The notes beneath the pieces are model-generated. The model was not told the origin of the DNA, did no database searches, and was given only the letters and a program-made list of their open reading frames with translations. From Roseibium sp. (GTDB lineage: Bacteria > Pseudomonadota > Alphaproteobacteria > Rhizobiales > Stappiaceae), in contig NZ_OZ245929.1 in the NCBI RefSeq assembly GCF_965229775.1, positions 5,094,430 to 5,158,429 on the forward strand: 64,000 bases of DNA, in the 5' to 3' direction. This document shows, in pieces, positions 1-64,000 of this stretch. Made by a program: the position numbers and the translations under genes. How positions within the stretch are numbered: position 1 is the stretch's first letter; the number at the start of each line of letters is the position of its first letter.

Positions 1-240
1 CTCGTCGCTGGGCGGGGTATCGACACGGTGATGCATCCAGCCATGCCAGCCCGGCGGGATCGACGACGCCTCGGCAAGGCCGTTGTAGATCACCCAGCGT
101 TTCTTGCCGCCGCGCTCCTTGTAGTACTTGTTGCCGGCTTCATCCTCGCCGACAAACTCGCCCTTGCGCCAGGTAAAAAAGCGCGTGCCCATGGTCTGGC
201 TGTTCCACCAGGTGAAGATTTCAAGCAGAAGCGTCTTCAT
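1..240 (-). CDS. NADH:ubiquinone oxidoreductase subunit NDUFA12 family protein (5' part; runs off window start)
   Basis: Manual translation from ATG at 240: MKTLLLEIFTWWNSQTMGTRFFTWRKGEFVGEDEAGNKYY...KRWVIYNGLAEASSIPPGWHGWMHH. The G-x-D-x-x-GNxYY and RWVxY...PxWHxW pattern is typical of this family. Absent from the ORF track because it is open at the edge. Confidence 0.85.
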   Translation of the reverse strand, partial: MKTLLLEIFTWWNSQTMGTRFFTWRKGEFVGEDEAGNKYYKERGGKKRWVIYNGLAEASSIPPGWHGWMHHRVDTPPSDE

Positions 241-435
241 GGCCCTTGAGAGGTCCTTTTGGGATACGGGTCCTTGGTCCGGCCTCTCCATCGGAGCGGC
301 AGCAATTTCGCGGAATATGGCCTTATCGACGGCTCATGTCCAGTGCCGCACTGCCGCATCGCGGCAGAAATCGAACCTGCATCTGTTCTGCGGTCGCCTG
401 TGCCGCCCCGGACCGGAAAAACGCGGGTAGAAATG

Positions 436-1158
436 CTAATGGAGCTTGAGATCCTTGGACTTCACGTATTCGGCGTTTCGGATATGCCGTGCCGCGGCAG
501 AGTGCTTTGCAGTCGTTCCGCCCTTTTTGACGCCGGCGAAAATCTCTTCCTTCTTGTCCGGTTCCACCTTCGGCGCCCTGTCGAATTCCTCTTCGACCAC
601 TTCTTCCACCTCGGCCCGTTTCTGGATCGCGATCTTGTGGTGAAGGCGCGCGCCTGCCAGGGACTGCAGTTTTTCCGCCTGTTCATCCAGCGTCTTTTGA
701 ATGCCGTAGATGTTGTAGAAACCGGAGTGTTCCAGGATCATCGGCCGCTCGTCCGCCATCAGCCACTGAAGGCGCTTGAAAAGCGTCGATGGCGACACCG
801 GCTTCACCAGGACATGATGTGCACCCGCGCGCAACGCCTTGTCGACGAGCGGACGCGTACCGTGCGCCGTAATGAAGAGAATCGGCACATAGCAGAGCGG
901 TTCCATATGACGGTGCCGGACCAGGCGCAGGAACTGGTAGCCGGAGGTCGGCTCCATGCGCCAGTCGGTCAGAATCACATTCGGCGGTTCGGCGAGGCTC
1001 GCCTCAAGGGCGTCGTCGACCGAATCAAACACCCGGACCCGCGACACCTTGAAGCTCAGAAGAATCGATCGGAGAATCGTCTGCATCGGCTTGCTGTCTT
1101 CGACAACGACAGCATCGATGTCTTCCATCGCAAGTCCGTAGGCTGCGTGATGCTTCAT
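436..1158 (-). CDS. Response regulator (receiver domain plus charged C-terminal tail, no DNA-binding domain evident)
   Basis: VVEDS acidic pocket, ILTDW phospho-acceptor Asp, ITAH Thr, LVKP Lys. Confidence 0.85.
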   Translation of the reverse strand: MKHHAAYGLAMEDIDAVVVEDSKPMQTILRSILLSFKVSRVRVFDSVDDALEASLAEPPNVILTDWRMEPTSGYQFLRLVRHRHMEPLCYVPILFITAHGTRPLVDKALRAGAHHVLVKPVSPSTLFKRLQWLMADERPMILEHSGFYNIYGIQKTLDEQAEKLQSLAGARLHHKIAIQKRAEVEEVVEEEFDRAPKVEPDKKEEIFAGVKKGGTTAKHSAAARHIRNAEYVKSKDLKLH

Positions 1159-1270
1159 GAAATGCGGGGTCCTCTCCTTGCCATCCCGGCACTAAACCAA
1201 AGCCGGCTTAAACCCGCCTGAAGCCACCGCCTGCCATTTTCGTCAAATTTTCATAAAAGCGGGATCATCG

Positions 1271-1279
1271 TCATCCACA
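1271..1279 (+). promoter_or_regulatory. Possible DnaA box
   Basis: TCATCCACA, 8/9 match to TTATCCACA, in the response regulator/nrdJ divergent intergenic region. A short motif that could be chance. Confidence 0.3.
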
Positions 1280-1629
1280 ACGAAGTTCGAACGCGCTTTC
1301 GATGCGGTATCAGCGCGTTTGCAAGCACAAATTTCCCTGCGTTCCCGCTGACCTCGCCTTGCTCCCCACAATCCACACAGCCACACAATATTTTGCGTTT
1401 GCCCACAAGGACGACACAAGCTGTTGTCACTCACGCCTTGACCTTAAGAATTCATTTACATTAGTTTTTCATTATTGCGATGTGCGTAATCGGGAGCCCT
1501 GTCCGGGCCCTTCGGTCATCCAGCAACCCTAAAGTAGCCGCGTACCTTTTCCGCGTTCACAAACGAGTGCGGAAGACGGATTTTTGCGTGCTGAATTCAG
1601 GGGGCACATCGTGACAAACCTGTTGATGA

Positions 1630-1676
1630 CTACTATATATAGTAGACCCTGACACAGTTAACGCTACATACAGGAA
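1630..1676 (+). promoter_or_regulatory. Tandem NrdR boxes upstream of nrdJ
   Basis: Perfect 16-bp palindrome CTACTATATATAGTAG (1630-1645) and ACGCTACATACAGGAA (1661-1676). Both fit acaCwAtATaTwGtgt, are 31 bp apart, and lie about 120 bp before an RNR gene. Confidence 0.8.
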
Positions 1677-1795
1677 TTGCCTGTAGGCATTGAGGTGGCA
1701 TCCGGCGAGAAGGCAGACGAATTCGTCGCGGCGGATGAGATGCGGAATGGACCGGTTCGGGGCGAACCGGCTGGGGACATAAGGGGACTTTTAGA

Positions 1796-4700
1796 ATGCG
1801 GATCGAGCGGCGCTATACCAAGGAAGGCCAATCGCCTTACGCCGACATTGAATTTCGGACGGCAACGAGCGAAATCCGGAACCCGGACGGCTCCATTGTG
1901 TTCCGCCTGGAGGACATTCAGGTCCCGGCGCAGTTTTCGCAGGTCGCGTCGGACATCCTGGCCCAGAAATATTTCCGCAAGGCCGGCGTCCCGGCAAAAC
2001 TGAAGCCGGTCGAGGAAAACACGGTGCCCTCCTGGCTGTGGCGCCACGAAGCCGACGAAGACGCCATGGGTGACCTTGCCGAAGACGCCCGCTACGGGTC
2101 GGAGATCGACGGCAGACAGGTATTCGACCGCCTGGCCGGCACCTGGACCTATTGGGGCTGGAAAGGCGGATACTTCGACCAGGAGTCCGACGCACAGGCG
2201 TTCTACGACGAACTGCGCTACATGCTGGCAACGCAGAAGGTTGCGCCGAACTCCCCGCAATGGTTCAACACCGGCCTGCATTGGGCCTACGGCATCGATG
2301 GCCCGAGCCAGGGCCATTTCTACGTGGACTACCAGTCCGGCAAGCTGACGAAATCCAAGACGGCCTACGAACATCCCCAGCCGCATGCCTGCTTCATCCA
2401 GTCCGTTCAGGACGATCTGGTGAATGATGGCGGCATCATGGACCTGTGGGTGCGCGAAGCGCGCCTGTTCAAATACGGCTCCGGCACCGGCTCGAACTTC
2501 TCGTTCGTGCGCTCCGAAGGCGAGCGGCTTTCCGGCGGCGGCAAGTCGTCCGGCCTGATGAGCTTCCTGAAGATCGGCGACCGCGCGGCGGGCGCGATCA
2601 AGTCCGGCGGCACGACACGCCGCGCGGCCAAGATGGTCGTGGTCGATGTCGATCACCCCGACATCGAGGAATATGTCAACTGGAAGGTCAAGGAAGAACA
2701 GAAGGTGGCGGCGCTCGTCACAGGCTCCAGGATCTGCCAGAAGCACCTGTCCGCGATCATGCGCGCCTGCGTCAACTGCGAGGCGGATAACGGCGACTGT
2801 TTCGACCCGGCCAAGAACCCGGCCCTGAAGCGCGAGATTCGCGCCGCGAAGAAGATGATGGTGCCGGAGAACTACATCCAGCGCGTCATCCAGTTCGCCC
2901 GTCAGGGGTTCACCAAGATCGAGTTCCCGACCTACAACACCGACTGGGACTCCGAGGCCTACCTGACCGTTGCCGGACAGAACTCCAACAACTCCGTCCG
3001 CGTGACAGATGGCTTCCTGGGTGCTGTCGTCGATGATGGCGAATGGGACCTGACGGCCCGCCGCACCGGCGAAACGCTGAAAACGATCAAGGCGAAGGAG
3101 CTCTGGGAACAGATAGGTTATGCCGCGTGGGCATCCGCCGATCCGGGCCTGCAGTACCACACCACGATCAACGACTGGCACACCTGCCTTGCGGACGGCG
3201 AAATTCGGGCCTCCAACCCGTGCTCGGAATACATGTTCCTGGACGACACGGCCTGTAACCTGGCGTCCCTGAACCTGATGCAGTTCCGCAATGAAGACCG
3301 GTCCTTTGCCATCGACAACTACGAGCACGCCGTCCGCCTGTGGACGATCGTTCTCGAGATCTCGGTGCTGATGGCACAGTTCCCGTCCAAGGAAATCGCG
3401 GAACTCTCCTACAAGTTCCGTACGCTCGGGCTCGGCTACGCCAATATCGGCGGCCTCCTGATGACATCCGGCATTTCCTACGATTCCGATGAAGGCCGCG
3501 CGCTTTGCGGCGCGCTGACAGCGGTCATGACCGGTGTCGCCTATGCAACGTCTGCCGAGATGGCCGGCGAACTGGGCTCCTTCCCGGGCTACAAGAAAAA
3601 CGCCAAGCACATGCTGAAGGTGATCCGCAATCACCGCCGCGCTGCCCATGGCGAGACGACCGGCTATGAGGGCCTGAACACGCCTCCGGTCGCGCTAGAC
3701 CATGCAAGCTGCCCGGACAAGGAGATCATCGAACGCGCCAGAAAGGCCTGGGACCGCGCCCTGGAGCTCGGAGAAAAGAACGGCTACCGGAACGCGCAGT
3801 CCACCGTGATCGCGCCGACCGGGACCATCGGCCTCGTCATGGACTGCGACACCACCGGCATCGAACCCGACTTTGCCCTGGTCAAGTTCAAGAAGCTGGC
3901 CGGCGGCGGCTACTTCAAGATCATCAACCGTGCGGTTCCCGAAGCCTTGCGTGTGCTCGGTTATTCGGAAAGCGAGATCGGCGAGATCGAGGCCTATGCG
4001 GTCGGTCACGGTTCGATCGACCAGGCGCCCGGCATCAACCCGGCCAGCCTCTCCGCGAAGGGCTTCACCGAGGAAAGCCTGGGCAAGCTCAAGGACGGCA
4101 TGAAGTCGGCCTTCGACATCAAATTCGTGTTCAACCGCTGGACCCTTGGCGACGACCAGCTGAAATCGCTCGGCGTCTCCGACGAACAGCTGGAAGACAC
4201 CGAGTTCGATCTCCTCACCTTCCTGGGCTACTCCAAGGCCGATATCGAGGCGGCGAACACGCATGTCTGCGGCGCCATGACCCTGGAAGGCGCTCCCTTC
4301 CTGAAGGAAGAGCACTACCCGGTCTTCGACTGCGCCAACCCGTGCGGCCGCATCGGCAAGCGCTTCCTGTCGGTGGAAAGCCACATCCGCATGATGGCGG
4401 CAGCCCAGCCCTTCATCTCCGGCGCGATCTCCAAGACGATCAACATGCCGAACGATGCAACGGTTGAGGACTGCAAGGAAGCCTACATGCTCTCCTGGAA
4501 GCTCGCCCTGAAAGCGAACGCGCTCTATCGCGACGGCTCCAAGCTGTCACAGCCGCTGAACGCGCAGCTTCTGGCCGACGATGACGAAGAGCAGGACGAG
4601 GCCATCGAGGACATCGCCGCCAAGCCGCAGGCCGCCAAGGCCGAAGTCGTGGCGGAACGGATCGTCGAACGCATCGTCGAGCGGGTTGTCCGCGAACAGG

Positions 4701-5482
4701 AAAAACTGCCGGCACGGCGCAAGGGGTACACCCAGAAAGCCAAGATCGGCGGACACACCGTCTTCCTGCGGACCGGCGAATACCACGACGGCCGTCTCGG
4801 CGAGATCTTCCTGGACATGAACAAGGAAGGCTCCGCGCTGCGCGCCTTCATCAACAACTTCGCCATCTCCGTCTCGCTAGGCCTGCAATATGGTGTGCCG
4901 CTCGAGGAATATGTCGACGCGTTCACCTTCACCAAGTTCGAGCCGGCCGGCATGGTCCAGGGCAACGACGCCATCAAGAACGCAACGTCGATCCTCGACT
5001 ACGTGTTCCGCGAGCTTGCCGTGTCCTATCTCGGCCGTCACGACCTTGCTCACGTTCCGCCGGAAGTCTTCGGCAGCACGGGTGAAGGCACGTCGTCCGG
5101 TGAGGACCGCGGCCAGGGCGGACAGATCGTCTCCCATGGCCTCGTGCGCGGCCAGACCGAGCGGTTCCGCCTTGTTTCCAGCGCCGGAGAACCGGCCGGT
5201 GAATCCACGGAGGCGATCTCGGTCCAGACGGCGAATACGCCGGCGGCCCAGGTGTCGGCAGTCGCAACGGCCTTCGCCCGCGGCACGGAAGCCGCGGCGG
5301 CCGTCGAAGTGGGCACCACGGCCCCTGCCCCGCAGGTTGCCACGGCGGCCCAGCAGATCGCCCAGGCCCGTATGAAAGGCTATGAGGGTGAAAGCTGCGG
5401 CGAATGCGGCAACTTCACCATGGTCCGCAACGGCACCTGCCTGAAATGCGACACCTGCGGCGCGACCAGCGGCTGCAGCTGA
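1796..5482 (+). CDS. nrdJ: Vitamin B12-dependent (class II) ribonucleotide reductase
   Basis: 1228 aa; [15 protein letters not shown] (thiyl radical Cys), [20 protein letters not shown]-terminal CGECG...CDTCG zinc motif. Confidence 0.97.
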
Positions 5483-5510
5483 CGGTTCAGTCGGAAGACC
5501 GCCAAGGCCG

Positions 5511-5584
5511 GCCAACCACCGGCCACAGCGCGGCTTCCGGCGCCCAGATGAAGAAGACCCGCCCATCGGCAACGATCGGGCGGG
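5511..5584 (+). repeat. 74-bp direct repeat, copy 1 (includes nrdJ terminator stem)
   Basis: 70/74 identical to 7685-7757; the first 31 nt are identical. Confidence 0.95.
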
Positions 5585-5589
5585 TTTTT
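5557..5589 (+). terminator. Rho-independent terminator of nrdJ
   Basis: ACCCGCCC-ATCG-GCAA-CGAT-C-GGGCGGGT stem-loop followed by TTTT. Confidence 0.8.
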
Positions 5590-5661
5590 GCTTCTGAAAA
5601 GCGGAAGACGGATGCAGGCAACGCGGACCGGCAGAGCGGAACGGCGGCGCGGACCGATGGC

Positions 5662-6699
5662 TCAGCGGGCTGACAGAAAACCTTTGCCTGAAAAGCGGCG
5701 ACGGTACTCGGCGGGACTGAGGCCGGTCATCTTTCTGAAAAGCCGGCGGAATGCGCGCGGGTCGGAATATCCGACTGCCTCTGAAATCGAGTCGACACTC
5801 TTACCGTCCATTTCGAGGAACTGCTTGGCTTCCTCTACCCTCAAAGACTGAACATAGTCCCTCGGGCTGTAGCCGGTCGCCGCGCGGAAACGCCGGTCGA
5901 AGGTTCGCCTCGGGAGACCGGTGCGGGCTATCATGCGGCCGACCAGATCGCTTTCACTGTAGGTGTTGGCTAGCCAGGCCTGGCACTCCTGAATGACCGC
6001 ATCTTCGCTCTGAAGTTTCCTCGACGGAGCTGCATAGTGTCTCTGGCCATCGGGCTTGGGATCCACGCAATAAAATCGGGCGGATTTCGATGCGTGCTCG
6101 GGACCTATGTACCGCGCGATCAGATAAAGCGCGAGATCCTGCCAGGACGCCATCCCGCCCGACATCACGATCGAGTCCCCTTCGCCCGCGAAAGCGAGCG
6201 TGCGGTCCGGACAAAAGGCCACCTGCGGATACCGCTGTCGGAAGATCTCCCGCATGGACCAGTGCGCCGTCGCCGCTTCGCCGTCAAGAAGACCGGCATC
6301 TGCCAGCAGTGCGGAGCCGGAACAGGCGGTTGCCAGGCGCGCCCCGGCACAATACCGGTCCATCACCCAGTCGATTTCCGGTCCGAGAACCTCGCTTGGC
6401 GGGGTCAAGGCGCCGATCCGGAAATTCGGAAGGCAAACGATCTCCGCATCGTCCGCGTTTTCAAGTGTCGCGTCGGGCATTACCGGCACGCCGCTTATGC
6501 AGCGGAACGGATCTCCCGTGCGCGCAACGATCCTGACGCGGGTCAAGGGCGGTGTGGCTGTGCCTTCGGTGATCGTGGACCACGCCGAACCGACCGAAGC
6601 AAGCAGGTCGTAGAGTCCGTAAAGAATGGCCCCCCTGCAGCTCTCTGCCGCCAGAACGTCGATCCGGAGCGGATCAATCGTGAAATCTCTCGGCTGCAT
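5662..6699 (-). CDS. GlxA-family AraC regulator (DJ-1/PfpI sensor + HTH)
   Basis: LATACSGSALLADAGLLDGEAATAHW, MSGGMASWQDL, C-terminal RTFDRRF...AVGYSDPRAFRRLF. Start placed at MQPRDF. Confidence 0.9.
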   Translation of the reverse strand: MQPRDFTIDPLRIDVLAAESCRGAILYGLYDLLASVGSAWSTITEGTATPPLTRVRIVARTGDPFRCISGVPVMPDATLENADDAEIVCLPNFRIGALTPPSEVLGPEIDWVMDRYCAGARLATACSGSALLADAGLLDGEAATAHWSMREIFRQRYPQVAFCPDRTLAFAGEGDSIVMSGGMASWQDLALYLIARYIGPEHASKSARFYCVDPKPDGQRHYAAPSRKLQSEDAVIQECQAWLANTYSESDLVGRMIARTGLPRRTFDRRFRAATGYSPRDYVQSLRVEEAKQFLEMDGKSVDSISEAVGYSDPRAFRRLFRKMTGLSPAEYRRRFSGKGFLSAR

Positions 6700-6822
6700 G
6701 TTGTTTGCCTCCCTTGTCAAACCCACTGGCCGAATTGGTCCGTTTGTGGCCAGCCCGGCCCTGCCGTGCGCCTTCACCATACGGCAACTTTGAAATACCT
6801 ACGAAACTTTGAGAGGAAAACC

Positions 6823-7629
6823 ATGACCTACGAAGCATTCAGATTCGCGGAAAAGGAAGCCTGGGACGCGCGCGCAGCCACCTACGACAACTTCACGGGA
6901 CAGGTGACAACCGGGGCTATTCCGACGCTTCTGGCGTTGGCCGAAACGGCCCCCGGCAAACACATTCTCGACCTTTGCTGCGGAACCGGACGCGTGGCCG
7001 GTGCTGCCAGCGCACTCGGTGCTGTTGCGGACGGCCTCGATATCTCTCCTGCGATGATCGACAGGGCAAAGGCAGCCTTTCCCTCGACCCCGTTCGAAGT
7101 GGGCGACGCCGAGACCATACCGAGAGAGACCGGGCACTACGATGGCGTAATCTGTTCCTTCGGCATCATGCATATCGGCAACACCGAGGCCATGCTCAAG
7201 GACGTCGCCCGGGTTCTGAAACCAGGTGGCCGCGTCGCCCTCAGCCATTGGATCGGCCCGCCGGCATCACAGCTGTTCCGGATAGTGTTCAGCGCCATGC
7301 AGCAGTTCGCAGACATGAGCGTCGTACCGCCCGCGCCGGCCCCGTTTGCGCTGTCCACCGAGGACGCAATGCGTGCGGCCCTCGAAAAGGCCGGCTTTCG
7401 CAGCGTGGCATGCGTGCGCCTGCCACTGATGTTTACCGCTCCCGCCGGAGAATTCGTCGGTCATTTCAGGAAATTCGCTGGAAGAGCTGCCGTGATCCTC
7501 GACAAGCAAGAAAACGATGTGCTGAAGCAGATCTACGACGCATGGGACAGCCAGCTGGAAGAATACCTCGTGGAAGGCGCCTACCAGGTGCCCATGCCTG
7601 CACTGGCCGTTTCGGCGGTCCGTGAATAG
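6823..7629 (+). CDS. Class I SAM-dependent methyltransferase
   Basis: ILDLCCGTG motif I, GLDIS, GDAE, LKPGGR; RBS GAGAGG before ATG 6823. Divergent from the AraC gene. Confidence 0.9.
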   Translation: MTYEAFRFAEKEAWDARAATYDNFTGQVTTGAIPTLLALAETAPGKHILDLCCGTGRVAGAASALGAVADGLDISPAMIDRAKAAFPSTPFEVGDAETIPRETGHYDGVICSFGIMHIGNTEAMLKDVARVLKPGGRVALSHWIGPPASQLFRIVFSAMQQFADMSVVPPAPAPFALSTEDAMRAALEKAGFRSVACVRLPLMFTAPAGEFVGHFRKFAGRAAVILDKQENDVLKQIYDAWDSQLEEYLVEGAYQVPMPALAVSAVRE

Positions 7630-7684
7630 ATGGCCGGACAGGATTTGCCCCCTTCTGCCGATCGAGGCAGAACCGGCAAGGTCC

Positions 7685-7757
7685 GCCAACCACCGGCCAC
7701 AGCGCGGCTTCCGGCCCCGGATGCAGAAGACCCACCCATCGGCAACGATCGGGCGGG
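7685..7757 (+). repeat. 73-bp direct repeat, copy 2 (degenerate terminator, no T-tract)
   Basis: See copy 1; 3 substitutions and 1 indel. Confidence 0.95.
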
Positions 7758-7928
7758 CTCTGTTATTCAAGGCCGCGCATGCATGGAACGGGCGGGTGAT
7801 GGACGTTTGCGGCACAGGCAATGATGGTTTGATGTGTCGGCCTAATAGAACTTCTTCAAGAACGTTTTTTTGAAAGGCAGGCAGTTACCGACAACGCGCG
7901 GATGCCATATATTGGTTTGAAGGATTGA

Positions 7929-8813
7929 GTGACCAAGAAGAGACCGGAGACTGATGTGTCACCAAGCAAGGGCCGCGTTGAAAGACTGATCGATGCCATA
8001 GGCGCAGAGTTCCAGTCTCATCTCATCGACTTGTGGAACACCTCCACGGTCTTTGATATCCAGGACGGCGCAGTTCAAAAGATGATCTCCCGCGAAGCGC
8101 CATTTGGTGTCATCGGGATCAAGATCCTGACGCGCAATCCGGGAGACACAAATCGGCTTTTTGAGCACCAGTGGAATTTCAGCATCGGTGTCACCGGATG
8201 TGAATTCAAGCTTTTGGATGTCGACTACCAGAACGACGTTTGGATCGGTGATGCGAATTCCGCCGAATTCGCCGGGCACGAACAGATTGCCTACAAAACG
8301 GTTGAGCACATGATTGCCTTTCATGGCGACGATTTCGGCGTCGGAAAAGTCTTCATTGATAAGATTGGGGCTCTCTGCGCCAGCCTGCTTGAAAAGCCAC
8401 CCTTGTTCTTTCGACTGCCGCGCAGGGCGCCACCCGCCTACAGGTACACACCAGCCCCCCGGGCCATTCGCGAGGAACTGGGCCTGTCATCTGATGACCG
8501 CGTGGTTCTGATTGAGGCGATGATCAAGGAGCACGGCATCGATCCGTATGAGATCCTTCTGTCCTTCCATTCCGATGAAAACTTCTGGCTGGTCGATCTC
8601 CCTGAATCGCTTGTCGACCGGTACCAGCATGGTCTGATCGATCCGAGCCTTGGTGAGCACCATTCAAATCTTGAGGTTGGGGTCTCCATTACTGCGGAGG
8701 CTCTGAGGAACAGGGTCCGGCAGACGTCAAACAGTGCCGGGCGCGAGAATGGCGTTTTTTTCTCCATGTCCGGAAGCGGGTCTGCGTCAGGTTATTTGAA
8801 CGGATTGACTTGA
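7929..8813 (+). CDS. Hypothetical protein (294 aa, no recognised domain)
   Basis: Long ORF filling an otherwise empty interval; GTG start after AAGGA; protein-like composition; visibly more A/T third positions than nrdJ. Confidence 0.6.
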   Translation: MTKKRPETDVSPSKGRVERLIDAIGAEFQSHLIDLWNTSTVFDIQDGAVQKMISREAPFGVIGIKILTRNPGDTNRLFEHQWNFSIGVTGCEFKLLDVDYQNDVWIGDANSAEFAGHEQIAYKTVEHMIAFHGDDFGVGKVFIDKIGALCASLLEKPPLFFRLPRRAPPAYRYTPAPRAIREELGLSSDDRVVLIEAMIKEHGIDPYEILLSFHSDENFWLVDLPESLVDRYQHGLIDPSLGEHHSNLEVGVSITAEALRNRVRQTSNSAGRENGVFFSMSGSGSASGYLNGLT

Positions 8814-9040
8814 CGTTGGCGGGTGTCTTCCTTTTGCGCTGCCAGGCGGCGCGCAATTCGCGGTAACCCCCTCTCTGACACGATCCGGATCTTCGCGGTG
8901 TATCGGACAGTGTCCGCTCCGGGCCGTTCACGGCCAAGCCTCACCTGGGCGGTAATCGGCCGCCCGTCACGGTATGAACGACTATCCGTACTTTGGCAGT
9001 AGTCGGTATCTAGGGTCTTCGGAACCTCCCGGTTCGCCAA

Positions 9041-9883
9041 TCATCGGGAACAGGAAAACAGATTCACGACGGCAGGCACCACGGCAGCGTCACCTTTCCT
9101 GAATGTTTCAAAGGCGGCAACGACCGCGCTTTCGATTGCTGCTGCGTCGGCTTCCGAGCCGTTATGGGCCTTCATGATGCGCGCGGCAGGACCCACCTTG
9201 CTTGCGGCCCGCGCAGCACCGGCAATCCCGCCCGGAGGCGTGAGCGCGACGTCCAACTCGTGCGCTTCAATATTGGACACACCAGCGCTGGCCAACAGAT
9301 TGGCGACACGCTCGCGGTCCTGAAAGGCTGTCGGACCCGGCTTATCGGGGTCTGCCTTTGCCAGCGCCCCCAGCCTTTTCTCGGCCGCTTGTTCCGGGAT
9401 CGCGAACCAGGGGTTCTTTGCCACGGAAGCCCAGCTGACGAAGATCATTTTGCCGTTGTCGGTCAAGGCATTGGAAAGGTTCTTCAGCGCTGCGACCGTG
9501 TCGGAAAAGAAACTCATGCCCAATCGCGAGACAAGAAGGTTGAAAGGCCGGGCTGAAAAGTCATGGGTTTGAGCATCTGCCAACAGAAAAGATGCGTTGG
9601 CAACGCCTTCCGTTTTCACCCGGTCGGCCGCGCGTTTCAGAAGCGGACCGGAGATATCGACGCCAAGGACGTGTCCGCCCGGCGCGCGTCGGGCGGCTTC
9701 GAGTGTGCTTGCGCCGGTTCCACAGCCTATATCGAGGATACGGTCCGTTGATGCAATGCCGGCGGCATCGAGCATCTTGTCCAGCATCCCGGCCATCGCG
9801 GTATCCAGAGCATGTTCGTGTTCAATCCATTTCAGGCCTGCAGGAGAAGCCCAATACTCAGCCTGCACTTTGTTTGCATCCAT
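9041..9883 (-). CDS. Class I SAM-dependent methyltransferase
   Basis: ILDIGCGTG, VLGVDIS, LADAQ, SRLGMSFF. Confidence 0.9.
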   Translation of the reverse strand: MDANKVQAEYWASPAGLKWIEHEHALDTAMAGMLDKMLDAAGIASTDRILDIGCGTGASTLEAARRAPGGHVLGVDISGPLLKRAADRVKTEGVANASFLLADAQTHDFSARPFNLLVSRLGMSFFSDTVAALKNLSNALTDNGKMIFVSWASVAKNPWFAIPEQAAEKRLGALAKADPDKPGPTAFQDRERVANLLASAGVSNIEAHELDVALTPPGGIAGAARAASKVGPAARIMKAHNGSEADAAAIESAVVAAFETFRKGDAAVVPAVVNLFSCSR

Positions 9884-10254
9884 CAATTGCCACCCTGTTT
9901 CGGCCAGCCTAACAGGAATTTGCCACGCCGCTAAATTCTCGGACAGGTCGGGTTTTCGGGGCCGGCGTCAACGCGCGGCCCACCGGTCTTTCTGCACTTT
10001 CGGTGTCTTCCAGCAAAAATGGGCGAAGCAGACAGCCATCACTTGGCGCTTCCAGTTCAGACGGTGATGAACCTGTCTGAACGCGGACCGAAATGAGCCT
10101 TCAGCACACGCGTATTCAGCCTCTGGAATTGCCGATTTGGCGCATTTTTAACGTTTCAGGGTCGCTACGGCGGCCACCTTTGACGGGCAAAAAACGCTGT
10201 CACTGCAATCTTCAAGCGTCAAAAACAAACACTATGAAGATGGAGACAATTTTC

Positions 10255-10779
10255 ATGTCCTGGAAAGTATTTGCCAAAAAGCACAACTCCAAGACCGAGT
10301 GGATTCAGCTGTACCATAACCTCGACTATCCGGATGCGGTTTTGGTTGTCCTTCAGTCAACCGGCGGTCAGCTGCTAAAGCAGGTAAGGCAATCCGGCAT
10401 CCAGATACGGTACTCTGACATAGAGCTGAAATGCGGGGTCGCGCTCCCAATGAATTCAGCCTTCGAAGGAATTTTCTATACGCCGATGAGGGATCTGCGC
10501 GGAATGAAGCTGCCGTCACCTTTGAGTGTCAACACAGCTTCACCCGAACGGCAGGTCGATGTTCAGACGATGACGACAGCACCCAACGGCCTCGAACCGC
10601 CGAACTGTTCCTATCAGGCCAGTTTCAACCGCCTCATGAAGGAGCAGTCCTTCAGTGTCCTGGCCGGAAAGGTCAACATGAACCCGTTCAGGGGCGTCGC
10701 CGGGCTTCAAGACAAGATCAAGAAACTGGTCGAAGCTGAAATGCGCCTTTGTGAGCGAAGCTCGTTTTCCAGACCATAA
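10255..10779 (+). CDS. Hypothetical protein (174 aa)
   Basis: GGAGA RBS 8 nt before ATG 10255; followed by hairpins; no recognised domain. Confidence 0.55.
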   Translation: MSWKVFAKKHNSKTEWIQLYHNLDYPDAVLVVLQSTGGQLLKQVRQSGIQIRYSDIELKCGVALPMNSAFEGIFYTPMRDLRGMKLPSPLSVNTASPERQVDVQTMTTAPNGLEPPNCSYQASFNRLMKEQSFSVLAGKVNMNPFRGVAGLQDKIKKLVEAEMRLCERSSFSRP

Positions 10780-10813
10780 CTTCGGCCGGCGCCGGCCGGA
10801 TTATTCTGTGTCG

Positions 10814-10842
10814 CCGCCGGTGAGACTCGGTCTCGCCGGCGG
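10814..10842. terminator. Hairpin between convergent genes (probable terminator)
   Basis: CCGCCGGTGAGAC-TCG-GTCTCGCCGGCGG. Confidence 0.55.
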
Positions 10843-10954
10843 AACCAGTTTCTGTTTCAGGGAAAATCGTGCTGTGGCCACGTCGCCATTGTTCCCCGTT
10901 GGTGTTGGCTGTCGATCACAGAAAGCCACAAACACCGAACAGGGCGTACGCGCT

Positions 10955-11452
10955 TCAGTTTGCCGTGATCCGAGCCATCTGGAGAGCGTCACAATAGCCG
11001 CTTTCGGTGCGTACGTAGTCTCGCATGTGTCCTTCCTGTTCGAACCCGAGTGACCGGTAGAGTTCGATGGCCCTTGCGTTGTCCGCCCAAACGACCAGAC
11101 TGAGACGCCTGATCCGGTAAAAGCCGTCACACAGCCGGATGACTTCCTCAATCAGGGTACGGGCAATGCCGTTGCCCTGATGCTCATCTTGCGTAACGAC
11201 CATGTTGAGTTCGGCGGAATGCGCGGCGCGCGGTATGTTTTGGTGCAAAACGAGTTCCGCAAAGCCGACAACAGCGCCGTTCCGGTCGGCGACGATCTGC
11301 ACCAGGTTCGGATCCGCAGCCAGGCGGTCTTCCGTGTTCTTGAGGCGCATATAGGGCAATCGCATCGATCCGAGAACGACGTGGGAGCTTGTCAGGATCG
11401 CATGCAGACTAGGTGCGTCGGCAGGCTCGGCGTGGCGTATCTCGAAATTCAT
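10955..11452 (-). CDS. GNAT N-acetyltransferase (YhhY/AaaT-like)
   Basis: QGNGIARTL acetyl-CoA motif, VWADNARAIELYRSLGFEQEG; RBS GAGGAG. Confidence 0.9.
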   Translation of the reverse strand: MNFEIRHAEPADAPSLHAILTSSHVVLGSMRLPYMRLKNTEDRLAADPNLVQIVADRNGAVVGFAELVLHQNIPRAAHSAELNMVVTQDEHQGNGIARTLIEEVIRLCDGFYRIRRLSLVVWADNARAIELYRSLGFEQEGHMRDYVRTESGYCDALQMARITAN

Positions 11453-11545
11453 CAAACCCTCCTCAGGGTGTCGCGGCCGCTGCTGGAGCGGCCGCTGCTC
11501 TGTTCACAATGGTCCGTTTGTTCGCATGGAACCAGTCCGCAATGG

Positions 11546-12277
11546 TCAAAGCCCCGTTCGCTTGGGCAGCGGAACATACATGTGCACGTGGGTCTGGGTG
11601 GAAAACTCGCCGGTCATTGGCCCATGTGATTCACCATCGCTGTGCCAGGCGATGGCCAGTTCCGAGATCAGCTGTTCACCCGTCAACTGAAGGCAGGGCG
11701 TGATGACACGAAAGACTTTCGCATCTCCGTTCTCATCGGCGGTGAAGACATTTTCGGTTCCATCCCTGGACCCGAGCGGCGTGTCGTAGAAGCCGAGAAA
11801 GGGCTCCGTCGGCGGCCAGATCGCAAAATCGTGCCAGACCGTGTAAAGCCCGTTCGGAACAAGGTTCTCAAAGTGAAGGTTCACGATTCCTTTGCCGTCC
11901 GCACAGCTGTAGTGTCCGGTGCCCTTGGCAGAGAACCATTGGCCCAGAGTAATGCCGAGCGCCTTGCCGCGCGGCCAGGGACCGGTGTTCTCGATCTGAA
12001 GGGGTGTGTGGGGAACAGCAACGGCCGGGGCGTAGAGCGGAGCATCCATGTTCCGCGTTGCACCGGTCGGGCGAAACACCTCGCCCGAACCCGACACCTT
12101 TTCAAAGAAAACGTCCTGTTCGGCCAGTTGTTCGTCAATGTGGAAAATGAAGGCCAGGGACATGCTTTCGTCCATGTCGTAGCCGGCACTTTGCGAGATC
12201 ATCTGAACGGCATCGTCCGCCGCCGCAGGCATCGCTGTCGAGAGCGCAAGGGTCATTGCAAGAAGTTGGCGTTTCAT
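11546..12277 (-). CDS. Secreted hypothetical protein with His/Trp motifs
   Basis: Signal peptide MKRQLLAMTLALSTAMPAAA; GLYTVWH, IAWHSDGESHG, THVHM. Confidence 0.75.
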   Translation of the reverse strand: MKRQLLAMTLALSTAMPAAADDAVQMISQSAGYDMDESMSLAFIFHIDEQLAEQDVFFEKVSGSGEVFRPTGATRNMDAPLYAPAVAVPHTPLQIENTGPWPRGKALGITLGQWFSAKGTGHYSCADGKGIVNLHFENLVPNGLYTVWHDFAIWPPTEPFLGFYDTPLGSRDGTENVFTADENGDAKVFRVITPCLQLTGEQLISELAIAWHSDGESHGPMTGEFSTQTHVHMYVPLPKRTGL

Positions 12278-12414
12278 GTGATTTCCTTTCTGCTTCGGGG
12301 TTCAGATGCCCGGACCTGTCTTTCGGTCACGAGCCTGATTGTCCGCATCGCGCGGATCGGACAAATTTCAGTTTCTCCGCCGGGGTCACCGGAACGGTAT
12401 TTGACGGGTCCCGT

Positions 12415-13866
12415 TTAGGGCGCCCTGCGTGGCGGAGGCTGCGGTGACAGGCCGGACGGCACTTTCAGCGGAACCAGATCGCTTCTTTCCCGCATCGCCG
12501 GATCGGTGAGGCTTTGAAGAAAGGCGACCAGTTGCGCCACTTCCCTGTCGCTGAGATCGACAGCTTCAAGATCGCTGGCATCGGCGATACGGTTTCTGAG
12601 ACGGTCGTTCGACTGGATCCAGGTGTCCCGGCGATCGAATGCACTCCGGCGGGCGGGGTTTATCGGCCTGAATATCAACCTCGATCCCTGGCCGGTCGGC
12701 TCGATCACATGATCGAGCTTCGGCAGATCTGTACCGTCATATTCGTGAAGAGAGGATTCCGGCTGGAGGTGATGCCGGACGACACTCTCAAGCGTGTCGT
12801 AGGCCCCGGAATGTCCCCATGGACCGGTCAGCGCGACATTCAACAAGGACGGTGTCCTGAAAGCGAAAAGATCCTCTTTTTCAAAGGTGACGCGAAAGCG
12901 TCCTTCATCCTCGAGCCGGTCCATGAAACCGCTCATGCGCCAGTAGCTCGTGTCGCTGCCATGGCCCTTGCCGGGACCTGTTTGCGGTACCGCAATCGCG
13001 TGAAAGCTGTGGTCGGTCAGAAGCGGGCCCGCATGACAGTCATCGCATCCCGCACGGCCGTAGAATAGATCGATGCCAGACCAGACATCGCCGCTGAGCC
13101 GGGCAAAGTCGCCGTCGCGAAGTGTCCGTTCAAACGGGCTGCCGTTCGATCTGAAGGCAACGCCCTGAAACGCTGCAAGTGCGTTGGCCGCTTGAACAAA
13201 GGAGATGTCACCGGGTCCAAAGGCAGCTCGGAACAGGTCACGGTACGCGCCTATTTCGGAAAGCCTCCGTGCAAGAAGGTCCCACGCATCGGAAAGACGA
13301 TCTTCCGCGACCGCGGTGGCAACGCTGTTTTCACCCTTTTGCCCCGCCATTTCGACGGGTGACAGGACCGGGAACATGGCCTGGGCTGCAAGCAGGCTTT
13401 CGAGGCCCTCAGGCAGATGCTCGCGCCCCGGGCTCCAGAAGCCGCTTTTGAAAACACCATCTGGATCGGGTTCCAGGCGGCCATCGTGAAAAAAGGATCT
13501 GTAGGACCGTGCACCGATATTGTAGAGCGGTTGAGCATTTCGTGGCACGCGGCCTGTGACGCCAGCTTGGCCTGTTCTGCGATCGGCCCCAAACCCTTCG
13601 CCGCCCTCGCCGATCGACAGGGCAAGATCGTCGCCTGTCCCCCGGCTCGGATCGTGGCAGGTTCCGCAGGAAATGTTGCGGTTGCCCGACAGGATCGGGT
13701 CGAAAAAGAGCATCCGGCCCAGTTCGACCAGCGCCGGATCAGGCGCCCCATCGTAAAGATAATCTGTGTCTTTCAGCGGTGTTGGCAGTTCACCGGCTTC
13801 GGCTGTAGCGAACGCCGCAAGCGCGGTGGTGGCAATCAGAATTGTTTTCAGTGCCTGACCAGACAT
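12415..13866 (-). CDS. Di-heme cytochrome c peroxidase / MauG-family protein
   Basis: Signal peptide; LGRMLFFDPILS, CGTCH, CDDCH, RNAQPL, FRTPSLLNV. Confidence 0.9.
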   Translation of the reverse strand: MSGQALKTILIATTALAAFATAEAGELPTPLKDTDYLYDGAPDPALVELGRMLFFDPILSGNRNISCGTCHDPSRGTGDDLALSIGEGGEGFGADRRTGQAGVTGRVPRNAQPLYNIGARSYRSFFHDGRLEPDPDGVFKSGFWSPGREHLPEGLESLLAAQAMFPVLSPVEMAGQKGENSVATAVAEDRLSDAWDLLARRLSEIGAYRDLFRAAFGPGDISFVQAANALAAFQGVAFRSNGSPFERTLRDGDFARLSGDVWSGIDLFYGRAGCDDCHAGPLLTDHSFHAIAVPQTGPGKGHGSDTSYWRMSGFMDRLEDEGRFRVTFEKEDLFAFRTPSLLNVALTGPWGHSGAYDTLESVVRHHLQPESSLHEYDGTDLPKLDHVIEPTGQGSRLIFRPINPARRSAFDRRDTWIQSNDRLRNRIADASDLEAVDLSDREVAQLVAFLQSLTDPAMRERSDLVPLKVPSGLSPQPPPRRAP

Positions 13867-13916
13867 TGCGATACTCCTTCACGAAACAACACGAGATCCC
13901 GGGTTGTTCAGTCGCC

Positions 13917-14159
13917 TCACAGGCCCCGGCCGGCAGAACGCCACCAAGCGGGCCGATGACGCTTGTCGATTGAAAAATATGGATTTTGCCCAGACCTGTC
14001 GGACGATGTTTCCTCCACGGATACGCCTTCGGAAACGCTTTTCGCGCTTCTGCAGCCGCCAGGAGCGTGCCTCTCGACTTCAAACGCGAAGGCAGATCCG
14101 GAGACAAACGCGATCACCAGCACCGGCGGGCCTGCAAGAGAACAACTTGAACGTTTCAT
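13917..14159 (-). CDS. Candidate small secreted protein (80 aa)
   Basis: GGAGA RBS 6 nt before ATG 14159; hydrophobic stretch ending in an AFA cleavage site; fills the gap between the homocysteine methyltransferase gene and the di-heme gene. Confidence 0.5.
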   Translation of the reverse strand: MKRSSCSLAGPPVLVIAFVSGSAFAFEVERHAPGGCRSAKSVSEGVSVEETSSDRSGQNPYFSIDKRHRPAWWRSAGRGL

Positions 14160-14176
14160 TTTCATTCTCCGATTTG

Positions 14177-15154
14177 TCAGGCCGGTTCGCTTCGCATGAG
14201 GCGGGCTTCGGACGCCACGCTGCCCTTGGCTGCAAGGCAAACTTGCTCGATATGCCTGTGGTCCGTTCCGCAGCATCCACCAAGGACAACGAGCTGCGGC
14301 ATGAACGTCTTGAGTTCGGCGTAGTCACGTCCAGTCTCGACCGGGTTGCCGTCATCGAGTTCTTCCGCCTCGTCGAGTTCCGCATGGCTGAGGCGTGAAG
14401 CGTTGGCGCGTATTCCGCAGATCCGGTTTCGCCAGTCGCCGCCGGCACGCAACGTCTCAAAGAAATGATCCGGATGGGCACAGTTCAGCATGAAATAGGC
14501 CGGTCCGTAGTCGGTTCGTGCATCCACTTCTTCGATGGCTGCACCAAGGGATTGGCCGGTCGGCAGGCGCCCGTCGGTTTCAACCGTGAACGAGATCACG
14601 ACAGGCATGCCATGACCCTGCGCTGCCCGGACGATCCCGATCGCTTCCGGTGTGTTATTGATCGTGATAGCCGTTACGAGATCAGCACTCGTCAGGGCAA
14701 ACGCACCGATCTGGACAGCGTGATAGGCTTCCGCTTCCTCCGGACTCATGATTTCGCCCGGAACGTAGCCGTCTCCGCGCGGCCCGATGCATCCCGACAG
14801 GACGCTGCGCAGCCCTGGAAACTCGTCCTGCAAGTCGGCCATCAGGGAAACGGAACGGCGGTTGAGCGTCGCCAATTCTTCTGGATCAACATCCAGCTTT
14901 TTGGCCCAGTCAGGGCTTGCACGCCATGTCGCGCTCTCAAAGACGAAGCCGGTTCCGTGTGCCGCGGCAACGGATGCATGGCTGCGGTAATACCGGCGCA
15001 GCGCTTCCCTGCCTTCTTCCGTAGCCAGTAGCGGGAATGCGGCAAACAACGGCAAATCGAGACCGTAGTCGAATATCAGCGTTGTCTCGATGCCACCGTC
15101 CGTGACAAAGAGATCACCACTCATCTGCGGCAGGGTGTTTGCAATTTCCTTCAT
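14177..15154 (-). CDS. Homocysteine S-methyltransferase family protein
   Basis: DGGIETTL, GCIGPRGDGY, Zn ligands LNCAHP and GGCCG. Confidence 0.9.
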   Translation of the reverse strand: MKEIANTLPQMSGDLFVTDGGIETTLIFDYGLDLPLFAAFPLLATEEGREALRRYYRSHASVAAAHGTGFVFESATWRASPDWAKKLDVDPEELATLNRRSVSLMADLQDEFPGLRSVLSGCIGPRGDGYVPGEIMSPEEAEAYHAVQIGAFALTSADLVTAITINNTPEAIGIVRAAQGHGMPVVISFTVETDGRLPTGQSLGAAIEEVDARTDYGPAYFMLNCAHPDHFFETLRAGGDWRNRICGIRANASRLSHAELDEAEELDDGNPVETGRDYAELKTFMPQLVVLGGCCGTDHRHIEQVCLAAKGSVASEARLMRSEPA

Positions 15155-15285
15155 GTCGCTTCTCCTGTAGCGTTGACGGGAGAAGGATTGACCGGGCACC
15201 GTTTTGCTACCGTCACAAATGCTGGCCTAGCCGCGCTCGAATCGTTAAATTTTCGCCAAATCGGATTCACGGGCGAGGCTGCTGG

Positions 15286-18200
15286 ATGGATCGCGACAAC
15301 TGTCTTGATATCCGGCTATTGGGACGGCTGGAGATACACTTCAAGGACCGAATGCTGGCGTTTCCGACGCGCCAGGCGGGTTTCCTGATCGGATTGCTTG
15401 CCTTGGAAGGACCTTTGCGCCGGGAAGTCGCCGCCGCCCGGTTATGGGGAGAACGTGACGAGGCTCAGGCACGCGCGTCGCTCCGGCAGACGGTCTATCA
15501 CATCCAGAAGGTATTCGCGTCCGCAGATGCACCGGAACTTGACGTAACGCGGCAAACCATTTCGTTGATGGAGAACTCGTTTCGGACCGACATCGATGTC
15601 CTTCTGGAAAACCTGAACAAGAATCCGACCACTGCCGCCAGGGCTTATCGAGGTGAACTTCTTGGAGACGTGGGCCGCGTGGACCCGGCGTTTCAGGACT
15701 GGCTCGATCAGGAACGGCGTGGGCTGAACATGAGGATCTCGCAAGGCTGTGCTACCGCGGCAGGACGTTGTCTCGCCGGAAACGATTGGGGTGGGCTTGA
15801 CGCAATTTCCTCACTCGGTCTGAAAGTCGACCCCTTCAACGAAGACGCAATTCGACAACGCATGGAGGCCCTGGCGCATACGAACCGGAGGGCTTCTGCG
15901 CTTGCGGTTTTCGAAGAATTCAAGGAAGCACTGAACTCAGCGCTCAACATCGAACCGGAGCAGGCGACACAACAGCTTCGCGAAAAGATAGCCAACCGGG
16001 CTGCAGAAAATTCCCCTGTGCCCGATCCGTCTCCGTCGCCGGAAAGCGATATCGGGTTCCGCGAACGACGAAGCGTCTCGCTGCTCGCGGTCACGCCGTC
16101 GGAGATCGTTCCGGATCCGGAGAACTTTGCTGCAGATTTCGCACGCGTGAGCGCGGTTCTCGAAGAGGTCCTTCAGGATGGCTCGGCACAGATCCTCGAA
16201 CAGTCAGGCCCCGCTGTCGTGTGCGTATTCGGCGCTTCGGGCCTGGTTGAACGCCATGCGGAAGCAGCTGCGCACACAGCCAGTGCGTTGGGGGACCGTA
16301 ACGGCACGTCATTGAAAATAGCCGTCGTCTCCGGAGATATCGTCGATACGGTCACCGACGGTGCAGCCGGTCTTGACGTCACCGTTCTGGCGCCGCTTCT
16401 GTCGCAGGCGAATGTCCTGTTACAGAAAGCTGTACCGGGTCAAAGCGCTCTCTCGCCAGCAACCGTGGCCCGACTGAATGCGCGCGCCATCCATCGGTCC
16501 TTCATCGCACGCAAGGCGGAACTGGACGAATTGCAATCCGCCTTCCTCCAGGCACGCCTTGGGCAGGCGCAGGTCGTTGGAATTGTGGGCGAGGCCGGCA
16601 TCGGAAAATCGACCCTCCTGCGGCGGTTTCTGAGTTCCTGCAAGGATACCCATGTCCTTGTGATTGAGGGGTACGACCGAGAAGCCTCAAGATCGTTCGG
16701 CGCCATCGCAAGGTTCCTCGCAAAATGGGTCTCCGGTGGCGAAGATCCAAGCCGCGCTTCGGTCGACGCGGCCATCGGCGCGCAGCGGATCCGTGCCGTT
16801 CACCGGGAAGTCCTTTTGGTCCTGCTGGGTCTTGCAAACGTAGCCGAGCGGGACAATCTGGTGCGTGAGGAACAACGCCTGAGGGTCTTCAAGCTTGCGA
16901 GCGAAGTCATTCTCGCGGCATGTGAAAAAGGCGAAACCGTACTCGCCGTAGAGGACGTGCATTGGCTTGACCGGGATTCGGCAGAATTCCTGGACCGTCT
17001 GATCGGAGAGGTTACGGGAAGTTCCTTGACGGTTCTCACAACGTTTCGTCCGGAATTTCAGGTCAGCTGGATCGGACGAAGTTCGTTCCGGCTGTTACGT
17101 CTTGCACCGCTTGCGGACACGGACGCCGCGGAGCTGATTTCTCCCTGGATGGCGGGATTGTCGTCCAGCGCGCGTGACGAAGTGCTGAAACGTGCGGCGG
17201 GTAACCCGTTCCTGCTTGTCGAAACCGCGCGGGCCGTTGCCGCCAGCAGCGAAGATACACTCAATGTCGTGCCCGCAACGATCCGCGATGTCCTGAACGC
17301 CACAGTCCATCGTCTGGCGTCCGACGAGCGCCGTGTGCTCCAATGCGCCGCGGTCCTGGGCTTCGAAGCACCCGACAATGCCATAGCTGCACTCACGGGT
17401 TTCGCGGAAATGCGTCTTGACGACGCCCTGGCAAGGCTCCGGCAGGAGGAACTGCTTGTTCGCAGCGGTATCGACGCTTCCTCGCGACACCGTTTTCGGC
17501 ACGCACTGCTTCACGAAGCGGTCTACGCCACGATCCCCCGGGAAGATTCAAGGACGTTGCATTCAAGAGCCTGCATCCATCTTCAGGGGCGTGATGACAT
17601 CGATCCGGCGGCCATTGCACACCACGCCTGGTGCGCGCAGGCTTGGCCGGCCGCGGTTGAATGGTACCGCCAGGCCGGCGACCGCTTTGCGATGCTGTCT
17701 TCCTATGCTCTTGCGACCGAGGCCTATGGTCACGCAATTGAAGCTCTCGATAAATGTCAGGAACAGCAGAGCTTAAGCGAGAAGCGTCTTGACCTCGCTC
17801 TCAGGCGGCGGCCGGTGCTCGTGCCGCTGGGTCTTTATGAGACCGCACGGGAGGAACTTGACGAGGCAGAGGCTCTTGCCGACCGGATTGACAGTCGCGC
17901 TTACCGCATCGCAGTCCACATCAGCAAGAGCTACCTCTACAGTACCCACGGGTATCTGCAGGACGCGATTGTCCATGCCAGACGCGCGAGCGCCGCATGT
18001 CAGCCGGAGGAACAGACCGCGTACGAGGCGAAGCTGGCGGAGGGTCAGGCCTTGTCGCTCATGGGAGACTGGCAGGGAACGATCGCACTCCTGGCCCCGA
18101 CTGTTTCCTACTGGGAGAAGCACCGGCACGAAAGGTTCGGGCATACCGGAACACGATCAGTCTGGTGCCACGGACATCTTTCCAATGCATTTGGTCTCAA

Positions 18201-18750
18201 CGGCCAGATCGAGGCAGCCCGCAGGCACGCCGAACGTGCGTTCGACCTTGCAGGAGAAACCAGGAGACCGCTCGACACGGTTTTCTCGCTCCACCTGCTT
18301 GGCAGGGTGCAGCTCTTTGCGGGCAATCCGGAAGAAGCGCTGTCGCTATTGCTGGAAGCCTTGCGTCGTGCTGAGGAAATTGACGCGCCGATCTTCCGGT
18401 CCTGGTTCGCCTGCGATGCCTTTCCATTGCTTCTGGCCGCCGGGCGGACCGACGAAGCAGGCAATTTGCTGAACCGCCAGATCGACGTGGCGAAACAACT
18501 CAAACTGCGCCAGTTCCACGGTTGGCTGCGGCTGAACAAGTCCGAAATGCTTCGAACCAGCAGGCGTTTCACCGAAGCAGAAGCTGAGGCAAAAGCCGCC
18601 CTCGCCAGTGCAAGAGACACAGGCGATCTGGTTCTTGAACCCACTGCTCTGAAGATCCTGGCGCAGTATGAAGACGAAAGCGAGCGTAGGAGTGCGACCG
18701 AGGCTGCAATGGATCTCGCAGCACAGCGCGGTCTTGCCATTTTGCGCTGA
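15286..18750 (+). CDS. SARP/BTAD + degenerate cyclase-like + STAND AAA ATPase + TPR regulator (1154 aa)
   Basis: IRLLGRLEI winged helix, ARASLRQTVY, DPFNEDA BTAD, Walker A GEAGIGKS, Walker B LAVEDVHW, HRFRHALLHE, helical TPR-like C-terminus. Confidence 0.85.
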   Translation: MDRDNCLDIRLLGRLEIHFKDRMLAFPTRQAGFLIGLLALEGPLRREVAAARLWGERDEAQARASLRQTVYHIQKVFASADAPELDVTRQTISLMENSFRTDIDVLLENLNKNPTTAARAYRGELLGDVGRVDPAFQDWLDQERRGLNMRISQGCATAAGRCLAGNDWGGLDAISSLGLKVDPFNEDAIRQRMEALAHTNRRASALAVFEEFKEALNSALNIEPEQATQQLREKIANRAAENSPVPDPSPSPESDIGFRERRSVSLLAVTPSEIVPDPENFAADFARVSAVLEEVLQDGSAQILEQSGPAVVCVFGASGLVERHAEAAAHTASALGDRNGTSLKIAVVSGDIVDTVTDGAAGLDVTVLAPLLSQANVLLQKAVPGQSALSPATVARLNARAIHRSFIARKAELDELQSAFLQARLGQAQVVGIVGEAGIGKSTLLRRFLSSCKDTHVLVIEGYDREASRSFGAIARFLAKWVSGGEDPSRASVDAAIGAQRIRAVHREVLLVLLGLANVAERDNLVREEQRLRVFKLASEVILAACEKGETVLAVEDVHWLDRDSAEFLDRLIGEVTGSSLTVLTTFRPEFQVSWIGRSSFRLLRLAPLADTDAAELISPWMAGLSSSARDEVLKRAAGNPFLLVETARAVAASSEDTLNVVPATIRDVLNATVHRLASDERRVLQCAAVLGFEAPDNAIAALTGFAEMRLDDALARLRQEELLVRSGIDASSRHRFRHALLHEAVYATIPREDSRTLHSRACIHLQGRDDIDPAAIAHHAWCAQAWPAAVEWYRQAGDRFAMLSSYALATEAYGHAIEALDKCQEQQSLSEKRLDLALRRRPVLVPLGLYETAREELDEAEALADRIDSRAYRIAVHISKSYLYSTHGYLQDAIVHARRASAACQPEEQTAYEAKLAEGQALSLMGDWQGTIALLAPTVSYWEKHRHERFGHTGTRSVWCHGHLSNAFGLNGQIEAARRHAERAFDLAGETRRPLDTVFSLHLLGRVQLFAGNPEEALSLLLEALRRAEEIDAPIFRSWFACDAFPLLLAAGRTDEAGNLLNRQIDVAKQLKLRQFHGWLRLNKSEMLRTSRRFTEAEAEAKAALASARDTGDLVLEPTALKILAQYEDESERRSATEAAMDLAAQRGLAILR

Positions 18751-18764
18751 CTGAAAATTCCGGA

Positions 18765-19070
18765 CTATAGATACACCACAGCCGGCAGCAGCAAGATTTC
18801 AGATCCTGTTCGGAACATTCCATCGCCCGATTTGCGTACCGGGTTTGAGCTTCGGGACTCTCCGGCGGCCTGTGCAAAGAAATCGCTGTCCGTCCTGAGC
18901 ACCGTTCTGGCCATGAAGTCACGCCGATTGGTCCGCAGGCTTCGATTCCGATAGTTCAGTCGCTGTTGCCGGGCAATCGTTCCTTCTTCGTCCAACCCCA
19001 CCAGACGGGAAAAGCCGACCATGTCCATGGCAACGATCGCGGCCAGGCGTCTTTCCAGGGGGTGCTCCAT
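18765..19070 (-). pseudogene. Truncated class III adenylate/guanylate cyclase gene remnant
   Basis: The first ~35 aa (ERRLAAIVAMDMVGFSRLVGLDEEGTIARQ) match the N-terminus of alphaproteobacterial cyclase-TPR proteins; the remainder has no cyclase motifs. Confidence 0.7.
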
Positions 19071-19396
19071 GAAACCATTACTCCGGGACCTGAACCGCGC
19101 GTCTTACGGACGCCGCACGATCTTTATCGACCTGAACGGTTCGACACGATCCTATAAGAAAGAGTAGCACAATGCGCGGCGCCGAGGGGCAGGCAAACCG
19201 CGATGACATTTCAGACCCGTCAATCGTCATCCGCCCAAAAAGAAGCTCTTCGAAGCAACCTTGGGCGTCCGCTTCGCTCCGTAGGAAAACGTTCGCCGGT
19301 TGGACCGTTTATCATCCATTTTCAACGTTCTGAGGTCTGCCGGTCCGCGCGGGTGAAGAACCGATCAGCCCATGTCCCAAAGGCAATCAATCACTC

Positions 19397-21169
19397 TCAG
19401 TCGATCTCAATGATGATGCCCGTATGGACCACGTGGGCGTCTGCCCAACGGTTATACGGGATCGGGGGTTCATTGAAGAACGCGGCCATCACCGCCTGAC
19501 CCTCGCCACTGTTGTTTGGCTGGCTCGGGAACCACGGTATCCAGTCGGCGGGTTCGCCGGTCACCCAGCCCCAACCGCCATCGGGTTCGCGCGCGCCGTC
19601 CGTTTGCTGCAAACCGAAGGTCGGACCGACATAGGAATTGTCGCCATGGTCCCGCCAGAATCTCTTGTCGTCCTTGACCAGACGAAAAACGAAGTCGTTT
19701 TCTTCAGGCGTCGTGAGCGTCGCCAGATGTCCGCCGCTGCGCTTGGCGAGCGCATTCGCTCCGTCGACCCTCGCACAGCACCATGTCAGAACACCGATAA
19801 ACAGACGGTCTTCGAAAAAGCCATACACAAATTCCTTGCCTGTAAGCGCTGTTGCCGCTTTCAGAAGCCGCGGGTCCGTCTCGAGAAGGGCAAGCGTTTT
19901 CGGGTCATAACGGCGTGCATTGCTGGAGGATACGATCGGGACTGAACTGGTTTCAGCCGCAATCAGTTCGATGTTCAGTGCCTCTGCCGTTCCCGCAGTC
20001 ACCACGCCGGTCGACGGCAGCCCGGCCGCCGCCTGGAAATCCGCAATCGCCCGGCGCGTCCGCGTCCCGATCACGCTATCCTCAGGACCCGCGTCGTAGC
20101 CGCGCGCATTCAGTGCCGCCTGCACCGCCTGGGCGTCTTCCTTCGACAACCCGAGCGACTGCTCGGCCGAAGCCGCCGCCTCGCGCGCAACCGTGATCTG
20201 CCCACTTTCAGCAACGACGCTTCCCGGTGCGCCCGCCAGCGCTGCTGCCGTCAGTTCCTCGCGCGCGGTCAGCGCCAGATCGCGCATCGAACCTGCCGGG
20301 AACCGCTTCAGGTAGATGTCCCAGGCCCGCTCGGTGTTGATCGCCAGCGCCGCCTCGAAGATCGCCTCCTCCTGCGCTGCGGCGATGGCCGCGCCCTCAC
20401 CTCCTGCGGCAAGGTTCAGGTACACCTCAAGTGCCAGGTCGTTCGTCACAATCGGTACCTGCTTGTCCTCGGTATCGGCTTTCACGTCGCGGATAACGCG
20501 CTTCATCAGCGTCAGAATCTCGACATTCTCGGTCGGCAGGTGCTTCGCCAGAGCCGCCGTGAACGGCGAGTTCCCCGAAGCCCCGTCATAGGCGACCTGC
20601 CCGGGCGAGGCCGCGAACATCAGCATCGATCCCTGAAAGCGCCCTGCCATCGGTGCGAGGCCCCGCGTCGCAAGCGCACGCGTCGGCGAGAAATTCTGGG
20701 TATAGAACTCGGTGGCAAGCGGATTGTCCCGGCAGGCGTCGATGAAAACCAGAGCGGCGCGCGCTCTTTCTTCAAGCATCTGCACGATCCGGTTGAGCGG
20801 CAGCGCCTCGCTCTGCACGTCGAAGGCACTTCGCAACGCGGCGTCCACCCCCAACAGGTAATTCTGTCCCTCGAACTGCATACCGTGGCCGGCGTAGTAA
20901 AAGAGCGTTACGTCCGCGCCCTCGGTCCGGTCGAGGAAAGCCGAAAATTCGGATGCCAGCCCTGCCCGCGTCAGATCGGTCGCCAGCGTGACTTCGAAGT
21001 CCAGTCCTTGGAGCGTTTCAGCCACAAGGCGCGCATCGTTGACCGGATTGGCAAGCGGCCCCGCGTTGGCGTAGTCCGCGTTGCCGACAATGAACGCCGT
21101 GCGTTTCGCCGCAAGGGATGGAAGCGCGCTCAGCACCAACACAAAGGCGAAAACAAGAAATCGAAACAT
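19397..21169 (-). CDS. Secreted caspase-family (C14) peptidase with peptidoglycan-binding and C-type lectin domains
   Basis: Signal peptide; catalytic YAGHG and DACR; VQAALNARGYDAG...IADFQ PG-binding; GGHLATLTTPEEN...WGWVTGE...QPNN...RWAD lectin. Confidence 0.88.
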   Translation of the reverse strand: MFRFLVFAFVLVLSALPSLAAKRTAFIVGNADYANAGPLANPVNDARLVAETLQGLDFEVTLATDLTRAGLASEFSAFLDRTEGADVTLFYYAGHGMQFEGQNYLLGVDAALRSAFDVQSEALPLNRIVQMLEERARAALVFIDACRDNPLATEFYTQNFSPTRALATRGLAPMAGRFQGSMLMFAASPGQVAYDGASGNSPFTAALAKHLPTENVEILTLMKRVIRDVKADTEDKQVPIVTNDLALEVYLNLAAGGEGAAIAAAQEEAIFEAALAINTERAWDIYLKRFPAGSMRDLALTAREELTAAALAGAPGSVVAESGQITVAREAAASAEQSLGLSKEDAQAVQAALNARGYDAGPEDSVIGTRTRRAIADFQAAAGLPSTGVVTAGTAEALNIELIAAETSSVPIVSSSNARRYDPKTLALLETDPRLLKAATALTGKEFVYGFFEDRLFIGVLTWCCARVDGANALAKRSGGHLATLTTPEENDFVFRLVKDDKRFWRDHGDNSYVGPTFGLQQTDGAREPDGGWGWVTGEPADWIPWFPSQPNNSGEGQAVMAAFFNEPPIPYNRWADAHVVHTGIIIEID

Positions 21170-21506
21170 TGGCACCCTGCCGGCAATTTATCTGTTCAGA
21201 ACAATTCACCTGACATGCATACCTAACCCAACGGCAAGCGACAAGCTTCAGCCCGTCACCCGCTGGCGGGTCTTGCAAGAACAATCGGAACCGCAGCACG
21301 CCAACGGTGTGCAGAACCGCCCATACTTTACGCAAAGGAAATACTGGTAACTTGCCAGCTTGATGTAGTAGAGTCTTAACAAGCGCTCGTTGAACAGCGC
21401 ACCGTGCTTTACCTTGCAAACATGATTTTAGAAGTTCTGCGGCCATGAAGGCCGCGCTGTCGAGTCGTCAGTCCATTTGGCTGTAAATTGTTCCGAAGGG
21501 GGCAAG

Positions 21507-22853
21507 ATGGTATTCGATATTCAAGCCGCGCTGAAACGTATTGCAAGCGTATTCGGCCAAACAAATGATCAAGCCCCTGCCCCGACCGGTGATGATGGCC
21601 TCTTGCCGGGCCAGATTGCCGACGCGCTACAGCCGCAACCCTACCCCAGCGTGACGGAGTGGCCGGATGATGTCCTTGCAACGATCCGCTATCGCCAGTC
21701 CACGAGCTATCGCGAAGTATCGCGGGCGCTCGGGATCAAGGGCGGCGCGGCCGCCGCGTTCGAGCATCTGCGGGAAACGCCGCGGCCGGGCCTGACACCG
21801 GAGCAGTTTCGCGACTACATGGGCTGGCAATCGCTCTTTTCCGACGAAGAGCTTGAAGCAGCCAAACAGACAATTGCCGAGGCCGATGCAGAAGAGCCCG
21901 AATTGCCGCAATTCGACCTGGAAGACGGCCTGGTCCGGCAGCGCTGGTTCCGGATCCAGACCGTGCTGGAAGAACAGGCGTTGCGTCATGTCGGCCAGCC
22001 GCTGCATATGTTGCCGTATATCGCCACCCTTCCGGAGGGCGACATCAACGCACGCGTCGTCCCGACCATGGATGGCGACAACTACGTCATTTTCTATGAC
22101 CACGGCATGATGCGTTATCTCCGTGACTTCGCCGCGCTGGTGTGCTGGGTGGCACCGCCGATCGATCCCACGGCCCTGTTGGATGACCGGGCGATCGCGC
22201 AACTGCCCCGCTCCCATACCTTGCCGCCGGGCACGATCGACGTGTGCCTCAACACCCTGCGACGCTACATTTACGAAGGAACCCCTGAAGCGGACGCTCC
22301 CTACGTGTCCCCACCGGAATGGAACAGGCATCTGTTTGTGCCTGTTTTCCAGAACATGCTGAGCTTTGTCGTGGCTCACGAGCAAGGACACGTGCGCCTC
22401 GGACACTTTGCGACCGACCGTTTCGGCCCGGTCCCCGAAGGAGAGGCCGATGGCAACGCGGCCTTCCTGATTTCCTATCAATCCTTGCTTGGCGGCCAGT
22501 CATGGTCGGTTCCCTTCTGGTGTGCCGACCTGGCACTCATCGCCTTCCGCATGCTGGATCATACCTTGTGCGTGCTGGAACACGGGAAGACCGGTCTGCC
22601 CTGGAAAGACGAGATATACCCCGCGCCGGAAGAGCGCCGAAATAGCCTCAGGAACTACGTACCCGGGGATATCCCGGAGATATCGAGATTGGCGACCGGC
22701 AACCTCATCGGCATGAACAACTCGCTTTTTGCCATGGTCGAGGACCAGGTCACCCTGTTCTTAGTCAGTGACTACACCAAGGGGCTGCGGCCATCTCCGC
22801 TGTGGAACGGCCGCGTCCGCCGAACATGGGGCCGCGCGCCGCAAACGCCATAG
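21507..22853 (+). CDS. Cytoplasmic HEXXH zinc metalloprotease-like protein (M48/U49-like)
   Basis: INARVVP, HEQGHVRLGH (22377-22406), downstream EGEAD, C-terminal YPAPEER; no signal peptide. Confidence 0.7.
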   Translation: MVFDIQAALKRIASVFGQTNDQAPAPTGDDGLLPGQIADALQPQPYPSVTEWPDDVLATIRYRQSTSYREVSRALGIKGGAAAAFEHLRETPRPGLTPEQFRDYMGWQSLFSDEELEAAKQTIAEADAEEPELPQFDLEDGLVRQRWFRIQTVLEEQALRHVGQPLHMLPYIATLPEGDINARVVPTMDGDNYVIFYDHGMMRYLRDFAALVCWVAPPIDPTALLDDRAIAQLPRSHTLPPGTIDVCLNTLRRYIYEGTPEADAPYVSPPEWNRHLFVPVFQNMLSFVVAHEQGHVRLGHFATDRFGPVPEGEADGNAAFLISYQSLLGGQSWSVPFWCADLALIAFRMLDHTLCVLEHGKTGLPWKDEIYPAPEERRNSLRNYVPGDIPEISRLATGNLIGMNNSLFAMVEDQVTLFLVSDYTKGLRPSPLWNGRVRRTWGRAPQTP

Positions 22854-22896
22854 CAACGAAAAACGTATGTCATTCGATCAGGAGGATGGAAGCAAC

Positions 22897-23292
22897 ATGG
22901 ATACGATGACGACCGTTGAAATCGACGTGGAATTCACGCCCGATTCGCCGGAGGAACAGGCGAGTATCGAGAGCGCCGTCAGAGAGGCGGCGGAAGGCGA
23001 CAGCTTCAAGACCGGCAAGGGACTTGGCGCCAGCGGATTCGAACTGACGATCCTGGCAATCCTCGGCGTCCGGGCTCTCGTCGACCTCGTCATGCTCATT
23101 CGCCGGGAATGGCGCACGGGCGTCGTTATCGATTTCGAGGGCGAGAAAGTACGTGTCACGAAAGATCCGGACCTGCCCAAGGGCGAGGTCATCATTTTCC
23201 ACAAGGATGGAACCAAGGTCACGCGAAAACAAAACGAGATTGACGGTTTAGGCGATCTGATCACCGCCGCCGCCAAAGTGTTTTCCAAATAG
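22897..23292 (+). CDS. Small protein with one hydrophobic helix and a beta-rich C-terminus
   Basis: GGAGGA RBS; 43 bp after the protease stop; ELTILAILGVRALVDLVMLI helix. Confidence 0.75.
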   Translation: MDTMTTVEIDVEFTPDSPEEQASIESAVREAAEGDSFKTGKGLGASGFELTILAILGVRALVDLVMLIRREWRTGVVIDFEGEKVRVTKDPDLPKGEVIIFHKDGTKVTRKQNEIDGLGDLITAAAKVFSK

Positions 23293-23326
23293 CGGCAAAC
23301 ACAAGCGGCTGTGAGGCAGACCGGAC

Positions 23327-24631
23327 TTAACCGAAACGCTGCTCCATCTCGCGGCGGATCCTCACGGCATCGGCGGTCTCGTCAATGTCGACGTCGTCCC
23401 AGGTCACGATCTGTCCGGCGGCAATGCCGTTCTTCAATGTCACGCCGTGGGCAAGGCCGATCGGCAGCGCGCCCCGCGCAAGCGAGGTTCTTGCCGGCAA
23501 CAGCTTGCCCCAGACCGTCGATCCGCCTTCCCCGTCCAGTCTCTCACCGATGGCAAGGTCGCGTTTGGCCGTCGCGGCAACATCGGCGTCGAAGGACAGC
23601 GTCGAGCCGGTCGGCTTGCCGAGCAATGCAGCGGACAGGATGGAAACGTTCAGCTCGAGCCCGATCAGGTGAAAGGGCTTGTACATCGCCGAGTAGCGTC
23701 CGGAGGCGTCCGTGTTCATGCCGTATTGCCGGAAACAGGCGGCGGCGTAAGGGTTCGGTGCTTCGATGACGACATAGACGCCCCAGCGAAGATCCCGGAA
23801 TACCGGCCGGCCATCCCGCTCCAGGGAAGACACGACTTCCACCATGCCTTTTCCGGCCAGCTGACCGCCATCTTCAACGGGGCGCAGAACATGCGCCAGA
23901 TCATCCATTCCGGCAGGCGGGAACAGCAGGCCGTCCGGCGGCGGCGTCAGACCCGTTGCATTGGCAATCGCAGCCATTTCGAGCGCGGATTTGGTGCCGT
24001 CGAGGAAACTGTTGAACATCTGCGCGTTCATGCCGGCGGCCGCTGCCTGCTCTGGCGTCAAGCCATAATGATCCCAGACCGTATCCGGCGTGGACGCATG
24101 GTAGCTGGGCAGGTATTTTGTGCCCTTGCCGGCCGCGACGACGCTGAACCCGCAGGACCGGGCCCACTCCACCATCTCACAGGTCAGCGCCGGCTGGTCA
24201 CCATAGGCCATCGAGTAGACCACGCCCGCCGCGCGCGCCTCTTCCGCCAGGAGCGCGCCGGCCAGCACATCGGCTTCAACATTGACCATGACAACGTGCC
24301 GGCCCTGCCGGATTGCCTCCCGGGCATGAACAAGACCCGCGACAGGGTTGCCGGTCGCTTCGACAACAACATCCACATCGTCACGCGTCATCATGGCCAT
24401 GGCGTCGTCGGTGAAGGCCACGCCGCCGGCCAGATCCTCCGTCCAGCCGACTTCGGCGCACGCCTTGCGGGCATTGTCGGGACGCAGATCCGCAATTGCC
24501 GACACCGTCAACCCTGGCGTGGTCGGAACCTGGCTCAGGAACATCGACCCGAACTTGCCCGCACCGATCAGACCCACCCGCACCGGCCGTTGCGCTGCCA
24601 CGCGTGCCGACAGCTCCTGATAAACGAACAT
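23327..24631 (-). CDS. NAD(P)-dependent oxidoreductase with C-terminal SAF domain (homoserine dehydrogenase-like)
   Basis: IGAGKFG Rossmann motif, VVEATG, AYGDQPAL, SAF AKRDLAIGERLDGEGG. Confidence 0.85.
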   Translation of the reverse strand: MFVYQELSARVAAQRPVRVGLIGAGKFGSMFLSQVPTTPGLTVSAIADLRPDNARKACAEVGWTEDLAGGVAFTDDAMAMMTRDDVDVVVEATGNPVAGLVHAREAIRQGRHVVMVNVEADVLAGALLAEEARAAGVVYSMAYGDQPALTCEMVEWARSCGFSVVAAGKGTKYLPSYHASTPDTVWDHYGLTPEQAAAAGMNAQMFNSFLDGTKSALEMAAIANATGLTPPPDGLLFPPAGMDDLAHVLRPVEDGGQLAGKGMVEVVSSLERDGRPVFRDLRWGVYVVIEAPNPYAAACFRQYGMNTDASGRYSAMYKPFHLIGLELNVSILSAALLGKPTGSTLSFDADVAATAKRDLAIGERLDGEGGSTVWGKLLPARTSLARGALPIGLAHGVTLKNGIAAGQIVTWDDVDIDETADAVRIRREMEQRFG

Positions 24632-24835
24632 GCGCCTCCCCTTTTCAACTGTAGTCCCGCAAAGCCAACCCGGTCCGAGCGTCAGAATTCAAAGATTGCC
24701 GGAGCGATGTCAACTCGGCTTTCACCGGCGCACGCACCGTGTCCGGTCAGCAACGGCGGCCGCGCCGGACCCCGTGTTCCGGATTGCGGCAACTCTGCAC
24801 TTCCCTTTGTCCGCCCGACCTGCCACGGTGCCGGG

Positions 24836-25555
24836 ATGAGCAGAATGTTTGAAGAACTGGACTACGCCCCGACCCCGATCGGAGCGATTTCGCTGCGGCG
24901 AAGGCATATCCTGTCGCTCGGGATCGATGTCTTCGAAATCCTGCTCGGGGACGAACATCTGATGTCGAGCCTGTTCACCGCGTCCGAAATCGCACTGGCC
25001 GACAAGGGGATGGCCGCGCTGAAAGGCGACCGGCTGGAAGTGCTGGTGGGCGGTCTCGGACTTGGTTACACCGCCAGGGCCGTGCTGGCGGATGAACGCC
25101 TGCACTCGCTTGATGTGGTCGATCTTCTGGAACCCGTGATCCGCTGGCACCGGGAGGGACTGGTGCCGATGAAAACCGAGCTCGCCGACGACCCGAAATG
25201 CCGGCTTGTGCAAGGAGACTTCTTTGCATTGGCGGCATCGCCGGATGGGTTTGATGCCGAGCATCCCGGACGCCTCTATGACGCGCTCCTCATCGACATC
25301 GACCACACGCCGGAGCGGCTTCTGCACGGAGGCTCCAAGGGCTTCTACACGGCAGAAGGCCTCCGCTCCGTGCAGCGTTTCCTGAAACCTGGCGGGATCG
25401 TCGGGCTTTGGTCGGATGAGCCACCCGATGAGGCCATCACCAATCGGCTGGCCGGAGCCTTTGACCAGGCATGGGTCGAGCCTGTCGTATTCGCAAACCC
25501 GCTGCAGGAGGGCCGCGAGGTCACGCAGGCCGTTTATCTCGGACGCAAGGCCTGA
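24836..25555 (+). CDS. Spermidine-synthase-like SAM methyltransferase
   Basis: LVGGLGLGYT, GDFF, DIDHTP, LKPGG. Confidence 0.8.
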   Translation: MSRMFEELDYAPTPIGAISLRRRHILSLGIDVFEILLGDEHLMSSLFTASEIALADKGMAALKGDRLEVLVGGLGLGYTARAVLADERLHSLDVVDLLEPVIRWHREGLVPMKTELADDPKCRLVQGDFFALAASPDGFDAEHPGRLYDALLIDIDHTPERLLHGGSKGFYTAEGLRSVQRFLKPGGIVGLWSDEPPDEAITNRLAGAFDQAWVEPVVFANPLQEGREVTQAVYLGRKA

Positions 25556-25558
25556 CCG

Positions 25559-26197
25559 TCACGGCAGGTTGAATGTCAGAAGAAGGTTGTTCGCCGGCAT
25601 CGCATCGTTTGCCAAGGGCGAAAACCCGGCTGCGCCTGCAATTTCAGACACGGCCTCGACCGATTTGTACCCGATCGCGGGATCCCGGGCACGCAGCGAC
25701 GTGTCAAATGCACGATCACCATCCGAAGCGTAGGACGACCCTCGCAGAAACGGACCGTAGACAATCACCCGGCCACCGCCACGCAGCGCTGAACGCGCCT
25801 CTTCAAAAAACCGCGAGACAAACGTCGCCGGTACGAGATGAAGAAGATTGACGGTCAGGACCGCCTGGGCAAACCCCTGCCCGACCGGCCAGGAGGCCGA
25901 GATATCGATGGCCAGAGGTTCGGCAAGGTTCTTCAGGCCGCTGCTGCGCCGCCAGGCGGCAATGCTCTCCCTTTGCCCGGGGTCGACGTCGGAGGGTACC
26001 CAGTCAAGTTCCGGAAACGCTTCTGAGAAGGCGGCCGCATGCTGACCGGTGCCGCTCGCCACTTCCAGGACGCGTCCTTCGGAGGGCAACCGTTGCCGGA
26101 GTGCTTCAATCAGCGGACCACTGTTGCGCAGGGCCGCCGGTGCGGTTCGACGGCCGTCGGCAGCTTCGTCCGCCTGTTGAATGATGTGTCTTGCCAT
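25559..26197 (-). CDS. DUF938-family SAM-dependent methyltransferase
   Basis: VLEVASGTGQH, WVPSD, YGPF...FDTSLR, MPANNL. Confidence 0.85.
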   Translation of the reverse strand: MARHIIQQADEAADGRRTAPAALRNSGPLIEALRQRLPSEGRVLEVASGTGQHAAAFSEAFPELDWVPSDVDPGQRESIAAWRRSSGLKNLAEPLAIDISASWPVGQGFAQAVLTVNLLHLVPATFVSRFFEEARSALRGGGRVIVYGPFLRGSSYASDGDRAFDTSLRARDPAIGYKSVEAVSEIAGAAGFSPLANDAMPANNLLLTFNLP

Positions 26198-26296
26198 GAC
26201 GCGACGATGCCAGCCGGAACGGCCTGCGTCCAGCCCGGAAGACGCCGGATAAACCGGCGGTCATCGGCGCTTCATCTCAACGCCTGGATGCGGGTT

Positions 26297-26845
26297 TCAG
26301 GCAGCGGCGTGTTCGTGACACAGCTCGTCGGCCTGCTCGGCCGTGAGGTCGACCTGAAGCAGCGTGCAATAAAGCCCGGCCTCCGCCGTCCTGTGATATT
26401 TGCAGGTTCTGCACAGCCCGAATGACCGGAAACCGCGTGCCGCGAGCTGAAGCCTGATCAGTTCGGAGAGCGTTTTCTCCAACGCGGCGCCGCTTTCCGT
26501 GTCGAGCCTCCCAAGTGCCTCGTCGAGCGCATCCATCCGGCCGGCCACGTCGAAACCCGCCTGCGTGACATCGTAGGAAATGGTCCGTTTGTCAGCGTCA
26601 GACGCCGAACGCTCAATCAACCCCTTTTTCTCCAGCGCTTTCAATGTCTGCGAGGCCGTCCCCCTTGTCGTGCACAGATAGTCGGCGACCTGGGACGGCG
26701 AGCGCGAAAACCGGTTCGCACGCACAAGATATCCAAGCGCACTGCGCTGCGCGGGGTTGAGGTCGTCCGCCCAGTCTTCGGAGGCAATGAGCCGTTGAAG
26801 GCGATCCAGCAGCGGACGAACACGTGATCGGGAGTCGTTTTCCAT
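26297..26845 (-). CDS. MarR-family regulator with Cys-rich C-terminal extension
   Basis: wHTH TRGTASQTLKALEKKGLI...DKR; tail CRTC...C...CHEH. Confidence 0.85.
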   Translation of the reverse strand: MENDSRSRVRPLLDRLQRLIASEDWADDLNPAQRSALGYLVRANRFSRSPSQVADYLCTTRGTASQTLKALEKKGLIERSASDADKRTISYDVTQAGFDVAGRMDALDEALGRLDTESGAALEKTLSELIRLQLAARGFRSFGLCRTCKYHRTAEAGLYCTLLQVDLTAEQADELCHEHAAA

Positions 26846-26853
26846 GATCTATA

Positions 26854-26893
26854 AGTAGCGACTCAAAATAATCCTTGCAATAGTAGCGACTCA
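26854..26893. promoter_or_regulatory. Duplicated 12-bp operator-like motif in the marR divergent promoter
   Basis: AGTAGCGACTCA at 26854-26865 and 26882-26893. Confidence 0.6.
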
Positions 26894-26933
26894 CTATTAA
26901 TTAACATCCATCAAACACGAAAGGAGTTTTTCG

Positions 26934-27686
26934 ATGCGCCCCTCAATCATTTGTCTGACGTCCTGCGCCCTGCTGACTTTCGGGCCGGCGCTTGCACATG
27001 ACAAAAACACCCACGCGGTCAACCAGGAGACCGCGATCCATTCGCCGGTAAAGAAGAGCAAGACGGCGTCCCTGGACATCATCGCCGCGCATATTCACTC
27101 CGATGGCAATGTTCTCACGTTTCACATGACCACCAACGGTGTCGCAGGTGCCGACACGCCGGAGCCGACCGGTGAAGTCGCGGGGGCGGCCGTTTGGTCC
27201 TATGTCTGGCCGACGACGCTTGATCCCTCCCTGGTCGGTTTCGAGGAAGGCGCCGGCATTCTCGCGATGGCGGCGACCAATCACCCCGACTTCGACGACA
27301 CGCCGCTTTACGACGAAAATCTTGACGGCGATCTCGGCAATGACGGCGGCGTCTGGCACAGCCATTGGGTGGTTCTCGCCCCGACCGAGGCCTGCGGTCC
27401 AGGCGCTCTTGCAGTCAAGGACATCCCGGAAAACACGACCCCCAGATTGCCGGCCACCTGGCCGGGTTTTCCCATCCTGCTCGACAGTCCGGGCTTCACG
27501 CCCGTATTCGACGGACCGGAGATCACGATCAGGGCTGCCGTCAACGGTGACGTTACCGGCGCGTCCTATGACGGCGTGACATCGGCACTGAAGGTCAACG
27601 AGAGCATTCACGCACCGCTGTTGTGCGTCACGGATGTTTTTGATGTCGCCTCGGGCGACCTCTCGCTCCCGGGCACCATCGAGTGA
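26934..27686 (+). CDS. Secreted hypothetical protein, His/Asp/Trp-rich
   Basis: Signal peptide; NHPDFDDTPLYDEN, WHSHWVVL; RBS AAGGAG. Confidence 0.8.
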   Translation: MRPSIICLTSCALLTFGPALAHDKNTHAVNQETAIHSPVKKSKTASLDIIAAHIHSDGNVLTFHMTTNGVAGADTPEPTGEVAGAAVWSYVWPTTLDPSLVGFEEGAGILAMAATNHPDFDDTPLYDENLDGDLGNDGGVWHSHWVVLAPTEACGPGALAVKDIPENTTPRLPATWPGFPILLDSPGFTPVFDGPEITIRAAVNGDVTGASYDGVTSALKVNESIHAPLLCVTDVFDVASGDLSLPGTIE

Positions 27687-27693
27687 GACAGTC

Positions 27694-27724
27694 GATTGGT
27701 GGAGAGAAGCGCTCTCCACCGATC
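27694..27724 (+). terminator. Hairpin after the secreted protein gene
   Basis: GATTGGTGGAGAG-AAGCG-CTCTCCACCGATC. Confidence 0.55.
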
Positions 27725-27847
27725 ACGACCGCCGCTGCTCCCCGCATTGCACCGTAGACCGCCGCCTCCGGCCGGATCCTGACAGGCGTTTCTATGCCGG
27801 CCCGCTTCATGCACCGAAGTTGAGCAAGTGAAAAATTCCGTTCATTT

Positions 27848-28411
27848 CTAAATCCGGAATGAAAGCCCGTTCTGCTTTTCGGCCAGCATGTCGAAATGCA
27901 GATCAAGAACCTTGTGATCGTCTTCCGCCGAAGTCTGAAAACTCCGCCTTGTCGTATTCTTGACGATCAGAAACGCGGCTGCCCAGATCCCGATCAGGAA
28001 ACCGGTCCTGTCTCTGAGCTCGAGCCGGTGGCCGATCAGGTCGCTGCCGTCAAAACCCTCGTTGTCCTTGCTGGCGCAAATCTCGAGGCAAATCAGCTTG
28101 TTGCTGTAAAAGCGCCAGGACACCTTGTGAAGGATGCAGTCCTTGATGTGCTGATCGGTATCCCAGACAAATTCGGTCCAGTTGACCGGCCCATTCTTGG
28201 TTTCAATGGCACCGGTGTTGAACACCGAGGATTCAGTCTGCTGATGAGTGGAAAAATCGAGGGTGGCAGAAGGCCGCGACAGCGGTATCCAGGCCGTCCC
28301 GGCATCCCCGGTGACAGCCTTCTGCAGGGCCACAAACCGTTCCTTCGCCTCTGCTGAGACTCCGAGTTTGTCGAGAACCGGCTTGGCGAAAACCGAAGCA
28401 ATATGAAACAT
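27848..28411 (-). CDS. Hypothetical protein (187 aa)
   Basis: Only ORF with protein-like composition in the interval; no recognised domain. Confidence 0.55.
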   Translation of the reverse strand: MFHIASVFAKPVLDKLGVSAEAKERFVALQKAVTGDAGTAWIPLSRPSATLDFSTHQQTESSVFNTGAIETKNGPVNWTEFVWDTDQHIKDCILHKVSWRFYSNKLICLEICASKDNEGFDGSDLIGHRLELRDRTGFLIGIWAAAFLIVKNTTRRSFQTSAEDDHKVLDLHFDMLAEKQNGLSFRI

Positions 28412-28634
28412 CGTCGCCCCCACAGAACTGATGCGTACTTGGTCTTTTAAACTTCAAACACAAATAGAACTGCTTTCCTAGGCCAGACCCTCACAAACCA
28501 GGCCGCAATTGCGCGGCAAACGGCGATGGGATGCAAGGAAAAGTGCGAAAGGCGACAGAAAGCAAAATCCATGGTTAGAGCAAGGTTCGCGCCGACGTGT
28601 GTCACAACGATCGTTTATTGCGTTGATCTACCGG

Positions 28635-30179
28635 CTATGCCTGTGCCGTCGGCAGCGGCACACGGTCCACATGGGCCAATTCCTGGCGGACAAGCATCTC
28701 CATGAGTTCGGCGCGCTGCCGCGCATGAAGAGGACTGTCCCAAAGATTGTGGAATTCACCGGGATCGTCGCGCAGATGATAGAGTTCGCCCCAGGCGATC
28801 CCCTCGAACATCGACAAACGCCAATCCGCGGTTCGCAGCGTGTGAATGCGCGGAACGCGCCCGAGGCCACGATTGGTCTTTTGGTGGTCGTACTGTATGA
28901 AAGCGGCCTCCCGCCCGCCCGACAGCAGCGAACGCCCCTGCATGCCGATTGCGGGTTCGACACGGGCCCGCTCCAGAACGGTGGTCCCGATATCATGGGT
29001 CTGACCGATTTCCGCGGTCCGTCCGTGTCCGTCTGCCTGCGGGTCCGACCAGATGAACGGGACCCGGGTCAGCTCCTCATAGGCTGCGGGTCCCTTGAAG
29101 AGCATCCTGTGGTCCCCGAGATGGTCGCCATGATCCGTCGTGAAAATCGTCACGGCATCCTTCGCCTTTGCCTGCGCGCGCACCTGCCCGACGGCATCGT
29201 CGATCATCGAGATCATGCCGCAGGTCAGCGCACGGGCCTCCCTCACCTCCTGGGCATAGGTGCCCAGAACAGCAAATGAACCCGGATTCGCCCGTCCGGT
29301 CTCGCGGTCTTCAAGCACGCTCGCCACATGCGCCGGAGGGTTCCAGTCATTCGCCTCGAAGACGGCAGGGATCGGCATGTCCGCCGGATCGTACATGTCC
29401 CAGTATCGTCCCGGCGGGTTGAACGGGTGATGCGGATCTGGAAAGGACACCATCAGGAAGAAAGGCTGCTCGTCATCCGCGTTTTGCGCAAGCCAGGCCG
29501 ACGCGCGTTCGGCAATGTAACGGGTGGAGTAAAGCTCCTCGGGAAGGGCCGTGCGAATGGCTTGCGGGCAGACATAGTCATGCGGCAGCTGGTTTTCAGC
29601 TCCGAGAAGCCGGTCGGCATCGGGAGCCCGTTCCAAAAGCCAGTCCCGGTAGTTGCCGCCGCAGGCGTCCCCATGCCTTGTGACGAGTTCCACATGGTCA
29701 AAACCGTAGAACGGCAGCGGCGTGTCGTAGGACGTCCGGCCCGGGTCCTCGGCGAGATAGGTCTCAAGATCATGCCTGACAGCTTGTGACAGCTTGCCCG
29801 ATGCGCGGTGGAACCCGGTGCGCGTTTCCGGCGCTTCAAGCATGGGCGGTTTGCCGGAAAAAGTCTGCAGGTGGCTTTTGCCGATGAGCGCGGTTTTGTA
29901 TCCCGCATCGCGCAGAAGCTCGACGAAGGTGACATGCCGCTTGTCGAGCGGAATACCGTTTGCACGGACGCCGTGGCTGGAAGGCACCCGGCAGGTCATG
30001 AAACTCGCGCGGTTGGGCATGCACACCGGGCTGGCAACGTAAAACCGGTCCCACACCGTTCCGGTGGCAGCGATTGCGTCAATATTCGGGGTCTTCAGGA
30101 CCGGGTGACCGGCGCAGCCGAGGAAGTCGGCCCTGTGCTGATCGGTCATGAAGAGGACGAAGTCAGGCCGTTTTGGCAT
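28635..30179 (-). CDS. Formylglycine-dependent sulfatase (Cys type)
   Basis: MTDQHR, SPVCMPNRAS (CxPxR), GKSH, FTTDHGD. Confidence 0.92.
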   Translation of the reverse strand: MPKRPDFVLFMTDQHRADFLGCAGHPVLKTPNIDAIAATGTVWDRFYVASPVCMPNRASFMTCRVPSSHGVRANGIPLDKRHVTFVELLRDAGYKTALIGKSHLQTFSGKPPMLEAPETRTGFHRASGKLSQAVRHDLETYLAEDPGRTSYDTPLPFYGFDHVELVTRHGDACGGNYRDWLLERAPDADRLLGAENQLPHDYVCPQAIRTALPEELYSTRYIAERASAWLAQNADDEQPFFLMVSFPDPHHPFNPPGRYWDMYDPADMPIPAVFEANDWNPPAHVASVLEDRETGRANPGSFAVLGTYAQEVREARALTCGMISMIDDAVGQVRAQAKAKDAVTIFTTDHGDHLGDHRMLFKGPAAYEELTRVPFIWSDPQADGHGRTAEIGQTHDIGTTVLERARVEPAIGMQGRSLLSGGREAAFIQYDHQKTNRGLGRVPRIHTLRTADWRLSMFEGIAWGELYHLRDDPGEFHNLWDSPLHARQRAELMEMLVRQELAHVDRVPLPTAQA

Positions 30180-32505
30180 GGGCGGCGGACCGGTTGTGCA
30201 GGACCAGGAGCAATGCAGTCACCACCGCCGCGCCGATCCAGATCAGTTCAAGTTTCATCATAAGCATCACCGCCAGGCCAAGCCGCAGCCCGATCTCCCA
30301 GGCCGGCAGCGCGCGCCGGTCGAACGCAGCAAGCGCGGACGACAGGAGATAGAGCGCGACCAGCAACCGCCCGAGCAGGAGGAGCATCGCGACAAGGTGG
30401 ACGTCGGCGTCATATCCCGGCAAATAGGCGTTCCCCCCGCTCGCCTGGGGATCGAGCCGCGCTTCGTTGATAAGGAGCAATTCCGGGTAAAAGGCAAAGA
30501 CGAACGGCACCACGAACATCACGATCCCGGACCGCACCGCGGAGAGAGAAGTCGCCACGGGCTCCGCCTTGGTGATCGTGGCGGCCGCGAAAGCCGCCAG
30601 CGCAACGGGGGGCGTGATGGCACTCGCAACGGCGAAGTAGAAGATGAACATGTGGGACGTGAACAGCGAGAGGCCGAGACCGGCGAGAACGGGCCCCATG
30701 AGCAGCGCCGCGTTGATGTAGGCCGGCACGGCAGGCATGCCCATGCCCAGAAGCACGGCCAGCAGCATTGTCATCAGGAGTGCGACAAACTGGAAGAAGG
30801 TAGAGCCGCTGCCGCCCAGGTCGAGCCTGTTCAGCCAGGCCAGAACATCGAGCGAGAGGAACACCGGCAGCCCCGTGAAGGACAGGCAGAAGTCGATGAT
30901 CGAGACCGCGAGAAACATCAGGTAGAGCGTCGAGATCAGGATACCCGCATTCGACAGTGCATCGACGATCTTGCCGGGCCGCGCGCGCACTTCGGGATCC
31001 AGAAACAGCAATCCGAGCAGCAGCATCACCGCCCACCATCCTGCAGCACCGGCCGAGCCGGCAGAGTTCTGAATGGCCTGCTGGATCCAGCTCAGGCTCT
31101 GCACCTGACAGCCGGCATCGGTAAAGACCCGCTCAGCGCCCAGAAGTCCGCCGAACAGCCCGCAGCCAACCGCATCCTTGGGGGTCAGCAAAAGCATCAG
31201 GATCAGCAGGATCGGACCGAAGATCATCACCAGATTGAGATAGTCCTGGCGCTCCAGTGTCATCTCTTCCGTAATCTTGCCGATTGCGGTGATGTTCTGT
31301 TTCCTCGACTGGAAGATCGCCGACAGGAACAGGCAATAGAAATAGGCCAGTGCGGGAATGATGGCCGCAACGATGACGCTTGAATAGGGGATCGCGGTGA
31401 GTGACGCCAGGATGAAGGCGGCGACCCCCATCACCGGGGGCATGATCGACCCGCCCGACGAGGCGGCCGCCTCGACGCCGCCCGCGAACACCTTGCTGAA
31501 ACCGCGTTTGAGCATCATCGGGATGGTCAGGACGCCGGTCGACAGGACATTGACGATCGGCCCCCCGGAGATCGTGCCGAACATCGCCGACGACACGATG
31601 GCCGCATGTGCGGGACCGCCGCGCAGATGCCGCGTCCAGCGGAATGCCAGCTTGATCAGCGACTTTCCTCCGGCAGAACTTCCGAACAGCGCACCGAGAA
31701 CCAGATAGGGAAAGATCGTATTCAGGACGATGTCCATGAACCGTCCGAGAAGACCCGAGGAATTGTTGACCAGGACATCGTGGACACGCGGCCGGCCGTC
31801 CGACAAGAGGCGCGGCTCGCCTGCCAGCTTGGTTACGAAGTACTTGTTGATGTCGTCCGCACCGTAAACATACCAGATCAGAACGGTAAGGATCGTGTAG
31901 GCCGAGACCAGGATCGCGACGATCACCAGCGGCAGTCCCCAGACCTTGACGTTGTAGGAAAGGAACACGACGATCGCCAGGCCCACGATCAGTACGAGCC
32001 AACCGCCGGTCGTGTTCACGCATTGTGGGTCTTCGACGGTTGTCGGCGCCGGAAGACCCAGACTTTCGCTGAACGCGGCCGCAGCCGCCAGGCTCTCCTC
32101 GATCAAGCGGGCCCGGTCGCCGGTGATACGGTCCACGAGACACACCGACTCGATCTCGATGAGGTAGGTAAGCGAAACCGTGAACGCCATCACCACCAGC
32201 GCGAGATCGAGATAAAGGCCGAATCGGCGCTTGATCACGCTTTTGTCCCGCCAGTCGCGCCAAAGGGAGTGCTTCAAGACGACAATCAGCATCATCAGCG
32301 CGAAGAAGAACGGATAAAACCATTCGAACGGAAACTTGCGGAGTTTGGCGGCGTCGTTGCCCGACAGGTTCGCGATCAGGGCGTCATAGCCAGGGATGCC
32401 GGGCGTCGAATTGACGAGGCCGACAAGCACCATCGCAACCGAAAGGAAATAGAGCAGCTGAAGAGAGAAACTGCGACGATCCCGGGTATCGTTTGAGCCG
32501 ACCAT
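30163..32505 (-). CDS. TRAP transporter fused 4TM/12TM permease (TAXI type)
   Basis: GGPAHAAIVSSAMFGTISG, EAAASSGGSIMPPVMG, GMGMP, AITPPVALAAFAAA. Confidence 0.92.
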   Translation of the reverse strand: MVGSNDTRDRRSFSLQLLYFLSVAMVLVGLVNSTPGIPGYDALIANLSGNDAAKLRKFPFEWFYPFFFALMMLIVVLKHSLWRDWRDKSVIKRRFGLYLDLALVVMAFTVSLTYLIEIESVCLVDRITGDRARLIEESLAAAAAFSESLGLPAPTTVEDPQCVNTTGGWLVLIVGLAIVVFLSYNVKVWGLPLVIVAILVSAYTILTVLIWYVYGADDINKYFVTKLAGEPRLLSDGRPRVHDVLVNNSSGLLGRFMDIVLNTIFPYLVLGALFGSSAGGKSLIKLAFRWTRHLRGGPAHAAIVSSAMFGTISGGPIVNVLSTGVLTIPMMLKRGFSKVFAGGVEAAASSGGSIMPPVMGVAAFILASLTAIPYSSVIVAAIIPALAYFYCLFLSAIFQSRKQNITAIGKITEEMTLERQDYLNLVMIFGPILLILMLLLTPKDAVGCGLFGGLLGAERVFTDAGCQVQSLSWIQQAIQNSAGSAGAAGWWAVMLLLGLLFLDPEVRARPGKIVDALSNAGILISTLYLMFLAVSIIDFCLSFTGLPVFLSLDVLAWLNRLDLGGSGSTFFQFVALLMTMLLAVLLGMGMPAVPAYINAALLMGPVLAGLGLSLFTSHMFIFYFAVASAITPPVALAAFAAATITKAEPVATSLSAVRSGIVMFVVPFVFAFYPELLLINEARLDPQASGGNAYLPGYDADVHLVAMLLLLGRLLVALYLLSSALAAFDRRALPAWEIGLRLGLAVMLMMKLELIWIGAAVVTALLLVLHNRSAAHAKTA

Positions 32506-32568
32506 TGTACCGTTCACCTGCCGGACACCGGCCGGGCGCAAGGTGCACCCGGCCGGTTGATCCGGACC

Positions 32569-33612
32569 TTACTTGGCACAGTCAGGAAGGGTGTATCCGG
32601 CTTCTTCCCAGGCAGCGACCGCCCCCGGGTGGTACTTTAGCGGGTTCGGTCCGCACATGTCCGTGATTTCGATCGCGGTCTCGCCATGCCAGGTCACGGG
32701 CATGAACGGCGCTTTCGCATGATAGATCGACTCGATGTTTTCAATGGCCGCGGCCGTCAGCGACTTTGCCGTGTCGAAATCCATGCTCTTGTTCACGATG
32801 TCCGCACCAACAGTGCCGGGCCCCCGGAAGGTTCCGTCCTCGGAAATGATCGTGACACCATCACCGTAGCCCATGTCTTCGATCGGCATGGAGAACTTCA
32901 CGGTTCCGGGCAGTTTGGCGACGTTGTTGAACGCCTCGCTGTCAAAAACCTCCTTCGAAACCGAGAAGATCGTCATGTTGCCGGATGCCAGGCTCGCGGA
33001 CACACGCGGATCGGGGAATGACATGGGCAGCACGAAGGCATCCGCGGAGCCGTCCTGCATCGTCTTGACTGCCTGCCCCCAGTTCACCTGGACACCCGTA
33101 TAGCCTGACCCTTCTTCAAGACCGGTATTGGTCTTGATGAGCAGCCGCGCGTTGGTCAGCGCGGCACCGCGGGGCGGACCGTTGAAAATGGTTTTTCCCT
33201 CCAGGCCGTCCCAGCCGCTGATGTTCGAACTGTCGAACGCAATGAGCCCCTGAACCGAAATCCGGTATGTGTAGAGGACGGCGAGTTCGCCTGCGAGTTC
33301 CGCACCTTTCTCCGCACCGAGCCCTGCGTAGGGCCCGACCCCCTTCGACAAAAGGAAGGGCAGAATGAACGGCGCGGCGGCGATATCGGTCTTGCCCTCG
33401 GCAACATTCTGGACCGAGTTCGTCAGCGTCTGTCCGGAGGTCACCTGGATATCCGCGACCCCGGCTTTTGCCGCCGCCTCGGACAGCGCAATGATGGAAA
33501 TTCCCGGTGTGGTGTTCGGTGCAGCCGTCTCCGCGGATAATATTGTTTGTGCCTGTGCACCGGTCGTCAGGCACAAAATTGCGGCAAGGGTTCCCAAGAC
33601 AATTCGAGACAT
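32569..33612 (-). CDS. TAXI-family TRAP solute-binding protein
   Basis: Signal peptide; upstream of the fused permease; GKTIFNGPPRG, YHPGA. Confidence 0.8.
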   Translation of the reverse strand: MSRIVLGTLAAILCLTTGAQAQTILSAETAAPNTTPGISIIALSEAAAKAGVADIQVTSGQTLTNSVQNVAEGKTDIAAAPFILPFLLSKGVGPYAGLGAEKGAELAGELAVLYTYRISVQGLIAFDSSNISGWDGLEGKTIFNGPPRGAALTNARLLIKTNTGLEEGSGYTGVQVNWGQAVKTMQDGSADAFVLPMSFPDPRVSASLASGNMTIFSVSKEVFDSEAFNNVAKLPGTVKFSMPIEDMGYGDGVTIISEDGTFRGPGTVGADIVNKSMDFDTAKSLTAAAIENIESIYHAKAPFMPVTWHGETAIEITDMCGPNPLKYHPGAVAAWEEAGYTLPDCAK

Positions 33613-33747
33613 CGTTTTCCTCCCTGATCGATGTTTCCTTTGCCCCCGCTTTGCCGGCCAACCCTCCCAAGCGACGCGAGACACAGCATCAAAAATATCG
33701 ACATTTTTTCTATTTTGATAGTAATAGAGGTATTATGGAGAGTTTCA

Positions 33748-34425
33748 ATGCCTGAATTTTTGCTTTTTGTCGCCCCGAACACCTGCGCACGCGTGCCGAC
33801 CATCGCGCTCGAGGAAATCGGTGTCCCCTTCGAGACGGAACTGGTGCGCACTGCCGCCAACCAGCAGAACTCGCCGGAATTCCTGAAAATCAATCCGAAA
33901 GGCAAGGTGCCGACCCTGGTTGTCGACGGCGTTCCACTGACCGAGAATGTCGCGATCCTCAGTTGGCTGAATGCCCGATTCCCGGAGGCAAACCTGTTGC
34001 CGGAAACGTCGGACGCGTTCGAAAGTGCACAACAGATCGCCGACCTGTCGTTCTTTTCCGCAACGGTGCACCCGATCGTGACCCGGGTGGCGATGCCGCT
34101 CAAGTTCATCGAGGACAAGGCCCTGTCATTCGAAATTGTGCGCCCGGTCGGCATCGAGGCCATGAACAAGATCATGAACATGATCGAGGCGCGCCTCGCC
34201 GATGGCCCCTGGTGGTACGGCGATACCTGGTCTGCCCTGGACGGATACCTGTACTGGGTCTGGGGCCGGATCACCGGTGTCGGCTATCCGGGCGAGAACT
34301 ACCCGAACATCCGCAGGCACTTCGACCTTAACAACGAGCGGCCCGCGGTGCAGCGCGCAATGGCGCGCGAGGCAACCAACATAGAGGTGCTCAAGTCGGA
34401 GGGTCTCTACAGGGCGCCGCGCTGA
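33748..34425 (+). CDS. Glutathione S-transferase family protein
   Basis: ALEEIG, INPKGKVPTL, LTENVAIL. Confidence 0.9.
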   Translation: MPEFLLFVAPNTCARVPTIALEEIGVPFETELVRTAANQQNSPEFLKINPKGKVPTLVVDGVPLTENVAILSWLNARFPEANLLPETSDAFESAQQIADLSFFSATVHPIVTRVAMPLKFIEDKALSFEIVRPVGIEAMNKIMNMIEARLADGPWWYGDTWSALDGYLYWVWGRITGVGYPGENYPNIRRHFDLNNERPAVQRAMAREATNIEVLKSEGLYRAPR

Positions 34426-34522
34426 CACTGCGGCTCCCGGTGAATAGCGGTCCAATGTCTCGGCATACTCAGCCTTTCAGGATCAGACGTCGAACCTTCT
34501 CCAGAAAAGTGATGGGCATCAG

Positions 34523-36136
34523 ATGAACGTATTGTGGATCATGGCGGATCAGCTGCGCTGGGATTACCTGAGCTGCTACGGCGCAACCCACATTGAGACA
34601 CCGAACCTCGATCGCCTTGCGGCAAAAGGCGTCCGGTTCAACCGTGCCTACGTCCAGTCACCGATATGCGGACCCAGCCGGATGAGTTTTTATACCGGCC
34701 GCTATGTGCGCAGCCACGGAGCCACCTGGAACGGCTTTCCGCTTCGTGTCGGAGAACCGACGCTCGGCGATCACCTGCGTGAAATCGGTATCACCAGCAC
34801 CCTGGTCGGCAAGACCCACATGCGCGCCGATGCGGAAGGCATGAAGCGCCTCGGTATCGATCCGGAAAGCACCATCGGGGCATTGGTCAGCGAATGCGGG
34901 TTCGATGTCTTTGTGCGCGATGACGGCACGAACGCGGCAACCGACAAGAACCGTCACGCCGAAGACTACGAAGAATACCTGCGTGCGCACGGCATGGACG
35001 GCGAAACGCCCTGGGAGGAATGGGCGAACACGGCGATCGGACCGGATGGTCAGCTCATGTCCGGCTGGCTCCTGGAAACGGCGCCCCTTCCCGCGCGTGT
35101 CCCCAAGGAACATTCCGAGACCGCCTGGCTCACGACACGCGGCATCGAATTCATGGAGAGCCAAGGCGACGATCCCTGGCTCTGCCACCTGAGCTACATA
35201 AAACCCCATTGGCCGTATCTCGCGCCTGCCCCTTACAATGACATGTATTCGGCGAGCGATCTTCCACCGGTCAACCGCAGGGACGGCGAACACACGCATC
35301 CGCTCATGAAGGCCTGGAGCGAGACGCGCATATGCCGGAGCTTCGCGCGCGACAATGTCAGGGACATTGTCGCGCCGGTCTATATGGGCCTCATCAAGGA
35401 ACTCGACGAAAATATGGGCCGGTTGTTCGACTATTTGGAAACCAGCGGAAGAATGCAGGACACCATGGTCGTCTTCTGCTCCGACCACGGCGACAACATG
35501 GGCGACCACTGGCTCGGCGAGAAAGACCTTTTCTACGATTGTTCGGCGCGTATTCCCCTGATCGTTTACGACCCCCGGCAAGCGGCCGACGCCACGCGCG
35601 GAACCGCCTCTGATGCCCTTGTCGAGGGCATCGATCTGGCGCCAACCTTTCAGCAGTTCCTCGGCGGGCCCGAAAAGCCGCACGTGTTCGAGGGGCGTTC
35701 ACTCCAGCCGCTGCTGCATGGCAAGACCGGCGACTGGCGGGATCACTGCATCTCCGAATACGATTATGCAACCCGCGACGCCCGCCGTGCGGTCGGTGTG
35801 GACCAGTCCGACGCCCGGCTGGTGATGGTCTTCGACGGTCGCTGGAAATACATTCATGTCGAGAACATGCGCCCGATGCTGTTTGATCTGCAATCGGATC
35901 CGGAGGAACTCGACGATCTGGGCGGCAATCCCGATTACGAAGAACAGGTCGAGCGGCTGAAGGCGCTGCATTTCGCCTGGGCCCGCCGCCATCACACCCG
36001 CATCACCCGGACGCCGGAGATCATCGAAAAAATGACCGACGCGCGGGAGCCCGAGGGCATCTACATCGCCTATTGGGACCCGGAAGAACTCGAGGCGGAC
36101 GGGCTGAAAATGCCCCCGCACATCAAGGGAAGCTGA
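34523..36136 (+). CDS. Sulfatase / phosphonate monoester hydrolase-like (alkaline phosphatase superfamily)
   Basis: MADQLR, SPICGPSRMS, GKTH, KPHWP, SDHGD. Confidence 0.92.
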   Translation: MNVLWIMADQLRWDYLSCYGATHIETPNLDRLAAKGVRFNRAYVQSPICGPSRMSFYTGRYVRSHGATWNGFPLRVGEPTLGDHLREIGITSTLVGKTHMRADAEGMKRLGIDPESTIGALVSECGFDVFVRDDGTNAATDKNRHAEDYEEYLRAHGMDGETPWEEWANTAIGPDGQLMSGWLLETAPLPARVPKEHSETAWLTTRGIEFMESQGDDPWLCHLSYIKPHWPYLAPAPYNDMYSASDLPPVNRRDGEHTHPLMKAWSETRICRSFARDNVRDIVAPVYMGLIKELDENMGRLFDYLETSGRMQDTMVVFCSDHGDNMGDHWLGEKDLFYDCSARIPLIVYDPRQAADATRGTASDALVEGIDLAPTFQQFLGGPEKPHVFEGRSLQPLLHGKTGDWRDHCISEYDYATRDARRAVGVDQSDARLVMVFDGRWKYIHVENMRPMLFDLQSDPEELDDLGGNPDYEEQVERLKALHFAWARRHHTRITRTPEIIEKMTDAREPEGIYIAYWDPEELEADGLKMPPHIKGS

Positions 36137-36155
36137 TAGGCCAAAAAACACGCGC

Positions 36156-36899
36156 TCAAAGCACGCCTTTCAGCTCGGACGCGACCTTGCCGGTTTTGCC
36201 GAGATCGTCACCGCCCACGAATATGTAGCGGAAAGACCCGTCCTCCCAGGCTGTCGTTGCAAGGCCGTGGAGCATTTCCGACGAAGGCTCGTTGGCTTCA
36301 CCGCGCGGGCCGGCCGTCGTGACGCAGAGCGCGAAAGGCGTTCCTTCCGCATCCTGGTAGACGATCTGGATCAGCGGCGCATCGTCGAGTCCAAGCACCT
36401 GAACCCGTGCAAGCCTGAGCGAGGACGGCGCTTCCAGCGATGCCTGTTCCAGGGGCCGGCCGAGTTTTTCGCTGGCGACTTCGAGCTGACGTTCCAGGAC
36501 GTCGGAACTTGCGATGGTCAGTCTCACCGTGTCGGCGACATAGAGCGACTGGTATTGCGCGACCCTGCCCCGCCAGTCATCCGCAGACGGTCCGCCGAGC
36601 CACATCGCTCCGCCGCCGATCACGGCCCCCAGAACCAGGACAACGGCCAGCTTCGTCCATTGCGGACCGGTTCCGCCGCGTTTGACGTCATCAATTGCCG
36701 AGCGTTCCAGATCGGCCAGCACACGCCTGCCGGGCAGTCCTCTCATCGCGCCGCGTACCGGCGCGGCAATCGGATCGAGCGCCATCACCCGATGTTCCAG
36801 TTCGCGGTCGACGCGCATGGTCTGTTCGACCTGCTCTGCACGCCGCGGGTCCATGTCACCGTTCAGAAAGTCAAGAAGTTCCTGATCTGAATAGGTCAT
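36156..36899 (-). CDS. Anti-sigma factor (membrane-anchored)
   Basis: N-terminal ELLDFLNGDM helix, single TM, periplasmic C-terminus; ATGA overlap with the sigma gene. Confidence 0.8.
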   Translation of the reverse strand: MTYSDQELLDFLNGDMDPRRAEQVEQTMRVDRELEHRVMALDPIAAPVRGAMRGLPGRRVLADLERSAIDDVKRGGTGPQWTKLAVVLVLGAVIGGGAMWLGGPSADDWRGRVAQYQSLYVADTVRLTIASSDVLERQLEVASEKLGRPLEQASLEAPSSLRLARVQVLGLDDAPLIQIVYQDAEGTPFALCVTTAGPRGEANEPSSEMLHGLATTAWEDGSFRYIFVGGDDLGKTGKVASELKGVL

Positions 36900-37414
36900 G
36901 TCTTCTCCTTTCTGTTTTCGACTGCGGGATTGTCCGCAAACGCCTTCAGCACCTTACGCGCGGCGTGCAGGCGGCTCATGATGGTCCCGATGGGCACATC
37001 CAGAATGACCGCGGCCTCCGAATAGGTGAATTGCTGCACGAAGATGAGTTCCACAACGCTGCGCTGTGCATCGGGCAACGCCATGACCCGCGCAATGACC
37101 TCCCGGGCAAAGAGGTTGGTCTCGATCTCCGGGGCGATATCCGCGATCTGGTCAATGTCGACCGTGGCAAATGCCTTGTCCTGCCGCCGGGCACGGCTGC
37201 GCAGTTCGTTCAGCCAGATCGACCGGCAGATCCGCAGGCACCAGCCTTCGAAACTTCCCGTTTCCCGAAACTGATCGGCTTTTTCGACCGCCCGCAGACA
37301 CGTGGACTGCGCGAGGTCGTTTGTCATCTCGATGTCACCGGTCAGGCTGAGCGCGAACCGCCAGATCGACGGCAAAGCTTTCGGCAGCATGTCCCTGACA
37401 GAGCGAGATTTCAT
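36896..37414 (-). CDS. ECF sigma factor
   Basis: DLAQSTCLRA region 2, region 4 FTYSEAAVILDVPIGTIMSRLHAAR. Confidence 0.9.
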   Translation of the reverse strand: MKSRSVRDMLPKALPSIWRFALSLTGDIEMTNDLAQSTCLRAVEKADQFRETGSFEGWCLRICRSIWLNELRSRARRQDKAFATVDIDQIADIAPEIETNLFAREVIARVMALPDAQRSVVELIFVQQFTYSEAAVILDVPIGTIMSRLHAARKVLKAFADNPAVENRKEKT

Positions 37415-37465
37415 GTTGAACTCCAGCCGGCCGGCGGCGGCAGTGCCGCCGGCAGCAAGCAAGAT

Positions 37466-37909
37466 CTATTCGACGGTGATGGTAATCACGTCGGAGAAGA
37501 TCGGCGGATCGTGCGGGACATGGTTGAGGTCACCAAGCACCAATTGAAGCGTGTGCTCGCCCGGGCCGAGGTCAAGCACGGTCTCGGTCTGGCCGCCGCC
37601 ATAGTGCTTGTGGTTGTCGTCAGCCGGGATGTTGTAGATGAACTCGTCCGCGCCATCTTCCCCCTCGCCGATCGGTGCCCGGTTGATCAGGAGATGGTGA
37701 TGCCCCGTGTTTTCCTTCTCGATGCCCGCCGGCGCAACGCCCATTCCGGACAGACCGAAGACGACCGTGACCGGTCCGCTTACCTTGTCTCCGTCATTCA
37801 GATTGACGAAATAGACCTTGGCGTCCGGATTGGCCGGGGTCTCGCCGGCAAGGGCCTGTGCCCCGAAAAGGCTGAGGGCGACAACCGCAGGTGCGACAAC
37901 AAATTTCAT
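37466..37909 (-). CDS. DUF4399-family secreted protein
   Basis: GHHHLLIN, HYGGGQTE, GEHTLQLVLGD..H.PH. Confidence 0.85.
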   Translation of the reverse strand: MKFVVAPAVVALSLFGAQALAGETPANPDAKVYFVNLNDGDKVSGPVTVVFGLSGMGVAPAGIEKENTGHHHLLINRAPIGEGEDGADEFIYNIPADDNHKHYGGGQTETVLDLGPGEHTLQLVLGDLNHVPHDPPIFSDVITITVE

Positions 37910-37947
37910 GATCATTCTCCTCCCGAATTAAGCTCGCGATATCCGGT

Positions 37948-37972
37948 AGACACCATCGCCCGGGTTTTATTC
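37948..37972 (-). promoter_or_regulatory. Candidate ECF (ECF26-like) promoter
   Basis: Minus strand GAA-taaaacccgggcgatggt(18)-GTCT, about 40 bp before the DUF4399-sigma-antisigma operon. Confidence 0.55.
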
Positions 37973-38055
37973 ATCGTGAGGCAATTTTTTTCATCCGGCG
38001 CTTTGCAGACCGCACGGAAGGCCGGCCGGCACATATCGTCTTGAAGCCGGCAGGC

Positions 38056-38613
38056 TCAGTAAAACGCCGCCCCTCCCGATCTTAGCGACATGAGAAGAGC
38101 GCGCTCCGGCCAGGTTTCGCGGCCGCCTCTCGACCGGATTTCGGACAGTTGTTCTCGCGCAGCCTCAAGTTCTCCTTTTTCGACGAGCCCCATCCCGAGA
38201 TAAGAGCGCGCCGCGAGATTGTCCGGATCAACGGCAAGCGCCCGGTCATAGAAGACGTGCGCTGCCAGCCAGTCCCCGGATTTTCGCGCCAGGAACCCGC
38301 GATAGGTCAGCACGTGCGTATCCGCCTGATCCGTCATTGCATCAAGCGCCATTGCCGCCGAGGCGAACCTGCCCACGTATGCCAGTTCCCGGGCCGCCCT
38401 GAAGCGGTCCAGATCGTCAAGGATACGGGACTCCAGCTTGACGCATTTCCCGGAGCGCTCGTCCCAGGCCTCGCCGTCGGCGCATTCCTTCGAAGTCGGT
38501 GTTGGTTCGGGCGGCTTTGTATCCCATTCGTCCGGATCGACGGCATCCGCCGAAATGGTCATGACACCAACCATCAGAACAGCAAGCATCGATTTGATCA
38601 GACTGAGTTTCAT
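38056..38613 (-). CDS. Secreted TPR-containing protein
   Basis: Signal peptide MKLSLIKSMLAVLMVG; TYRGFLARK...YDRALAVDP..LAARSYLGMG TPR. Confidence 0.8.
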   Translation of the reverse strand: MKLSLIKSMLAVLMVGVMTISADAVDPDEWDTKPPEPTPTSKECADGEAWDERSGKCVKLESRILDDLDRFRAARELAYVGRFASAAMALDAMTDQADTHVLTYRGFLARKSGDWLAAHVFYDRALAVDPDNLAARSYLGMGLVEKGELEAAREQLSEIRSRGGRETWPERALLMSLRSGGAAFY

Positions 38614-38740
38614 TGGTGCGACCGGACAGATGTGTTGAACCCGTGCGCGAGTGTCTGTCCCCGCCCGGTACAAGTCAATCGCCCGGTCGCCTGAAACTCG
38701 TGGCTCGGTCTCAGGCGTCGACACCTTGGGGTACGTACCT

Positions 38741-39008
38741 TAGGGTACGGACTCATAAATGAAGTCAATTTGGTTTGGATCGTTTTGACCAACTGCGAGG
38801 AACGAAAGCGCAGGAAATGTGGTTCATTTTCAAGCCTTTCGCGACGCGGCAGATGGCCAAAACGGCCAAATCCGAAGGACGGCAAAATGGCTTTACCTCG
38901 CAGCGTCACCGCGCTTGACCGGGCATAAAGCCCGCTCTGCGCACGCTTCCTCGCGAGATTTTGCCATTTCTGCCGCCAAATCGGCTTCATTTATGGGTAC
39001 GTACCCTA
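38741..39008. mobile_element. MITE, copy 1 (268 bp including flanking TA)
   Basis: Imperfect ~31-bp terminal inverted repeats TAGGGTACGGACTCATAAATGAAGTCAATTT / rc TAGGGTACGTACCCATAAATGAAGCCGATTT; 244/268 identical to 59173-59440; no transposase. Confidence 0.9.
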
Positions 39009-40184
39009 GAGGCGCTCGACGAGGACCGCGATCCCCTGCCCGCCGCCGATGCACATGGTCGCCGCCCCGAGCGTCTTGCCCGTCCGGCCAAGTTCATAGA
39101 CAAGCTTGGTCATCAGGATTGCCCCTGTCGCGCCGATCGGGTGCCCAAGGGCAACAGCGCCGCCGTTCGGGTTCACTTTTTCGGACGGAAGCCCAAGGAG
39201 GTCATTGACCGCACAGGCCTGCGCCGCAAAGGCCTCATTCGATTCAACCACGTCCAGGTCATCGGCGCTCACACCGGCGCGTTTCATCGCAATCTGCATC
39301 GCGGGCACCGGGCCGATGCCCATCACCGCGGGATCGACACCGGCAACACCATAGGAGCGGATCCGTGCAAGCGGCTTCAGCCCCAGTTCGGAGGCCTTGT
39401 CGGCCGATGCAAGGATGATCGCAGCCGCCCCGTCATTCAGACCGGACGCATTGCCGGCGGTGACCATCCCGTCCTTCTTGAAAACGGCACGCAAGCCGGA
39501 CATGTCCTCCAGCTTGGCATCGTGCCTGACGTGTTCATCCGTATCGAAGACACGCTCCTTGCCGCGACGTCCGACGGTGAGCGGAACGATCTGGTCCTTG
39601 AAATGACCGTCCTGAATGGCCGCGCTGGCGCGGCGATGGCTCTCAACCGCGAATTCATCCTGCCGTTCACGGGGTATCTCATAGCGCTCGGCGACGTTTT
39701 CCGCCGTGACACCCATATGGCCTATGCCGAACGGGTCATGCAGCGCACCGATCATCATGTCGACGATCCCGGTGTCGCCCATCTTCTGCCCCCAGCGTGC
39801 GCCCGGCAGCTGGTAGCCGGCCCGGCTCATGTTTTCCGCCCCGCCCACGAGCGCGGTCTCGCCGTCGCCCATGGAAATCGCCTGTACGGCGGAGACCACG
39901 GCCTGCAGCCCGCTGCCGCAGAGCCTGTTCATCGTCAGAGCGGGCGCGTGATCCGGGACCCCTGCCTGGCGCGCCGCAACCCGGGACAGGTACATGTCAC
40001 GCGGCTCGGTGTGGATCACGTTGCCGAAAAACGCCTGCTCGATCTGATCCGCCTGAATACCGGCCCGTTCGATCGCAGTCGCTGCGACGCGCGTCGCAAG
40101 ATCGCAGGGCGGCGTGTCCTTGAGTGCTCCGCCGAAACTGCCGACGGCCGTGCGCGCAGCGCTTGCAATCACGATCTCTTTCAT
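39006..40184 (-). CDS. bktB: Acetyl-CoA C-acyltransferase (beta-ketothiolase, BktB-like)
   Basis: NRLCGSG, NEAFA, GHPIGATG, CIGGGQG; GNVIHTEPRDMYL resembles BktB. Confidence 0.85.
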   Translation of the reverse strand: MKEIVIASAARTAVGSFGGALKDTPPCDLATRVAATAIERAGIQADQIEQAFFGNVIHTEPRDMYLSRVAARQAGVPDHAPALTMNRLCGSGLQAVVSAVQAISMGDGETALVGGAENMSRAGYQLPGARWGQKMGDTGIVDMMIGALHDPFGIGHMGVTAENVAERYEIPRERQDEFAVESHRRASAAIQDGHFKDQIVPLTVGRRGKERVFDTDEHVRHDAKLEDMSGLRAVFKKDGMVTAGNASGLNDGAAAIILASADKASELGLKPLARIRSYGVAGVDPAVMGIGPVPAMQIAMKRAGVSADDLDVVESNEAFAAQACAVNDLLGLPSEKVNPNGGAVALGHPIGATGAILMTKLVYELGRTGKTLGAATMCIGGGQGIAVLVERL

Positions 40185-40323
40185 GGGTCATATCCTCCGC
40201 GTCGGGACCGGACAGCGCACTCCAGGGCATGGCCGGCTTCAGGTCTGGTTTCATCTGGCAGATTGCCGCGAACGCAACAGCGAAGCAATTCCGCCAAAAG
40301 GTCACTTCAAGCCGCAGCGCCAC

Positions 40324-41313
40324 TCACATCTTGAGCAGAACGGACCCGGACCGGTTTCCACCCGCAATCATGTCATGCGCCGCTGCGCAGTCTTCGAGCG
40401 GCAAGACGTCGGAAATCTGAAAGTTGAGCGCGTTGCGATTGAGCAGATCCGAGAGGTTGGCAACCGTTGTTTCGCGTTCGGAGGCGGACAGGATGTAGAC
40501 CAGAACCAGATCGATGGTCACCGCCTTGAACATCAACGGATAAAACGGCAAGACCGGCGTCATGTCCTTCGCCGACCCGAAGGCCGCAATGGTGCCGCGT
40601 TCGGAAATGATCTTCGTATTGGTCTCGGCGTTCTTGCCGAACTCCACCTCGACGATCCGGTCTATGGTCCGGCCATCCGTCGCTTCGAGAATGCGCTCTG
40701 CCAGATGGTCATCCGTGTAGTCGAACACCTCTTCGGCTCCGGCATTCTTAACGGCCGCCATCGCCTCGTCTCCGCGCGCGGTTGACAGCACACGCGCACC
40801 GGAGGCCGCAGCGACCTGGATGGCCAGGCGACCGACGGTTCCCGCACCGCCGCTGACAAGGACCGTCTGTCCCGCGACGGGCCCGCCGCCCAGGACGGCG
40901 TGGCAGGCCGTGAGACCGGGAATGCCGAGAACGGCGCCCTCCTCGAAGGAAACGTGATCGGGCAGCGTCACCGCTTGCTCCGCAGGCAACGAGATGTAGT
41001 CCGCCGCCGTACCGAAGGCTCTCTGCCATTGGCCGTTCCAGATCCAGACGCGTTCCCCGACGCGGCCTGACGGCACTCCCTCGCCGACGGACTCGATCAC
41101 ACCGGCACCGTCGCTGTGTGGAATGATTTTCGGGAATGGCGGTTCCGTCACGCCGGGGCGTCCGCCGGCCCTTGCGCGTATATCCGACGGATTGACCCCG
41201 GACATGTGCAGCCGGACCAGAACTTCGCCGGGCGCCGGAGCCGGAACCGGCACATCTTCAAGGGTCAGAACGTCCGCTGCCGGTCCGAACCGGTCATATG
41301 TGATCGCGCGCAT
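40324..41313 (-). CDS. NADPH:quinone oxidoreductase (Zn-independent MDR)
   Basis: SGVNPSD, PHSDGAGV, VSGGAGTVG. Confidence 0.9.
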   Translation of the reverse strand: MRAITYDRFGPAADVLTLEDVPVPAPAPGEVLVRLHMSGVNPSDIRARAGGRPGVTEPPFPKIIPHSDGAGVIESVGEGVPSGRVGERVWIWNGQWQRAFGTAADYISLPAEQAVTLPDHVSFEEGAVLGIPGLTACHAVLGGGPVAGQTVLVSGGAGTVGRLAIQVAAASGARVLSTARGDEAMAAVKNAGAEEVFDYTDDHLAERILEATDGRTIDRIVEVEFGKNAETNTKIISERGTIAAFGSAKDMTPVLPFYPLMFKAVTIDLVLVYILSASERETTVANLSDLLNRNALNFQISDVLPLEDCAAAHDMIAGGNRSGSVLLKM

Positions 41314-41422
41314 AATTTGTCTCCCGGACAGGCAAGATTCTCTTCTGAATCATTTGTGCGATGCCGGAACCTGATCGGGCAAGACAAAAGACAAACACGC
41401 ATAACGCACACCAAAACAGAAA

Positions 41423-41453
41423 AGCAGGCTCACCGGTATCCGGTGAACCTGCT
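41423..41453 (-). terminator. Rho-independent terminator after the fasciclin gene
   Basis: AGCAGG-C-TCACCGG-TAT-CCGGTGA-A-CCTGCT, with an A-rich run upstream on + (U-tract on -). Confidence 0.65.
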
Positions 41454-41506
41454 CGGGGATCTCGAGGGATCAGGATCCCTGAAGCCTTATCCGGCCATGC
41501 TCGGCC

Positions 41507-42016
41507 TTAATGGCAATCGGGACGCTGACCCGGCAGCAGTACCTTGTCGATCACGTGGATCACGCCGTTATCCGCCTTGATGTCGGCAATGATCACGTTG
41601 GCGCTCGACCCGGTGCCGTCGGCAATGTCGACGCCGCTGTTGGAGCGCGTGATGCAGGTGCGCTCGCTGGTCAGGAGCGGCTTGAAGTAGTTCGAACCGA
41701 CCGGGATCTTGTTGGATGTCAGTTCACGGTCATCGACATGATACAGGAGAACGTTGGTGAGCTGGTCCTTGTTTTCCGGCTTCAGCAGCGTCTCGACGGT
41801 ACCTTCCGGAAGTGCCGCAAACGCGTCATTGACCGGAGCGAATACGGTGAAAGGCCCCGGTCCCTGCAGTGCGTCAGCCAAACCTGCAGCTTGTACTGCA
41901 GCAACCAAAGTACTGAAACGCTCATCACCTGCAGCGATATCTACGATTGTATTTGCGTTTGCCTGACCGGCAAAAAGACACACTGCTCCCGCAAGGGCCA
42001 TAAGGCTCTTTTTCAT
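41507..42016 (-). CDS. Fasciclin (FAS1) domain protein
   Basis: Signal peptide; FSTLVAAVQAAGL, TVFAPVNDAF, NGVIHVIDKVL. Confidence 0.92.
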   Translation of the reverse strand: MKKSLMALAGAVCLFAGQANANTIVDIAAGDERFSTLVAAVQAAGLADALQGPGPFTVFAPVNDAFAALPEGTVETLLKPENKDQLTNVLLYHVDDRELTSNKIPVGSNYFKPLLTSERTCITRSNSGVDIADGTGSSANVIIADIKADNGVIHVIDKVLLPGQRPDCH

Positions 42017-42214
42017 GACAACTACTCCTGGTGTCGATTGAATTACAGGGACACTACGCCGCATTGACTGGAGCAGATCTTCTGGATTTGGAAAAAATCG
42101 ATATTTATTATTGCCGCAGGGCGCAGTTTGAAGCGAACCGGCCGGTTTGGCAGCACCGCAAGCAACGCCCTCTCCAAGGACAAGATCAATCCCCGGACCT
42201 TTTTTCATCCTTAC

Positions 42215-42877
42215 TCACCAGGCAATTTGCTTGCGGTCGCGGAAGAAGCCGCCCGTCGGTCCGTCCGCATCGAGCGTTGCCAGCCAGATGGCCGTATCGG
42301 CCCCCTCTTCCGGCGATCTCGACGCCGACGCCCCACCCATGCGCGTGCGCACCCAGCCGGGACACATCGCGTTCACCTTGACGCTGTTCGGCAAGGTTCT
42401 GGCCGAGGCAACTGTCAGGGCATTGAGGGCCGCCTTGGCGACACCGTAAGCGGCGGGGCCCGAAACACCGTCGGAAAAAGCGCCCCAACCGGACGACACG
42501 TTGACAATCCTGCCGTAGCGATTGCGCACCATCGCGGGTGTGCACAGATGCATCAGCAAGTACGGACCGTGCACCATGACGGACATGGATCGTTCGAAGT
42601 CCTCCGGATCATCAAGCAGCCGCCCCGCCCCCAGAACGCCGGCATTGTTGACGAGTATGTCGACCGGTCCGATCTCCTCGGCAGCGCGTTTGATGCTGTC
42701 AGCATCGGCGACGTCCAGCGCGACCGCGTCCGCATCAAGATCGCGCGCGACTTCAACCACCGCGGCCATATCGCGCACGCCCATATAGACATGACAGCCC
42801 CTTGCAGCCAGATCCCTTGCGATCGCCAGCCCGATGCCGCGGTTGGCACCGGTAACGAGTGCGCGCCTTCTCGTCAT
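42215..42877 (-). CDS. Short-chain dehydrogenase/reductase
   Basis: TGANRGIG, NNAG, YGVAK, CPGWVRTRMG. Confidence 0.92.
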   Translation of the reverse strand: MTRRRALVTGANRGIGLAIARDLAARGCHVYMGVRDMAAVVEVARDLDADAVALDVADADSIKRAAEEIGPVDILVNNAGVLGAGRLLDDPEDFERSMSVMVHGPYLLMHLCTPAMVRNRYGRIVNVSSGWGAFSDGVSGPAAYGVAKAALNALTVASARTLPNSVKVNAMCPGWVRTRMGGASASRSPEEGADTAIWLATLDADGPTGGFFRDRKQIAW

Positions 42878-43368
42878 TGCGCCAATCTTTCCGGCACGGG
42901 TGCCAGCTTGTACTGGGACCAGAAAAACGTGTTTGCCGCGTCCTGGTCGGCGCTCAGATTTGTGGCTTCGACAATCTTGCCGTTTTCAATCCGGTAAACC
43001 AGCGCCCAGGTGGTATCGACATTCGGCTTGCCGTCTGCGTTGGACCAGCCCCGGTGAATGTCGACAACGTGCGTTTCGTCTGCACCGAAATAGATGGGTT
43101 CCGCCTTGAAGCCGGCAACGCCAAGTTGCCCGAAGAAGGCAAGCACTTCATCGCGGCCGTTTTTCGTTCCCGACAGCGGGTGGCGTCCCGGTATGTGCCA
43201 CTTCACATCCGCGTCCATGACCGCGGCAATACCTTCCAGATCCCCGGCGCCGTAAGCGGCGAAGAAATCCTGAACCACCTTGATGTTATCTTCCGGCGAT
43301 GCCGCCATAACCTGACCTCCGGCAAGAAGCGCCCCAGCGAAAGCGGCGCTTCGAATGACTGTCTTCAT
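42874..43368 (-). CDS. Secreted NTF2/SnoaL-like protein
   Basis: Signal peptide; VQDFFAAYGAGD, WHIPG, IENGKIVE; ATGA overlap with the SDR gene. Confidence 0.85.
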   Translation of the reverse strand: MKTVIRSAAFAGALLAGGQVMAASPEDNIKVVQDFFAAYGAGDLEGIAAVMDADVKWHIPGRHPLSGTKNGRDEVLAFFGQLGVAGFKAEPIYFGADETHVVDIHRGWSNADGKPNVDTTWALVYRIENGKIVEATNLSADQDAANTFFWSQYKLAPVPERLAQ

Positions 43369-43554
43369 CGCTTTTCTCCTTTCGGCCCCGGAATTCGGCC
43401 ACAAACCGGATTCCGTCCTTATCGGTCCGGCGGGAATTCGGTTCAAATCGTGCAGGTGCACAGTCCGACGGGACACGAGACAGACATAGAATACTGTGCA
43501 CCAGATGATAATTGCCCCCGTTTTCATTATATTCCTGTATCAAAACGAACAATC

Positions 43555-43609
43555 GACAAGAGACAAGAGACAAGAGACAAGAGACAAGAGACAAGAGACA
43601 AGAGACAAG
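43555..43609 (+). repeat. Heptanucleotide tandem repeat (GACAAGA)7-GACAAG
   Basis: Perfect repeat read directly; ends 10 nt before the LysR ATG. Confidence 0.95.
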
Positions 43610-43619
43610 GATCAACATC

Positions 43620-44516
43620 ATGCGTCTGCCGCTCGCAACCCTGGAGGTCTTCACGGCGATTGCAAATCACGGTTCACTGCGGAACGCGGCGCGCGCTCTT
43701 GGCCTGAAGCCTTCAACGGTCAGTCATCAGTTGAAGAACCTTGAAGACAGGATCGGGACTGCACTCTTCATCAGGACGACACGCAGCATCAATCTGACAG
43801 AGGCGGGCCGTGCGCTTCTGCGCGGCACGTCACCAGCCTTCGAGCAGATCGCGGAAGCCTTCGAGAGCGCCCGCACCACCGGTCATTCGGCAAGGGGAAG
43901 CTTGAAACTCGCGCTGCCCGAATACGCCTACGATCTCGTTGTCGCAGAGCTTTTGCCGTCATTTCGCAGCGCCTATCCCGAAATACACGTCGAACTCTCT
44001 CTGGCAGACGCGTTCGAAGACATCCTGGATGCCGGCCTGCACGCCGGAATACGGCTCGGCGATTTGATCGCGCAGGATATGGTCGCAATCAGGTTGACTG
44101 AACCGCTGCGGCTTGCGGTCGTTGGATCGCCCGCATATCTCGAAAAGGCGGGAGTGCCCTGTACGCCGGAAGACCTGCTGGCCCATGAATGCATCCGCTA
44201 CAGGTTTCACAGTTCCGGCGCGTTCGCACCTTGGAAGGTCGAGGGGCCGGCCGGGGCGTCGGATGTCGCGGTCACCGGCTCACTTGTCGTGAACTCGCTG
44301 TCCGTCGCCGTGGACGCGGCGCGGCGCGGCGAAGGCCTGATTTACCTCTTGCAGGATTATGTCGCGAAAGATGTTCTCGGCGGCAACCTGGTACCGGTTC
44401 TTCAGGAATTCATGCCCGAGGTACCCGGGTTTTTCCTGTACTTCCCGCGTGCCTATCGCGAGATGGTGCCGCTGAGACTGTTTGTCGACCACATTCGTCA
44501 GCACGGTGGCCAGTAG
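43620..44516 (+). CDS. LysR-family regulator (CrgA/PgrR-like)
   Basis: HTH GSLRNAARALGLKPSTVSHQLKNLE, RTTRSINLTEAG, HECIRYRF. Confidence 0.93.
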   Translation: MRLPLATLEVFTAIANHGSLRNAARALGLKPSTVSHQLKNLEDRIGTALFIRTTRSINLTEAGRALLRGTSPAFEQIAEAFESARTTGHSARGSLKLALPEYAYDLVVAELLPSFRSAYPEIHVELSLADAFEDILDAGLHAGIRLGDLIAQDMVAIRLTEPLRLAVVGSPAYLEKAGVPCTPEDLLAHECIRYRFHSSGAFAPWKVEGPAGASDVAVTGSLVVNSLSVAVDAARRGEGLIYLLQDYVAKDVLGGNLVPVLQEFMPEVPGFFLYFPRAYREMVPLRLFVDHIRQHGGQ

Positions 44517-44570
44517 CAAGCGCGGCTTTCCACTTCCGAAAAACCGCGCCGTTGTCGTTCTCTGTTGCAT

Positions 44571-44957
44571 TCAATTCTTGCAGGGAAAGTCCTGTTTCAT
44601 GGTTTCCATGAGCGCTTCACCGGCCATCATGACCTTGCGCTTGGTAAAGTCGCTGTGCACCCAGCGCATGAACGCCCAGCGCACTTCGTCCGGAATGTTC
44701 TGTTCCGGCAGGCAGATGTCCTTGCCGTCGCCGACGGCACCGGTCACCTCCAGAGCATCGACGAAACCGATAATGTACTGTTCGCACTCGATTTCGGCGG
44801 CTTGCCCCCAACGCGCATCGTTGTCGGCTTCCTGGCACGGAGACAGGAGTTCTTCGGCGGTGTAGTTCGAGTGGATGAGCAGGACGGACCCCGGGGCCGC
44901 TGCTGCGGGTGCAGTCATCAGCGTGGCTGCGATAAGGGAAATTAGGCTGAAACGCAT
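44571..44957 (-). CDS. Secreted Rap1a/Tai-fold protein
   Basis: Signal peptide; TAEELLSPC...ECEQYIIGFVD...ICLP...FPC four-Cys pattern. Confidence 0.7.
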   Translation of the reverse strand: MRFSLISLIAATLMTAPAAAAPGSVLLIHSNYTAEELLSPCQEADNDARWGQAAEIECEQYIIGFVDALEVTGAVGDGKDICLPEQNIPDEVRWAFMRWVHSDFTKRKVMMAGEALMETMKQDFPCKN

Positions 44958-45021
44958 TGGTTCGCTCCAAGGATAAGCCGGACTGTCCCCCGCACGGCCG
45001 CGTGCGGGGGACGTGTGCGCA

Positions 45022-47367
45022 TCATTGCGCGCTCTTCTTGTCGGCAAGGGCATGGACGGCCTGGTCCATGACGTCCTGGTGTTCCTCATTGCTGAGGAAT
45101 GCCGGGCTGTTGACCTTGTTCCACAAGTCCTCGTCCGTCATGTTCTGGTGGCAGCCCATGCACAGGCCCGTGCGCTCCATCTTTTCACGCATGTCCTGCG
45201 GCAGCGGACCGGTCAGCGGCCAGTGGGATCCGACGGTGACAAGCTGCTTGCCGTCCTCCGTCACGATCCGGCTGAGGTCATGATCGAGGCTCGGCACGGC
45301 CTGTGACTGCATCTGCGTCTGGTTCGGGATGATTTCACCCGTCGCCGTTTCCAGATCCACCACGAAGCCCTTGTCATAGCCCTTCATGAACCGGCCGCCC
45401 GAGATGCCATAGCCCAGTGCTTTCGGGTTGTTGTGGCAGCTCTCGCATGTACGCGCTTCACGGCCTGCGGTGTGCGGCTGTACGGCAGCATGATCAAGCC
45501 CCTTCGTGCCACCGGCGTCCGGCGTCATCCAGGTTTCATTGTGCGCTACCGTGTTGCCGTCCTTGTCGATGACCGTCGTGATCACCTGGCAGCCGGGCAT
45601 GAGCGGGCTGACGCGGCCTTCCCCGTTGATGCCGAGAGTCGGCTCTTCCCAACGCAGGTAGGAGCGTGTCTCGGCGACCTTGCCGGGGCTGGTCAGGCCA
45701 TTGGTACCCATGGCGTTGTCGGCGGTCAGCCCGTTCTCGCCGCGCGAGTTGGCATTGTTGATCCAGTCGACATCGGTCTTGCCTTCCGAATAGTCCACCG
45801 TGATGTGGCAGCCGTAGCATTGCGGTGCCCAGTCGGCATGACAGGCATAGCATTCCATGCTTTCCATGTGCTTGCCAACGCTCATCATGGCGACTTCGGC
45901 ATTCGGCGACTTCCAGTTTCCGTCAAGCGCGAGCTGGCGCAGGACCGGCACTTCGAAGTCGAGACCGGAGGCCGAGTGCAGGATGACCTTGTCACCGCGG
46001 CGGATGACGTTGCCGAGCGGGTTGCCGCGCGCGCTGAGCAGGTATCCGTCTTCCGGCTCGTAGACTTCCGCCATGTACTGCTCGGCGGTCACGTCGTCGG
46101 CCAGGCCGCGCGCCGTGTCGCCGATATCGGTGGCGTGTTCTTCCCCGTAGCCAAGCGGCAGTTCCCAGGGAAACTTGGAGACGGTTCCGTGGCAGTCCTC
46201 ACACTCGATTTCCACCTGGGCCAGGGTCGTGCCCGGCAGGTTGCCGTCACCATGCATGTCGATCGAGGTGTGGCAATCCTGGCAGAGCATGCCGCCGGCC
46301 GGGTTGCCGTCGCGCGATTCGATGGAGTGGTGAAGATCGTCTTTGACATAGACGTAGTTCTTGGTATGCAGCTTGGGTTGCTTGCCACCTTTCTCGTTGT
46401 ACGGCGACCCATAGGGGAACTCCATGATGCCCTGGTAGCTCACGCCGATCCGCTTGCCGCGGTTATGGCAGGAGTTGCAGGTCTCCGACGGAATGCCCGA
46501 ATACTCGACCTCGCCGACTTTCACCTTCGACTTGCGCGTCCCCTGCATCTGGTGGGTCAGGAGCTTACCCGGCTGGTCCTTGGCGATCGTCGGGTCACCA
46601 CCCTCGTAGAAACCGTCATTCGAGTAAGGAACGTGGCAGGACGAGCAACCGGCGCCCCGGAAGTCACCCCGCTTCTCACGGCCGGTCACGCCGACATGGC
46701 ACCTCTGGCACTGCTGGCGCGAATAGGTGATACCGGCCAAATTGGGATGCTCGGAAATCGCGTCCACATCCACTTCAGGCACCTGTTCCATGGAACTCGG
46801 CATCTGGTCCGGATGGGCCTCGATGAAGGCGACCATGTAGTCCTTGTAGGCATCGGTGCCGACGGAGGGGACATTGCCGTCCTCGTCGACCAGGTCATAA
46901 TTGCCGTAGACGGAGCGATGCGTATCGATCACGCCCCAGGACCACAGGTTGCCCTGCAGCTTGCCGGCTTCCGTGTTCATGAGAGACTTGGTCAGACGCT
47001 CGGCATAGCCGTCATGGCATTGTCCGCAGGACTTGTCGGCGATCCAGAGAGCACCTGGGTCCGGATAAAACGTGTGCGGCCCCCCGGCATCTGCCAGATC
47101 GGCCGGTGTGCCCTGGTGAGCTTCCGCTGCCGTCAGCCCTTGCGGGTTGCCGCCGTGACAGACCACGCAGCCCGCAGGGTCGCCCAGATCGGGACCCATG
47201 GCTTCGATGCTCTCCATCATCGCACCTGAGGTGAACTTCTCGATCCCTTCATGACAGGACATGCAGCCCTTTTCGGCGGCAACGGCCTGGTCGACCGTTT
47301 CGGGGACCTCTTGTGCTTGGGCCGCTCCGCACAGCAGAAGGCCCAGCGCCAGAATAAATGATCTCAC
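45022..47367 (-). CDS. Multiheme (12 CXXCH) periplasmic cytochrome c, 781 aa
   Basis: GTG start after AAGGAG; signal peptide ending AQA; CMSCH, CVVCH, CGQCH, CQRCH, CSSCH, CNSCH, CQDCH, CEDCH, CYACH, CYGCH, CESCH, CMGCH. Confidence 0.93.
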   Translation of the reverse strand: MRSFILALGLLLCGAAQAQEVPETVDQAVAAEKGCMSCHEGIEKFTSGAMMESIEAMGPDLGDPAGCVVCHGGNPQGLTAAEAHQGTPADLADAGGPHTFYPDPGALWIADKSCGQCHDGYAERLTKSLMNTEAGKLQGNLWSWGVIDTHRSVYGNYDLVDEDGNVPSVGTDAYKDYMVAFIEAHPDQMPSSMEQVPEVDVDAISEHPNLAGITYSRQQCQRCHVGVTGREKRGDFRGAGCSSCHVPYSNDGFYEGGDPTIAKDQPGKLLTHQMQGTRKSKVKVGEVEYSGIPSETCNSCHNRGKRIGVSYQGIMEFPYGSPYNEKGGKQPKLHTKNYVYVKDDLHHSIESRDGNPAGGMLCQDCHTSIDMHGDGNLPGTTLAQVEIECEDCHGTVSKFPWELPLGYGEEHATDIGDTARGLADDVTAEQYMAEVYEPEDGYLLSARGNPLGNVIRRGDKVILHSASGLDFEVPVLRQLALDGNWKSPNAEVAMMSVGKHMESMECYACHADWAPQCYGCHITVDYSEGKTDVDWINNANSRGENGLTADNAMGTNGLTSPGKVAETRSYLRWEEPTLGINGEGRVSPLMPGCQVITTVIDKDGNTVAHNETWMTPDAGGTKGLDHAAVQPHTAGREARTCESCHNNPKALGYGISGGRFMKGYDKGFVVDLETATGEIIPNQTQMQSQAVPSLDHDLSRIVTEDGKQLVTVGSHWPLTGPLPQDMREKMERTGLCMGCHQNMTDEDLWNKVNSPAFLSNEEHQDVMDQAVHALADKKSAQ

Positions 47368-47477
47368 GGACCCGACTCCTTTTGAGCTTAGTCGTAGCCT
47401 TGAGACCGTAGGACGGGTCACGGAAGCGGTTCCCTGACAATTCGCAGGAAAGGTCGATTACGCGTTTAAAGTTTCAA

Positions 47478-47514
47478 TTGCGAATATTCACAATCACGAA
47501 ATGATCTAGGTCAT
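47478..47514. promoter_or_regulatory. Two palindromes in the cytochrome/FNR divergent promoter
   Basis: TTGCGAATATTCACAA (47478-47493) and ATGAT-CTAG-GTCAT (47501-47514, 7/10 to the FNR box TTGAT-N4-ATCAA). Confidence 0.5.
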
Positions 47515-47606
47515 GGCCTGTTTGAACCGGCTTTTCTACGCTTCCCCCCAGCTGAGTGACAGGGGCCGGTGGGAGAGACCGTGCCGCACTCACGAGCGGG
47601 GCGCAT

Positions 47607-48413
47607 ATGAACAGTCACGACATCTCTATGGGTGGCAAGTTGGCATGCAGCGAAGCCATGTGCCGATCCAGGCTCTGCCAGCACGTCATGGGTGGCAATC
47701 TGGAAAAAAGGCACAAGGTTCTGCAGCGCGGAGACCGGCTCGGTCTGGGCGACGGTGCCTGCCGGAAAGTCTGGATCATCCTTCATGGTATGGCGGCGAT
47801 CTGCTACGGGCTCGCTGATGGCCGCCGGCAGATCCTCGGGCTGGAAACGAACGGCCACATCATGTGCGGCATGAACAGCGGCGGCCAGAATGGTTCCTGG
47901 ATCGAGGCCCTGAGCGAAACCGTCCTGTGCGAAATAGACCTGACAAGCCTTGGGACCGCTGCATATCCGGGCGGTCCTCGCCGGAATGGGCAACAGCTGA
48001 TCACCGAACTCTTCGCTGTCATTCATCACCGGCTGGAAGCCTGCTCTGCCCACCTCGTCACCCTTGGACGGCTCGACAGCACCGAACGCGTAACGCTGTT
48101 CCTGGTCGACATGGCGAGCCGTATCGGCCGTCCCGTCGGGCAATCGCTCTATTTCGAACTGCCCATGACGCGCGAGGACATTGCCGACTATCTGGGCCTG
48201 AACACGGAGACCATCAGCCGTGTCTTCTCCCGCCTGAAGAAGAGCAGACTGGTTCAGTTTCCGTCCCGCAGCGCGATCGCCATTCCCGATCCGAAAGCGC
48301 TCGAACGCCGGTTGCCGGTCGACATTCCGGATTTTTCATCGACGAGCCACGTCAGCAACTTCCTGTCTGCGGTCAATGCGCCTCAACCCGCGCGCGATGG
48401 AGCACTCACATGA
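47607..48413 (+). CDS. Crp/Fnr-family regulator with N-terminal Cys cluster
   Basis: DGRRQI, ALSETVLCEI, HTH MTREDIADYLGLNTETISR; ATGA overlap with ccmF. Confidence 0.88.
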   Translation: MNSHDISMGGKLACSEAMCRSRLCQHVMGGNLEKRHKVLQRGDRLGLGDGACRKVWIILHGMAAICYGLADGRRQILGLETNGHIMCGMNSGGQNGSWIEALSETVLCEIDLTSLGTAAYPGGPRRNGQQLITELFAVIHHRLEACSAHLVTLGRLDSTERVTLFLVDMASRIGRPVGQSLYFELPMTREDIADYLGLNTETISRVFSRLKKSRLVQFPSRSAIAIPDPKALERRLPVDIPDFSSTSHVSNFLSAVNAPQPARDGALT

Positions 48414-50395
48414 TCATCGAATTCGGACATTTCTGTCTCGTTCTGGCGCTGATCGTGGCGGTCTTGCAATCCGTTGTGCCCCTCTGGGGCGTCAGGACCG
48501 ACAATGCAGCGGCCATGCGCTTTGCGGACCACGCGGCGGAAATTCAGTTTCTGGCAACGGCAACAGCCTTTGCCGTGCTGACATACGCCTATGTCGTCTC
48601 CGACTTTTCGGTGCTGAACGTCGCCCTGAACAGCCACTCGGCCAAGCCGATGCTCTACAAGGTGACAGGCGTCTGGGCGAACCACGAAGGTTCGATGCTG
48701 CTCTGGGTCCTGATCCTGACGCTCTTCAGCGTGCTGATCGCCTTCTTCGGCAAGGCCATCCCGGTCAGCGTGCGTTCCATCGTCCTGGCGGTGCAGGCCA
48801 TGATCGGCGTCGGATTTCTGGCCTTTATCCTGCTGACGTCCAATCCGTTCGAACGTATTGCCAATCCGCCGCTGGATGGTCAGGGCATGAACCCGTTGCT
48901 GCAGGACCCGGGTGTCGCCTTTCATCCACCCCTGCTCTATCTCGGCTATGTCGGCTTTTCGACGGCGTTCTCCTTCGCGATTGCCGCGCTTGTGCGCGGT
49001 CAGGTCGATCCGAGCTGGGCGCGCTGGATGAGGCCCTGGATTCTCCTCGCCTGGTCAGGATTGACAGCGGGCATCGCGCTTGGCAGCTGGTGGGCCTACT
49101 ACGAGCTCGGCTGGGGCGGTTTCTGGTTCTGGGATCCGGTCGAAAACGCATCGTTCATGCCCTGGCTGCTCGGAACCGCCCTGCTGCATTCGGCGATCGT
49201 CGTCGAAAAGCGCGCAGCGCTTTTGAGCTGGACAATTCTCCTTGCCATCCTGACCTTCGCCCTCAGCCTGATCGGCACCTTCCTGGTGCGTTCGGGTATC
49301 CTGTCCTCGGTTCATGCGTTCGCCAACGATCCCGAGCGCGGGGTCTTCATCCTGTTTCTTCTGGCCCTTGCCATCGGTGGCGCACTCACGCTGTTTGCCC
49401 TCCGGGCCTCCGAGATCAGGGAGGGCGGAACCTTCGCGACCGTTTCGCGCGAAACCGGGCTGCTCATGAACAATGTCCTCCTGAGCGCCTGCACGGTGAC
49501 GGTCTTCGTGGGCACGCTGTTCCCGCTCTTCCTGGACGTGGCGACCAGCGACAAGATCACGGTCGGTGCGCCCTACTTCAACAGGACGTTCCTGCCGATA
49601 TTCGCCGGCGTCGTCCTGCTTGCGGCGATCGGCCCGTTCCTCTCCTGGAAGCGCGCCAATGTCCGCAGACTGCGCAAGGACGTCCTGGTCACGAGCCTGG
49701 TCACCGCCCTTGTCGGTATCGTGCTGCTCATTCTGTTCGGAGTGCGCGACCCGGTCAGCGTTTTCGGCGTTGCCATCGCGATCTTCCTGGGTGTTGCGAC
49801 CCTGTTTGATCTTGCCAGGCGTGCCGGAGCCGGAACGGCCAGGTGGTCCAGCATACCCCGCCGGCTTGCAGGCCTGCCGCTGTCCGCATGGGGCCTTTGC
49901 CTGGGTCATCTCGGCCTGGCTGTCGCCTCTGCCGGTGTCGTCGCCGCTTCACTCTGGAGCATCGAGGAAATTCAGACCGTGACACCGGGCATTCCGGTTG
50001 ACGTCGGCTCCTATCAGTACACGCTTGCCGGGGTCGAAAACGGCATGGGACCGAACTACCGCACCTCCGTTGCAACGGTTAGGGTCAGCAGAAACGGCCA
50101 GGAAGTCACCACCCTTCATCCGGAACGCCGCTGGTACCCGGTGGAGCAGAAACCAACCACGGAAGCCGGCATTGAAACGCGCTGGCATGGCGATTTCTAC
50201 GCCGTGCTGGGCGATCCGGCCGCAAACGGCCAGTTCGTGACCCGCTTCTACTACAATCCCGGGGTTCCCTGGATGTGGCTGGGAGCGTTCCTGATTTCGA
50301 TATCCGGTCTTGTTTCCCTCGCCGACCGGCGGCTGCGCCTTGGGGTTCCAACACCCTCGCGCAAGGCGTCCCTGCACCCCCAACCGGCGGAATAG
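48410..50395 (+). CDS. ccmF: Heme lyase CcmF/NrfE family
   Basis: NHEGSMLLW, HPPLLYLGY, WGGFWFWDPVENAS, SVHAF. Confidence 0.95.
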   Translation: MIIEFGHFCLVLALIVAVLQSVVPLWGVRTDNAAAMRFADHAAEIQFLATATAFAVLTYAYVVSDFSVLNVALNSHSAKPMLYKVTGVWANHEGSMLLWVLILTLFSVLIAFFGKAIPVSVRSIVLAVQAMIGVGFLAFILLTSNPFERIANPPLDGQGMNPLLQDPGVAFHPPLLYLGYVGFSTAFSFAIAALVRGQVDPSWARWMRPWILLAWSGLTAGIALGSWWAYYELGWGGFWFWDPVENASFMPWLLGTALLHSAIVVEKRAALLSWTILLAILTFALSLIGTFLVRSGILSSVHAFANDPERGVFILFLLALAIGGALTLFALRASEIREGGTFATVSRETGLLMNNVLLSACTVTVFVGTLFPLFLDVATSDKITVGAPYFNRTFLPIFAGVVLLAAIGPFLSWKRANVRRLRKDVLVTSLVTALVGIVLLILFGVRDPVSVFGVAIAIFLGVATLFDLARRAGAGTARWSSIPRRLAGLPLSAWGLCLGHLGLAVASAGVVAASLWSIEEIQTVTPGIPVDVGSYQYTLAGVENGMGPNYRTSVATVRVSRNGQEVTTLHPERRWYPVEQKPTTEAGIETRWHGDFYAVLGDPAANGQFVTRFYYNPGVPWMWLGAFLISISGLVSLADRRLRLGVPTPSRKASLHPQPAE

Positions 50396-50404
50396 GAGGT
50401 AGTG

Positions 50405-50893
50405 ATGCGCGCTCTGTTCGGGTCATTCCTTGCCGGATTGCTGTCGATCCTGGCCATACTCGCAATGCTGTCCGGTCCGGCCCTGGCGGTTGACGGTGAC
50501 GAGATGTTTGCCGATCCGGTCAGGGAAGCACGTGCGCGGGATGTCGGACGCCAGCTGCGATGCCTCGTCTGCCAGAACCAGTCGATTTTCGATTCCAACT
50601 CGGGCCTCGCCAAGGATCTGCGTGTTCTGGTCAGAACGCGCATGACCGAGGGCGATTCGGATGCCGAAATCCTCTCCTACATCGCCGACCGCTACGGCGA
50701 CTACGTGCTGTTACAGCCTAGATTTTCAATCGGCAACGGCATTCTCTGGGCGGCGCCCATCCTGGCCCTGCTGTTCGGACTCGGCGCGATGCTGCTTTAC
50801 CTGAAGTCGCGCGGCACGGGCCGCCCGGACGTTTCCTTGACTGAAAACGAGCGCGAAGCCGCGCGCAAACTTCTGCAGGAAGGACGGCCATGA
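50405..50893 (+). CDS. ccmH: Cytochrome c biogenesis protein CcmH/NrfF
   Basis: LRCLVCQNQSI, RYGDYVL. Confidence 0.93.
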   Translation: MRALFGSFLAGLLSILAILAMLSGPALAVDGDEMFADPVREARARDVGRQLRCLVCQNQSIFDSNSGLAKDLRVLVRTRMTEGDSDAEILSYIADRYGDYVLLQPRFSIGNGILWAAPILALLFGLGAMLLYLKSRGTGRPDVSLTENEREAARKLLQEGRP

Positions 50894-52317
50894 CCATGTT
50901 CTGGATACTCTCTTCAACTGCTCTTTTTCTGTGCGCTGCTTGGCTGGCCTATCCCTTCCTGCGAAAAACGGAGATAGAGCGCGATGAAACCGACGCAGCG
51001 CTCTCCATCTATCGGGATCAGGCCGACGAAATCCGGCGCGACCTGGAGTCCGGTCTGATTTCGAGACAGGAATCCGATGCCGCCCAGCGCGAGATCGAGG
51101 CCCGGGCGCTGAAAGCAGCGCGCCATTCGGTGGGCGGCATGTCGGTCACCCGCAGATCCCCCCTGACAGCAGGTGTCGTCGTTGCCGCGCTCATTGCCGG
51201 CTCTGCATCAGGTTATGCCTGGCTCGGCACGGCAGGAGCCGAGGACCGCCCGCTGGCTGCCCGCAAAACGGAGGCACTTGTGCAAAAGGCGCAAGCCGGA
51301 GATATCGGCAGCCGGATCGAGCTCCTCGTCGAAACGGTGCAGAAACATCCGGACTCCTTCGAAGACTGGTGGCTGCTGGCAAGAAGCTACGCGGCGACCG
51401 GCGACAATGCCTCCGCCGCCGATGCCTACCGCCGGGCCGCGGAGCTTTCCGGAAATGATCCGGGTGTCCTGTCCGCCTATGCCGAGGCCATGACGCTTGC
51501 GAACGGCAACAAGGTGCCACAGGCAGCAAGGATCCTGTTTCAGCAGATCCGCGCCGAAACGGGCGATCCGCGTGCGCGCTACTATCTGGCGCTCGCCAAG
51601 GCACAGGCGCAGGACTTTGACGGTGCACTTCAGGACTGGGCAGCGCTCGCCGCCGAATCCGATCCCAATGCCCCCTGGATGCCGCTCGTGAGGCGTGACA
51701 TCGTCAACATGGCCCGCTTTACCGAACGCGATGTTTCGGAGTATCTGCCGGACGCCAGCCGTGCGGAGCTCAACAAGGCGGCCGGAAAACAGACGGACGC
51801 CGACCAGTTCGCGCTTCTGCGCCGGGCAACCGCCCTGGACAAACAGCTGGAGGATGATCCCTCGGATTACAAAGGGTGGCAGGAACTCGCCCAGATCCGG
51901 GCTGCGCTCGGCGATACGCAGAAAGCCAAAGCCGCTCTTGAAGCCGCCAGAGACCGCTTTGCCGCTGCCCCCTTCATCCTGTCGAAACTCGATGCGACTG
52001 CAGCTGACCTGGGTCTGGATCTGGTTCCAGGCACCAGGACCACCAACGGCCCCAGCCAGGACGACATCGCGGCAGCCCAGGAGATGTCCGCCGAAGATCA
52101 AGCCCGGATGATCGAGGGCATGGTCGCCGGTCTTGCGGCCAAGCTGGAGGACAATCCCGACAATCCGGATGGTTGGGTGATGCTCGTGCGCTCCTATTCC
52201 CACCTGGGAGAAACCGGAAAGGCCGCGGACGCAATGGCAAGGGCAAGTGCGCAATATTCAGACAATCCCGAGATCCTGGCAAAGATCCGGGAGAACGTTG
52301 CCAGTCTCGTGCAATAG
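50890..52317 (+). CDS. ccmI: Cytochrome c biogenesis protein CcmI/CycH (TPR)
   Basis: IYRDQADEIRRDLESGLI, TPR repeats; ATGA overlap with ccmH. Confidence 0.9.
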   Translation: MTMFWILSSTALFLCAAWLAYPFLRKTEIERDETDAALSIYRDQADEIRRDLESGLISRQESDAAQREIEARALKAARHSVGGMSVTRRSPLTAGVVVAALIAGSASGYAWLGTAGAEDRPLAARKTEALVQKAQAGDIGSRIELLVETVQKHPDSFEDWWLLARSYAATGDNASAADAYRRAAELSGNDPGVLSAYAEAMTLANGNKVPQAARILFQQIRAETGDPRARYYLALAKAQAQDFDGALQDWAALAAESDPNAPWMPLVRRDIVNMARFTERDVSEYLPDASRAELNKAAGKQTDADQFALLRRATALDKQLEDDPSDYKGWQELAQIRAALGDTQKAKAALEAARDRFAAAPFILSKLDATAADLGLDLVPGTRTTNGPSQDDIAAAQEMSAEDQARMIEGMVAGLAAKLEDNPDNPDGWVMLVRSYSHLGETGKAADAMARASAQYSDNPEILAKIRENVASLVQ

Positions 52318-52344
52318 AAACACGGCTCCAGCACGCGGATCGAC

Positions 52345-52372
52345 AGACCGGTCTCGGAAACGAGATCGGTTT
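52345..52372 (+). terminator. Hairpin after ccmI
   Basis: AGACCGGTCTCG-GAAA-CGAGATCGGTTT. Confidence 0.55.
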
Positions 52373-52380
52373 GCCTATAT
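52353..52380 (+). promoter_or_regulatory. Candidate RpoH promoter for selO
   Basis: CTCGGA-N15-CCTATAT, resembling the alphaproteobacterial RpoH consensus CTTGAA-N15/16-CCTATAT (from recall). Confidence 0.4.
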
Positions 52381-52429
52381 AAAGGTCCAACCGGTGCGCA
52401 CCGCGCCGCCCACAATCCGGACCTTCGTG

Positions 52430-53911
52430 ATGAATGCCAATCCGCCGCTCTTTCAATTCGACAACACCTACGCCCGCGATCTTGAGGGGTTTTATGTCGC
52501 CTGGGAAGGCGCGAAGGTCCCGGAGCCTCAGATAGCGCTGTTCAACATTGAACTCGCACAGGAGCTCGGGCTCGATGCGAAATCCCTCGACACGCCCTAC
52601 GGCGCAAGAATCTTTGCGGGCATCGAAAGCCCGGAAGGTGCGTCCCCGCTTGCCCAGGTTTATGCAGGTCACCAGTTCGGCGGATTTTCACCCCAGCTCG
52701 GCGATGGACGGGCCCTCCTGCTCGGCGAGGTCATTGACCGAGACGGCAACCGGCGCGACATCCAGCTGAAGGGGTCCGGTCCGACCCCGTTTTCGCGCGG
52801 CGGCGACGGTAAGGCGGTCGTCGGCCCGGTGCTGCGCGAATACATCATCGGCGAGGCCATGCACGCGCTCGGCATTCCGACGACCCGGGCGCTTGCCGCC
52901 GTGACAACCGGAGAAACGATCTACCGGGAAGGCCCGAAGCCGGGAGCCGTCCTGACGCGCGTTGCCAGCAGTCACCTGCGCGTCGGCACGTTTCAGTTCT
53001 TCGCGGCCCGCGGCGAGACCGACAAGGTGCGCCAGCTTGCCGATTATGCCATCGCCCGGCACGATCCGGACCTGGCGGGAACGGACGACCGCTACCTGAA
53101 ACTCTTTTCCGGTGTGATGCAGCGCCAGGCCGACCTGATCGCGCGCTGGGTCCTGATCGGCTTCGTTCATGGCGTCATGAACACGGACAACACGACGATC
53201 TCCGGAGAGACGATCGACTACGGCCCCTGTGCCTTCATCGATGCCTACGACCCAGCGGCCGTGTTCAGTTCGATCGACCATGGCGGGCGCTACGCCTTTG
53301 GCCGGCAGCCGGTGATCGCGCAATGGAACCTTGCGCGTCTCGCCGAGGCCCTGCTCGCCCTGATCGATCCGGACGATCTCGACAAGGCCGTCGAACGGGT
53401 CAGCGAAGAACTCGGCCGTTTTCCGGACCTCTTCAAAAGGGCGTGGCTGAACGGAATGCGCGCCAAGCTCGGCCTGCGTACCGAGGCCGAAGGCGATCAG
53501 GATCTGGCAGACGCGCTGTTGGCGCAAATGCAGGAACACCGGATCGACTACACCCGGTTTTTCCGCAAGCTGTCTGATGCCGCCGCCGGTGATACCCAAA
53601 AAGTCCTTGGCCTGTTCCCGGAAGAGAACGGCTTGGAAGCCTGGCTTTCCCGCTGGCAGCAAAGACTTGATGTTGAAGCGGGCAACCCCGCAGACACAAG
53701 GAAGCGGATGAACAGCGTGAATCCGGTCTACATCCCCCGCAACCACAAGGTTGAAGAAGCGCTCGTCTCGGCGGAGGCCGGAGATTTTGACCCGGTCCAT
53801 AAGCTGCTGGGCGTGCTCGCCGATCCATTTGCCGAGCGCGACGGACTGAGTGCCTATGCCGGCCCGGCGCCGGCAGAACTCGGCCCCTATCGCACATTTT
53901 GCGGGACCTGA
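52430..53911 (+). CDS. selO: Protein adenylyltransferase SelO/YdiU
   Basis: YAGHQFG, LGDGRA, LKGSGPTPFSRGGDG, HGVMNTDN, C-terminal TFCGT. Confidence 0.95.
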   Translation: MNANPPLFQFDNTYARDLEGFYVAWEGAKVPEPQIALFNIELAQELGLDAKSLDTPYGARIFAGIESPEGASPLAQVYAGHQFGGFSPQLGDGRALLLGEVIDRDGNRRDIQLKGSGPTPFSRGGDGKAVVGPVLREYIIGEAMHALGIPTTRALAAVTTGETIYREGPKPGAVLTRVASSHLRVGTFQFFAARGETDKVRQLADYAIARHDPDLAGTDDRYLKLFSGVMQRQADLIARWVLIGFVHGVMNTDNTTISGETIDYGPCAFIDAYDPAAVFSSIDHGGRYAFGRQPVIAQWNLARLAEALLALIDPDDLDKAVERVSEELGRFPDLFKRAWLNGMRAKLGLRTEAEGDQDLADALLAQMQEHRIDYTRFFRKLSDAAAGDTQKVLGLFPEENGLEAWLSRWQQRLDVEAGNPADTRKRMNSVNPVYIPRNHKVEEALVSAEAGDFDPVHKLLGVLADPFAERDGLSAYAGPAPAELGPYRTFCGT

Positions 53912-53915
53912 GCAA

Positions 53916-54509
53916 TCAGCTTCGGCCTGCCAGCCGTTCGACAAGAAACATCATCTCCTTGTCGAGCGTGTCTTCCGTGAGGCCGACAAACCGGTCCTCG
54001 AGACTGATCGCAACGAGGCCGTGAAGGGCCGCGAAACAGGTCCGGGTGCGCGCGGCGAGTGCGTCATCGTTGAGACCGGCTTCCAGCTGCTGCAGGGGTC
54101 TGGCAATGAAGGCAAGAAGATCGACGAGTTCCTGAACATGGATTTCCGGGGTCGGAACACCTTCCGCCATCTTGAGCGCAAACAGCGTGCGCCACAGGTT
54201 GCGATGCTCCTGCGCAAAGGCCAGATAGGCGCGCGCCAGCGCCTTCAACTGCTCAAGCGGATCTGAGACCCCCTCCACGGCTGCTGCCATCGCCGCCTTG
54301 ATCCGCGCCAGGGTGACCGTATCGACAGCGGTTACCAGAGCGTCCTGGTCCTCGTAGTGCTTGTAGACCGAGCCGACCGAGTACCCCGCATCCGCCGCAA
54401 TCTTGCGGATCTGCACCGCCTCCAGTCCCCCTGCCTCGACGGCCTTGACCGCAGCTTCCAGAACCCGCCGCTGCGTTTCCTCGCTCTTAGCCTTTTGAAT
54501 GCCCGCCAT
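53916..54509 (-). CDS. TetR/AcrR-family regulator (WHG-like C-terminus)
   Basis: IRKIAADAGYSVGSVYKHY HTH; FAALHGLV. Confidence 0.9.
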   Translation of the reverse strand: MAGIQKAKSEETQRRVLEAAVKAVEAGGLEAVQIRKIAADAGYSVGSVYKHYEDQDALVTAVDTVTLARIKAAMAAAVEGVSDPLEQLKALARAYLAFAQEHRNLWRTLFALKMAEGVPTPEIHVQELVDLLAFIARPLQQLEAGLNDDALAARTRTCFAALHGLVAISLEDRFVGLTEDTLDKEMMFLVERLAGRS

Positions 54510-54530
54510 TAACCACGTCCTTCGCTTAAA

Positions 54531-54604
54531 AGTGAACTCAGTTCATTTTTTTCTTGACCTACCCTGACTCGTATGGTTTTGTCAAATAATGAACAGTGTT
54601 CATT
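54531..54604. promoter_or_regulatory. Two TetR-type operators
   Basis: AGTGAAC-TCA-GTTCATT (54531-54547) and perfect AATGAAC-AGT-GTTCATT (54588-54604). Confidence 0.75.
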
Positions 54605-54618
54605 TTTTAGGAGACACC

Positions 54619-55317
54619 ATGCTCGAACCGCTAATCAGCCAATTGAAGGCCCTGTTTGCCGGCACCGGCTTCACGCCGCGTGACGGCAGATCCCTGCAGG
54701 ACCTTGATGCCAGTATTCGCAGCGCGGCCTTCACCGTTCGCACTGCCCAGGCAGCCCTTGCCAAGGCGAAGGCCGAACAGGCAATGGACCGCAAGCGTCT
54801 GAGACAATTGAACGGTGCGATTGAAGATCTGGAAAACCGCGCACGCAACGCCCTTCTGAAAGGCGCCGAACAGCTTGCGCGGGAAGCCGCGGAAGCCATT
54901 GCCGTACAGGAAGACGAAAAGGCCGCGCTTGAAGCATCGATCAATTCCTTCGACCAGGACCTTCTGTCCCTGACCGACCATTTGCACCGGACGCAGGCCA
55001 GATTGCGGGCACTGAAGCGCGGCGAACGCACCGCCGAAGTCCGCGAGCAAATTCACAAGGCGCATTCCCTTGGCACCGGCGCAGGACAATCGGCGCTCAG
55101 CCGCGCCGAGGAACAGCTGGAAGAGATCTCCGAACACCAGGAGCGCAACCAGCTTGCGGACCGGGAATTCGCCGAGCTTTGCCCTGCGGAGAAACCGGGC
55201 GCCCTGATCGAAAAGCTCGCGGATGCAGGTTGCGGCGCGCCGGTCAGAACCCAGGCCGAGGACGTCCTCGCCCGGCTGAAATCCGACATGCCCCTGATGA
55301 TTCAAAACCAGCACTGA
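54619..55317 (+). CDS. PspA/IM30-family protein
   Basis: Coiled coil, LEN-RARNAL..G.E.LAREAAEAIA; RBS AGGAG. Confidence 0.8.
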   Translation: MLEPLISQLKALFAGTGFTPRDGRSLQDLDASIRSAAFTVRTAQAALAKAKAEQAMDRKRLRQLNGAIEDLENRARNALLKGAEQLAREAAEAIAVQEDEKAALEASINSFDQDLLSLTDHLHRTQARLRALKRGERTAEVREQIHKAHSLGTGAGQSALSRAEEQLEEISEHQERNQLADREFAELCPAEKPGALIEKLADAGCGAPVRTQAEDVLARLKSDMPLMIQNQH

Positions 55318-55330
55318 GAAAGGACACACC

Positions 55331-55618
55331 ATGCAGGACACGCAGATCAGACAATCCAGCAACTGGATGATTTTCACGGCCGTCAGCTTCAGCGTCGCGG
55401 CCATCATGATGGCGCTCGGTATCTACAATCTGGAGGCCAGCTTTTCCGCCAAGGGGTTCTACGCCATGGCCTCCCTCATGCTGGTGCACACGACCGTGAC
55501 CCTGACCAAGACCCTCCGGGACCGGGACGAAGCGGAGAAGCTGCACAACAGGCTCGAAGACGCCAAAACCGAGAAACTGCTGATGGACATCAGCAGGCCG
55601 GATCAGGACTGCCCCTGA
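55331..55618 (+). CDS. YiaA/YiaB two-helix inner-membrane protein
   Basis: KGFYAM, LTKTLRDR, ARTEKLL-like tail (AKTEKLL). Confidence 0.85.
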   Translation: MQDTQIRQSSNWMIFTAVSFSVAAIMMALGIYNLEASFSAKGFYAMASLMLVHTTVTLTKTLRDRDEAEKLHNRLEDAKTEKLLMDISRPDQDCP

Positions 55619-55673
55619 AAGCCAATGCGGGCGGCCGGACCGGCCGCCCCCGCCACCGGAGAGAACAACAGAC

Positions 55674-58600
55674 ATGCGCACACCCCTGATCACGTCTAAG
55701 CGGTTCGCCCCGCTCTTCTGGACCCAGTTCCTGTCCGCGTTCAACGACAACTTCCTGAAGAACACGATGGTATTCCTGGTGTTGTTTCAGGTCGTTGCAA
55801 CGGGCGGTGACACCGGCAACGCCGGCGCTCTGATTGCCCTGGCCGGCGCGATTTTCATCGCACCCTTCCTGTTCCTGTCGGCCCTTGGCGGCGAACTGGC
55901 CGACAAATACGACAAGTCCATTCTGGCCCGTCGGACGAAGGCCATCGAAATTGCCGGCGCGGGCATCGCCGTTGTCGGCATGCTGACGGCTTCGTTGACC
56001 GTCCTCTTCGCCGCCCTGTTTCTCTTCGGAGCCATGTCCGCGCTCTTCAGTCCGGTCAAATACGGGCTGCTGCCGGAACATCTGGAGACTGATGAACTGC
56101 CGCGCGCAAACGCCTGGATCGAAGCCGGGACTTTCCTGGCCATTCTCACCGGGACGATTTCCGCAGGACTAGTGTTCGCCGCCGGCGCCCCGTCGCTGAT
56201 CTTCGCACCTGCCATGCTTGTCCTTGCTTTCGCCTGCTACGGCATGAGCCGGCAGATCCCGCGCTCGGCCGCGGCGTCCCCCGATCTGAAGGTGGATTGG
56301 AACCTATTCACCTCCACCTGGCGCATCCTCGGCGACCTGGCCGGCAACAGGCAGCTGTTCAAGGTGGCCCTGATGAATGCCTGGTTCTGGCTGGTCGGTT
56401 CGATCGTCCTCGCCATGCTGCCTTTGATCGTCAAGGACGTCCTGGGCGGCGACGAAAACGCCGTCACCTATTTCCTGACTGTCTTTGCCGTTTCCATCGG
56501 TATCGGCTCCGCGCTTGCCGCATGGCTGTCCGCCGGCCGCGTGGTGCTGCTGCCCGCTCCGGTCGGCACCTTGCTGATCGCCCTGTTCAGCGCTGACATT
56601 GCGTGGACCCTCTCGTCGCTGCCTGAAGCTGCGCCCGCGGCAGGCCTGCTTGAACTTCTGGGCCGCGAGGGCACCCTGCGGCTGACGGTCGACATGGCGG
56701 GTCTGGCAATCTCCGGCGCCCTTCTGGTGGTCCCGACCTTCACGGCCCTGCAGACCTGGGCGAAACCGGAGACCCGTGCGCGCCGCATTGCCGGCTCCAA
56801 TGCCCTCGGCGCAGCCCTCATGGCGCTGGGAGGAATCGTGTTGGCGGCAGCCCAGAGGGCCGGTGTCTCGGTCTCCGCAATCATGGCAATGCTCAGCGGT
56901 CTGAACGCAGTGGCCGCCGTGGCCATGCTGAAAGCTCTGCCCACCAACCCGATGCGTGACGCGATTTCCATTCTCTATCGCGCCATCTTTCGCGTCGATA
57001 TCAAGGGACTTGAAAACCTCGAGAAGGCGGGCGACGCCCCCATTCTGGCGCTCAACCACGTGTCCTATCTGGACGCGGGCCTCGCGCTGACGCTGACGGA
57101 TCGCAGCCCGACCTTCGCCATCGATTACAACATCGCGCAGCGCTGGTGGGTACGCCCGTTCCTGACCTTGGCAAACGCCCTGCCGATCAACCCGGCCAAA
57201 CCGCTTGCCACACGGTCGCTGATCAAGGTGGTGAAGTCCGGGGAACCCATGGTGATCTTTCCCGAAGGCCGCCTGACCGTCACCGGATCGCTGATGAAGG
57301 TCTATGACGGCGCCGCCATGGTCGCCGACAAGACCGGTGCGATGATCGTTCCGATCCGCATCGACGGCCTTGAAAAGACGCCCTTTTCCTATCTCAACCC
57401 GAACCAGATCCGCAAACGCTTGTTTCCCAAAGTAAAGGTGACCATCATGGAACCCAAACGTCTGGAATTGCCGGAAGACCTGAAGGGGCGCAAACGCCGT
57501 GCCGCTGCAGGCAGCTCCCTCTATCAGATCATGTCAGAGTTGATGTTCGAAACCAGCCTTGCAGCAGACAAGACCATTGTGGATCAGGTGATTGCCACCG
57601 CAAAGGAACGCGGCGGCTCGCAAACCGCTCTGGAAGATCCGCTGACGGGTCCGTTGAGCTACGGCAAGCTGCTGACCGGGGTGTCCGTCCTCGGCCGCAA
57701 GATCATGGCGCACACCAAAGGTGAAGAGACGGTCGGCATCATGCTGCCCAACGCCAACGGTTCGGCAGTCACCGTTCTGGCCACCATGTCCGCTGGCAAG
57801 GTACCGGCAATGCTGAACTTCACCGCCGGTCCGGAAAGCGTGCTGTCGGCCTGCCGCACGGCCAATGTCAGGACCGTGCTGACGTCGCGCACCTTCGTCC
57901 GCCAGGCGAAACTGGAGGATCTGACCGAAAAGCTGGCACCGCACGTGAAGCTCATCTGGCTGGACGAATTGCGCAAGGAGATCGGGCTGTTCGAAAAGCT
58001 GCGGGGTGCGCTGACCCGCAACCGTCCCCTGGTTGAGCGGAGCAGCAGCGACACGGCCGTCATCCTGTTCACCTCCGGGTCCGAAGGAACGCCGAAGGGC
58101 GTGGTGCTGACACACCGGAACATTCTGGCCAACGCAAACCAGGCGGCTTCGCGGATCGACTTTTCCGCCTCCGACAAGGTGTTCAACGTGCTGCCGATGT
58201 TCCATTCCTTCGGTCTGACAGCCGGCACGATCCTGCCGCTCGTCTCCGGTGTACCGACTTTCCTCTATCCGTCTCCCCTGCACTACCGGATCATTCCGGA
58301 GCTGATCTACAGCTCCAATGCAACGATCCTGTTCGGCACGGACACGTTCCTGAACGGCTATGCGCGCGTGGCCCATGCCTATGACTTCCGCTCCCTGCGC
58401 TACTGCTTTGCAGGCGCGGAGCCGGTAAAGCAGTCCACCCGTCAGATCTACATGGACCGCTTTGGCGTCCGCGTTCTGGAAGGCTACGGCGTCACCGAAA
58501 CCGCACCGGTCATTGCCCTGAACACGCCGATGTTCAGCAAGCCGGGCACCGTCGGCAAACTCATGCCCGGCATGCAGGCACGCCTGGAGCCCGTACCGGG

Positions 58601-59093
58601 TGTCGAGGACGGCGGACGGCTGCTTGTTTCCGGCCCGAACGTCATGGTCGGTTATCTGAAGGCGGACAAGCCCGGCGAAATCCAGCCGCTTGCCGACGGC
58701 TGGCATGACACGGGCGACATCGTCGCCATTGACGAGGAAGGCTACATCACCATCAAGGGGCGGGCAAAACGCTTCGCCAAGATCGGCGGCGAAATGGTCT
58801 CGCTGGCAGCCGTCGAGGCGGTCGCCGCCCAGGTCTGGCCCGACAATCTTTCAGCCGTTGCCGCGGTGAAGGATCCGCGCAAGGGCGAGAAGCTGGTTCT
58901 GATCACCGACTGCCCCGACGCCACAAGGGACGATTTCCTCAAGGTCGCAAAGGCGCGCGGTGCGCAGGATCTGATGATCCCGGCGGAGGTTCGCACGGTC
59001 GATGCGGTTCCCCTGCTCGGCACGGGCAAGATCGACTTTAGCGGTGTCACGAAACTGGTCACCGGTGAAGGAACCGTCCCCGACGCCGCCTGA
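55674..59093 (+). CDS. aas: Fused MFS (LplT-like) / acyltransferase / acyl-ACP synthetase
   Basis: TQFLSAFNDN MFS; NHVSYLD and FPEGR acyltransferase; FTSGSEGTPKG and EGYGVTE AMP-binding. Confidence 0.93.
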   Translation: MRTPLITSKRFAPLFWTQFLSAFNDNFLKNTMVFLVLFQVVATGGDTGNAGALIALAGAIFIAPFLFLSALGGELADKYDKSILARRTKAIEIAGAGIAVVGMLTASLTVLFAALFLFGAMSALFSPVKYGLLPEHLETDELPRANAWIEAGTFLAILTGTISAGLVFAAGAPSLIFAPAMLVLAFACYGMSRQIPRSAAASPDLKVDWNLFTSTWRILGDLAGNRQLFKVALMNAWFWLVGSIVLAMLPLIVKDVLGGDENAVTYFLTVFAVSIGIGSALAAWLSAGRVVLLPAPVGTLLIALFSADIAWTLSSLPEAAPAAGLLELLGREGTLRLTVDMAGLAISGALLVVPTFTALQTWAKPETRARRIAGSNALGAALMALGGIVLAAAQRAGVSVSAIMAMLSGLNAVAAVAMLKALPTNPMRDAISILYRAIFRVDIKGLENLEKAGDAPILALNHVSYLDAGLALTLTDRSPTFAIDYNIAQRWWVRPFLTLANALPINPAKPLATRSLIKVVKSGEPMVIFPEGRLTVTGSLMKVYDGAAMVADKTGAMIVPIRIDGLEKTPFSYLNPNQIRKRLFPKVKVTIMEPKRLELPEDLKGRKRRAAAGSSLYQIMSELMFETSLAADKTIVDQVIATAKERGGSQTALEDPLTGPLSYGKLLTGVSVLGRKIMAHTKGEETVGIMLPNANGSAVTVLATMSAGKVPAMLNFTAGPESVLSACRTANVRTVLTSRTFVRQAKLEDLTEKLAPHVKLIWLDELRKEIGLFEKLRGALTRNRPLVERSSSDTAVILFTSGSEGTPKGVVLTHRNILANANQAASRIDFSASDKVFNVLPMFHSFGLTAGTILPLVSGVPTFLYPSPLHYRIIPELIYSSNATILFGTDTFLNGYARVAHAYDFRSLRYCFAGAEPVKQSTRQIYMDRFGVRVLEGYGVTETAPVIALNTPMFSKPGTVGKLMPGMQARLEPVPGVEDGGRLLVSGPNVMVGYLKADKPGEIQPLADGWHDTGDIVAIDEEGYITIKGRAKRFAKIGGEMVSLAAVEAVAAQVWPDNLSAVAAVKDPRKGEKLVLITDCPDATRDDFLKVAKARGAQDLMIPAEVRTVDAVPLLGTGKIDFSGVTKLVTGEGTVPDAA

Positions 59094-59111
59094 CCGGCGC
59101 CGATGCAACCA

Positions 59112-59146
59112 GCCAGTGTGTCCCGGGAACAGCCGGGACACACGGC
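59112..59146 (+). terminator. Hairpin after aas
   Basis: GCCAGTGTGTCCCGG-GAACAG-CCGGGACACACGGC. Confidence 0.55.
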
Positions 59147-59172
59147 TCTTGCCCCGCCAAGGGATCTGAGAC

Positions 59173-59440
59173 TAGGGTACGGCCTCATAAAGGAAGTCAA
59201 TTTGGTTCGGATCGTTTTGACCAGCTGCAAGGAGCGGTGGCGCAGGAAATGTGGTGCATTTTCAAGCCTTTCGTGACGATGCAGATGACCGAAACGGCCA
59301 AATCCAAAGGATGGCAAAATGGCTTAACCTCGCAGCGTCACCGCACTTGACCGGGCATAAAGCCCGCTCTGCGCACGCTTCCTCGCGAGATCTTGCCATT
59401 TCTGCTGCCAAATCGGCTTCATTTATGAGCCCGTACCCTA
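59173..59440. mobile_element. MITE, copy 2 (268 bp including flanking TA)
   Basis: Same length and orientation as copy 1; 91% identity with no indels; same terminal inverted repeats. Confidence 0.9.
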
Positions 59441-59498
59441 ATCTCCACCAGCGGTGGCCGGCACCGTTCGATTGATTTCAAGTGAGGATTTGTCCCGA

Positions 59499-59927
59499 AT
59501 GACCACCCCCGCCTATGACGACCAGAACGTGTTTGCCAAGATCCTGCGGGGCGAACTTCCGAGCCACAAGATCTATGAGGACGAAAAGACCCTCGTGATC
59601 ATGGACATCATGCCGCGCGGCGACGGACATATCCTGGTCATTCCCAAGGCCGCATCGCGCAATATCCTGGATATCGAACCGGACGACCTGAACGCGGTCA
59701 TGGCAACGGTCCAGAAGATGGCGCGCACGGTCATCGAGGCCTTCGGCGCGGATGGCACGACCATCCAGCAGTTCTCGGAACCCGCCGGCGGACAGGTCGT
59801 CTTTCATACCCATGTCCACATCATCCCGCGCTTTGACGGTGTTTCGCTCAGACCGCATACCGGCGAGATGGCCGACAACGACATTCTTGCCGCCAATGCG
59901 GAGAAGATCCGGGCGGCCCTCGCCTGA
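59499..59927 (+). CDS. HIT-family nucleotide hydrolase
   Basis: FAKILRGELP, GHILVIPK, HTHVHII histidine triad. Confidence 0.93.
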   Translation: MTTPAYDDQNVFAKILRGELPSHKIYEDEKTLVIMDIMPRGDGHILVIPKAASRNILDIEPDDLNAVMATVQKMARTVIEAFGADGTTIQQFSEPAGGQVVFHTHVHIIPRFDGVSLRPHTGEMADNDILAANAEKIRAALA

Positions 59928-59929
59928 GC

Positions 59930-60442
59930 GTGACGCGGTCCGGCAAAACGATCCGGCTGTTCACCTTTCAGCGAACGCCGGTTCTGGACCTTTTTGACGC
60001 CGATGGATGCTACCGGCCGACCTGGGAAGGAACCGGTATCGCCGGCAGGCACAGAATTGCGTATGAATTTGTCGGCAGACACATGTGCGAGATCGGCCTG
60101 TCGGACGGCCTGACGCCGCCTGTCTGGGCGTTCGAGGCAGACCCCGGCGAACTCGGCCTGCTCGCGACGATGCTCCTGTCCGATCACGAGCTTTCGCGAT
60201 CCGACTATGTCACGCTGGAGCTAAACGTTCCTGAGGACCTGATCCTGCGCACCTCCTACGGTGCGTGGTGCGAGCTCTATTTTTCCTGTCTCGAGACCGG
60301 ACGGATCGAGGACGACGGCAAGTGGCTGGACTGCAGTCCGGTCGACGAATATCCATCACATACGGCGCAGGCCATCCTGCCATATGTTCTGAAAAAATGG
60401 ATCTTGAGCGTCGAGCCGCTGAAGGCTCCCTCGCTTGATTGA
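59930..60442 (+). CDS. DUF3841-like protein
   Basis: LFTFQ, AYEFV, PVWA, LELNVPEDLILRTSYGAW, QAILP pattern recalled from DUF3841; starts 2 bp after the HIT stop. Confidence 0.55.
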   Translation: MTRSGKTIRLFTFQRTPVLDLFDADGCYRPTWEGTGIAGRHRIAYEFVGRHMCEIGLSDGLTPPVWAFEADPGELGLLATMLLSDHELSRSDYVTLELNVPEDLILRTSYGAWCELYFSCLETGRIEDDGKWLDCSPVDEYPSHTAQAILPYVLKKWILSVEPLKAPSLD

Positions 60443-60595
60443 TATGTTAAATTTAAGTGGTTTATTAATAAATGTACCGTAACGTTAATTAGCGATCCCC
60501 AAAATCGCTTCGCAACCTCGTGAGCGTTTCTCCGTGTACCCTATCCACGTTCACGAGGTTGCATCTTCACTTACTTCCAACCTCAAGGAAACTGG

Positions 60596-60985
60596 TCATC
60601 TTGCCCGGGCTGCCGCCGCGGTGTCGTGGTACTCGTGCAGTTCCACAACACGGTCGTCTTTCACGGTGAAGAACAGCGCCAACTCCGTTTCACGGGAGAC
60701 GCCGGTGTGGCGGCTCGTCATCTTCACACTGATCTGCGTTGCCGCGCGATTGCCTGAAACGATGATGTCCGTCAGACGGTATTCATCGATCTGCCAGTCC
60801 GCCTGTATCTGCCCGATTGTATTCCAGAAAGCGTTCTTGCCGGTGCAATCGGCGCAATAGGGACCGGTTTCCACATCGGCGTGGATGCGATAGCGGATGT
60901 CATCGTGCAGAAACGAGGAGACGGTTTCGGCATCTCCGCGGTTGTAGCACTCGATCGCCGTGCGAACGACTTCTTCGGTTGTCAT
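60596..60985 (-). CDS. NTF2/SnoaL-like protein
   Basis: VRTAIECYNRGD, FTVKDDRVVELHEYHDT. Confidence 0.85.
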   Translation of the reverse strand: MTTEEVVRTAIECYNRGDAETVSSFLHDDIRYRIHADVETGPYCADCTGKNAFWNTIGQIQADWQIDEYRLTDIIVSGNRAATQISVKMTSRHTGVSRETELALFFTVKDDRVVELHEYHDTAAAARAR

Positions 60986-61082
60986 GGATATTTCCTCGCA
61001 ACATTTAAATTCAGATAATTCCGAAATGCTGGAGCCGGGCTCATGGAGCATTGACGCACCCCGGCCCGGCTGCGCCGCGCCG

Positions 61083-61535
61083 CTAATCCGGGCAATTGAG
61101 GCAACGTTCGAACGTTCCCTTATCCAGCGAGCCAAGCTGCTGAAACAGGCTCAGGAAATCAAAATGATTGAAGGCATCGATGATCTGATCGTTCGAAAAA
61201 CGCCCATAGACCGTGCCCGTCATTCTCACGCGCTCGCCTGACTTGCGCGAGGTGCCCTGAAACTCACACAGCGCGCAAAGCCACTCGCCGGAGGCGATAC
61301 TGCGCTTGATGTCGATCTTGACGTCCTTCACAAGGTTGAGCAGAGCCCTTTGAAAGACCTTGAACTCTTCCGGGCCAAGCATTTCGTGTTCAGTAAACCC
61401 GTCATCGCCGTCTCTGGTCTGGGCTCCCAGACCAACAGCCCGACCGTCCGGAACGAACATTTCTTCAATGGCCGTTTCATCCTCTTCGCTCCAAACGCGC
61501 CGGAACCAGGTCTCAAGAATTTCAAGATTTGTCAT
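61083..61535 (-). CDS. Ester cyclase / SnoaL-like protein
   Basis: WFRRVWSE, GPEEF, HFDFLSLFQQLG. Confidence 0.8.
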   Translation of the reverse strand: MTNLEILETWFRRVWSEEDETAIEEMFVPDGRAVGLGAQTRDGDDGFTEHEMLGPEEFKVFQRALLNLVKDVKIDIKRSIASGEWLCALCEFQGTSRKSGERVRMTGTVYGRFSNDQIIDAFNHFDFLSLFQQLGSLDKGTFERCLNCPD

Positions 61536-61639
61536 AAGAAAAAGATCCCCCCTAGTTTCAAAGCAACCAGTATGCCATGTGTGGTTGAAATTACGAAGGG
61601 GAATGTGGGAGGGTTCTAAGCCGTTCAGGAATCATGACC

Positions 61640-62290
61640 CTAGGAAACGCCGGCTGCCTTGGCCGCCTCTTCCTGTTCTCTGGCCAGGTTCTGGTCCTCC
61701 TGCAGTACCTTCACGGCGGCCGGCCGCTCGAAGAATCTGGCCGTATAGTCCTTGAACTCGCCGAACTCCGGCACGATGCCGAACACCATGCCCCATCGAA
61801 GCCCCATCGCCCAGAGAACATCCAGCGCGGTCAGTCTGTCGCCTAGGACATGGGGCCCTTTCGACAGTTGCTCGCGCATGTTTTCCATTACCGTGTCGAA
61901 ACTCCCGTATGGCGACATCGATTGCGGCGGCTCTTCCCGCTTCAGCGCACGATCCACCAGCGCCGGCTCGAAGCAGGACGCCATGTAGACGAACCAGCGC
62001 AGATACGGCCCGCGAAGCGGATCGTCGACCGCGGGCGTCAGCCCTTTTTCCGGAAAAAGGTCCGCAAGATAAACGTAGATGGCGACCTGTTCGGTCACCA
62101 CCGTGTCGCCGTACCGCACCGCGGGGACTTTTCCGGCCGGGTTGATCGACAGGAAGCCGGGTTTCCTGTTTTCTCCCAGCTTGAAGTTCAGGACATTGAG
62201 GATGTAGGGCGCGCCCAGTTCTTCGAGCAGGACACGCACACCCGTCGCGCGGGTCTGCGGGGCATAAAAGAGTTCCACTTGCTGTGCCAT
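61640..62290 (-). CDS. Glutathione S-transferase family protein
   Basis: LLEELGAPY, INPAGKVP, TEQVAI. Confidence 0.9.
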   Translation of the reverse strand: MAQQVELFYAPQTRATGVRVLLEELGAPYILNVLNFKLGENRKPGFLSINPAGKVPAVRYGDTVVTEQVAIYVYLADLFPEKGLTPAVDDPLRGPYLRWFVYMASCFEPALVDRALKREEPPQSMSPYGSFDTVMENMREQLSKGPHVLGDRLTALDVLWAMGLRWGMVFGIVPEFGEFKDYTARFFERPAAVKVLQEDQNLAREQEEAAKAAGVS

Positions 62291-62324
62291 GTCACGCTCC
62301 TGGTCCCGGTTCTTTCCGTACTCT

Positions 62325-62687
62325 CTAGCCTACATGATCAACCAGCCACCAGCCACCGATCAGGAACACCTCCGCGGCAAGAACGCCGACAATGACCTTC
62401 TGCCGCGACGCGAAGAACGCCGCAAATCCGGCGCTGGATGCGGCAACGCGCAGCCAAATCGGCGTTTCGCTCAGGACGCCCTGCGGAAACAGGATCAATT
62501 TGGAGATCAGACCCGCGACAAGTGCTGTTGCGACACAGCGCACCCAGATCAGCAATTCGCTGTCTTCGCGGAGCCGCCCACTGGCAAACACCCCGATCCA
62601 GCGCCAGACATCCGTCGCAAACCATCCGGCCACCAGGATCATCACATAGGGCCACCACCAGGCTTCGTTCGCAAGGGTCTCGGTCAT
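62325..62687 (-). CDS. azlD: AzlD-domain membrane protein
   Basis: ATDVWRWIG, ATALVAGL; ATGA overlap with azlC. Confidence 0.75.
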   Translation of the reverse strand: MTETLANEAWWWPYVMILVAGWFATDVWRWIGVFASGRLREDSELLIWVRCVATALVAGLISKLILFPQGVLSETPIWLRVAASSAGFAAFFASRQKVIVGVLAAEVFLIGGWWLVDHVG

Positions 62688-63445
62688 GACAGCCCCTTCC
62701 GGAAGATCTTCATGCCGAAAAAGGCCGCTGTCCCGCCGATCAGCCCGGTCCACAACAGGTCAAGGCCCGGCAGATACAGATAGACAACCGGTCCCAGAAC
62801 GAGCCCGACCACCATCGCCGCCTTGTCGACATTGAGACGCGCAGCCCCCCACAGCGAGCACAGGAAATAGACCGGCGTCACCAGGACCAGCGCACCGGCG
62901 ACAACATCCGGCAACCGTTCCACGGCCATGTACGCAATGCCTGTCATGCAGAAAACAAAACTCGTGACGCCGGACCCGAACCCGGAAAAATACGGCAGAC
63001 GCGCCGCGCGCGGCAGCTCCGGCAAGGTGCGCATGGCGAACACCCAGGCCGTGACCGCCACGAAATGCGAGGCGATCAACAGGTGCCAGGTTCTGGTCTT
63101 CCCTGGCACCTTGACCATCGGCATCAGCGCCATGGTCATCGGCATCAGACGGACGGAAGCCAGGGCAACGGCAATGGCCGCCGGCACCAGCCCCATGCCG
63201 GACGTGAGGGCGCCGGTGAGAACCACAATGGAAGGCAAGGCCCAGATGAGGCCGGTCATGGCCAGCGTTTCGCCAAGCGACAGGCCGTTCTCGCGCGCCA
63301 GTCCGGCAAATCCGACAAAGGCCGCCGTCAGGATCAGCGCCGGTATCGAAATCGACGCACGCATGCCCAGAAAGAACCATTCTCTCCCGGTTCGCGCCGG
63401 AAGCTCAGGCGGGGGCGTTTGCGCAGTTCCTTCAGGAACGGTCAT
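62684..63445 (-). CDS. azlC: AzlC-family permease
   Basis: WALPS, VRLMPM, multiple TM helices; paired with azlD. Confidence 0.8.
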   Translation of the reverse strand: MTVPEGTAQTPPPELPARTGREWFFLGMRASISIPALILTAAFVGFAGLARENGLSLGETLAMTGLIWALPSIVVLTGALTSGMGLVPAAIAVALASVRLMPMTMALMPMVKVPGKTRTWHLLIASHFVAVTAWVFAMRTLPELPRAARLPYFSGFGSGVTSFVFCMTGIAYMAVERLPDVVAGALVLVTPVYFLCSLWGAARLNVDKAAMVVGLVLGPVVYLYLPGLDLLWTGLIGGTAAFFGMKIFRKGLS

Positions 63446-63800
63446 GGGAGGGGCACTCGAGACTCAAAGATAATAAGGCAGCCTTACATTTTTCCACACA
63501 ACGAGTCCAGACCGCCGCCAATCACACGCGAGAATTCCGCAGCGCCGGAGGGCGTTTATCCTTTGTCAACGATGGCGGCACCGCCCCACAACCCCTGCCC
63601 GCATTTTGCCAAAATCACCACATTGGATTGAAGCTGAGAAGTGGCAATCAGAGGGTTCCAAGGTGGCGGGAAATGTCTTGATCAATGCTTTGTTTTGCGC
63701 GGCACTTCTGTGGCTGCGCGCGCAACTCGACTATGCCCAGGGCAAACGCCCTGTCCGGCCGCGCGCATTGGGCAATCTTTACTGACGCCAGCCGGCTGCG

Positions 63801-64000
63801 TCACACCGACCGCGTAAGCCCGCCATCAATACGGATGTTCTGACCTGTGATGTAGGCGGCCGCGTCGCTGGCGAGATAGGAAATCAGTCCGGAGACCTCG
63901 CCGGATCGGCCATAGCGGCCCATCGGGATGCGCGCGCGCCGGTCGTCCTTTTCCTGAAGACTGTCGATGAAACCGGGAAGGATGTTGTTCATCCGCACGT
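63801..64000 (-). CDS. SDR-family oxidoreductase (3' end only)
   Basis: NNILPGFIDS...PMGRYG...YITGQNIRIDGG. Confidence 0.85.
   Translation of the reverse strand, partial: VRMNNILPGFIDSLQEKDDRRARIPMGRYGRSGEVSGLISYLASDAAAYITGQNIRIDGGLTRSV

Follow-up and report, generated by a model that had tools for sequence, protein, structure and literature searches.

Two adjacent genes in the window (the whole stretch of 64,000 nucleotides that was analysed) from a marine Roseibium encode a predicted cytoplasmic zinc metalloprotease and a small protein with one hydrophobic helix, both from previously undescribed families, and the best explanation for them is a self-contained two-gene module that has spread horizontally. 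Here it is tentatively proposed, by analogy with the EACC1-caspase pairs, that this compact pair (1.8 kb) may be a metalloprotease version of a protease-licensed membrane-effector module. Pairs of a protease and a small effector are a recently recognised dominant logic of bacterial immunity, and the characterised ones use, to our knowledge, serine or cysteine proteases.

The protease gene (ORF A, 21507..22853, + strand) encodes an M48-like HExxH gluzincin of 448 aa, and sequence reading places its ribosome-binding site, GAAGGGGG (21495..21502, +), 4 nt before the ATG at 21507. ORF A contains VAHEQGHVRLGH, which carries H291, E292 and H295 of the HExxH zinc-binding/catalytic motif, HEQGH (residues 291-295; 22377..22391, +; 60-sequence alignment A3), and this motif lines up with its counterpart in BepA and in the Lit, CapP and M48 models. 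The M48-type motif set is completed by the ExxAD motif, EGEAD (residues 311-315; 22437..22451, +), which aligns to NEQEAD of BepA and whose Glu is presumably, from what is known of the M48 family, the third zinc ligand, and by YPAPEERR (residues 371-378; 22617..22640, +), which corresponds in the alignment to the family motif (T)HPxPxxRR and aligns weakly to THPLPESR of BepA as the second domain of the match. The residues Q64, H291, E292, H295, E311, A314, D315 and R377 are invariant in the 60 sequences of A3, P372 is nearly so, and R378 does not vary in the 11 closest sequences; with the zinc-motif residues invariant, the active site looks catalytically competent. The window protease has neither a signal peptide nor a hydrophobic N-terminus, and its residues 1-50 are an extension confined to the subclade of Roseibium and L001. 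Both the gluzincin motifs and the lack of an export signal had been pointed out in the first-pass annotation and were found as described.

The protease family (214 cluster representatives) has no Pfam or NCBIfam model, and the window protein matched zero models of either library at E<=1. Its motifs support a place in the HExxH...ExxA[DN] gluzincin group with M48, Lit/U49 and M78; the family is equally and distantly related to M48/BepA, Lit/U49 and M78/CapP, in each case via the catalytic segment alone, and no member reached the curated cut-off for M48, U49 or M78. Among 60 members, weak matches were obtained to the Pfam models Peptidase_M48 in 38 (E<=0.1, best 6.1e-9) and M78 in 29, and matches to PADLOC Lit in 33 (best 1.2e-8), to 'peptidase_U41' in 43 and to CapP in 19. 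The label M48/Lit-like, given to the window protein at first, holds at the level of the superfamily and fails as family membership, the protein falling under the U49 and M48 family cut-offs and matching over the catalytic segment only. The PHROGs search gave nothing meaningful, and a model made by AlphaFold2 on a 4-sequence alignment was unusable (pLDDT 37.8).

The M48 family includes HtpX, Ste24 and BepA, a periplasmic quality-control protease, and BepA is the best solved-structure match to the present protease (E=1.6e-5), the profile search against PDB sequences matching it over the catalytic segment only. As in M48, HExxH, ExxAD and (S/T)HP...R occur in the same order, and an 'NA ... GL' segment precedes the catalytic helix; however, HExxH and Glu lie about 16-25 residues apart here, compared with about 60-80 in BepA, the 'GL' segment and HExxH are separated by about 70 inserted residues, and the helical N-terminal domain (about 150 aa) is unrelated. 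The window protease has no match to PF01435 at E<=1 (curated cut-off 20.3 bits), and we know of no obligate small partner of M48 enzymes. Lit, the phage-exclusion protease of E. coli e14, cuts EF-Tu on activation by a phage peptide, and the Lit/U49 proteases (PF10463, PRK09672) resemble the present family as soluble, sporadically distributed HExxH proteases of a few hundred residues, but the similarity does not extend outside the catalytic segment. The window protease matches PADLOC Lit with E=0.053 over 43 residues, the L005 protease matches NCBIfam PRK09672 (Lit) with E=3.3e-6 over about 90 residues, and the highest-scoring relative reaches 26.5 bits, the Lit cut-off being 274. Also, Lit acts alone on EF-Tu, whereas the present protease is always partnered and can be periplasmic. 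With M78 (ImmA/IrrE, CapP of CBASS, RmrA) the family shares HExxH ... ExxA(N/D) with short spacing, but the matches span only about 40 residues (no match of the window protease to PF06114; E=0.12 for P0004), and neither HTH repressor, CBASS nor retron genes adjoin the protease in the loci compared.

The partner gene (ORF B, 22897..23292, + strand) encodes 131 aa, contains GLGASGFELTILAILGVRALVDLVMLIRREWRTGVVIDFEGEKVRV and belongs to a family of 87 proteins; its ribosome-binding site, AGGAGG (22880..22885, +; sequence reading), lies 11 nt before the ATG at 22897. A longer GTG-initiated form (22768, 174 aa) was judged unlikely, because every homologue begins about 6-8 residues before the first strand. 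Since ORF A and ORF B have homologues in other phyla, down to 25-45% identity, they are real genes and not chance frames, which bears out the earlier reading of a 131-aa second protein. No Pfam domain was found in any of the 87 proteins, the window partner has no NCBIfam match, and the profile search against PDB sequences gave no match for it. The low-confidence AF2 model predicts the order strand, helix, helix 46-70, four strands and helix. The N-terminal alpha/beta piece is acidic and is followed by a single hydrophobic helix; the C-terminal part is conserved, basic and beta-rich and leads into a last helix. This model, made from a 4-sequence alignment (pLDDT 52.7), was unusable, and a Foldseek search with it against the PDB returned noise only (TM about 0.2).

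The hydrophobic helix of the partner, SGFELTILAILGVRALVDLVMLIRR (residues about 46-70; 23032..23106, +), is placed by the low-confidence model and by hydropathy, with a mean Kyte-Doolittle value over 19 residues of 2.38 (82 of the 84 family members reach at least 1.6). The net charge is about -6 on its N-side and about +2 on its C-side, and by the positive-inside rule an N-out/C-in membrane protein is predicted. As a stable anchor the helix is marginal, since polar residues interrupt its middle and the Hessa sum is about +2 kcal/mol. In EACC1 proteins, compared below, small residues, often Gly, form a patch halfway along the helix; helices of the present family are G/A/S-rich, e.g. IVLVGTLLANALANL, and the one in the window has a single Gly (ILAILGVRAL) plus R59 and D63. 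The most conserved part of the partner in the 84-sequence alignment A6 follows directly (residues 72-113; 23110..23235, +) and includes the four predicted strands of the low-confidence model. Its family consensus is LWKCGVVVDARG...KNCDLPRGxVLV...DGT, and W72, G75, D79, R81, K89, L93, P94, G96 and G105 are invariant or nearly invariant.

EACC1 proteins are built around one conserved TM-like helix that has a short alpha+beta extension at either end (Kaur et al. 2020, PMC7159879), and when a caspase cleaves them, the C-terminal fragment set free forms pores (Evans et al. 2025, bioRxiv 10.1101/2025.11.14.688446). The first-pass annotation had compared the partner to EACC1, Pepco and trypco, and for EACC1 the comparison is borne out in architecture, the partner having one hydrophobic helix with alpha/beta flanks in the low-confidence model and the hydropathy profile. 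A relationship by descent was rejected: none of the 84 partners matched the EACC1 model PF19953, present in the searched Pfam library, at E<=10, and hhalign of the family against five bona fide EACC1 sequences gave a probability of 5% (P=0.008). The hhalign score was better than that of column-shuffled controls (0 of 200 reached it); once the helix was taken out, the N-N and C-C comparisons, which are the correct ones, were no better than the mismatched N-C control, and the signal is confined to the helix. Because homology to EACC1 is undetectable, the analogy is one of architecture. As for Pepco, Trypco or another conflict-partner model, none appears among 25 listed of the 39 Pfam families weakly matched by the 84 partners, which leaves that part of the comparison without a match; Pepco is described as a beta-barrel former lacking a hydrophobic helix, and its protease, like that of Trypco, is of the trypsin or caspase type, in contrast to the metalloprotease found here.

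The system as a whole resembles the EACC1-caspase pairs in joining a protease to a small non-enzymatic protein of about 115-130 aa with one conserved hydrophobic helix, in having the small protein as the constant component, paired with one protease type, and in its sporadic distribution. However, the protease here is a zinc enzyme and not a caspase, the partner gene lies 3' of the protease gene whereas the EACC1 gene lies 5' of that for the caspase, no sensor (e.g. STAND) or effector domain is fused to the present protease, and some members are Tat-exported.

The two genes lie on the same strand, separated by 43 nt and each with its own ribosome-binding site, and we infer that they are co-transcribed. 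The two-gene unit recognised at first in the window was upheld by comparison, protease and partner being adjacent in each of the 13 loci whose flanks are long enough to tell (window, L001, L002, L003, L005, L006, L008, L009, L011, L012, L013, L014, L023). L004 was left out of this count because it duplicates the Roseibium MAG region of L002, and L010, a second assembly of the Nostoc locus L009, was counted once with it. The loci come from Roseibium, Nostoc, a Solirubrobacteraceae MAG (L005) and several metagenomes, and span three phyla (represented by Alphaproteobacteria, Cyanobacteria and Actinomycetota). The stop and start codons of the pair overlap by 4 nt in L001 and L005, and the pairwise identity matrices of the two proteins are correlated (r=0.89, Mantel p=2e-4). 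Targeting is concordant too, with Tat-type signals on both proteins in L006, L011 and L023 and on neither in the window, L001, L002, L003, L005, L008, L009 and L012. Such signals occur in about 5% of both families, so some members of each are expected to be periplasmic.

The pair is rare, patchy and accessory, being found in 2 of the 37 genomes sampled from the genus and in 1 of 301 cyanobacteria, and two relatives without the pair become syntenic from exactly 23328 onwards, just past the partner gene. In all loci the partner gene is either 3' of the HExxH protease gene or convergent with it, the latter in a trio in which a TIR-membrane gene stands between the two. This third gene occurs in two loci (50% identical) and belongs to one Tat-exported minority subclade; a SLATT-like identity of third genes found no support. 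Some copies of the pair adjoin IS elements and a YoeB/YefM pair, and a more distant relative of the protease is encoded on an IMG/VR viral contig; the more distant relatives, L026 and L047 among them, have 385-400 aa.

At the window pair, no flanking repeats and no Rfam families were found, nor any promoter-like site, or terminator-like site after the partner gene. The window locus is neither a prophage nor a defence island, so the defence neighbourhood looked for around the pair is absent, and the contexts in the compared loci are likewise housekeeping-like and not defence islands.

In the mechanism proposed here, the protease would stay idle until triggered, perhaps via its helical N-terminal region of about 200 aa, and the partner would be its dedicated client. 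Once activated, the protease would cut the partner, most plausibly at the conserved QxGxxG(I/F)E loop that leads into the helix, and strip off the acidic N-terminal piece; the freed helix and C-terminal beta part would then enter the inner membrane or assemble on it and cause growth arrest. The logic would be the same as that shown experimentally for EACC1-caspase, with a partner that is unrelated or has diverged beyond recognition. The window Roseibium would hold the cytoplasmic two-gene version, to which the Tat-exported minority subclade would add the TIR-membrane protein. Features in line with this proposal are the obligate adjacency, the co-divergence and co-targeting, the invariant catalytic residues, the EACC1-like architecture with the EACC1-caspase precedent, the accessory distribution, and the TIR-membrane gene as a link to conflict systems. 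Against it stand the undetectable homology to EACC1, the gene order, reversed relative to EACC1, the lack of a fused sensor, contexts that are not defence islands, the low confidence of both AF2 models, and the Tat-exported versions, which show the family not to be confined to the cytoplasm, the compartment in which phages would be expected to be sensed. The predicted N-out/C-in topology would also set different partner domains opposite cytoplasmic and periplasmic proteases, an objection that falls if the helix is not membrane-inserted before activation.

The partner may instead be a membrane anchor, adaptor or cognate inhibitor and not a substrate, the main rival reading and one with a substantial chance of being right, in which the protease would act on other proteins in quality control or regulated membrane proteolysis, as BepA and HtpX do, while the partner tethers or restrains it. 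Operon-encoded inhibitors are known for other bacterial proteases, and a subunit or inhibitor would be just as likely to show the adjacency, the co-divergence and the matching Tat targeting. The housekeeping-like contexts and the closeness to BepA also fit, and the C-terminal domain of the partner is far more conserved than expected of a mere cleavage substrate. However, so rare and patchy a module would be unusual for a housekeeping protease, one subclade carries the inserted TIR-membrane gene, and its polar middle and Hessa sum make the helix only marginal for stable anchoring.

Abortive infection of the Lit type, in which a phage product activates the protease to cut an essential host factor and the partner is merely accessory, appears unlikely. 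It draws on the catalytic region, which repeatedly but weakly matches the Lit models (33 of 60 for PADLOC Lit; PRK09672 on L005), and on the relative on the viral contig, but these matches lie far under the cut-offs, and M48 and M78/CapP match equally well. In addition, Lit has no comparable partner, the window locus is neither prophage nor defence island, and the Tat-exported members would be unable to reach EF-Tu, so cleavage of EF-Tu is unfit as the general function, and the phage exclusion suggested at first stays at the level of analogy. Even less probable is a pair resembling toxin-antitoxin systems, with a protease toxin and a small antitoxin, or the reverse, stabilising mobile DNA: a small, patchy, translationally coupled cassette of two genes, with some copies beside IS elements and the YoeB/YefM pair, would suit it, but the small gene is downstream and lacks a DNA-binding domain, toxin-antitoxin families have no match to the pair, and Tat export of both proteins clashes with a cytoplasmic toxin-antitoxin logic. 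It is very improbable that the true protease of the partner is the secreted caspase encoded at 19397-21175, 330 nt upstream of the pair on the opposite strand, in a pair of the EACC1-caspase type with the HExxH gene incidental. This caspase weakly matches the NCBIfam model 'caspase, EACC1-associated type' (50.6 bits), but far under the cut-off of 140 bits; it combines a signal peptide with peptidoglycan-binding and lectin-like domains, in L002 a gene for a DHH phosphoesterase lies between it and the pair, and outside Roseibium it is missing from every locus, whereas all loci have the HExxH gene. Because it is not conserved with the pair, it was dropped as a member, and from these sequence comparisons it lies outside the module.

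If the partner is a protease-released membrane effector, the pair would add a metalloprotease class and a periplasmic variant to the known logic; if it is an anchor or inhibitor, the pair would be a new regulated M48-like protease system. A wider claim, which is doubtful, is that of a multi-phylum conflict module in which an M48-like metalloprotease licenses a one-helix membrane effector, as an independent counterpart of EACC1-caspase with cytoplasmic and Tat-exported, TIR-wired forms; if true, protease-gated cell suicide would operate on the periplasmic side of the membrane as well. Locus scans with degenerate patterns recovered two genome contigs, three metagenome contigs and one distant viral contig, a small number because these patterns are narrow.

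The protease gene (21507-22853, + strand) encodes a 448-aa protein and has GAAGGGGG upstream of its start; 43 nt further on lies the partner gene (22897-23292, +; 131 aa), with AGGAGG at 22880-22885 ahead of its start. The motifs VAHEQGHVRLGH, EGEAD and YPAPEERR were read from the protease sequence, which has no signal peptide. Both ORFs are present as described in the first-pass annotation, including its HExxH, EGEAD and YPAPEER motifs and a protease free of an export signal, and its interpretation of the pair held in part. The closest protein homologues (95% and 87% identity) both come from records named Roseibium sp.

All loci examined were scanned with HMMs of both families. The two genes occur together in the window and three other Roseibium records, in the metagenome contigs L001, L008, L012, L013, L014 and L023, in a Solirubrobacteraceae MAG (L005), in Nostoc sp. 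ATCC 53789 (L009/L010) and in the loci L006 and L011, with a 4-nt gene overlap in L001 and L005. L007, which stops right past the protease, and L022, which starts at the partner, were counted as uninformative on pairing; at one further place, seen through gene calls without DNA, a partner has no adjacent protease call. In a comparison of ten pairs, pairwise protease identity correlates with pairwise partner identity (r=0.89, Mantel p=2e-4). The two-gene unit proposed earlier is thus borne out, and the pair is obligate, co-evolving and co-localised. As a separate observation, the protease coding sequence is divided between two reading frames at L013:5088-5961, with two IS110 transposases and YoeB/YefM genes adjacent, and at L012:2027-3248, with DDE transposases nearby. 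The partner gene is intact at either locus, and gene decay or misassembly may account for the divided frames.

Neither window protein has a Pfam or NCBIfam match at E≤1, and each belongs to a real, undescribed family. When 1.84 billion cluster representatives were searched with a protease profile, 214 relatives scored E≤1e-3 and 47 of these reached E≤1e-30; most of the 214 are 370-460 aa long. Q64, H291, E292, H295, E311, A314, D315 and R377 are invariant in a 60-sequence alignment. Among these 60, Peptidase_M48 was weakly matched by 38 (best 6e-9) and Peptidase_M78 by 29, while the PADLOC models matched were peptidase_U41 (43), Lit (33, best 1.2e-8) and CapP (19), as well as RmrA. PADLOC matches of the window protease itself are weak and confined to the catalytic segment (peptidase_U41, 4.6e-4; Lit, 0.053), and the L005 protease reaches 26.5 bits against NCBIfam Lit, for which the cut-off is 274. 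The top solved-structure match is BepA (E=1.6e-5), the alignment covering HExxH, E.EAD and, weakly, THPxPxSR. By these weak family matches and the BepA alignment, the protease is an M48-like gluzincin with its catalytic set intact, equidistant from M48, U49 and M78 and belonging to none of them by curated thresholds. The M48/Lit-like label given to it earlier stands as a resemblance among HExxH gluzincins and fails as membership of M48 or U49. More distant HExxH...EFEAD...HPxPxxR relatives of 385-390 aa, without partner, were found at L026:1045-2214 (another Roseibium genome, G466) and at L047:4719-5873 (a 38-kb viral contig from IMG/VR), the latter with a PADLOC peptidase_U41 match at 1.4e-9; the wider protease clade may have other partners or none.

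Searching with a profile built from five partners yielded 87 proteins, 81-177 aa in length, none with a Pfam domain. An alignment of 84 members has invariant G75, D79 and G96 and nearly invariant W72, R81, K89, L93, P94 and G105, with the consensus LWKCGVVVDARG..KNCDLPRGxVLV..DGT. The family alignment and a low-confidence AF2 model (pLDDT 52.7) agree on the element order, which is strand, helix, long hydrophobic helix (residues 46-70), four strands and C-terminal helix. By a Kyte-Doolittle criterion the long helix qualifies as TM in 82 of 84 members; its Hessa value of about +2 kcal/mol is only marginal, polar residues are frequent mid-helix, and the flanking net charge is about -6 on the N-side and about +2 on the C-side. 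The partner had been likened to EACC1 (PF19953), the small one-helix partner of caspases in bacterial conflict systems. This did not hold as a relationship by sequence: PF19953 was matched by 0/84 members at E≤10, an hhalign comparison with five bona fide EACC1 sequences from actinobacteria gave a probability of just 5%, with a score above all 200 column-shuffled controls, and once the helix was removed the N-N and C-C scores were no higher than the mismatched N-C control. The likeness is therefore architectural, and common ancestry cannot be shown.

A Tat-type N-terminus occurs in about 5% of each family (4/107 proteases, 6/86 partners). In the three loci showing a Tat-bearing member with its mate (L006, L011 and L023) the signal is present on both proteins, and those of L023 share its unusual TRHxFLK form; in loci without a signal neither protein bears one. 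Protease and partner therefore work in the same compartment, which in the window Roseibium is the cytoplasm. In L006 (5119-6204, -) and L011 (6490-7677, +), a third gene lies between the Tat-partner and a convergent Tat-protease. Its products (50% identity) have an N-terminal TIR domain (TIR_2, E=4.8e-24), weakly matching Thoeris and SAVED-TIR models, and a C-terminal part that crosses the membrane several times and matches no family. This gene is the only direct link of the module to known immune components, in one lineage only, and the two loci may represent a three-gene variant in which a TIR domain in the cytoplasm is coupled to a protease and partner in the periplasm.

EACC1 is freed by cleavage and acts on the membrane (bioRxiv 10.1101/2025.11.14.688446). 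By analogy, it is proposed here that the partner is quite possibly a dedicated client of the protease, which would cleave it and so set it free to act on the membrane. The main rival, in which the partner serves as anchor, regulator or inhibitor of a protease whose substrates are other proteins, predicts the same genomic signals and is possible, if somewhat less likely. A Lit-type abortive-infection mechanism, after the E. coli phage-exclusion HEXXH protease (peptidase U49) named earlier as an analogue, is improbable, since neither the obligate partner nor the periplasmic members sit well with it; toxin-antitoxin logic for the pair, a poor fit with Tat export, is very improbable.

The pair occurs rarely and is spread horizontally, true orthologues being present in 2/37 sampled genomes of the genus and 1/301 cyanobacterial genomes. 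Two Roseibium species (genomes G470 and G459) lack it and have a DRL oxidoreductase gene 89% identical to that of the window, where synteny with both starts exactly at 23328, the 3' end of this gene right past the partner gene, and continues at about 80% DNA identity to about 26245. Left of 23328 is a variable spot of differing gene content, where G470 has, in place of the pair, genes for an IlvD/Edd-like dehydratase and for a secreted DHH phosphoesterase. The pair is accessory DNA within this variable region. No flanking repeats were found around the pair in the window, and the surroundings, for which a defence-island check had been suggested, show no recognisable island.

Divergent from the protease gene is a secreted caspase (19397-21175, -; Peptidase_C14 E=1e-37, PG_binding_1 and a weak C-type-lectin-like domain), which was ruled out as a module member: it is conserved beside the pair only within Roseibium, is absent from loci outside the genus, and is separated from the pair in L002 by a DHH phosphoesterase gene. 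Further upstream are a BTAD, AAA_16 (STAND-like) and TPR protein (15139-18750, +; 1203 aa if read from TTG at 15139) and, 3' of it, a 101-aa ORF without Pfam match (18765-19070, -). The latter may be a remnant of a gene for a 577-aa protein (Guanylate_cyc, TolB_N and TPR matches), because that gene occupies the same place in L002. Two related Roseibium records (L002:18249-19370, L003:16553-17674) encode, downstream of the pair at a distance of about 6.5-8 kb, a 373-aa protein matching several baeRF (bacterial eRF1-like) families. In L003, a Tn7-like set (816-5960; Mu-transposase_C/rve, TniB and TniQ) about 4 kb upstream of caspase and pair underlines the insertion-prone nature of the region.

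What the first reader, a model, noticed from the sequence alone, without database searches (positions are those of the whole stretch)
44571..52317. Self-contained anaerobic redox module: 12-heme cytochrome, Rap1a-fold partner, FNR-type sensor and private heme lyase
Seen: [Rap1a-like <- 12-heme cyt c] divergent from [Fnr-ccmF-ccmH-ccmI], with ATGA couplings and an FNR-like box in between. Known: large multiheme cytochromes with dedicated lyases (NrfA/NrfEFG, MccA/SirA) are terminal reductases. This protein lacks NrfA's CXXCK and the CX15CH of MccA/SirA, and no quinol dehydrogenase or porin is adjacent. Inference: an uncharacterised O2-regulated periplasmic redox enzyme in a marine alphaproteobacterium. 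This is the strongest candidate for a new system in the window.
Basis: partly seen in the sequence, partly recalled or inferred. Interest (0 to 1): 0.8.

Follow-up and report, generated by a model that had tools for sequence, protein, structure and literature searches.

The report
Low-oxygen twelve-heme cytochrome module
A marine Roseibium carries a compact gene set for a secreted twelve-heme protein, a small partner with an "immunity protein" fold, an oxygen-sensor-type regulator and a second heme-attachment machine; many marine bacteria have the same set, and its chemical job is still unknown.

Summary
On the minus strand lie a Sec-exported cytochrome with 12 CXXCH motifs (45022-47367) and a Tai4/Rap1a-fold protein (44571-44960). 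Divergent from them is an operon of an FNR-type regulator, ccmF, ccmH and ccmI (47607-52317).

- **Lyase:** ccmFHI is a second set. A housekeeping ccmI-E-F-H lies 1.3 Mb away. All 39 cytochrome-adjacent CcmF form one clade. In Stappiaceae, 11 of 11 cytochrome carriers have the extra CcmF.
- **Linkage:** the partner is adjacent in 77 of 80 species loci, the regulator in 55 and the dedicated lyase in about 40.
- **Not obligatory:** some carriers have only one CcmF. No unusual heme motif was found. A distant branch instead carries a fused System II synthase next to the cytochrome.
- **Regulation:** two conserved Crp/Fnr-type boxes lie between the operons. One of them occurs only where the local regulator is present.
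- **Relatives:** the cytochrome is a distant relative of the uncharacterised Geobacter ExtM. It has no relative among solved structures.
- **Candidate site:** a lone cysteine co-varies with heme 10.

Best reading: an accessory periplasmic oxidoreductase module induced at low oxygen. The substrate is unknown and catalysis is unproven.

The parts
44571..44960 (-). Small periplasmic partner with the Tai4/Rap1a fold (129 aa): signal peptide, four conserved Cys, motif CQExDNDxR..ExECEQY..G...C.P...N..DE.RWA..W
   Evidence: Pfam PF18602, 49.4 bits, E 7e-13. AF2 model pLDDT 88.6. The Foldseek PDB top 7 hits are all Tai4 (6ije, 6ijf) or Rap1a (3zfi, 4bi8), with probability 1.0 and target TM 0.67-0.73. 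It lies directly downstream of the cytochrome in 77 of 80 loci. dN/dS 0.03-0.07.
44987..45010 (-). GC-rich stem-loop (CCCCCGCAC-GCGGCC-GTGCGGGGG) in the 61-nt cyt-rap spacer, with no T-run after it
   Evidence: Read from the sequence. Spacers of most orthologous loci also fold strongly, about -0.4 to -0.9 kcal/mol per nt. Its function was not tested.
45022..47367 (-). Periplasmic 12-heme c-type cytochrome (781 aa) of the ExtM superfamily, with a beta-rich heme-poor domain (about residues 440-630) and a lone Cys593
   Evidence: 12 CXXCH. Pfam multiheme families, and NCBIfam ExtM at 231 bits over residues 216-672. 264 species loci at 69-100% identity. dN/dS 0.01-0.02. AF2 pLDDT 75, pTM 0.78. No PDB relative. 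Cys593 co-varies with heme 10.
47434..47447 (.). Box 2, a Crp/Fnr-architecture palindrome proximal to the cytochrome promoter. Here it is a one-arm variant, CTGACAATTCGCAG; the family consensus is CTGAC-N4-GTCAG.
   Evidence: A perfect CTGA-N6-TCAG lies 70-140 bp upstream of cyt in 42 of 53 loci with the local regulator and in 0 of 22 without it (Fisher 4e-11). Shuffled expectation is 0.001 per locus.
47501..47514 (.). Box 1, an FNR/FixK-type box. Here it is ATGATCTAGGTCAT; the consensus TTGAT-N4-ATCAA is seen in other genera.
   Evidence: It is conserved in position. 34 of 75 loci score at least 9/10 and 57 of 75 at least 8/10, against 0.7% and 8.6% of shuffles. It is not significant in this window alone.
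47607..48413 (+). FNR-type regulator (268 aa) and first gene of the lyase operon. It has N-terminal Cys14/Cys19/Cys24, a central Cys in 'VLCEIDL', and the recognition helix 'ETISR'.
   Evidence: Pfam HTH_Crp_2, Crp and cNMP_binding. NCBIfam FixK, FnrL and Fnr score below their cut-offs. Cys pattern across 43 orthologs. It is divergent from cyt in 55 of 80 loci. It overlaps ccmF by ATGA.
48410..50395 (+). Module-specific CcmF paralog (661 aa)
   Evidence: Pfam CcmF_C and Cytochrom_C_asm; TIGR00353 at 650 bits. It is 50% identical to the genome's housekeeping CcmF. It forms a monophyletic clade with the other 38 cytochrome-adjacent CcmF (SH-aLRT 100). The WWD motif and four His residues are kept.
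50402..50893 (+). CcmH paralog (163 aa) with the LRCLVCQ thiol motif
   Evidence: Pfam CcmH, E 3e-45. 44% identical to the housekeeping CcmH.
50890..52317 (+). CcmI paralog (475 aa): N-terminal CcmI membrane module plus a long TPR domain
   Evidence: TIGR03142 and PF23914. 29% identical to the housekeeping CcmI. ATGA overlap with ccmH.

Best explanation
This is an accessory redox module spread by horizontal transfer, and it probably switches on when oxygen runs low. Steps marked (shown) rest on tool results. Steps marked (inferred) do not.

1. (shown) The module encodes a soluble periplasmic 12-heme cytochrome of the ExtM superfamily and a Tai4/Rap1a-fold protein. The two are almost always encoded together.
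2. (shown) A Crp/Fnr-family regulator with FNR-like cysteines heads a divergent operon, translationally coupled to a paralogous CcmF-CcmH-CcmI heme lyase.
3. (shown) Two conserved Crp/Fnr-type boxes lie between the operons.
4. (inferred) Under low O2, an FNR-type activator bound at Box 1 turns on the regulator-lyase operon. The local regulator bound at Box 2 turns on cyt-rap. Extra lyase is therefore made exactly when a protein needing 12 heme attachments is produced.
5. (inferred) The lyase supplies capacity, timing or substrate-specific chaperoning through its long CcmI TPR domain. It does not supply a new attachment chemistry.
6. (inferred) The cytochrome and partner form a periplasmic complex. 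The complex exchanges electrons with the general c-type carriers and the bc1 complex, so it needs no quinol dehydrogenase of its own.
7. (inferred) The complex acts as an oxidoreductase on a small soluble substrate. The reactive site is at or near heme 10 and the lone Cys593, possibly a His/Cys-ligated heme. The partner caps or tunes that site, or tethers the enzyme.

The substrate is unknown. Sulfur, nitrogen, selenium or iodine oxyanions are the obvious candidates.
For: Gene content and signal peptides.

Second lyase:
- A housekeeping ccmI-E-F-H lies at C1:3844134-3848276, only 50/44/29% identical to the window's F/H/I.
- The 39 cytochrome-adjacent CcmF form one clade with SH-aLRT 100.
- In 121 Stappiaceae genomes, 11 of 11 cytochrome carriers have the extra CcmF beside the cytochrome. 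Only 5 of 110 non-carriers have a second CcmF (Fisher 3e-12).

Linkage to maturation recurs in other forms:
- In Rhodospirillales the regulator-cyt-rap trio sits between ccmC and ccmD of the only ccm operon.
- In a 45%-identical branch, a fused ResB-CcsA synthase follows the cytochrome in 8 loci; of the other four full-length close relatives one lacks downstream sequence and two, perhaps three, lack it.

Regulator and boxes:
- Cys pattern and the E--SR recognition helix.
- Box 1 enrichment and the strict co-occurrence of Box 2 with the regulator.

Signs of an enzyme more than a wire:
- dN/dS of 0.01-0.02, and 70-80% identity between Alpha- and Gammaproteobacteria, including the long heme-free segments.
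- A beta-rich domain carrying hemes 9 and 10.
- Cys593 present with heme 10 in 48 representatives and absent with it in 15, against 9 discordant cases (Fisher 1.6e-8).
Against: - No catalytic site could be shown. There are enough conserved His and Met residues for all 12 hemes to be six-coordinate.
- No expression data. RNA runs held only one 246-nt contig across the cyt-rap junction.
- The lyase is dispensable in some carriers. Genomes G001-G004 have a single CcmF.
- Nothing in the cytochrome sequence separates loci with and without the dedicated lyase.
- The dedicated CcmF has only six conservative clade-specific changes.
- In this genome both boxes are degenerate.
- The co-variation count is not corrected for phylogeny.
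Confidence: 0.5

Rival explanations
1. The cytochrome is not an enzyme. It is a periplasmic electron hub or capacitor that buffers or relays electrons between the membrane and other periplasmic reductases when oxygen is scarce. The partner is an adaptor.
For: Enough conserved His/Met candidates exist for 12 six-coordinate hemes. Pfam hits are to c3, c7 and MtrC-type electron-transfer modules. The nearest named relative, ExtM, belongs to a cytochrome bc-type electron-transfer cluster (PMC5877670). No substrate-related gene is conserved nearby.
Against: Purifying selection is extreme over the heme-free segments, and a conserved beta-rich domain is present. The lone Cys co-varies with one heme. 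There is no porin or outer-membrane partner. A dedicated regulator and lyase would be an unusual investment for a relay protein.
Confidence: 0.25
2. The dedicated lyase exists because one heme site of this cytochrome cannot be handled, or is handled poorly, by ordinary CcmFH. This would be a substrate-specific lyase in the manner of NrfEFG for CXXCK or CcsA1 for the CX15CH of MccA.
For: Two non-homologous maturation systems are independently linked to the family: System I CcmFHI here, and a fused System II ResB-CcsA in the P0125 branch. The dedicated CcmF clade has a long stem branch. Hemes 9 and 10 are only six residues apart (CYACHADWAPQCYGCH).
Against: All motifs are canonical CXXCH here and in P0125, which lacks heme 10 altogether. 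Carriers with a single CcmF exist. No cytochrome residue tracks lyase presence. The catalytic residues of CcmF are unchanged.
Confidence: 0.2
3. The small protein is a working type VI immunity protein that merely happens to lie next to the cytochrome.
For: The Pfam and fold matches to Rap1a/Tai4 are clear.
Against: It is adjacent to the cytochrome in 77 of 80 species across several orders, with flanks that otherwise differ. No amidase effector gene is in the locus. It has its own strongly conserved motif and dN/dS of 0.03-0.07.
Confidence: 0.03

Closest known systems
ExtM (GSU2935) of the Geobacter sulfurreducens extHIJKLMNOPQS cluster (NCBIfam NF040943)
   Same: Both have twelve CXXCH. They share a homologous core covering hemes 4-11 (residues 216-672 against profile positions 127-510 of 599, 231 bits). 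Intermediate relatives bridge the two families at 350-430 bits. ExtM itself is biochemically uncharacterised (PMC5877670).
   Different: The score is far below the 800-bit equivalog cut-off. The window's protein is soluble with a signal peptide, not membrane-associated. It has no Rieske/cytochrome b partners, porin, rhodanese or selenoprotein beside it. Its partner is a Tai4/Rap1a-fold protein, and it comes with an FNR-type regulator and CcmFHI.
NrfA with its NrfEFG lyase, and MccA/SirA with its dedicated CcsA1 synthase
   Same: Each is a multiheme periplasmic protein encoded with its own paralogous heme lyase. The lyase trio here (CcmF-like, CcmH-like, TPR CcmI-like, without CcmE or CcmG) has the same composition as NrfE/F/G. 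The setting is anaerobic, FNR-type regulation.
   Different: There is no CXXCK or CX15CH motif. CcmF scores below the NrfE equivalog cut-off (630 against 927). There is no sequence or fold similarity to NrfA or MccA. The lyase is not needed in all carriers.
Tai4/Rap1a type VI amidase-immunity proteins (PF18602; PDB 6ije, 3zfi, 4bi8)
   Same: A small periplasmic all-helical fold with disulfides. Target TM is 0.67-0.73 and the Pfam score is above the gathering cut-off.
   Different: Only 17-19% identical. No effector or type VI context is in the locus. It is invariably paired with a cytochrome and has its own conserved acidic motif.
FNR / FnrL / FixK oxygen-responsive regulators
   Same: Crp-type domains, an N-terminal Cys triad plus a central Cys in the 'CEI' context of E. 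coli FNR Cys122, and the E--SR recognition helix (the E. coli comparison is from memory).
   Different: It scores below all NCBIfam equivalog cut-offs. The Cys spacing is C-X4-C-X4-C here and C-X2-C-X4-C in most orthologs. It is co-transcribed with a heme lyase. It is associated with a second box type, CTGAC-N4-GTCAG.

Membership tests
ExtM (NF040943 equivalog) | Whole-protein score at or above the curated cut-off of 800 bits | tested here: not met
   231.2 bits, partial coverage.
ExtM (NF040943 equivalog) | Twelve c-type heme motifs | tested here: met
   12 CXXCH. ExtM is described as a 12-heme protein in PMC5877670.
ExtM (NF040943 equivalog) | Encoded with ExtN/O/P/Q/S (cytochrome bc-type partners) and the ExtI porin | tested here: not met
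   None is present in the flanks or in the 80 related loci.
NrfA / NrfEFG | CXXCK active-site heme motif in the cytochrome | tested here: not met
   No CXXCK.
NrfA / NrfEFG | NrfE equivalog score (TIGR03145 cut-off 927) | tested here: not met
   630.5 bits. The general CcmF/NrfE subfamily TIGR00353 is met at 650 against 569.
MccA / SirA | CX15CH (or CX17CH) heme motif served by a dedicated synthase | tested here: not met
   No such motif. Only one non-motif Cys is present in the mature protein.
System I heme lyase CcmF/H/I | CcmF WWD motif and four conserved His, the CcmH LRCxxC motif, and the CcmI N-terminal module plus TPR | tested here: met
   WGGFWFWDPVEN at residue 235; H172, H260, H302 and H500 are shared with housekeeping CcmF. 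LRCLVCQ in CcmH. TIGR03142 and PF23914 in CcmI.
FNR-type [4Fe-4S] oxygen sensors | Crp-family HTH and beta-roll domains | tested here: met
   PF13545, PF00325 and PF00027.
FNR-type [4Fe-4S] oxygen sensors | Three N-terminal Cys plus one central Cys as cluster ligands | tested here: inconclusive
   The cysteines are present and conserved, but the spacing differs from E. coli FNR. Cluster binding cannot be tested here.
FNR-type [4Fe-4S] oxygen sensors | NCBIfam equivalog cut-offs (FnrL 300, Fnr 228, FixK 300) | tested here: not met
   66.4, 58.5 and 86.5 bits.
Tai4/Rap1a immunity proteins (PF18602) | Pfam gathering score and fold | tested here: met
   49.4 bits against a cut-off of 27.7. Foldseek probability 1.0 to 6ije, 3zfi and 4bi8.
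Tai4/Rap1a immunity proteins (PF18602) | Adjacent cognate Tae4/Ssp1 amidase effector or type VI genes | tested here: not met
   None in the locus or in the conserved neighbourhood. The rest of the genome was not searched for type VI genes.
MtrC/OmcA outer-membrane cytochromes | Lipoprotein signal and a porin-cytochrome partner | tested here: not met
   Only a marginal PF22113 domain hit (32 bits against 30). The signal peptide is of the AQA|QE type, and the Cys at position 13 is not conserved. No porin is present.
Octaheme enzymes (HAO, OTR, ONR) and other solved multiheme enzymes | Sequence or fold similarity to a solved member | tested here: not met
   The phmmer search of PDB gave nothing relevant. 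Foldseek against PDB gave no match below E = 2.

The most novel reading that the evidence does not exclude
The family is a new class of periplasmic multiheme enzyme. An eleven-heme wire feeds a Cys-ligated or Cys-assisted heme 10 in a fold with no solved relative. A protein borrowed from the type VI immunity fold caps or gates the site. Correct assembly depends on a specialised heme lyase, which would explain why System I and System II maturation genes were recruited independently. The enzyme would turn over a marine sulfur, nitrogen, selenium or iodine species at the oxic-anoxic boundary.
Probability: 0.2. Interest if true: 0.85.

Novelty: new variant of a known kind. Interest (0 to 1): 0.6.

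Why it matters
The cytochrome is present in at least 264 species representatives of marine Alpha- and Gammaproteobacteria, and it is among the most strongly constrained genes in its neighbourhood. Even so, no paper, solved structure or curated family describes it. If it is a respiratory or detoxifying enzyme, a reaction in coastal and sediment redox cycling is currently missing from genome-based models.

The module also offers three tractable questions:
- Why does a cytochrome with only canonical CXXCH motifs travel with its own CcmFHI clade?
- What does an immunity-protein fold do beside a cytochrome?
- How do two Crp/Fnr-type boxes divide the work between a global and a local regulator?

Several carriers are cultured type strains, so all three can be tested directly.

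Tried and rejected
- **Own error, corrected.** My first regulator query started one base early (47606), so tblastn compared out-of-frame translations. This gave a false picture of a hyper-variable regulator found in only 8 loci. With the true start, 47607, it is found in 55 of 80 loci at 97% to 33% identity.
- **RNA evidence.** Of 13 runs, four were laid on the stretch. One 246-nt contig crosses the cyt-rap junction (44927-45172). This is too little to conclude expression or co-transcription.
- **Solved relatives of the cytochrome.** The PDB sequence search and Foldseek against PDB found none.
- **Hidden amidase or peptidase domain.** I asked whether the beta-rich domain hides a domain that a Tai4-like protein would inhibit. 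A Pfam scan at E up to 10 gave nothing.
- **NrfG/CcmI-like chaperone in other branches.** The TPR protein that follows the cytochrome in other branches gave only generic TPR hits.
- **Residues tracking the lyase.** No cytochrome residue distinguishes loci with and without the dedicated lyase.
- **Plasmid carriage.** None in PLSDB.
- **Neighbourhoods of distant relatives** (P0121-P0126, P0138). These are heterogeneous: alternative complex III plus oxidase, MMPL, TonB receptor. No common partner emerged apart from the CcsBA synthase in the P0125 branch.
- **Literature.** Five searches found no description of this family.
- **Model coordinates** are not exposed, so heme-ligand geometry could not be measured.
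Full report
**What is there**

The window is a chromosomal stretch of a Roseibium sp. Database twins of the cytochrome are named Roseibium, and one complete Roseibium MAG is 100% identical.

Between a LysR gene and selO lie two divergent units.

- On the minus strand is a 781-aa protein (45022-47367). It has a GTG start, as judged by the 781-aa homologs, and a signal peptide ending AQA|QE. It has exactly twelve CXXCH and no CXXCK, CX3-4CH or CX11/15/17CH.
- A 61-nt spacer follows, carrying a GC-rich hairpin. Then comes a 129-aa exported protein (44571-44960) that matches Pfam Rap1a end to end.
- On the plus strand are a 268-aa Crp/Fnr-family regulator (47607-48413), ccmF (48410-50395), ccmH (50402-50893) and ccmI (50890-52317).
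- ATGA overlaps occur at regulator/ccmF and ccmH/ccmI. The gap at ccmF/ccmH is 6 nt.

The flanks encode thiolase, dehydrogenases, fasciclin, SnoaL and LysR on one side. On the other they encode SelO, TetR, PspA and an acyltransferase/acyl-ACP synthetase. No quinol dehydrogenase or porin is adjacent.

**The heme lyase is a second, module-specific set**

The genome has two CcmF genes. The other lies 1.3 Mb away in a canonical ccmI-ccmE-ccmF-ccmH cluster. It is only 50/44/29% identical to the window's F/H/I.

In a tree of 53 CcmF sequences, all 39 that lie divergently next to the cytochrome form one clade (SH-aLRT 100, stem 0.5). These come from Stappiaceae, Roseobacteraceae, Paracoccaceae, Rhodovibrionaceae, Hyphomicrobiaceae and other families. 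The housekeeping CcmF of the same genomes fall on the other side.

Across 121 Stappiaceae species genomes, 11 carry the cytochrome, and all 11 are Roseibium. All 11 have the extra CcmF beside it. Only 5 of 110 non-carriers have a second CcmF, and it is of another type (Fisher 3e-12).

The paralog keeps the WWD motif and the four conserved histidines. It differs from housekeeping CcmF by only six conservative fixed changes.

**The lyase is not obligatory, and no odd heme motif explains it**

- Four carrier genomes have a single CcmF.
- In two of them, both Rhodospirillales, the regulator-cyt-partner trio sits inside the only ccm operon, exactly between ccmC and ccmD-E-F-G-H-I.
- No cytochrome residue separates loci with and without the dedicated lyase.
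- A CX4CH variant at heme 3 is confined to Aliiruegeria and Tropicimonas.

Even so, the link to maturation recurs in another form. In a branch 45% identical to the window's protein, a fused ResB-CcsA (System II) synthase directly follows the gene in 8 loci. That branch has 11 canonical hemes and no heme 10. Of the other four full-length close relatives, one has no downstream sequence and two, perhaps three, lack it.

Two unrelated maturation systems have therefore been recruited to the same cytochrome family. My preferred reading is capacity, timing and chaperoning for a 12-heme substrate. A hidden specificity requirement remains a live rival.

**How conserved is the module?**

A scan of one genome per species found 264 loci encoding the cytochrome, and the best 80 (69-100% identity) were studied. 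They come from Rhodobacterales, Hyphomicrobiales, Rhodospirillales and Kiloniellales, plus some Gammaproteobacteria such as Woeseia, Thiotrichales and Chromatiales.

| Component | Loci of 80 |
|---|---|
| Tai4/Rap1a-fold partner directly downstream | 77 |
| Regulator next to the cytochrome | 55 |
| ccmFHI near the cytochrome | 47 |
| ccmFHI of the dedicated divergent type | 39, plus two loci cut within ccmF |

Nothing else is conserved around it. No copy is on a PLSDB plasmid.

Against close Roseibium relatives, dN/dS is 0.01-0.02 for the cytochrome, 0.03-0.07 for the partner, 0.04-0.05 for CcmF and 0.06-0.15 for CcmI.

**Regulation**

The regulator has Crp-type domains and an N-terminal Cys triad. 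The spacing is C-X4-C-X4-C in Roseibium and C-X2-C-X4-C in most orthologs. It also has a central Cys in 'VLCEIDL'. From my memory of the E. coli FNR sequence, this aligns with 'MVCEIPF', which holds Cys122. The recognition helix 'ETISR' has FNR's E--SR pattern. It scores below every NCBIfam equivalog cut-off.

Two palindromes with Crp/Fnr architecture lie between the operons.

- **Box 1** is TTGAT-N4-ATCAA. It scores at least 9/10 in 34 of 75 loci, against 0.7% of shuffles. In Roseibium it is the variant ATGAT-N4-(A/G)TCAT, at 47501-47514 here.
- **Box 2** is CTGAC-N4-GTCAG and lies 70-140 bp upstream of the cytochrome start. A perfect copy occurs in 42 of 53 loci that have the local regulator and in none of 22 that lack it (Fisher 4e-11; chance about 0.001 per locus). 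Here it is a one-arm variant at 47434-47447.

If each box is taken as centred near -41.5 of a class II promoter, the geometry fits two divergent promoters. Box 1 would serve the regulator-lyase operon, with a leader of about 58 nt. Box 2 would serve cyt-rap, with a leader of about 32 nt. This suggests a cascade: a global FNR-type activator, or autoregulation, turns on the local regulator plus lyase, which then turns on the cytochrome. The cascade is inference.

**What the cytochrome is related to**

NCBIfam's only substantial hit is ExtM. It scores 231 bits against a cut-off of 800, over residues 216-672.

An exhaustive search of 1.84 billion cluster representatives found 1363 relatives. The marine family collapses into a single 50% cluster. 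More distant, membrane-anchored relatives score 350-430 bits against ExtM over its full length. The window's protein is therefore an outlying soluble branch of an ExtM superfamily. ExtM is a 12-heme, 68-kDa protein of the Geobacter ext cluster and is itself uncharacterised (PMC5877670).

There is no PDB sequence relative. The AF2 model (pLDDT 75, pTM 0.78) has no Foldseek match in PDB. The model shows a beta-rich domain at about residues 440-630 that carries hemes 9 and 10.

**A candidate site**

Eleven of the twelve heme motifs are invariant or nearly so across 27 full-length relatives. Heme 10 (C517xxCH) is lost in some.

The only non-motif Cys of the mature protein is Cys593, in the context 'MPGCQV'. 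Its presence tracks heme 10 across 72 cluster representatives:

| | Cys593 present | Cys593 absent |
|---|---|---|
| Heme 10 present | 48 | 7 |
| Heme 10 absent | 2 | 15 |

Fisher's test gives 1.6e-8, not corrected for phylogeny. His632 is invariant in all of them.

This fits a His/Cys-ligated or Cys-assisted heme 10, as in TsdA, SoxA or DsrJ (a comparison from my own knowledge). However, there are also enough conserved His and Met residues for all hemes to be six-coordinate, and I could not measure the geometry.

**The partner**

The AF2 model (pLDDT 88.6) matches only Tai4 and Rap1a structures with confidence. The top seven hits have probability 1.0, target TM 0.67-0.73 and 17-19% identity.

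The protein has four conserved cysteines and a distinctive acidic motif. No amidase effector is nearby. I read it as an immunity-type binding fold recruited as a subunit or cap of the cytochrome. This is inferred from strict adjacency only.

**Verdict**

'Enzyme' is unproven, the six-gene linkage holds in about half of the carriers, and the lyase is not essential to the family.

Earlier notes of this scan on other genomes reached the same ExtM-like, substrate-unknown reading. They are leads, not independent support.

- the demonstration of the lyase clade and its co-inheritance with the cytochrome;
- the insertion of the trio into the sole ccm operon in Rhodospirillales;
- the independent System II linkage;
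- Box 2 and its strict tie to the local regulator;
- the wider Cys593/heme 10 count.

Noticed in passing
window 44987-45010 (minus strand): A 9-bp GC stem with a 6-nt loop lies in the cyt-rap spacer, with no T-run after it. Most orthologous spacers also fold strongly. It may set the cyt:partner ratio or protect the upstream message.
   Followed up: partly
window 47434-47447, and about 70-140 bp upstream of the cytochrome in L006-L045, L054, L055, L061, L074, L082: The palindrome CTGAC-N4-GTCAG is found only where the local FNR-type regulator is present (42 of 53 loci against 0 of 22). It is probably the regulator's own operator, distinct from the canonical FNR box.
   Followed up: yes
L052, L056 (also L057, L066, L067, L068): In these Rhodospirillales loci the cytochrome-partner pair lies inside the ccm cluster, in the order ccmA-B-C | regulator (where one was found) | cyt-rap | ccmD-E-F-G-H-I. 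In L052 and L056, the two genomes checked, this is the only ccm operon.
   Followed up: yes
L085, L098-L100, L102-L104, L107: A branch 45% identical to the window's protein, with 11 hemes and neither heme 10 nor Cys593, is followed by a fused ResB-CcsA System II cytochrome synthase. It is often preceded by an AraC regulator.
   Followed up: partly
L013, L014, L017, L018, L022, L023, L026: In Aliiruegeria and Tropicimonas, heme 3 has CX4CH (CGQSACH) instead of CXXCH. This looks like a local variant.
   Followed up: no
window 43512-43620: The long ORF upstream of LysR reads through a repeated 'RQETRDK' stretch, a perfect heptanucleotide DNA repeat just before the likely LysR start.
   Followed up: no
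genomes G020, G079, G087, G112, G121 (Stappiaceae without the cytochrome): Five non-carrier genomes have a second CcmF of a different type (361-382 bits). What it serves is unknown.
   Followed up: no
L083 (relative P0121, 59% identical): This relative has a C-terminal coiled-coil and membrane anchor. It lies upstream of a TPR gene, a heme-copper oxidase subunit I and alternative-complex-III-like genes.
   Followed up: no
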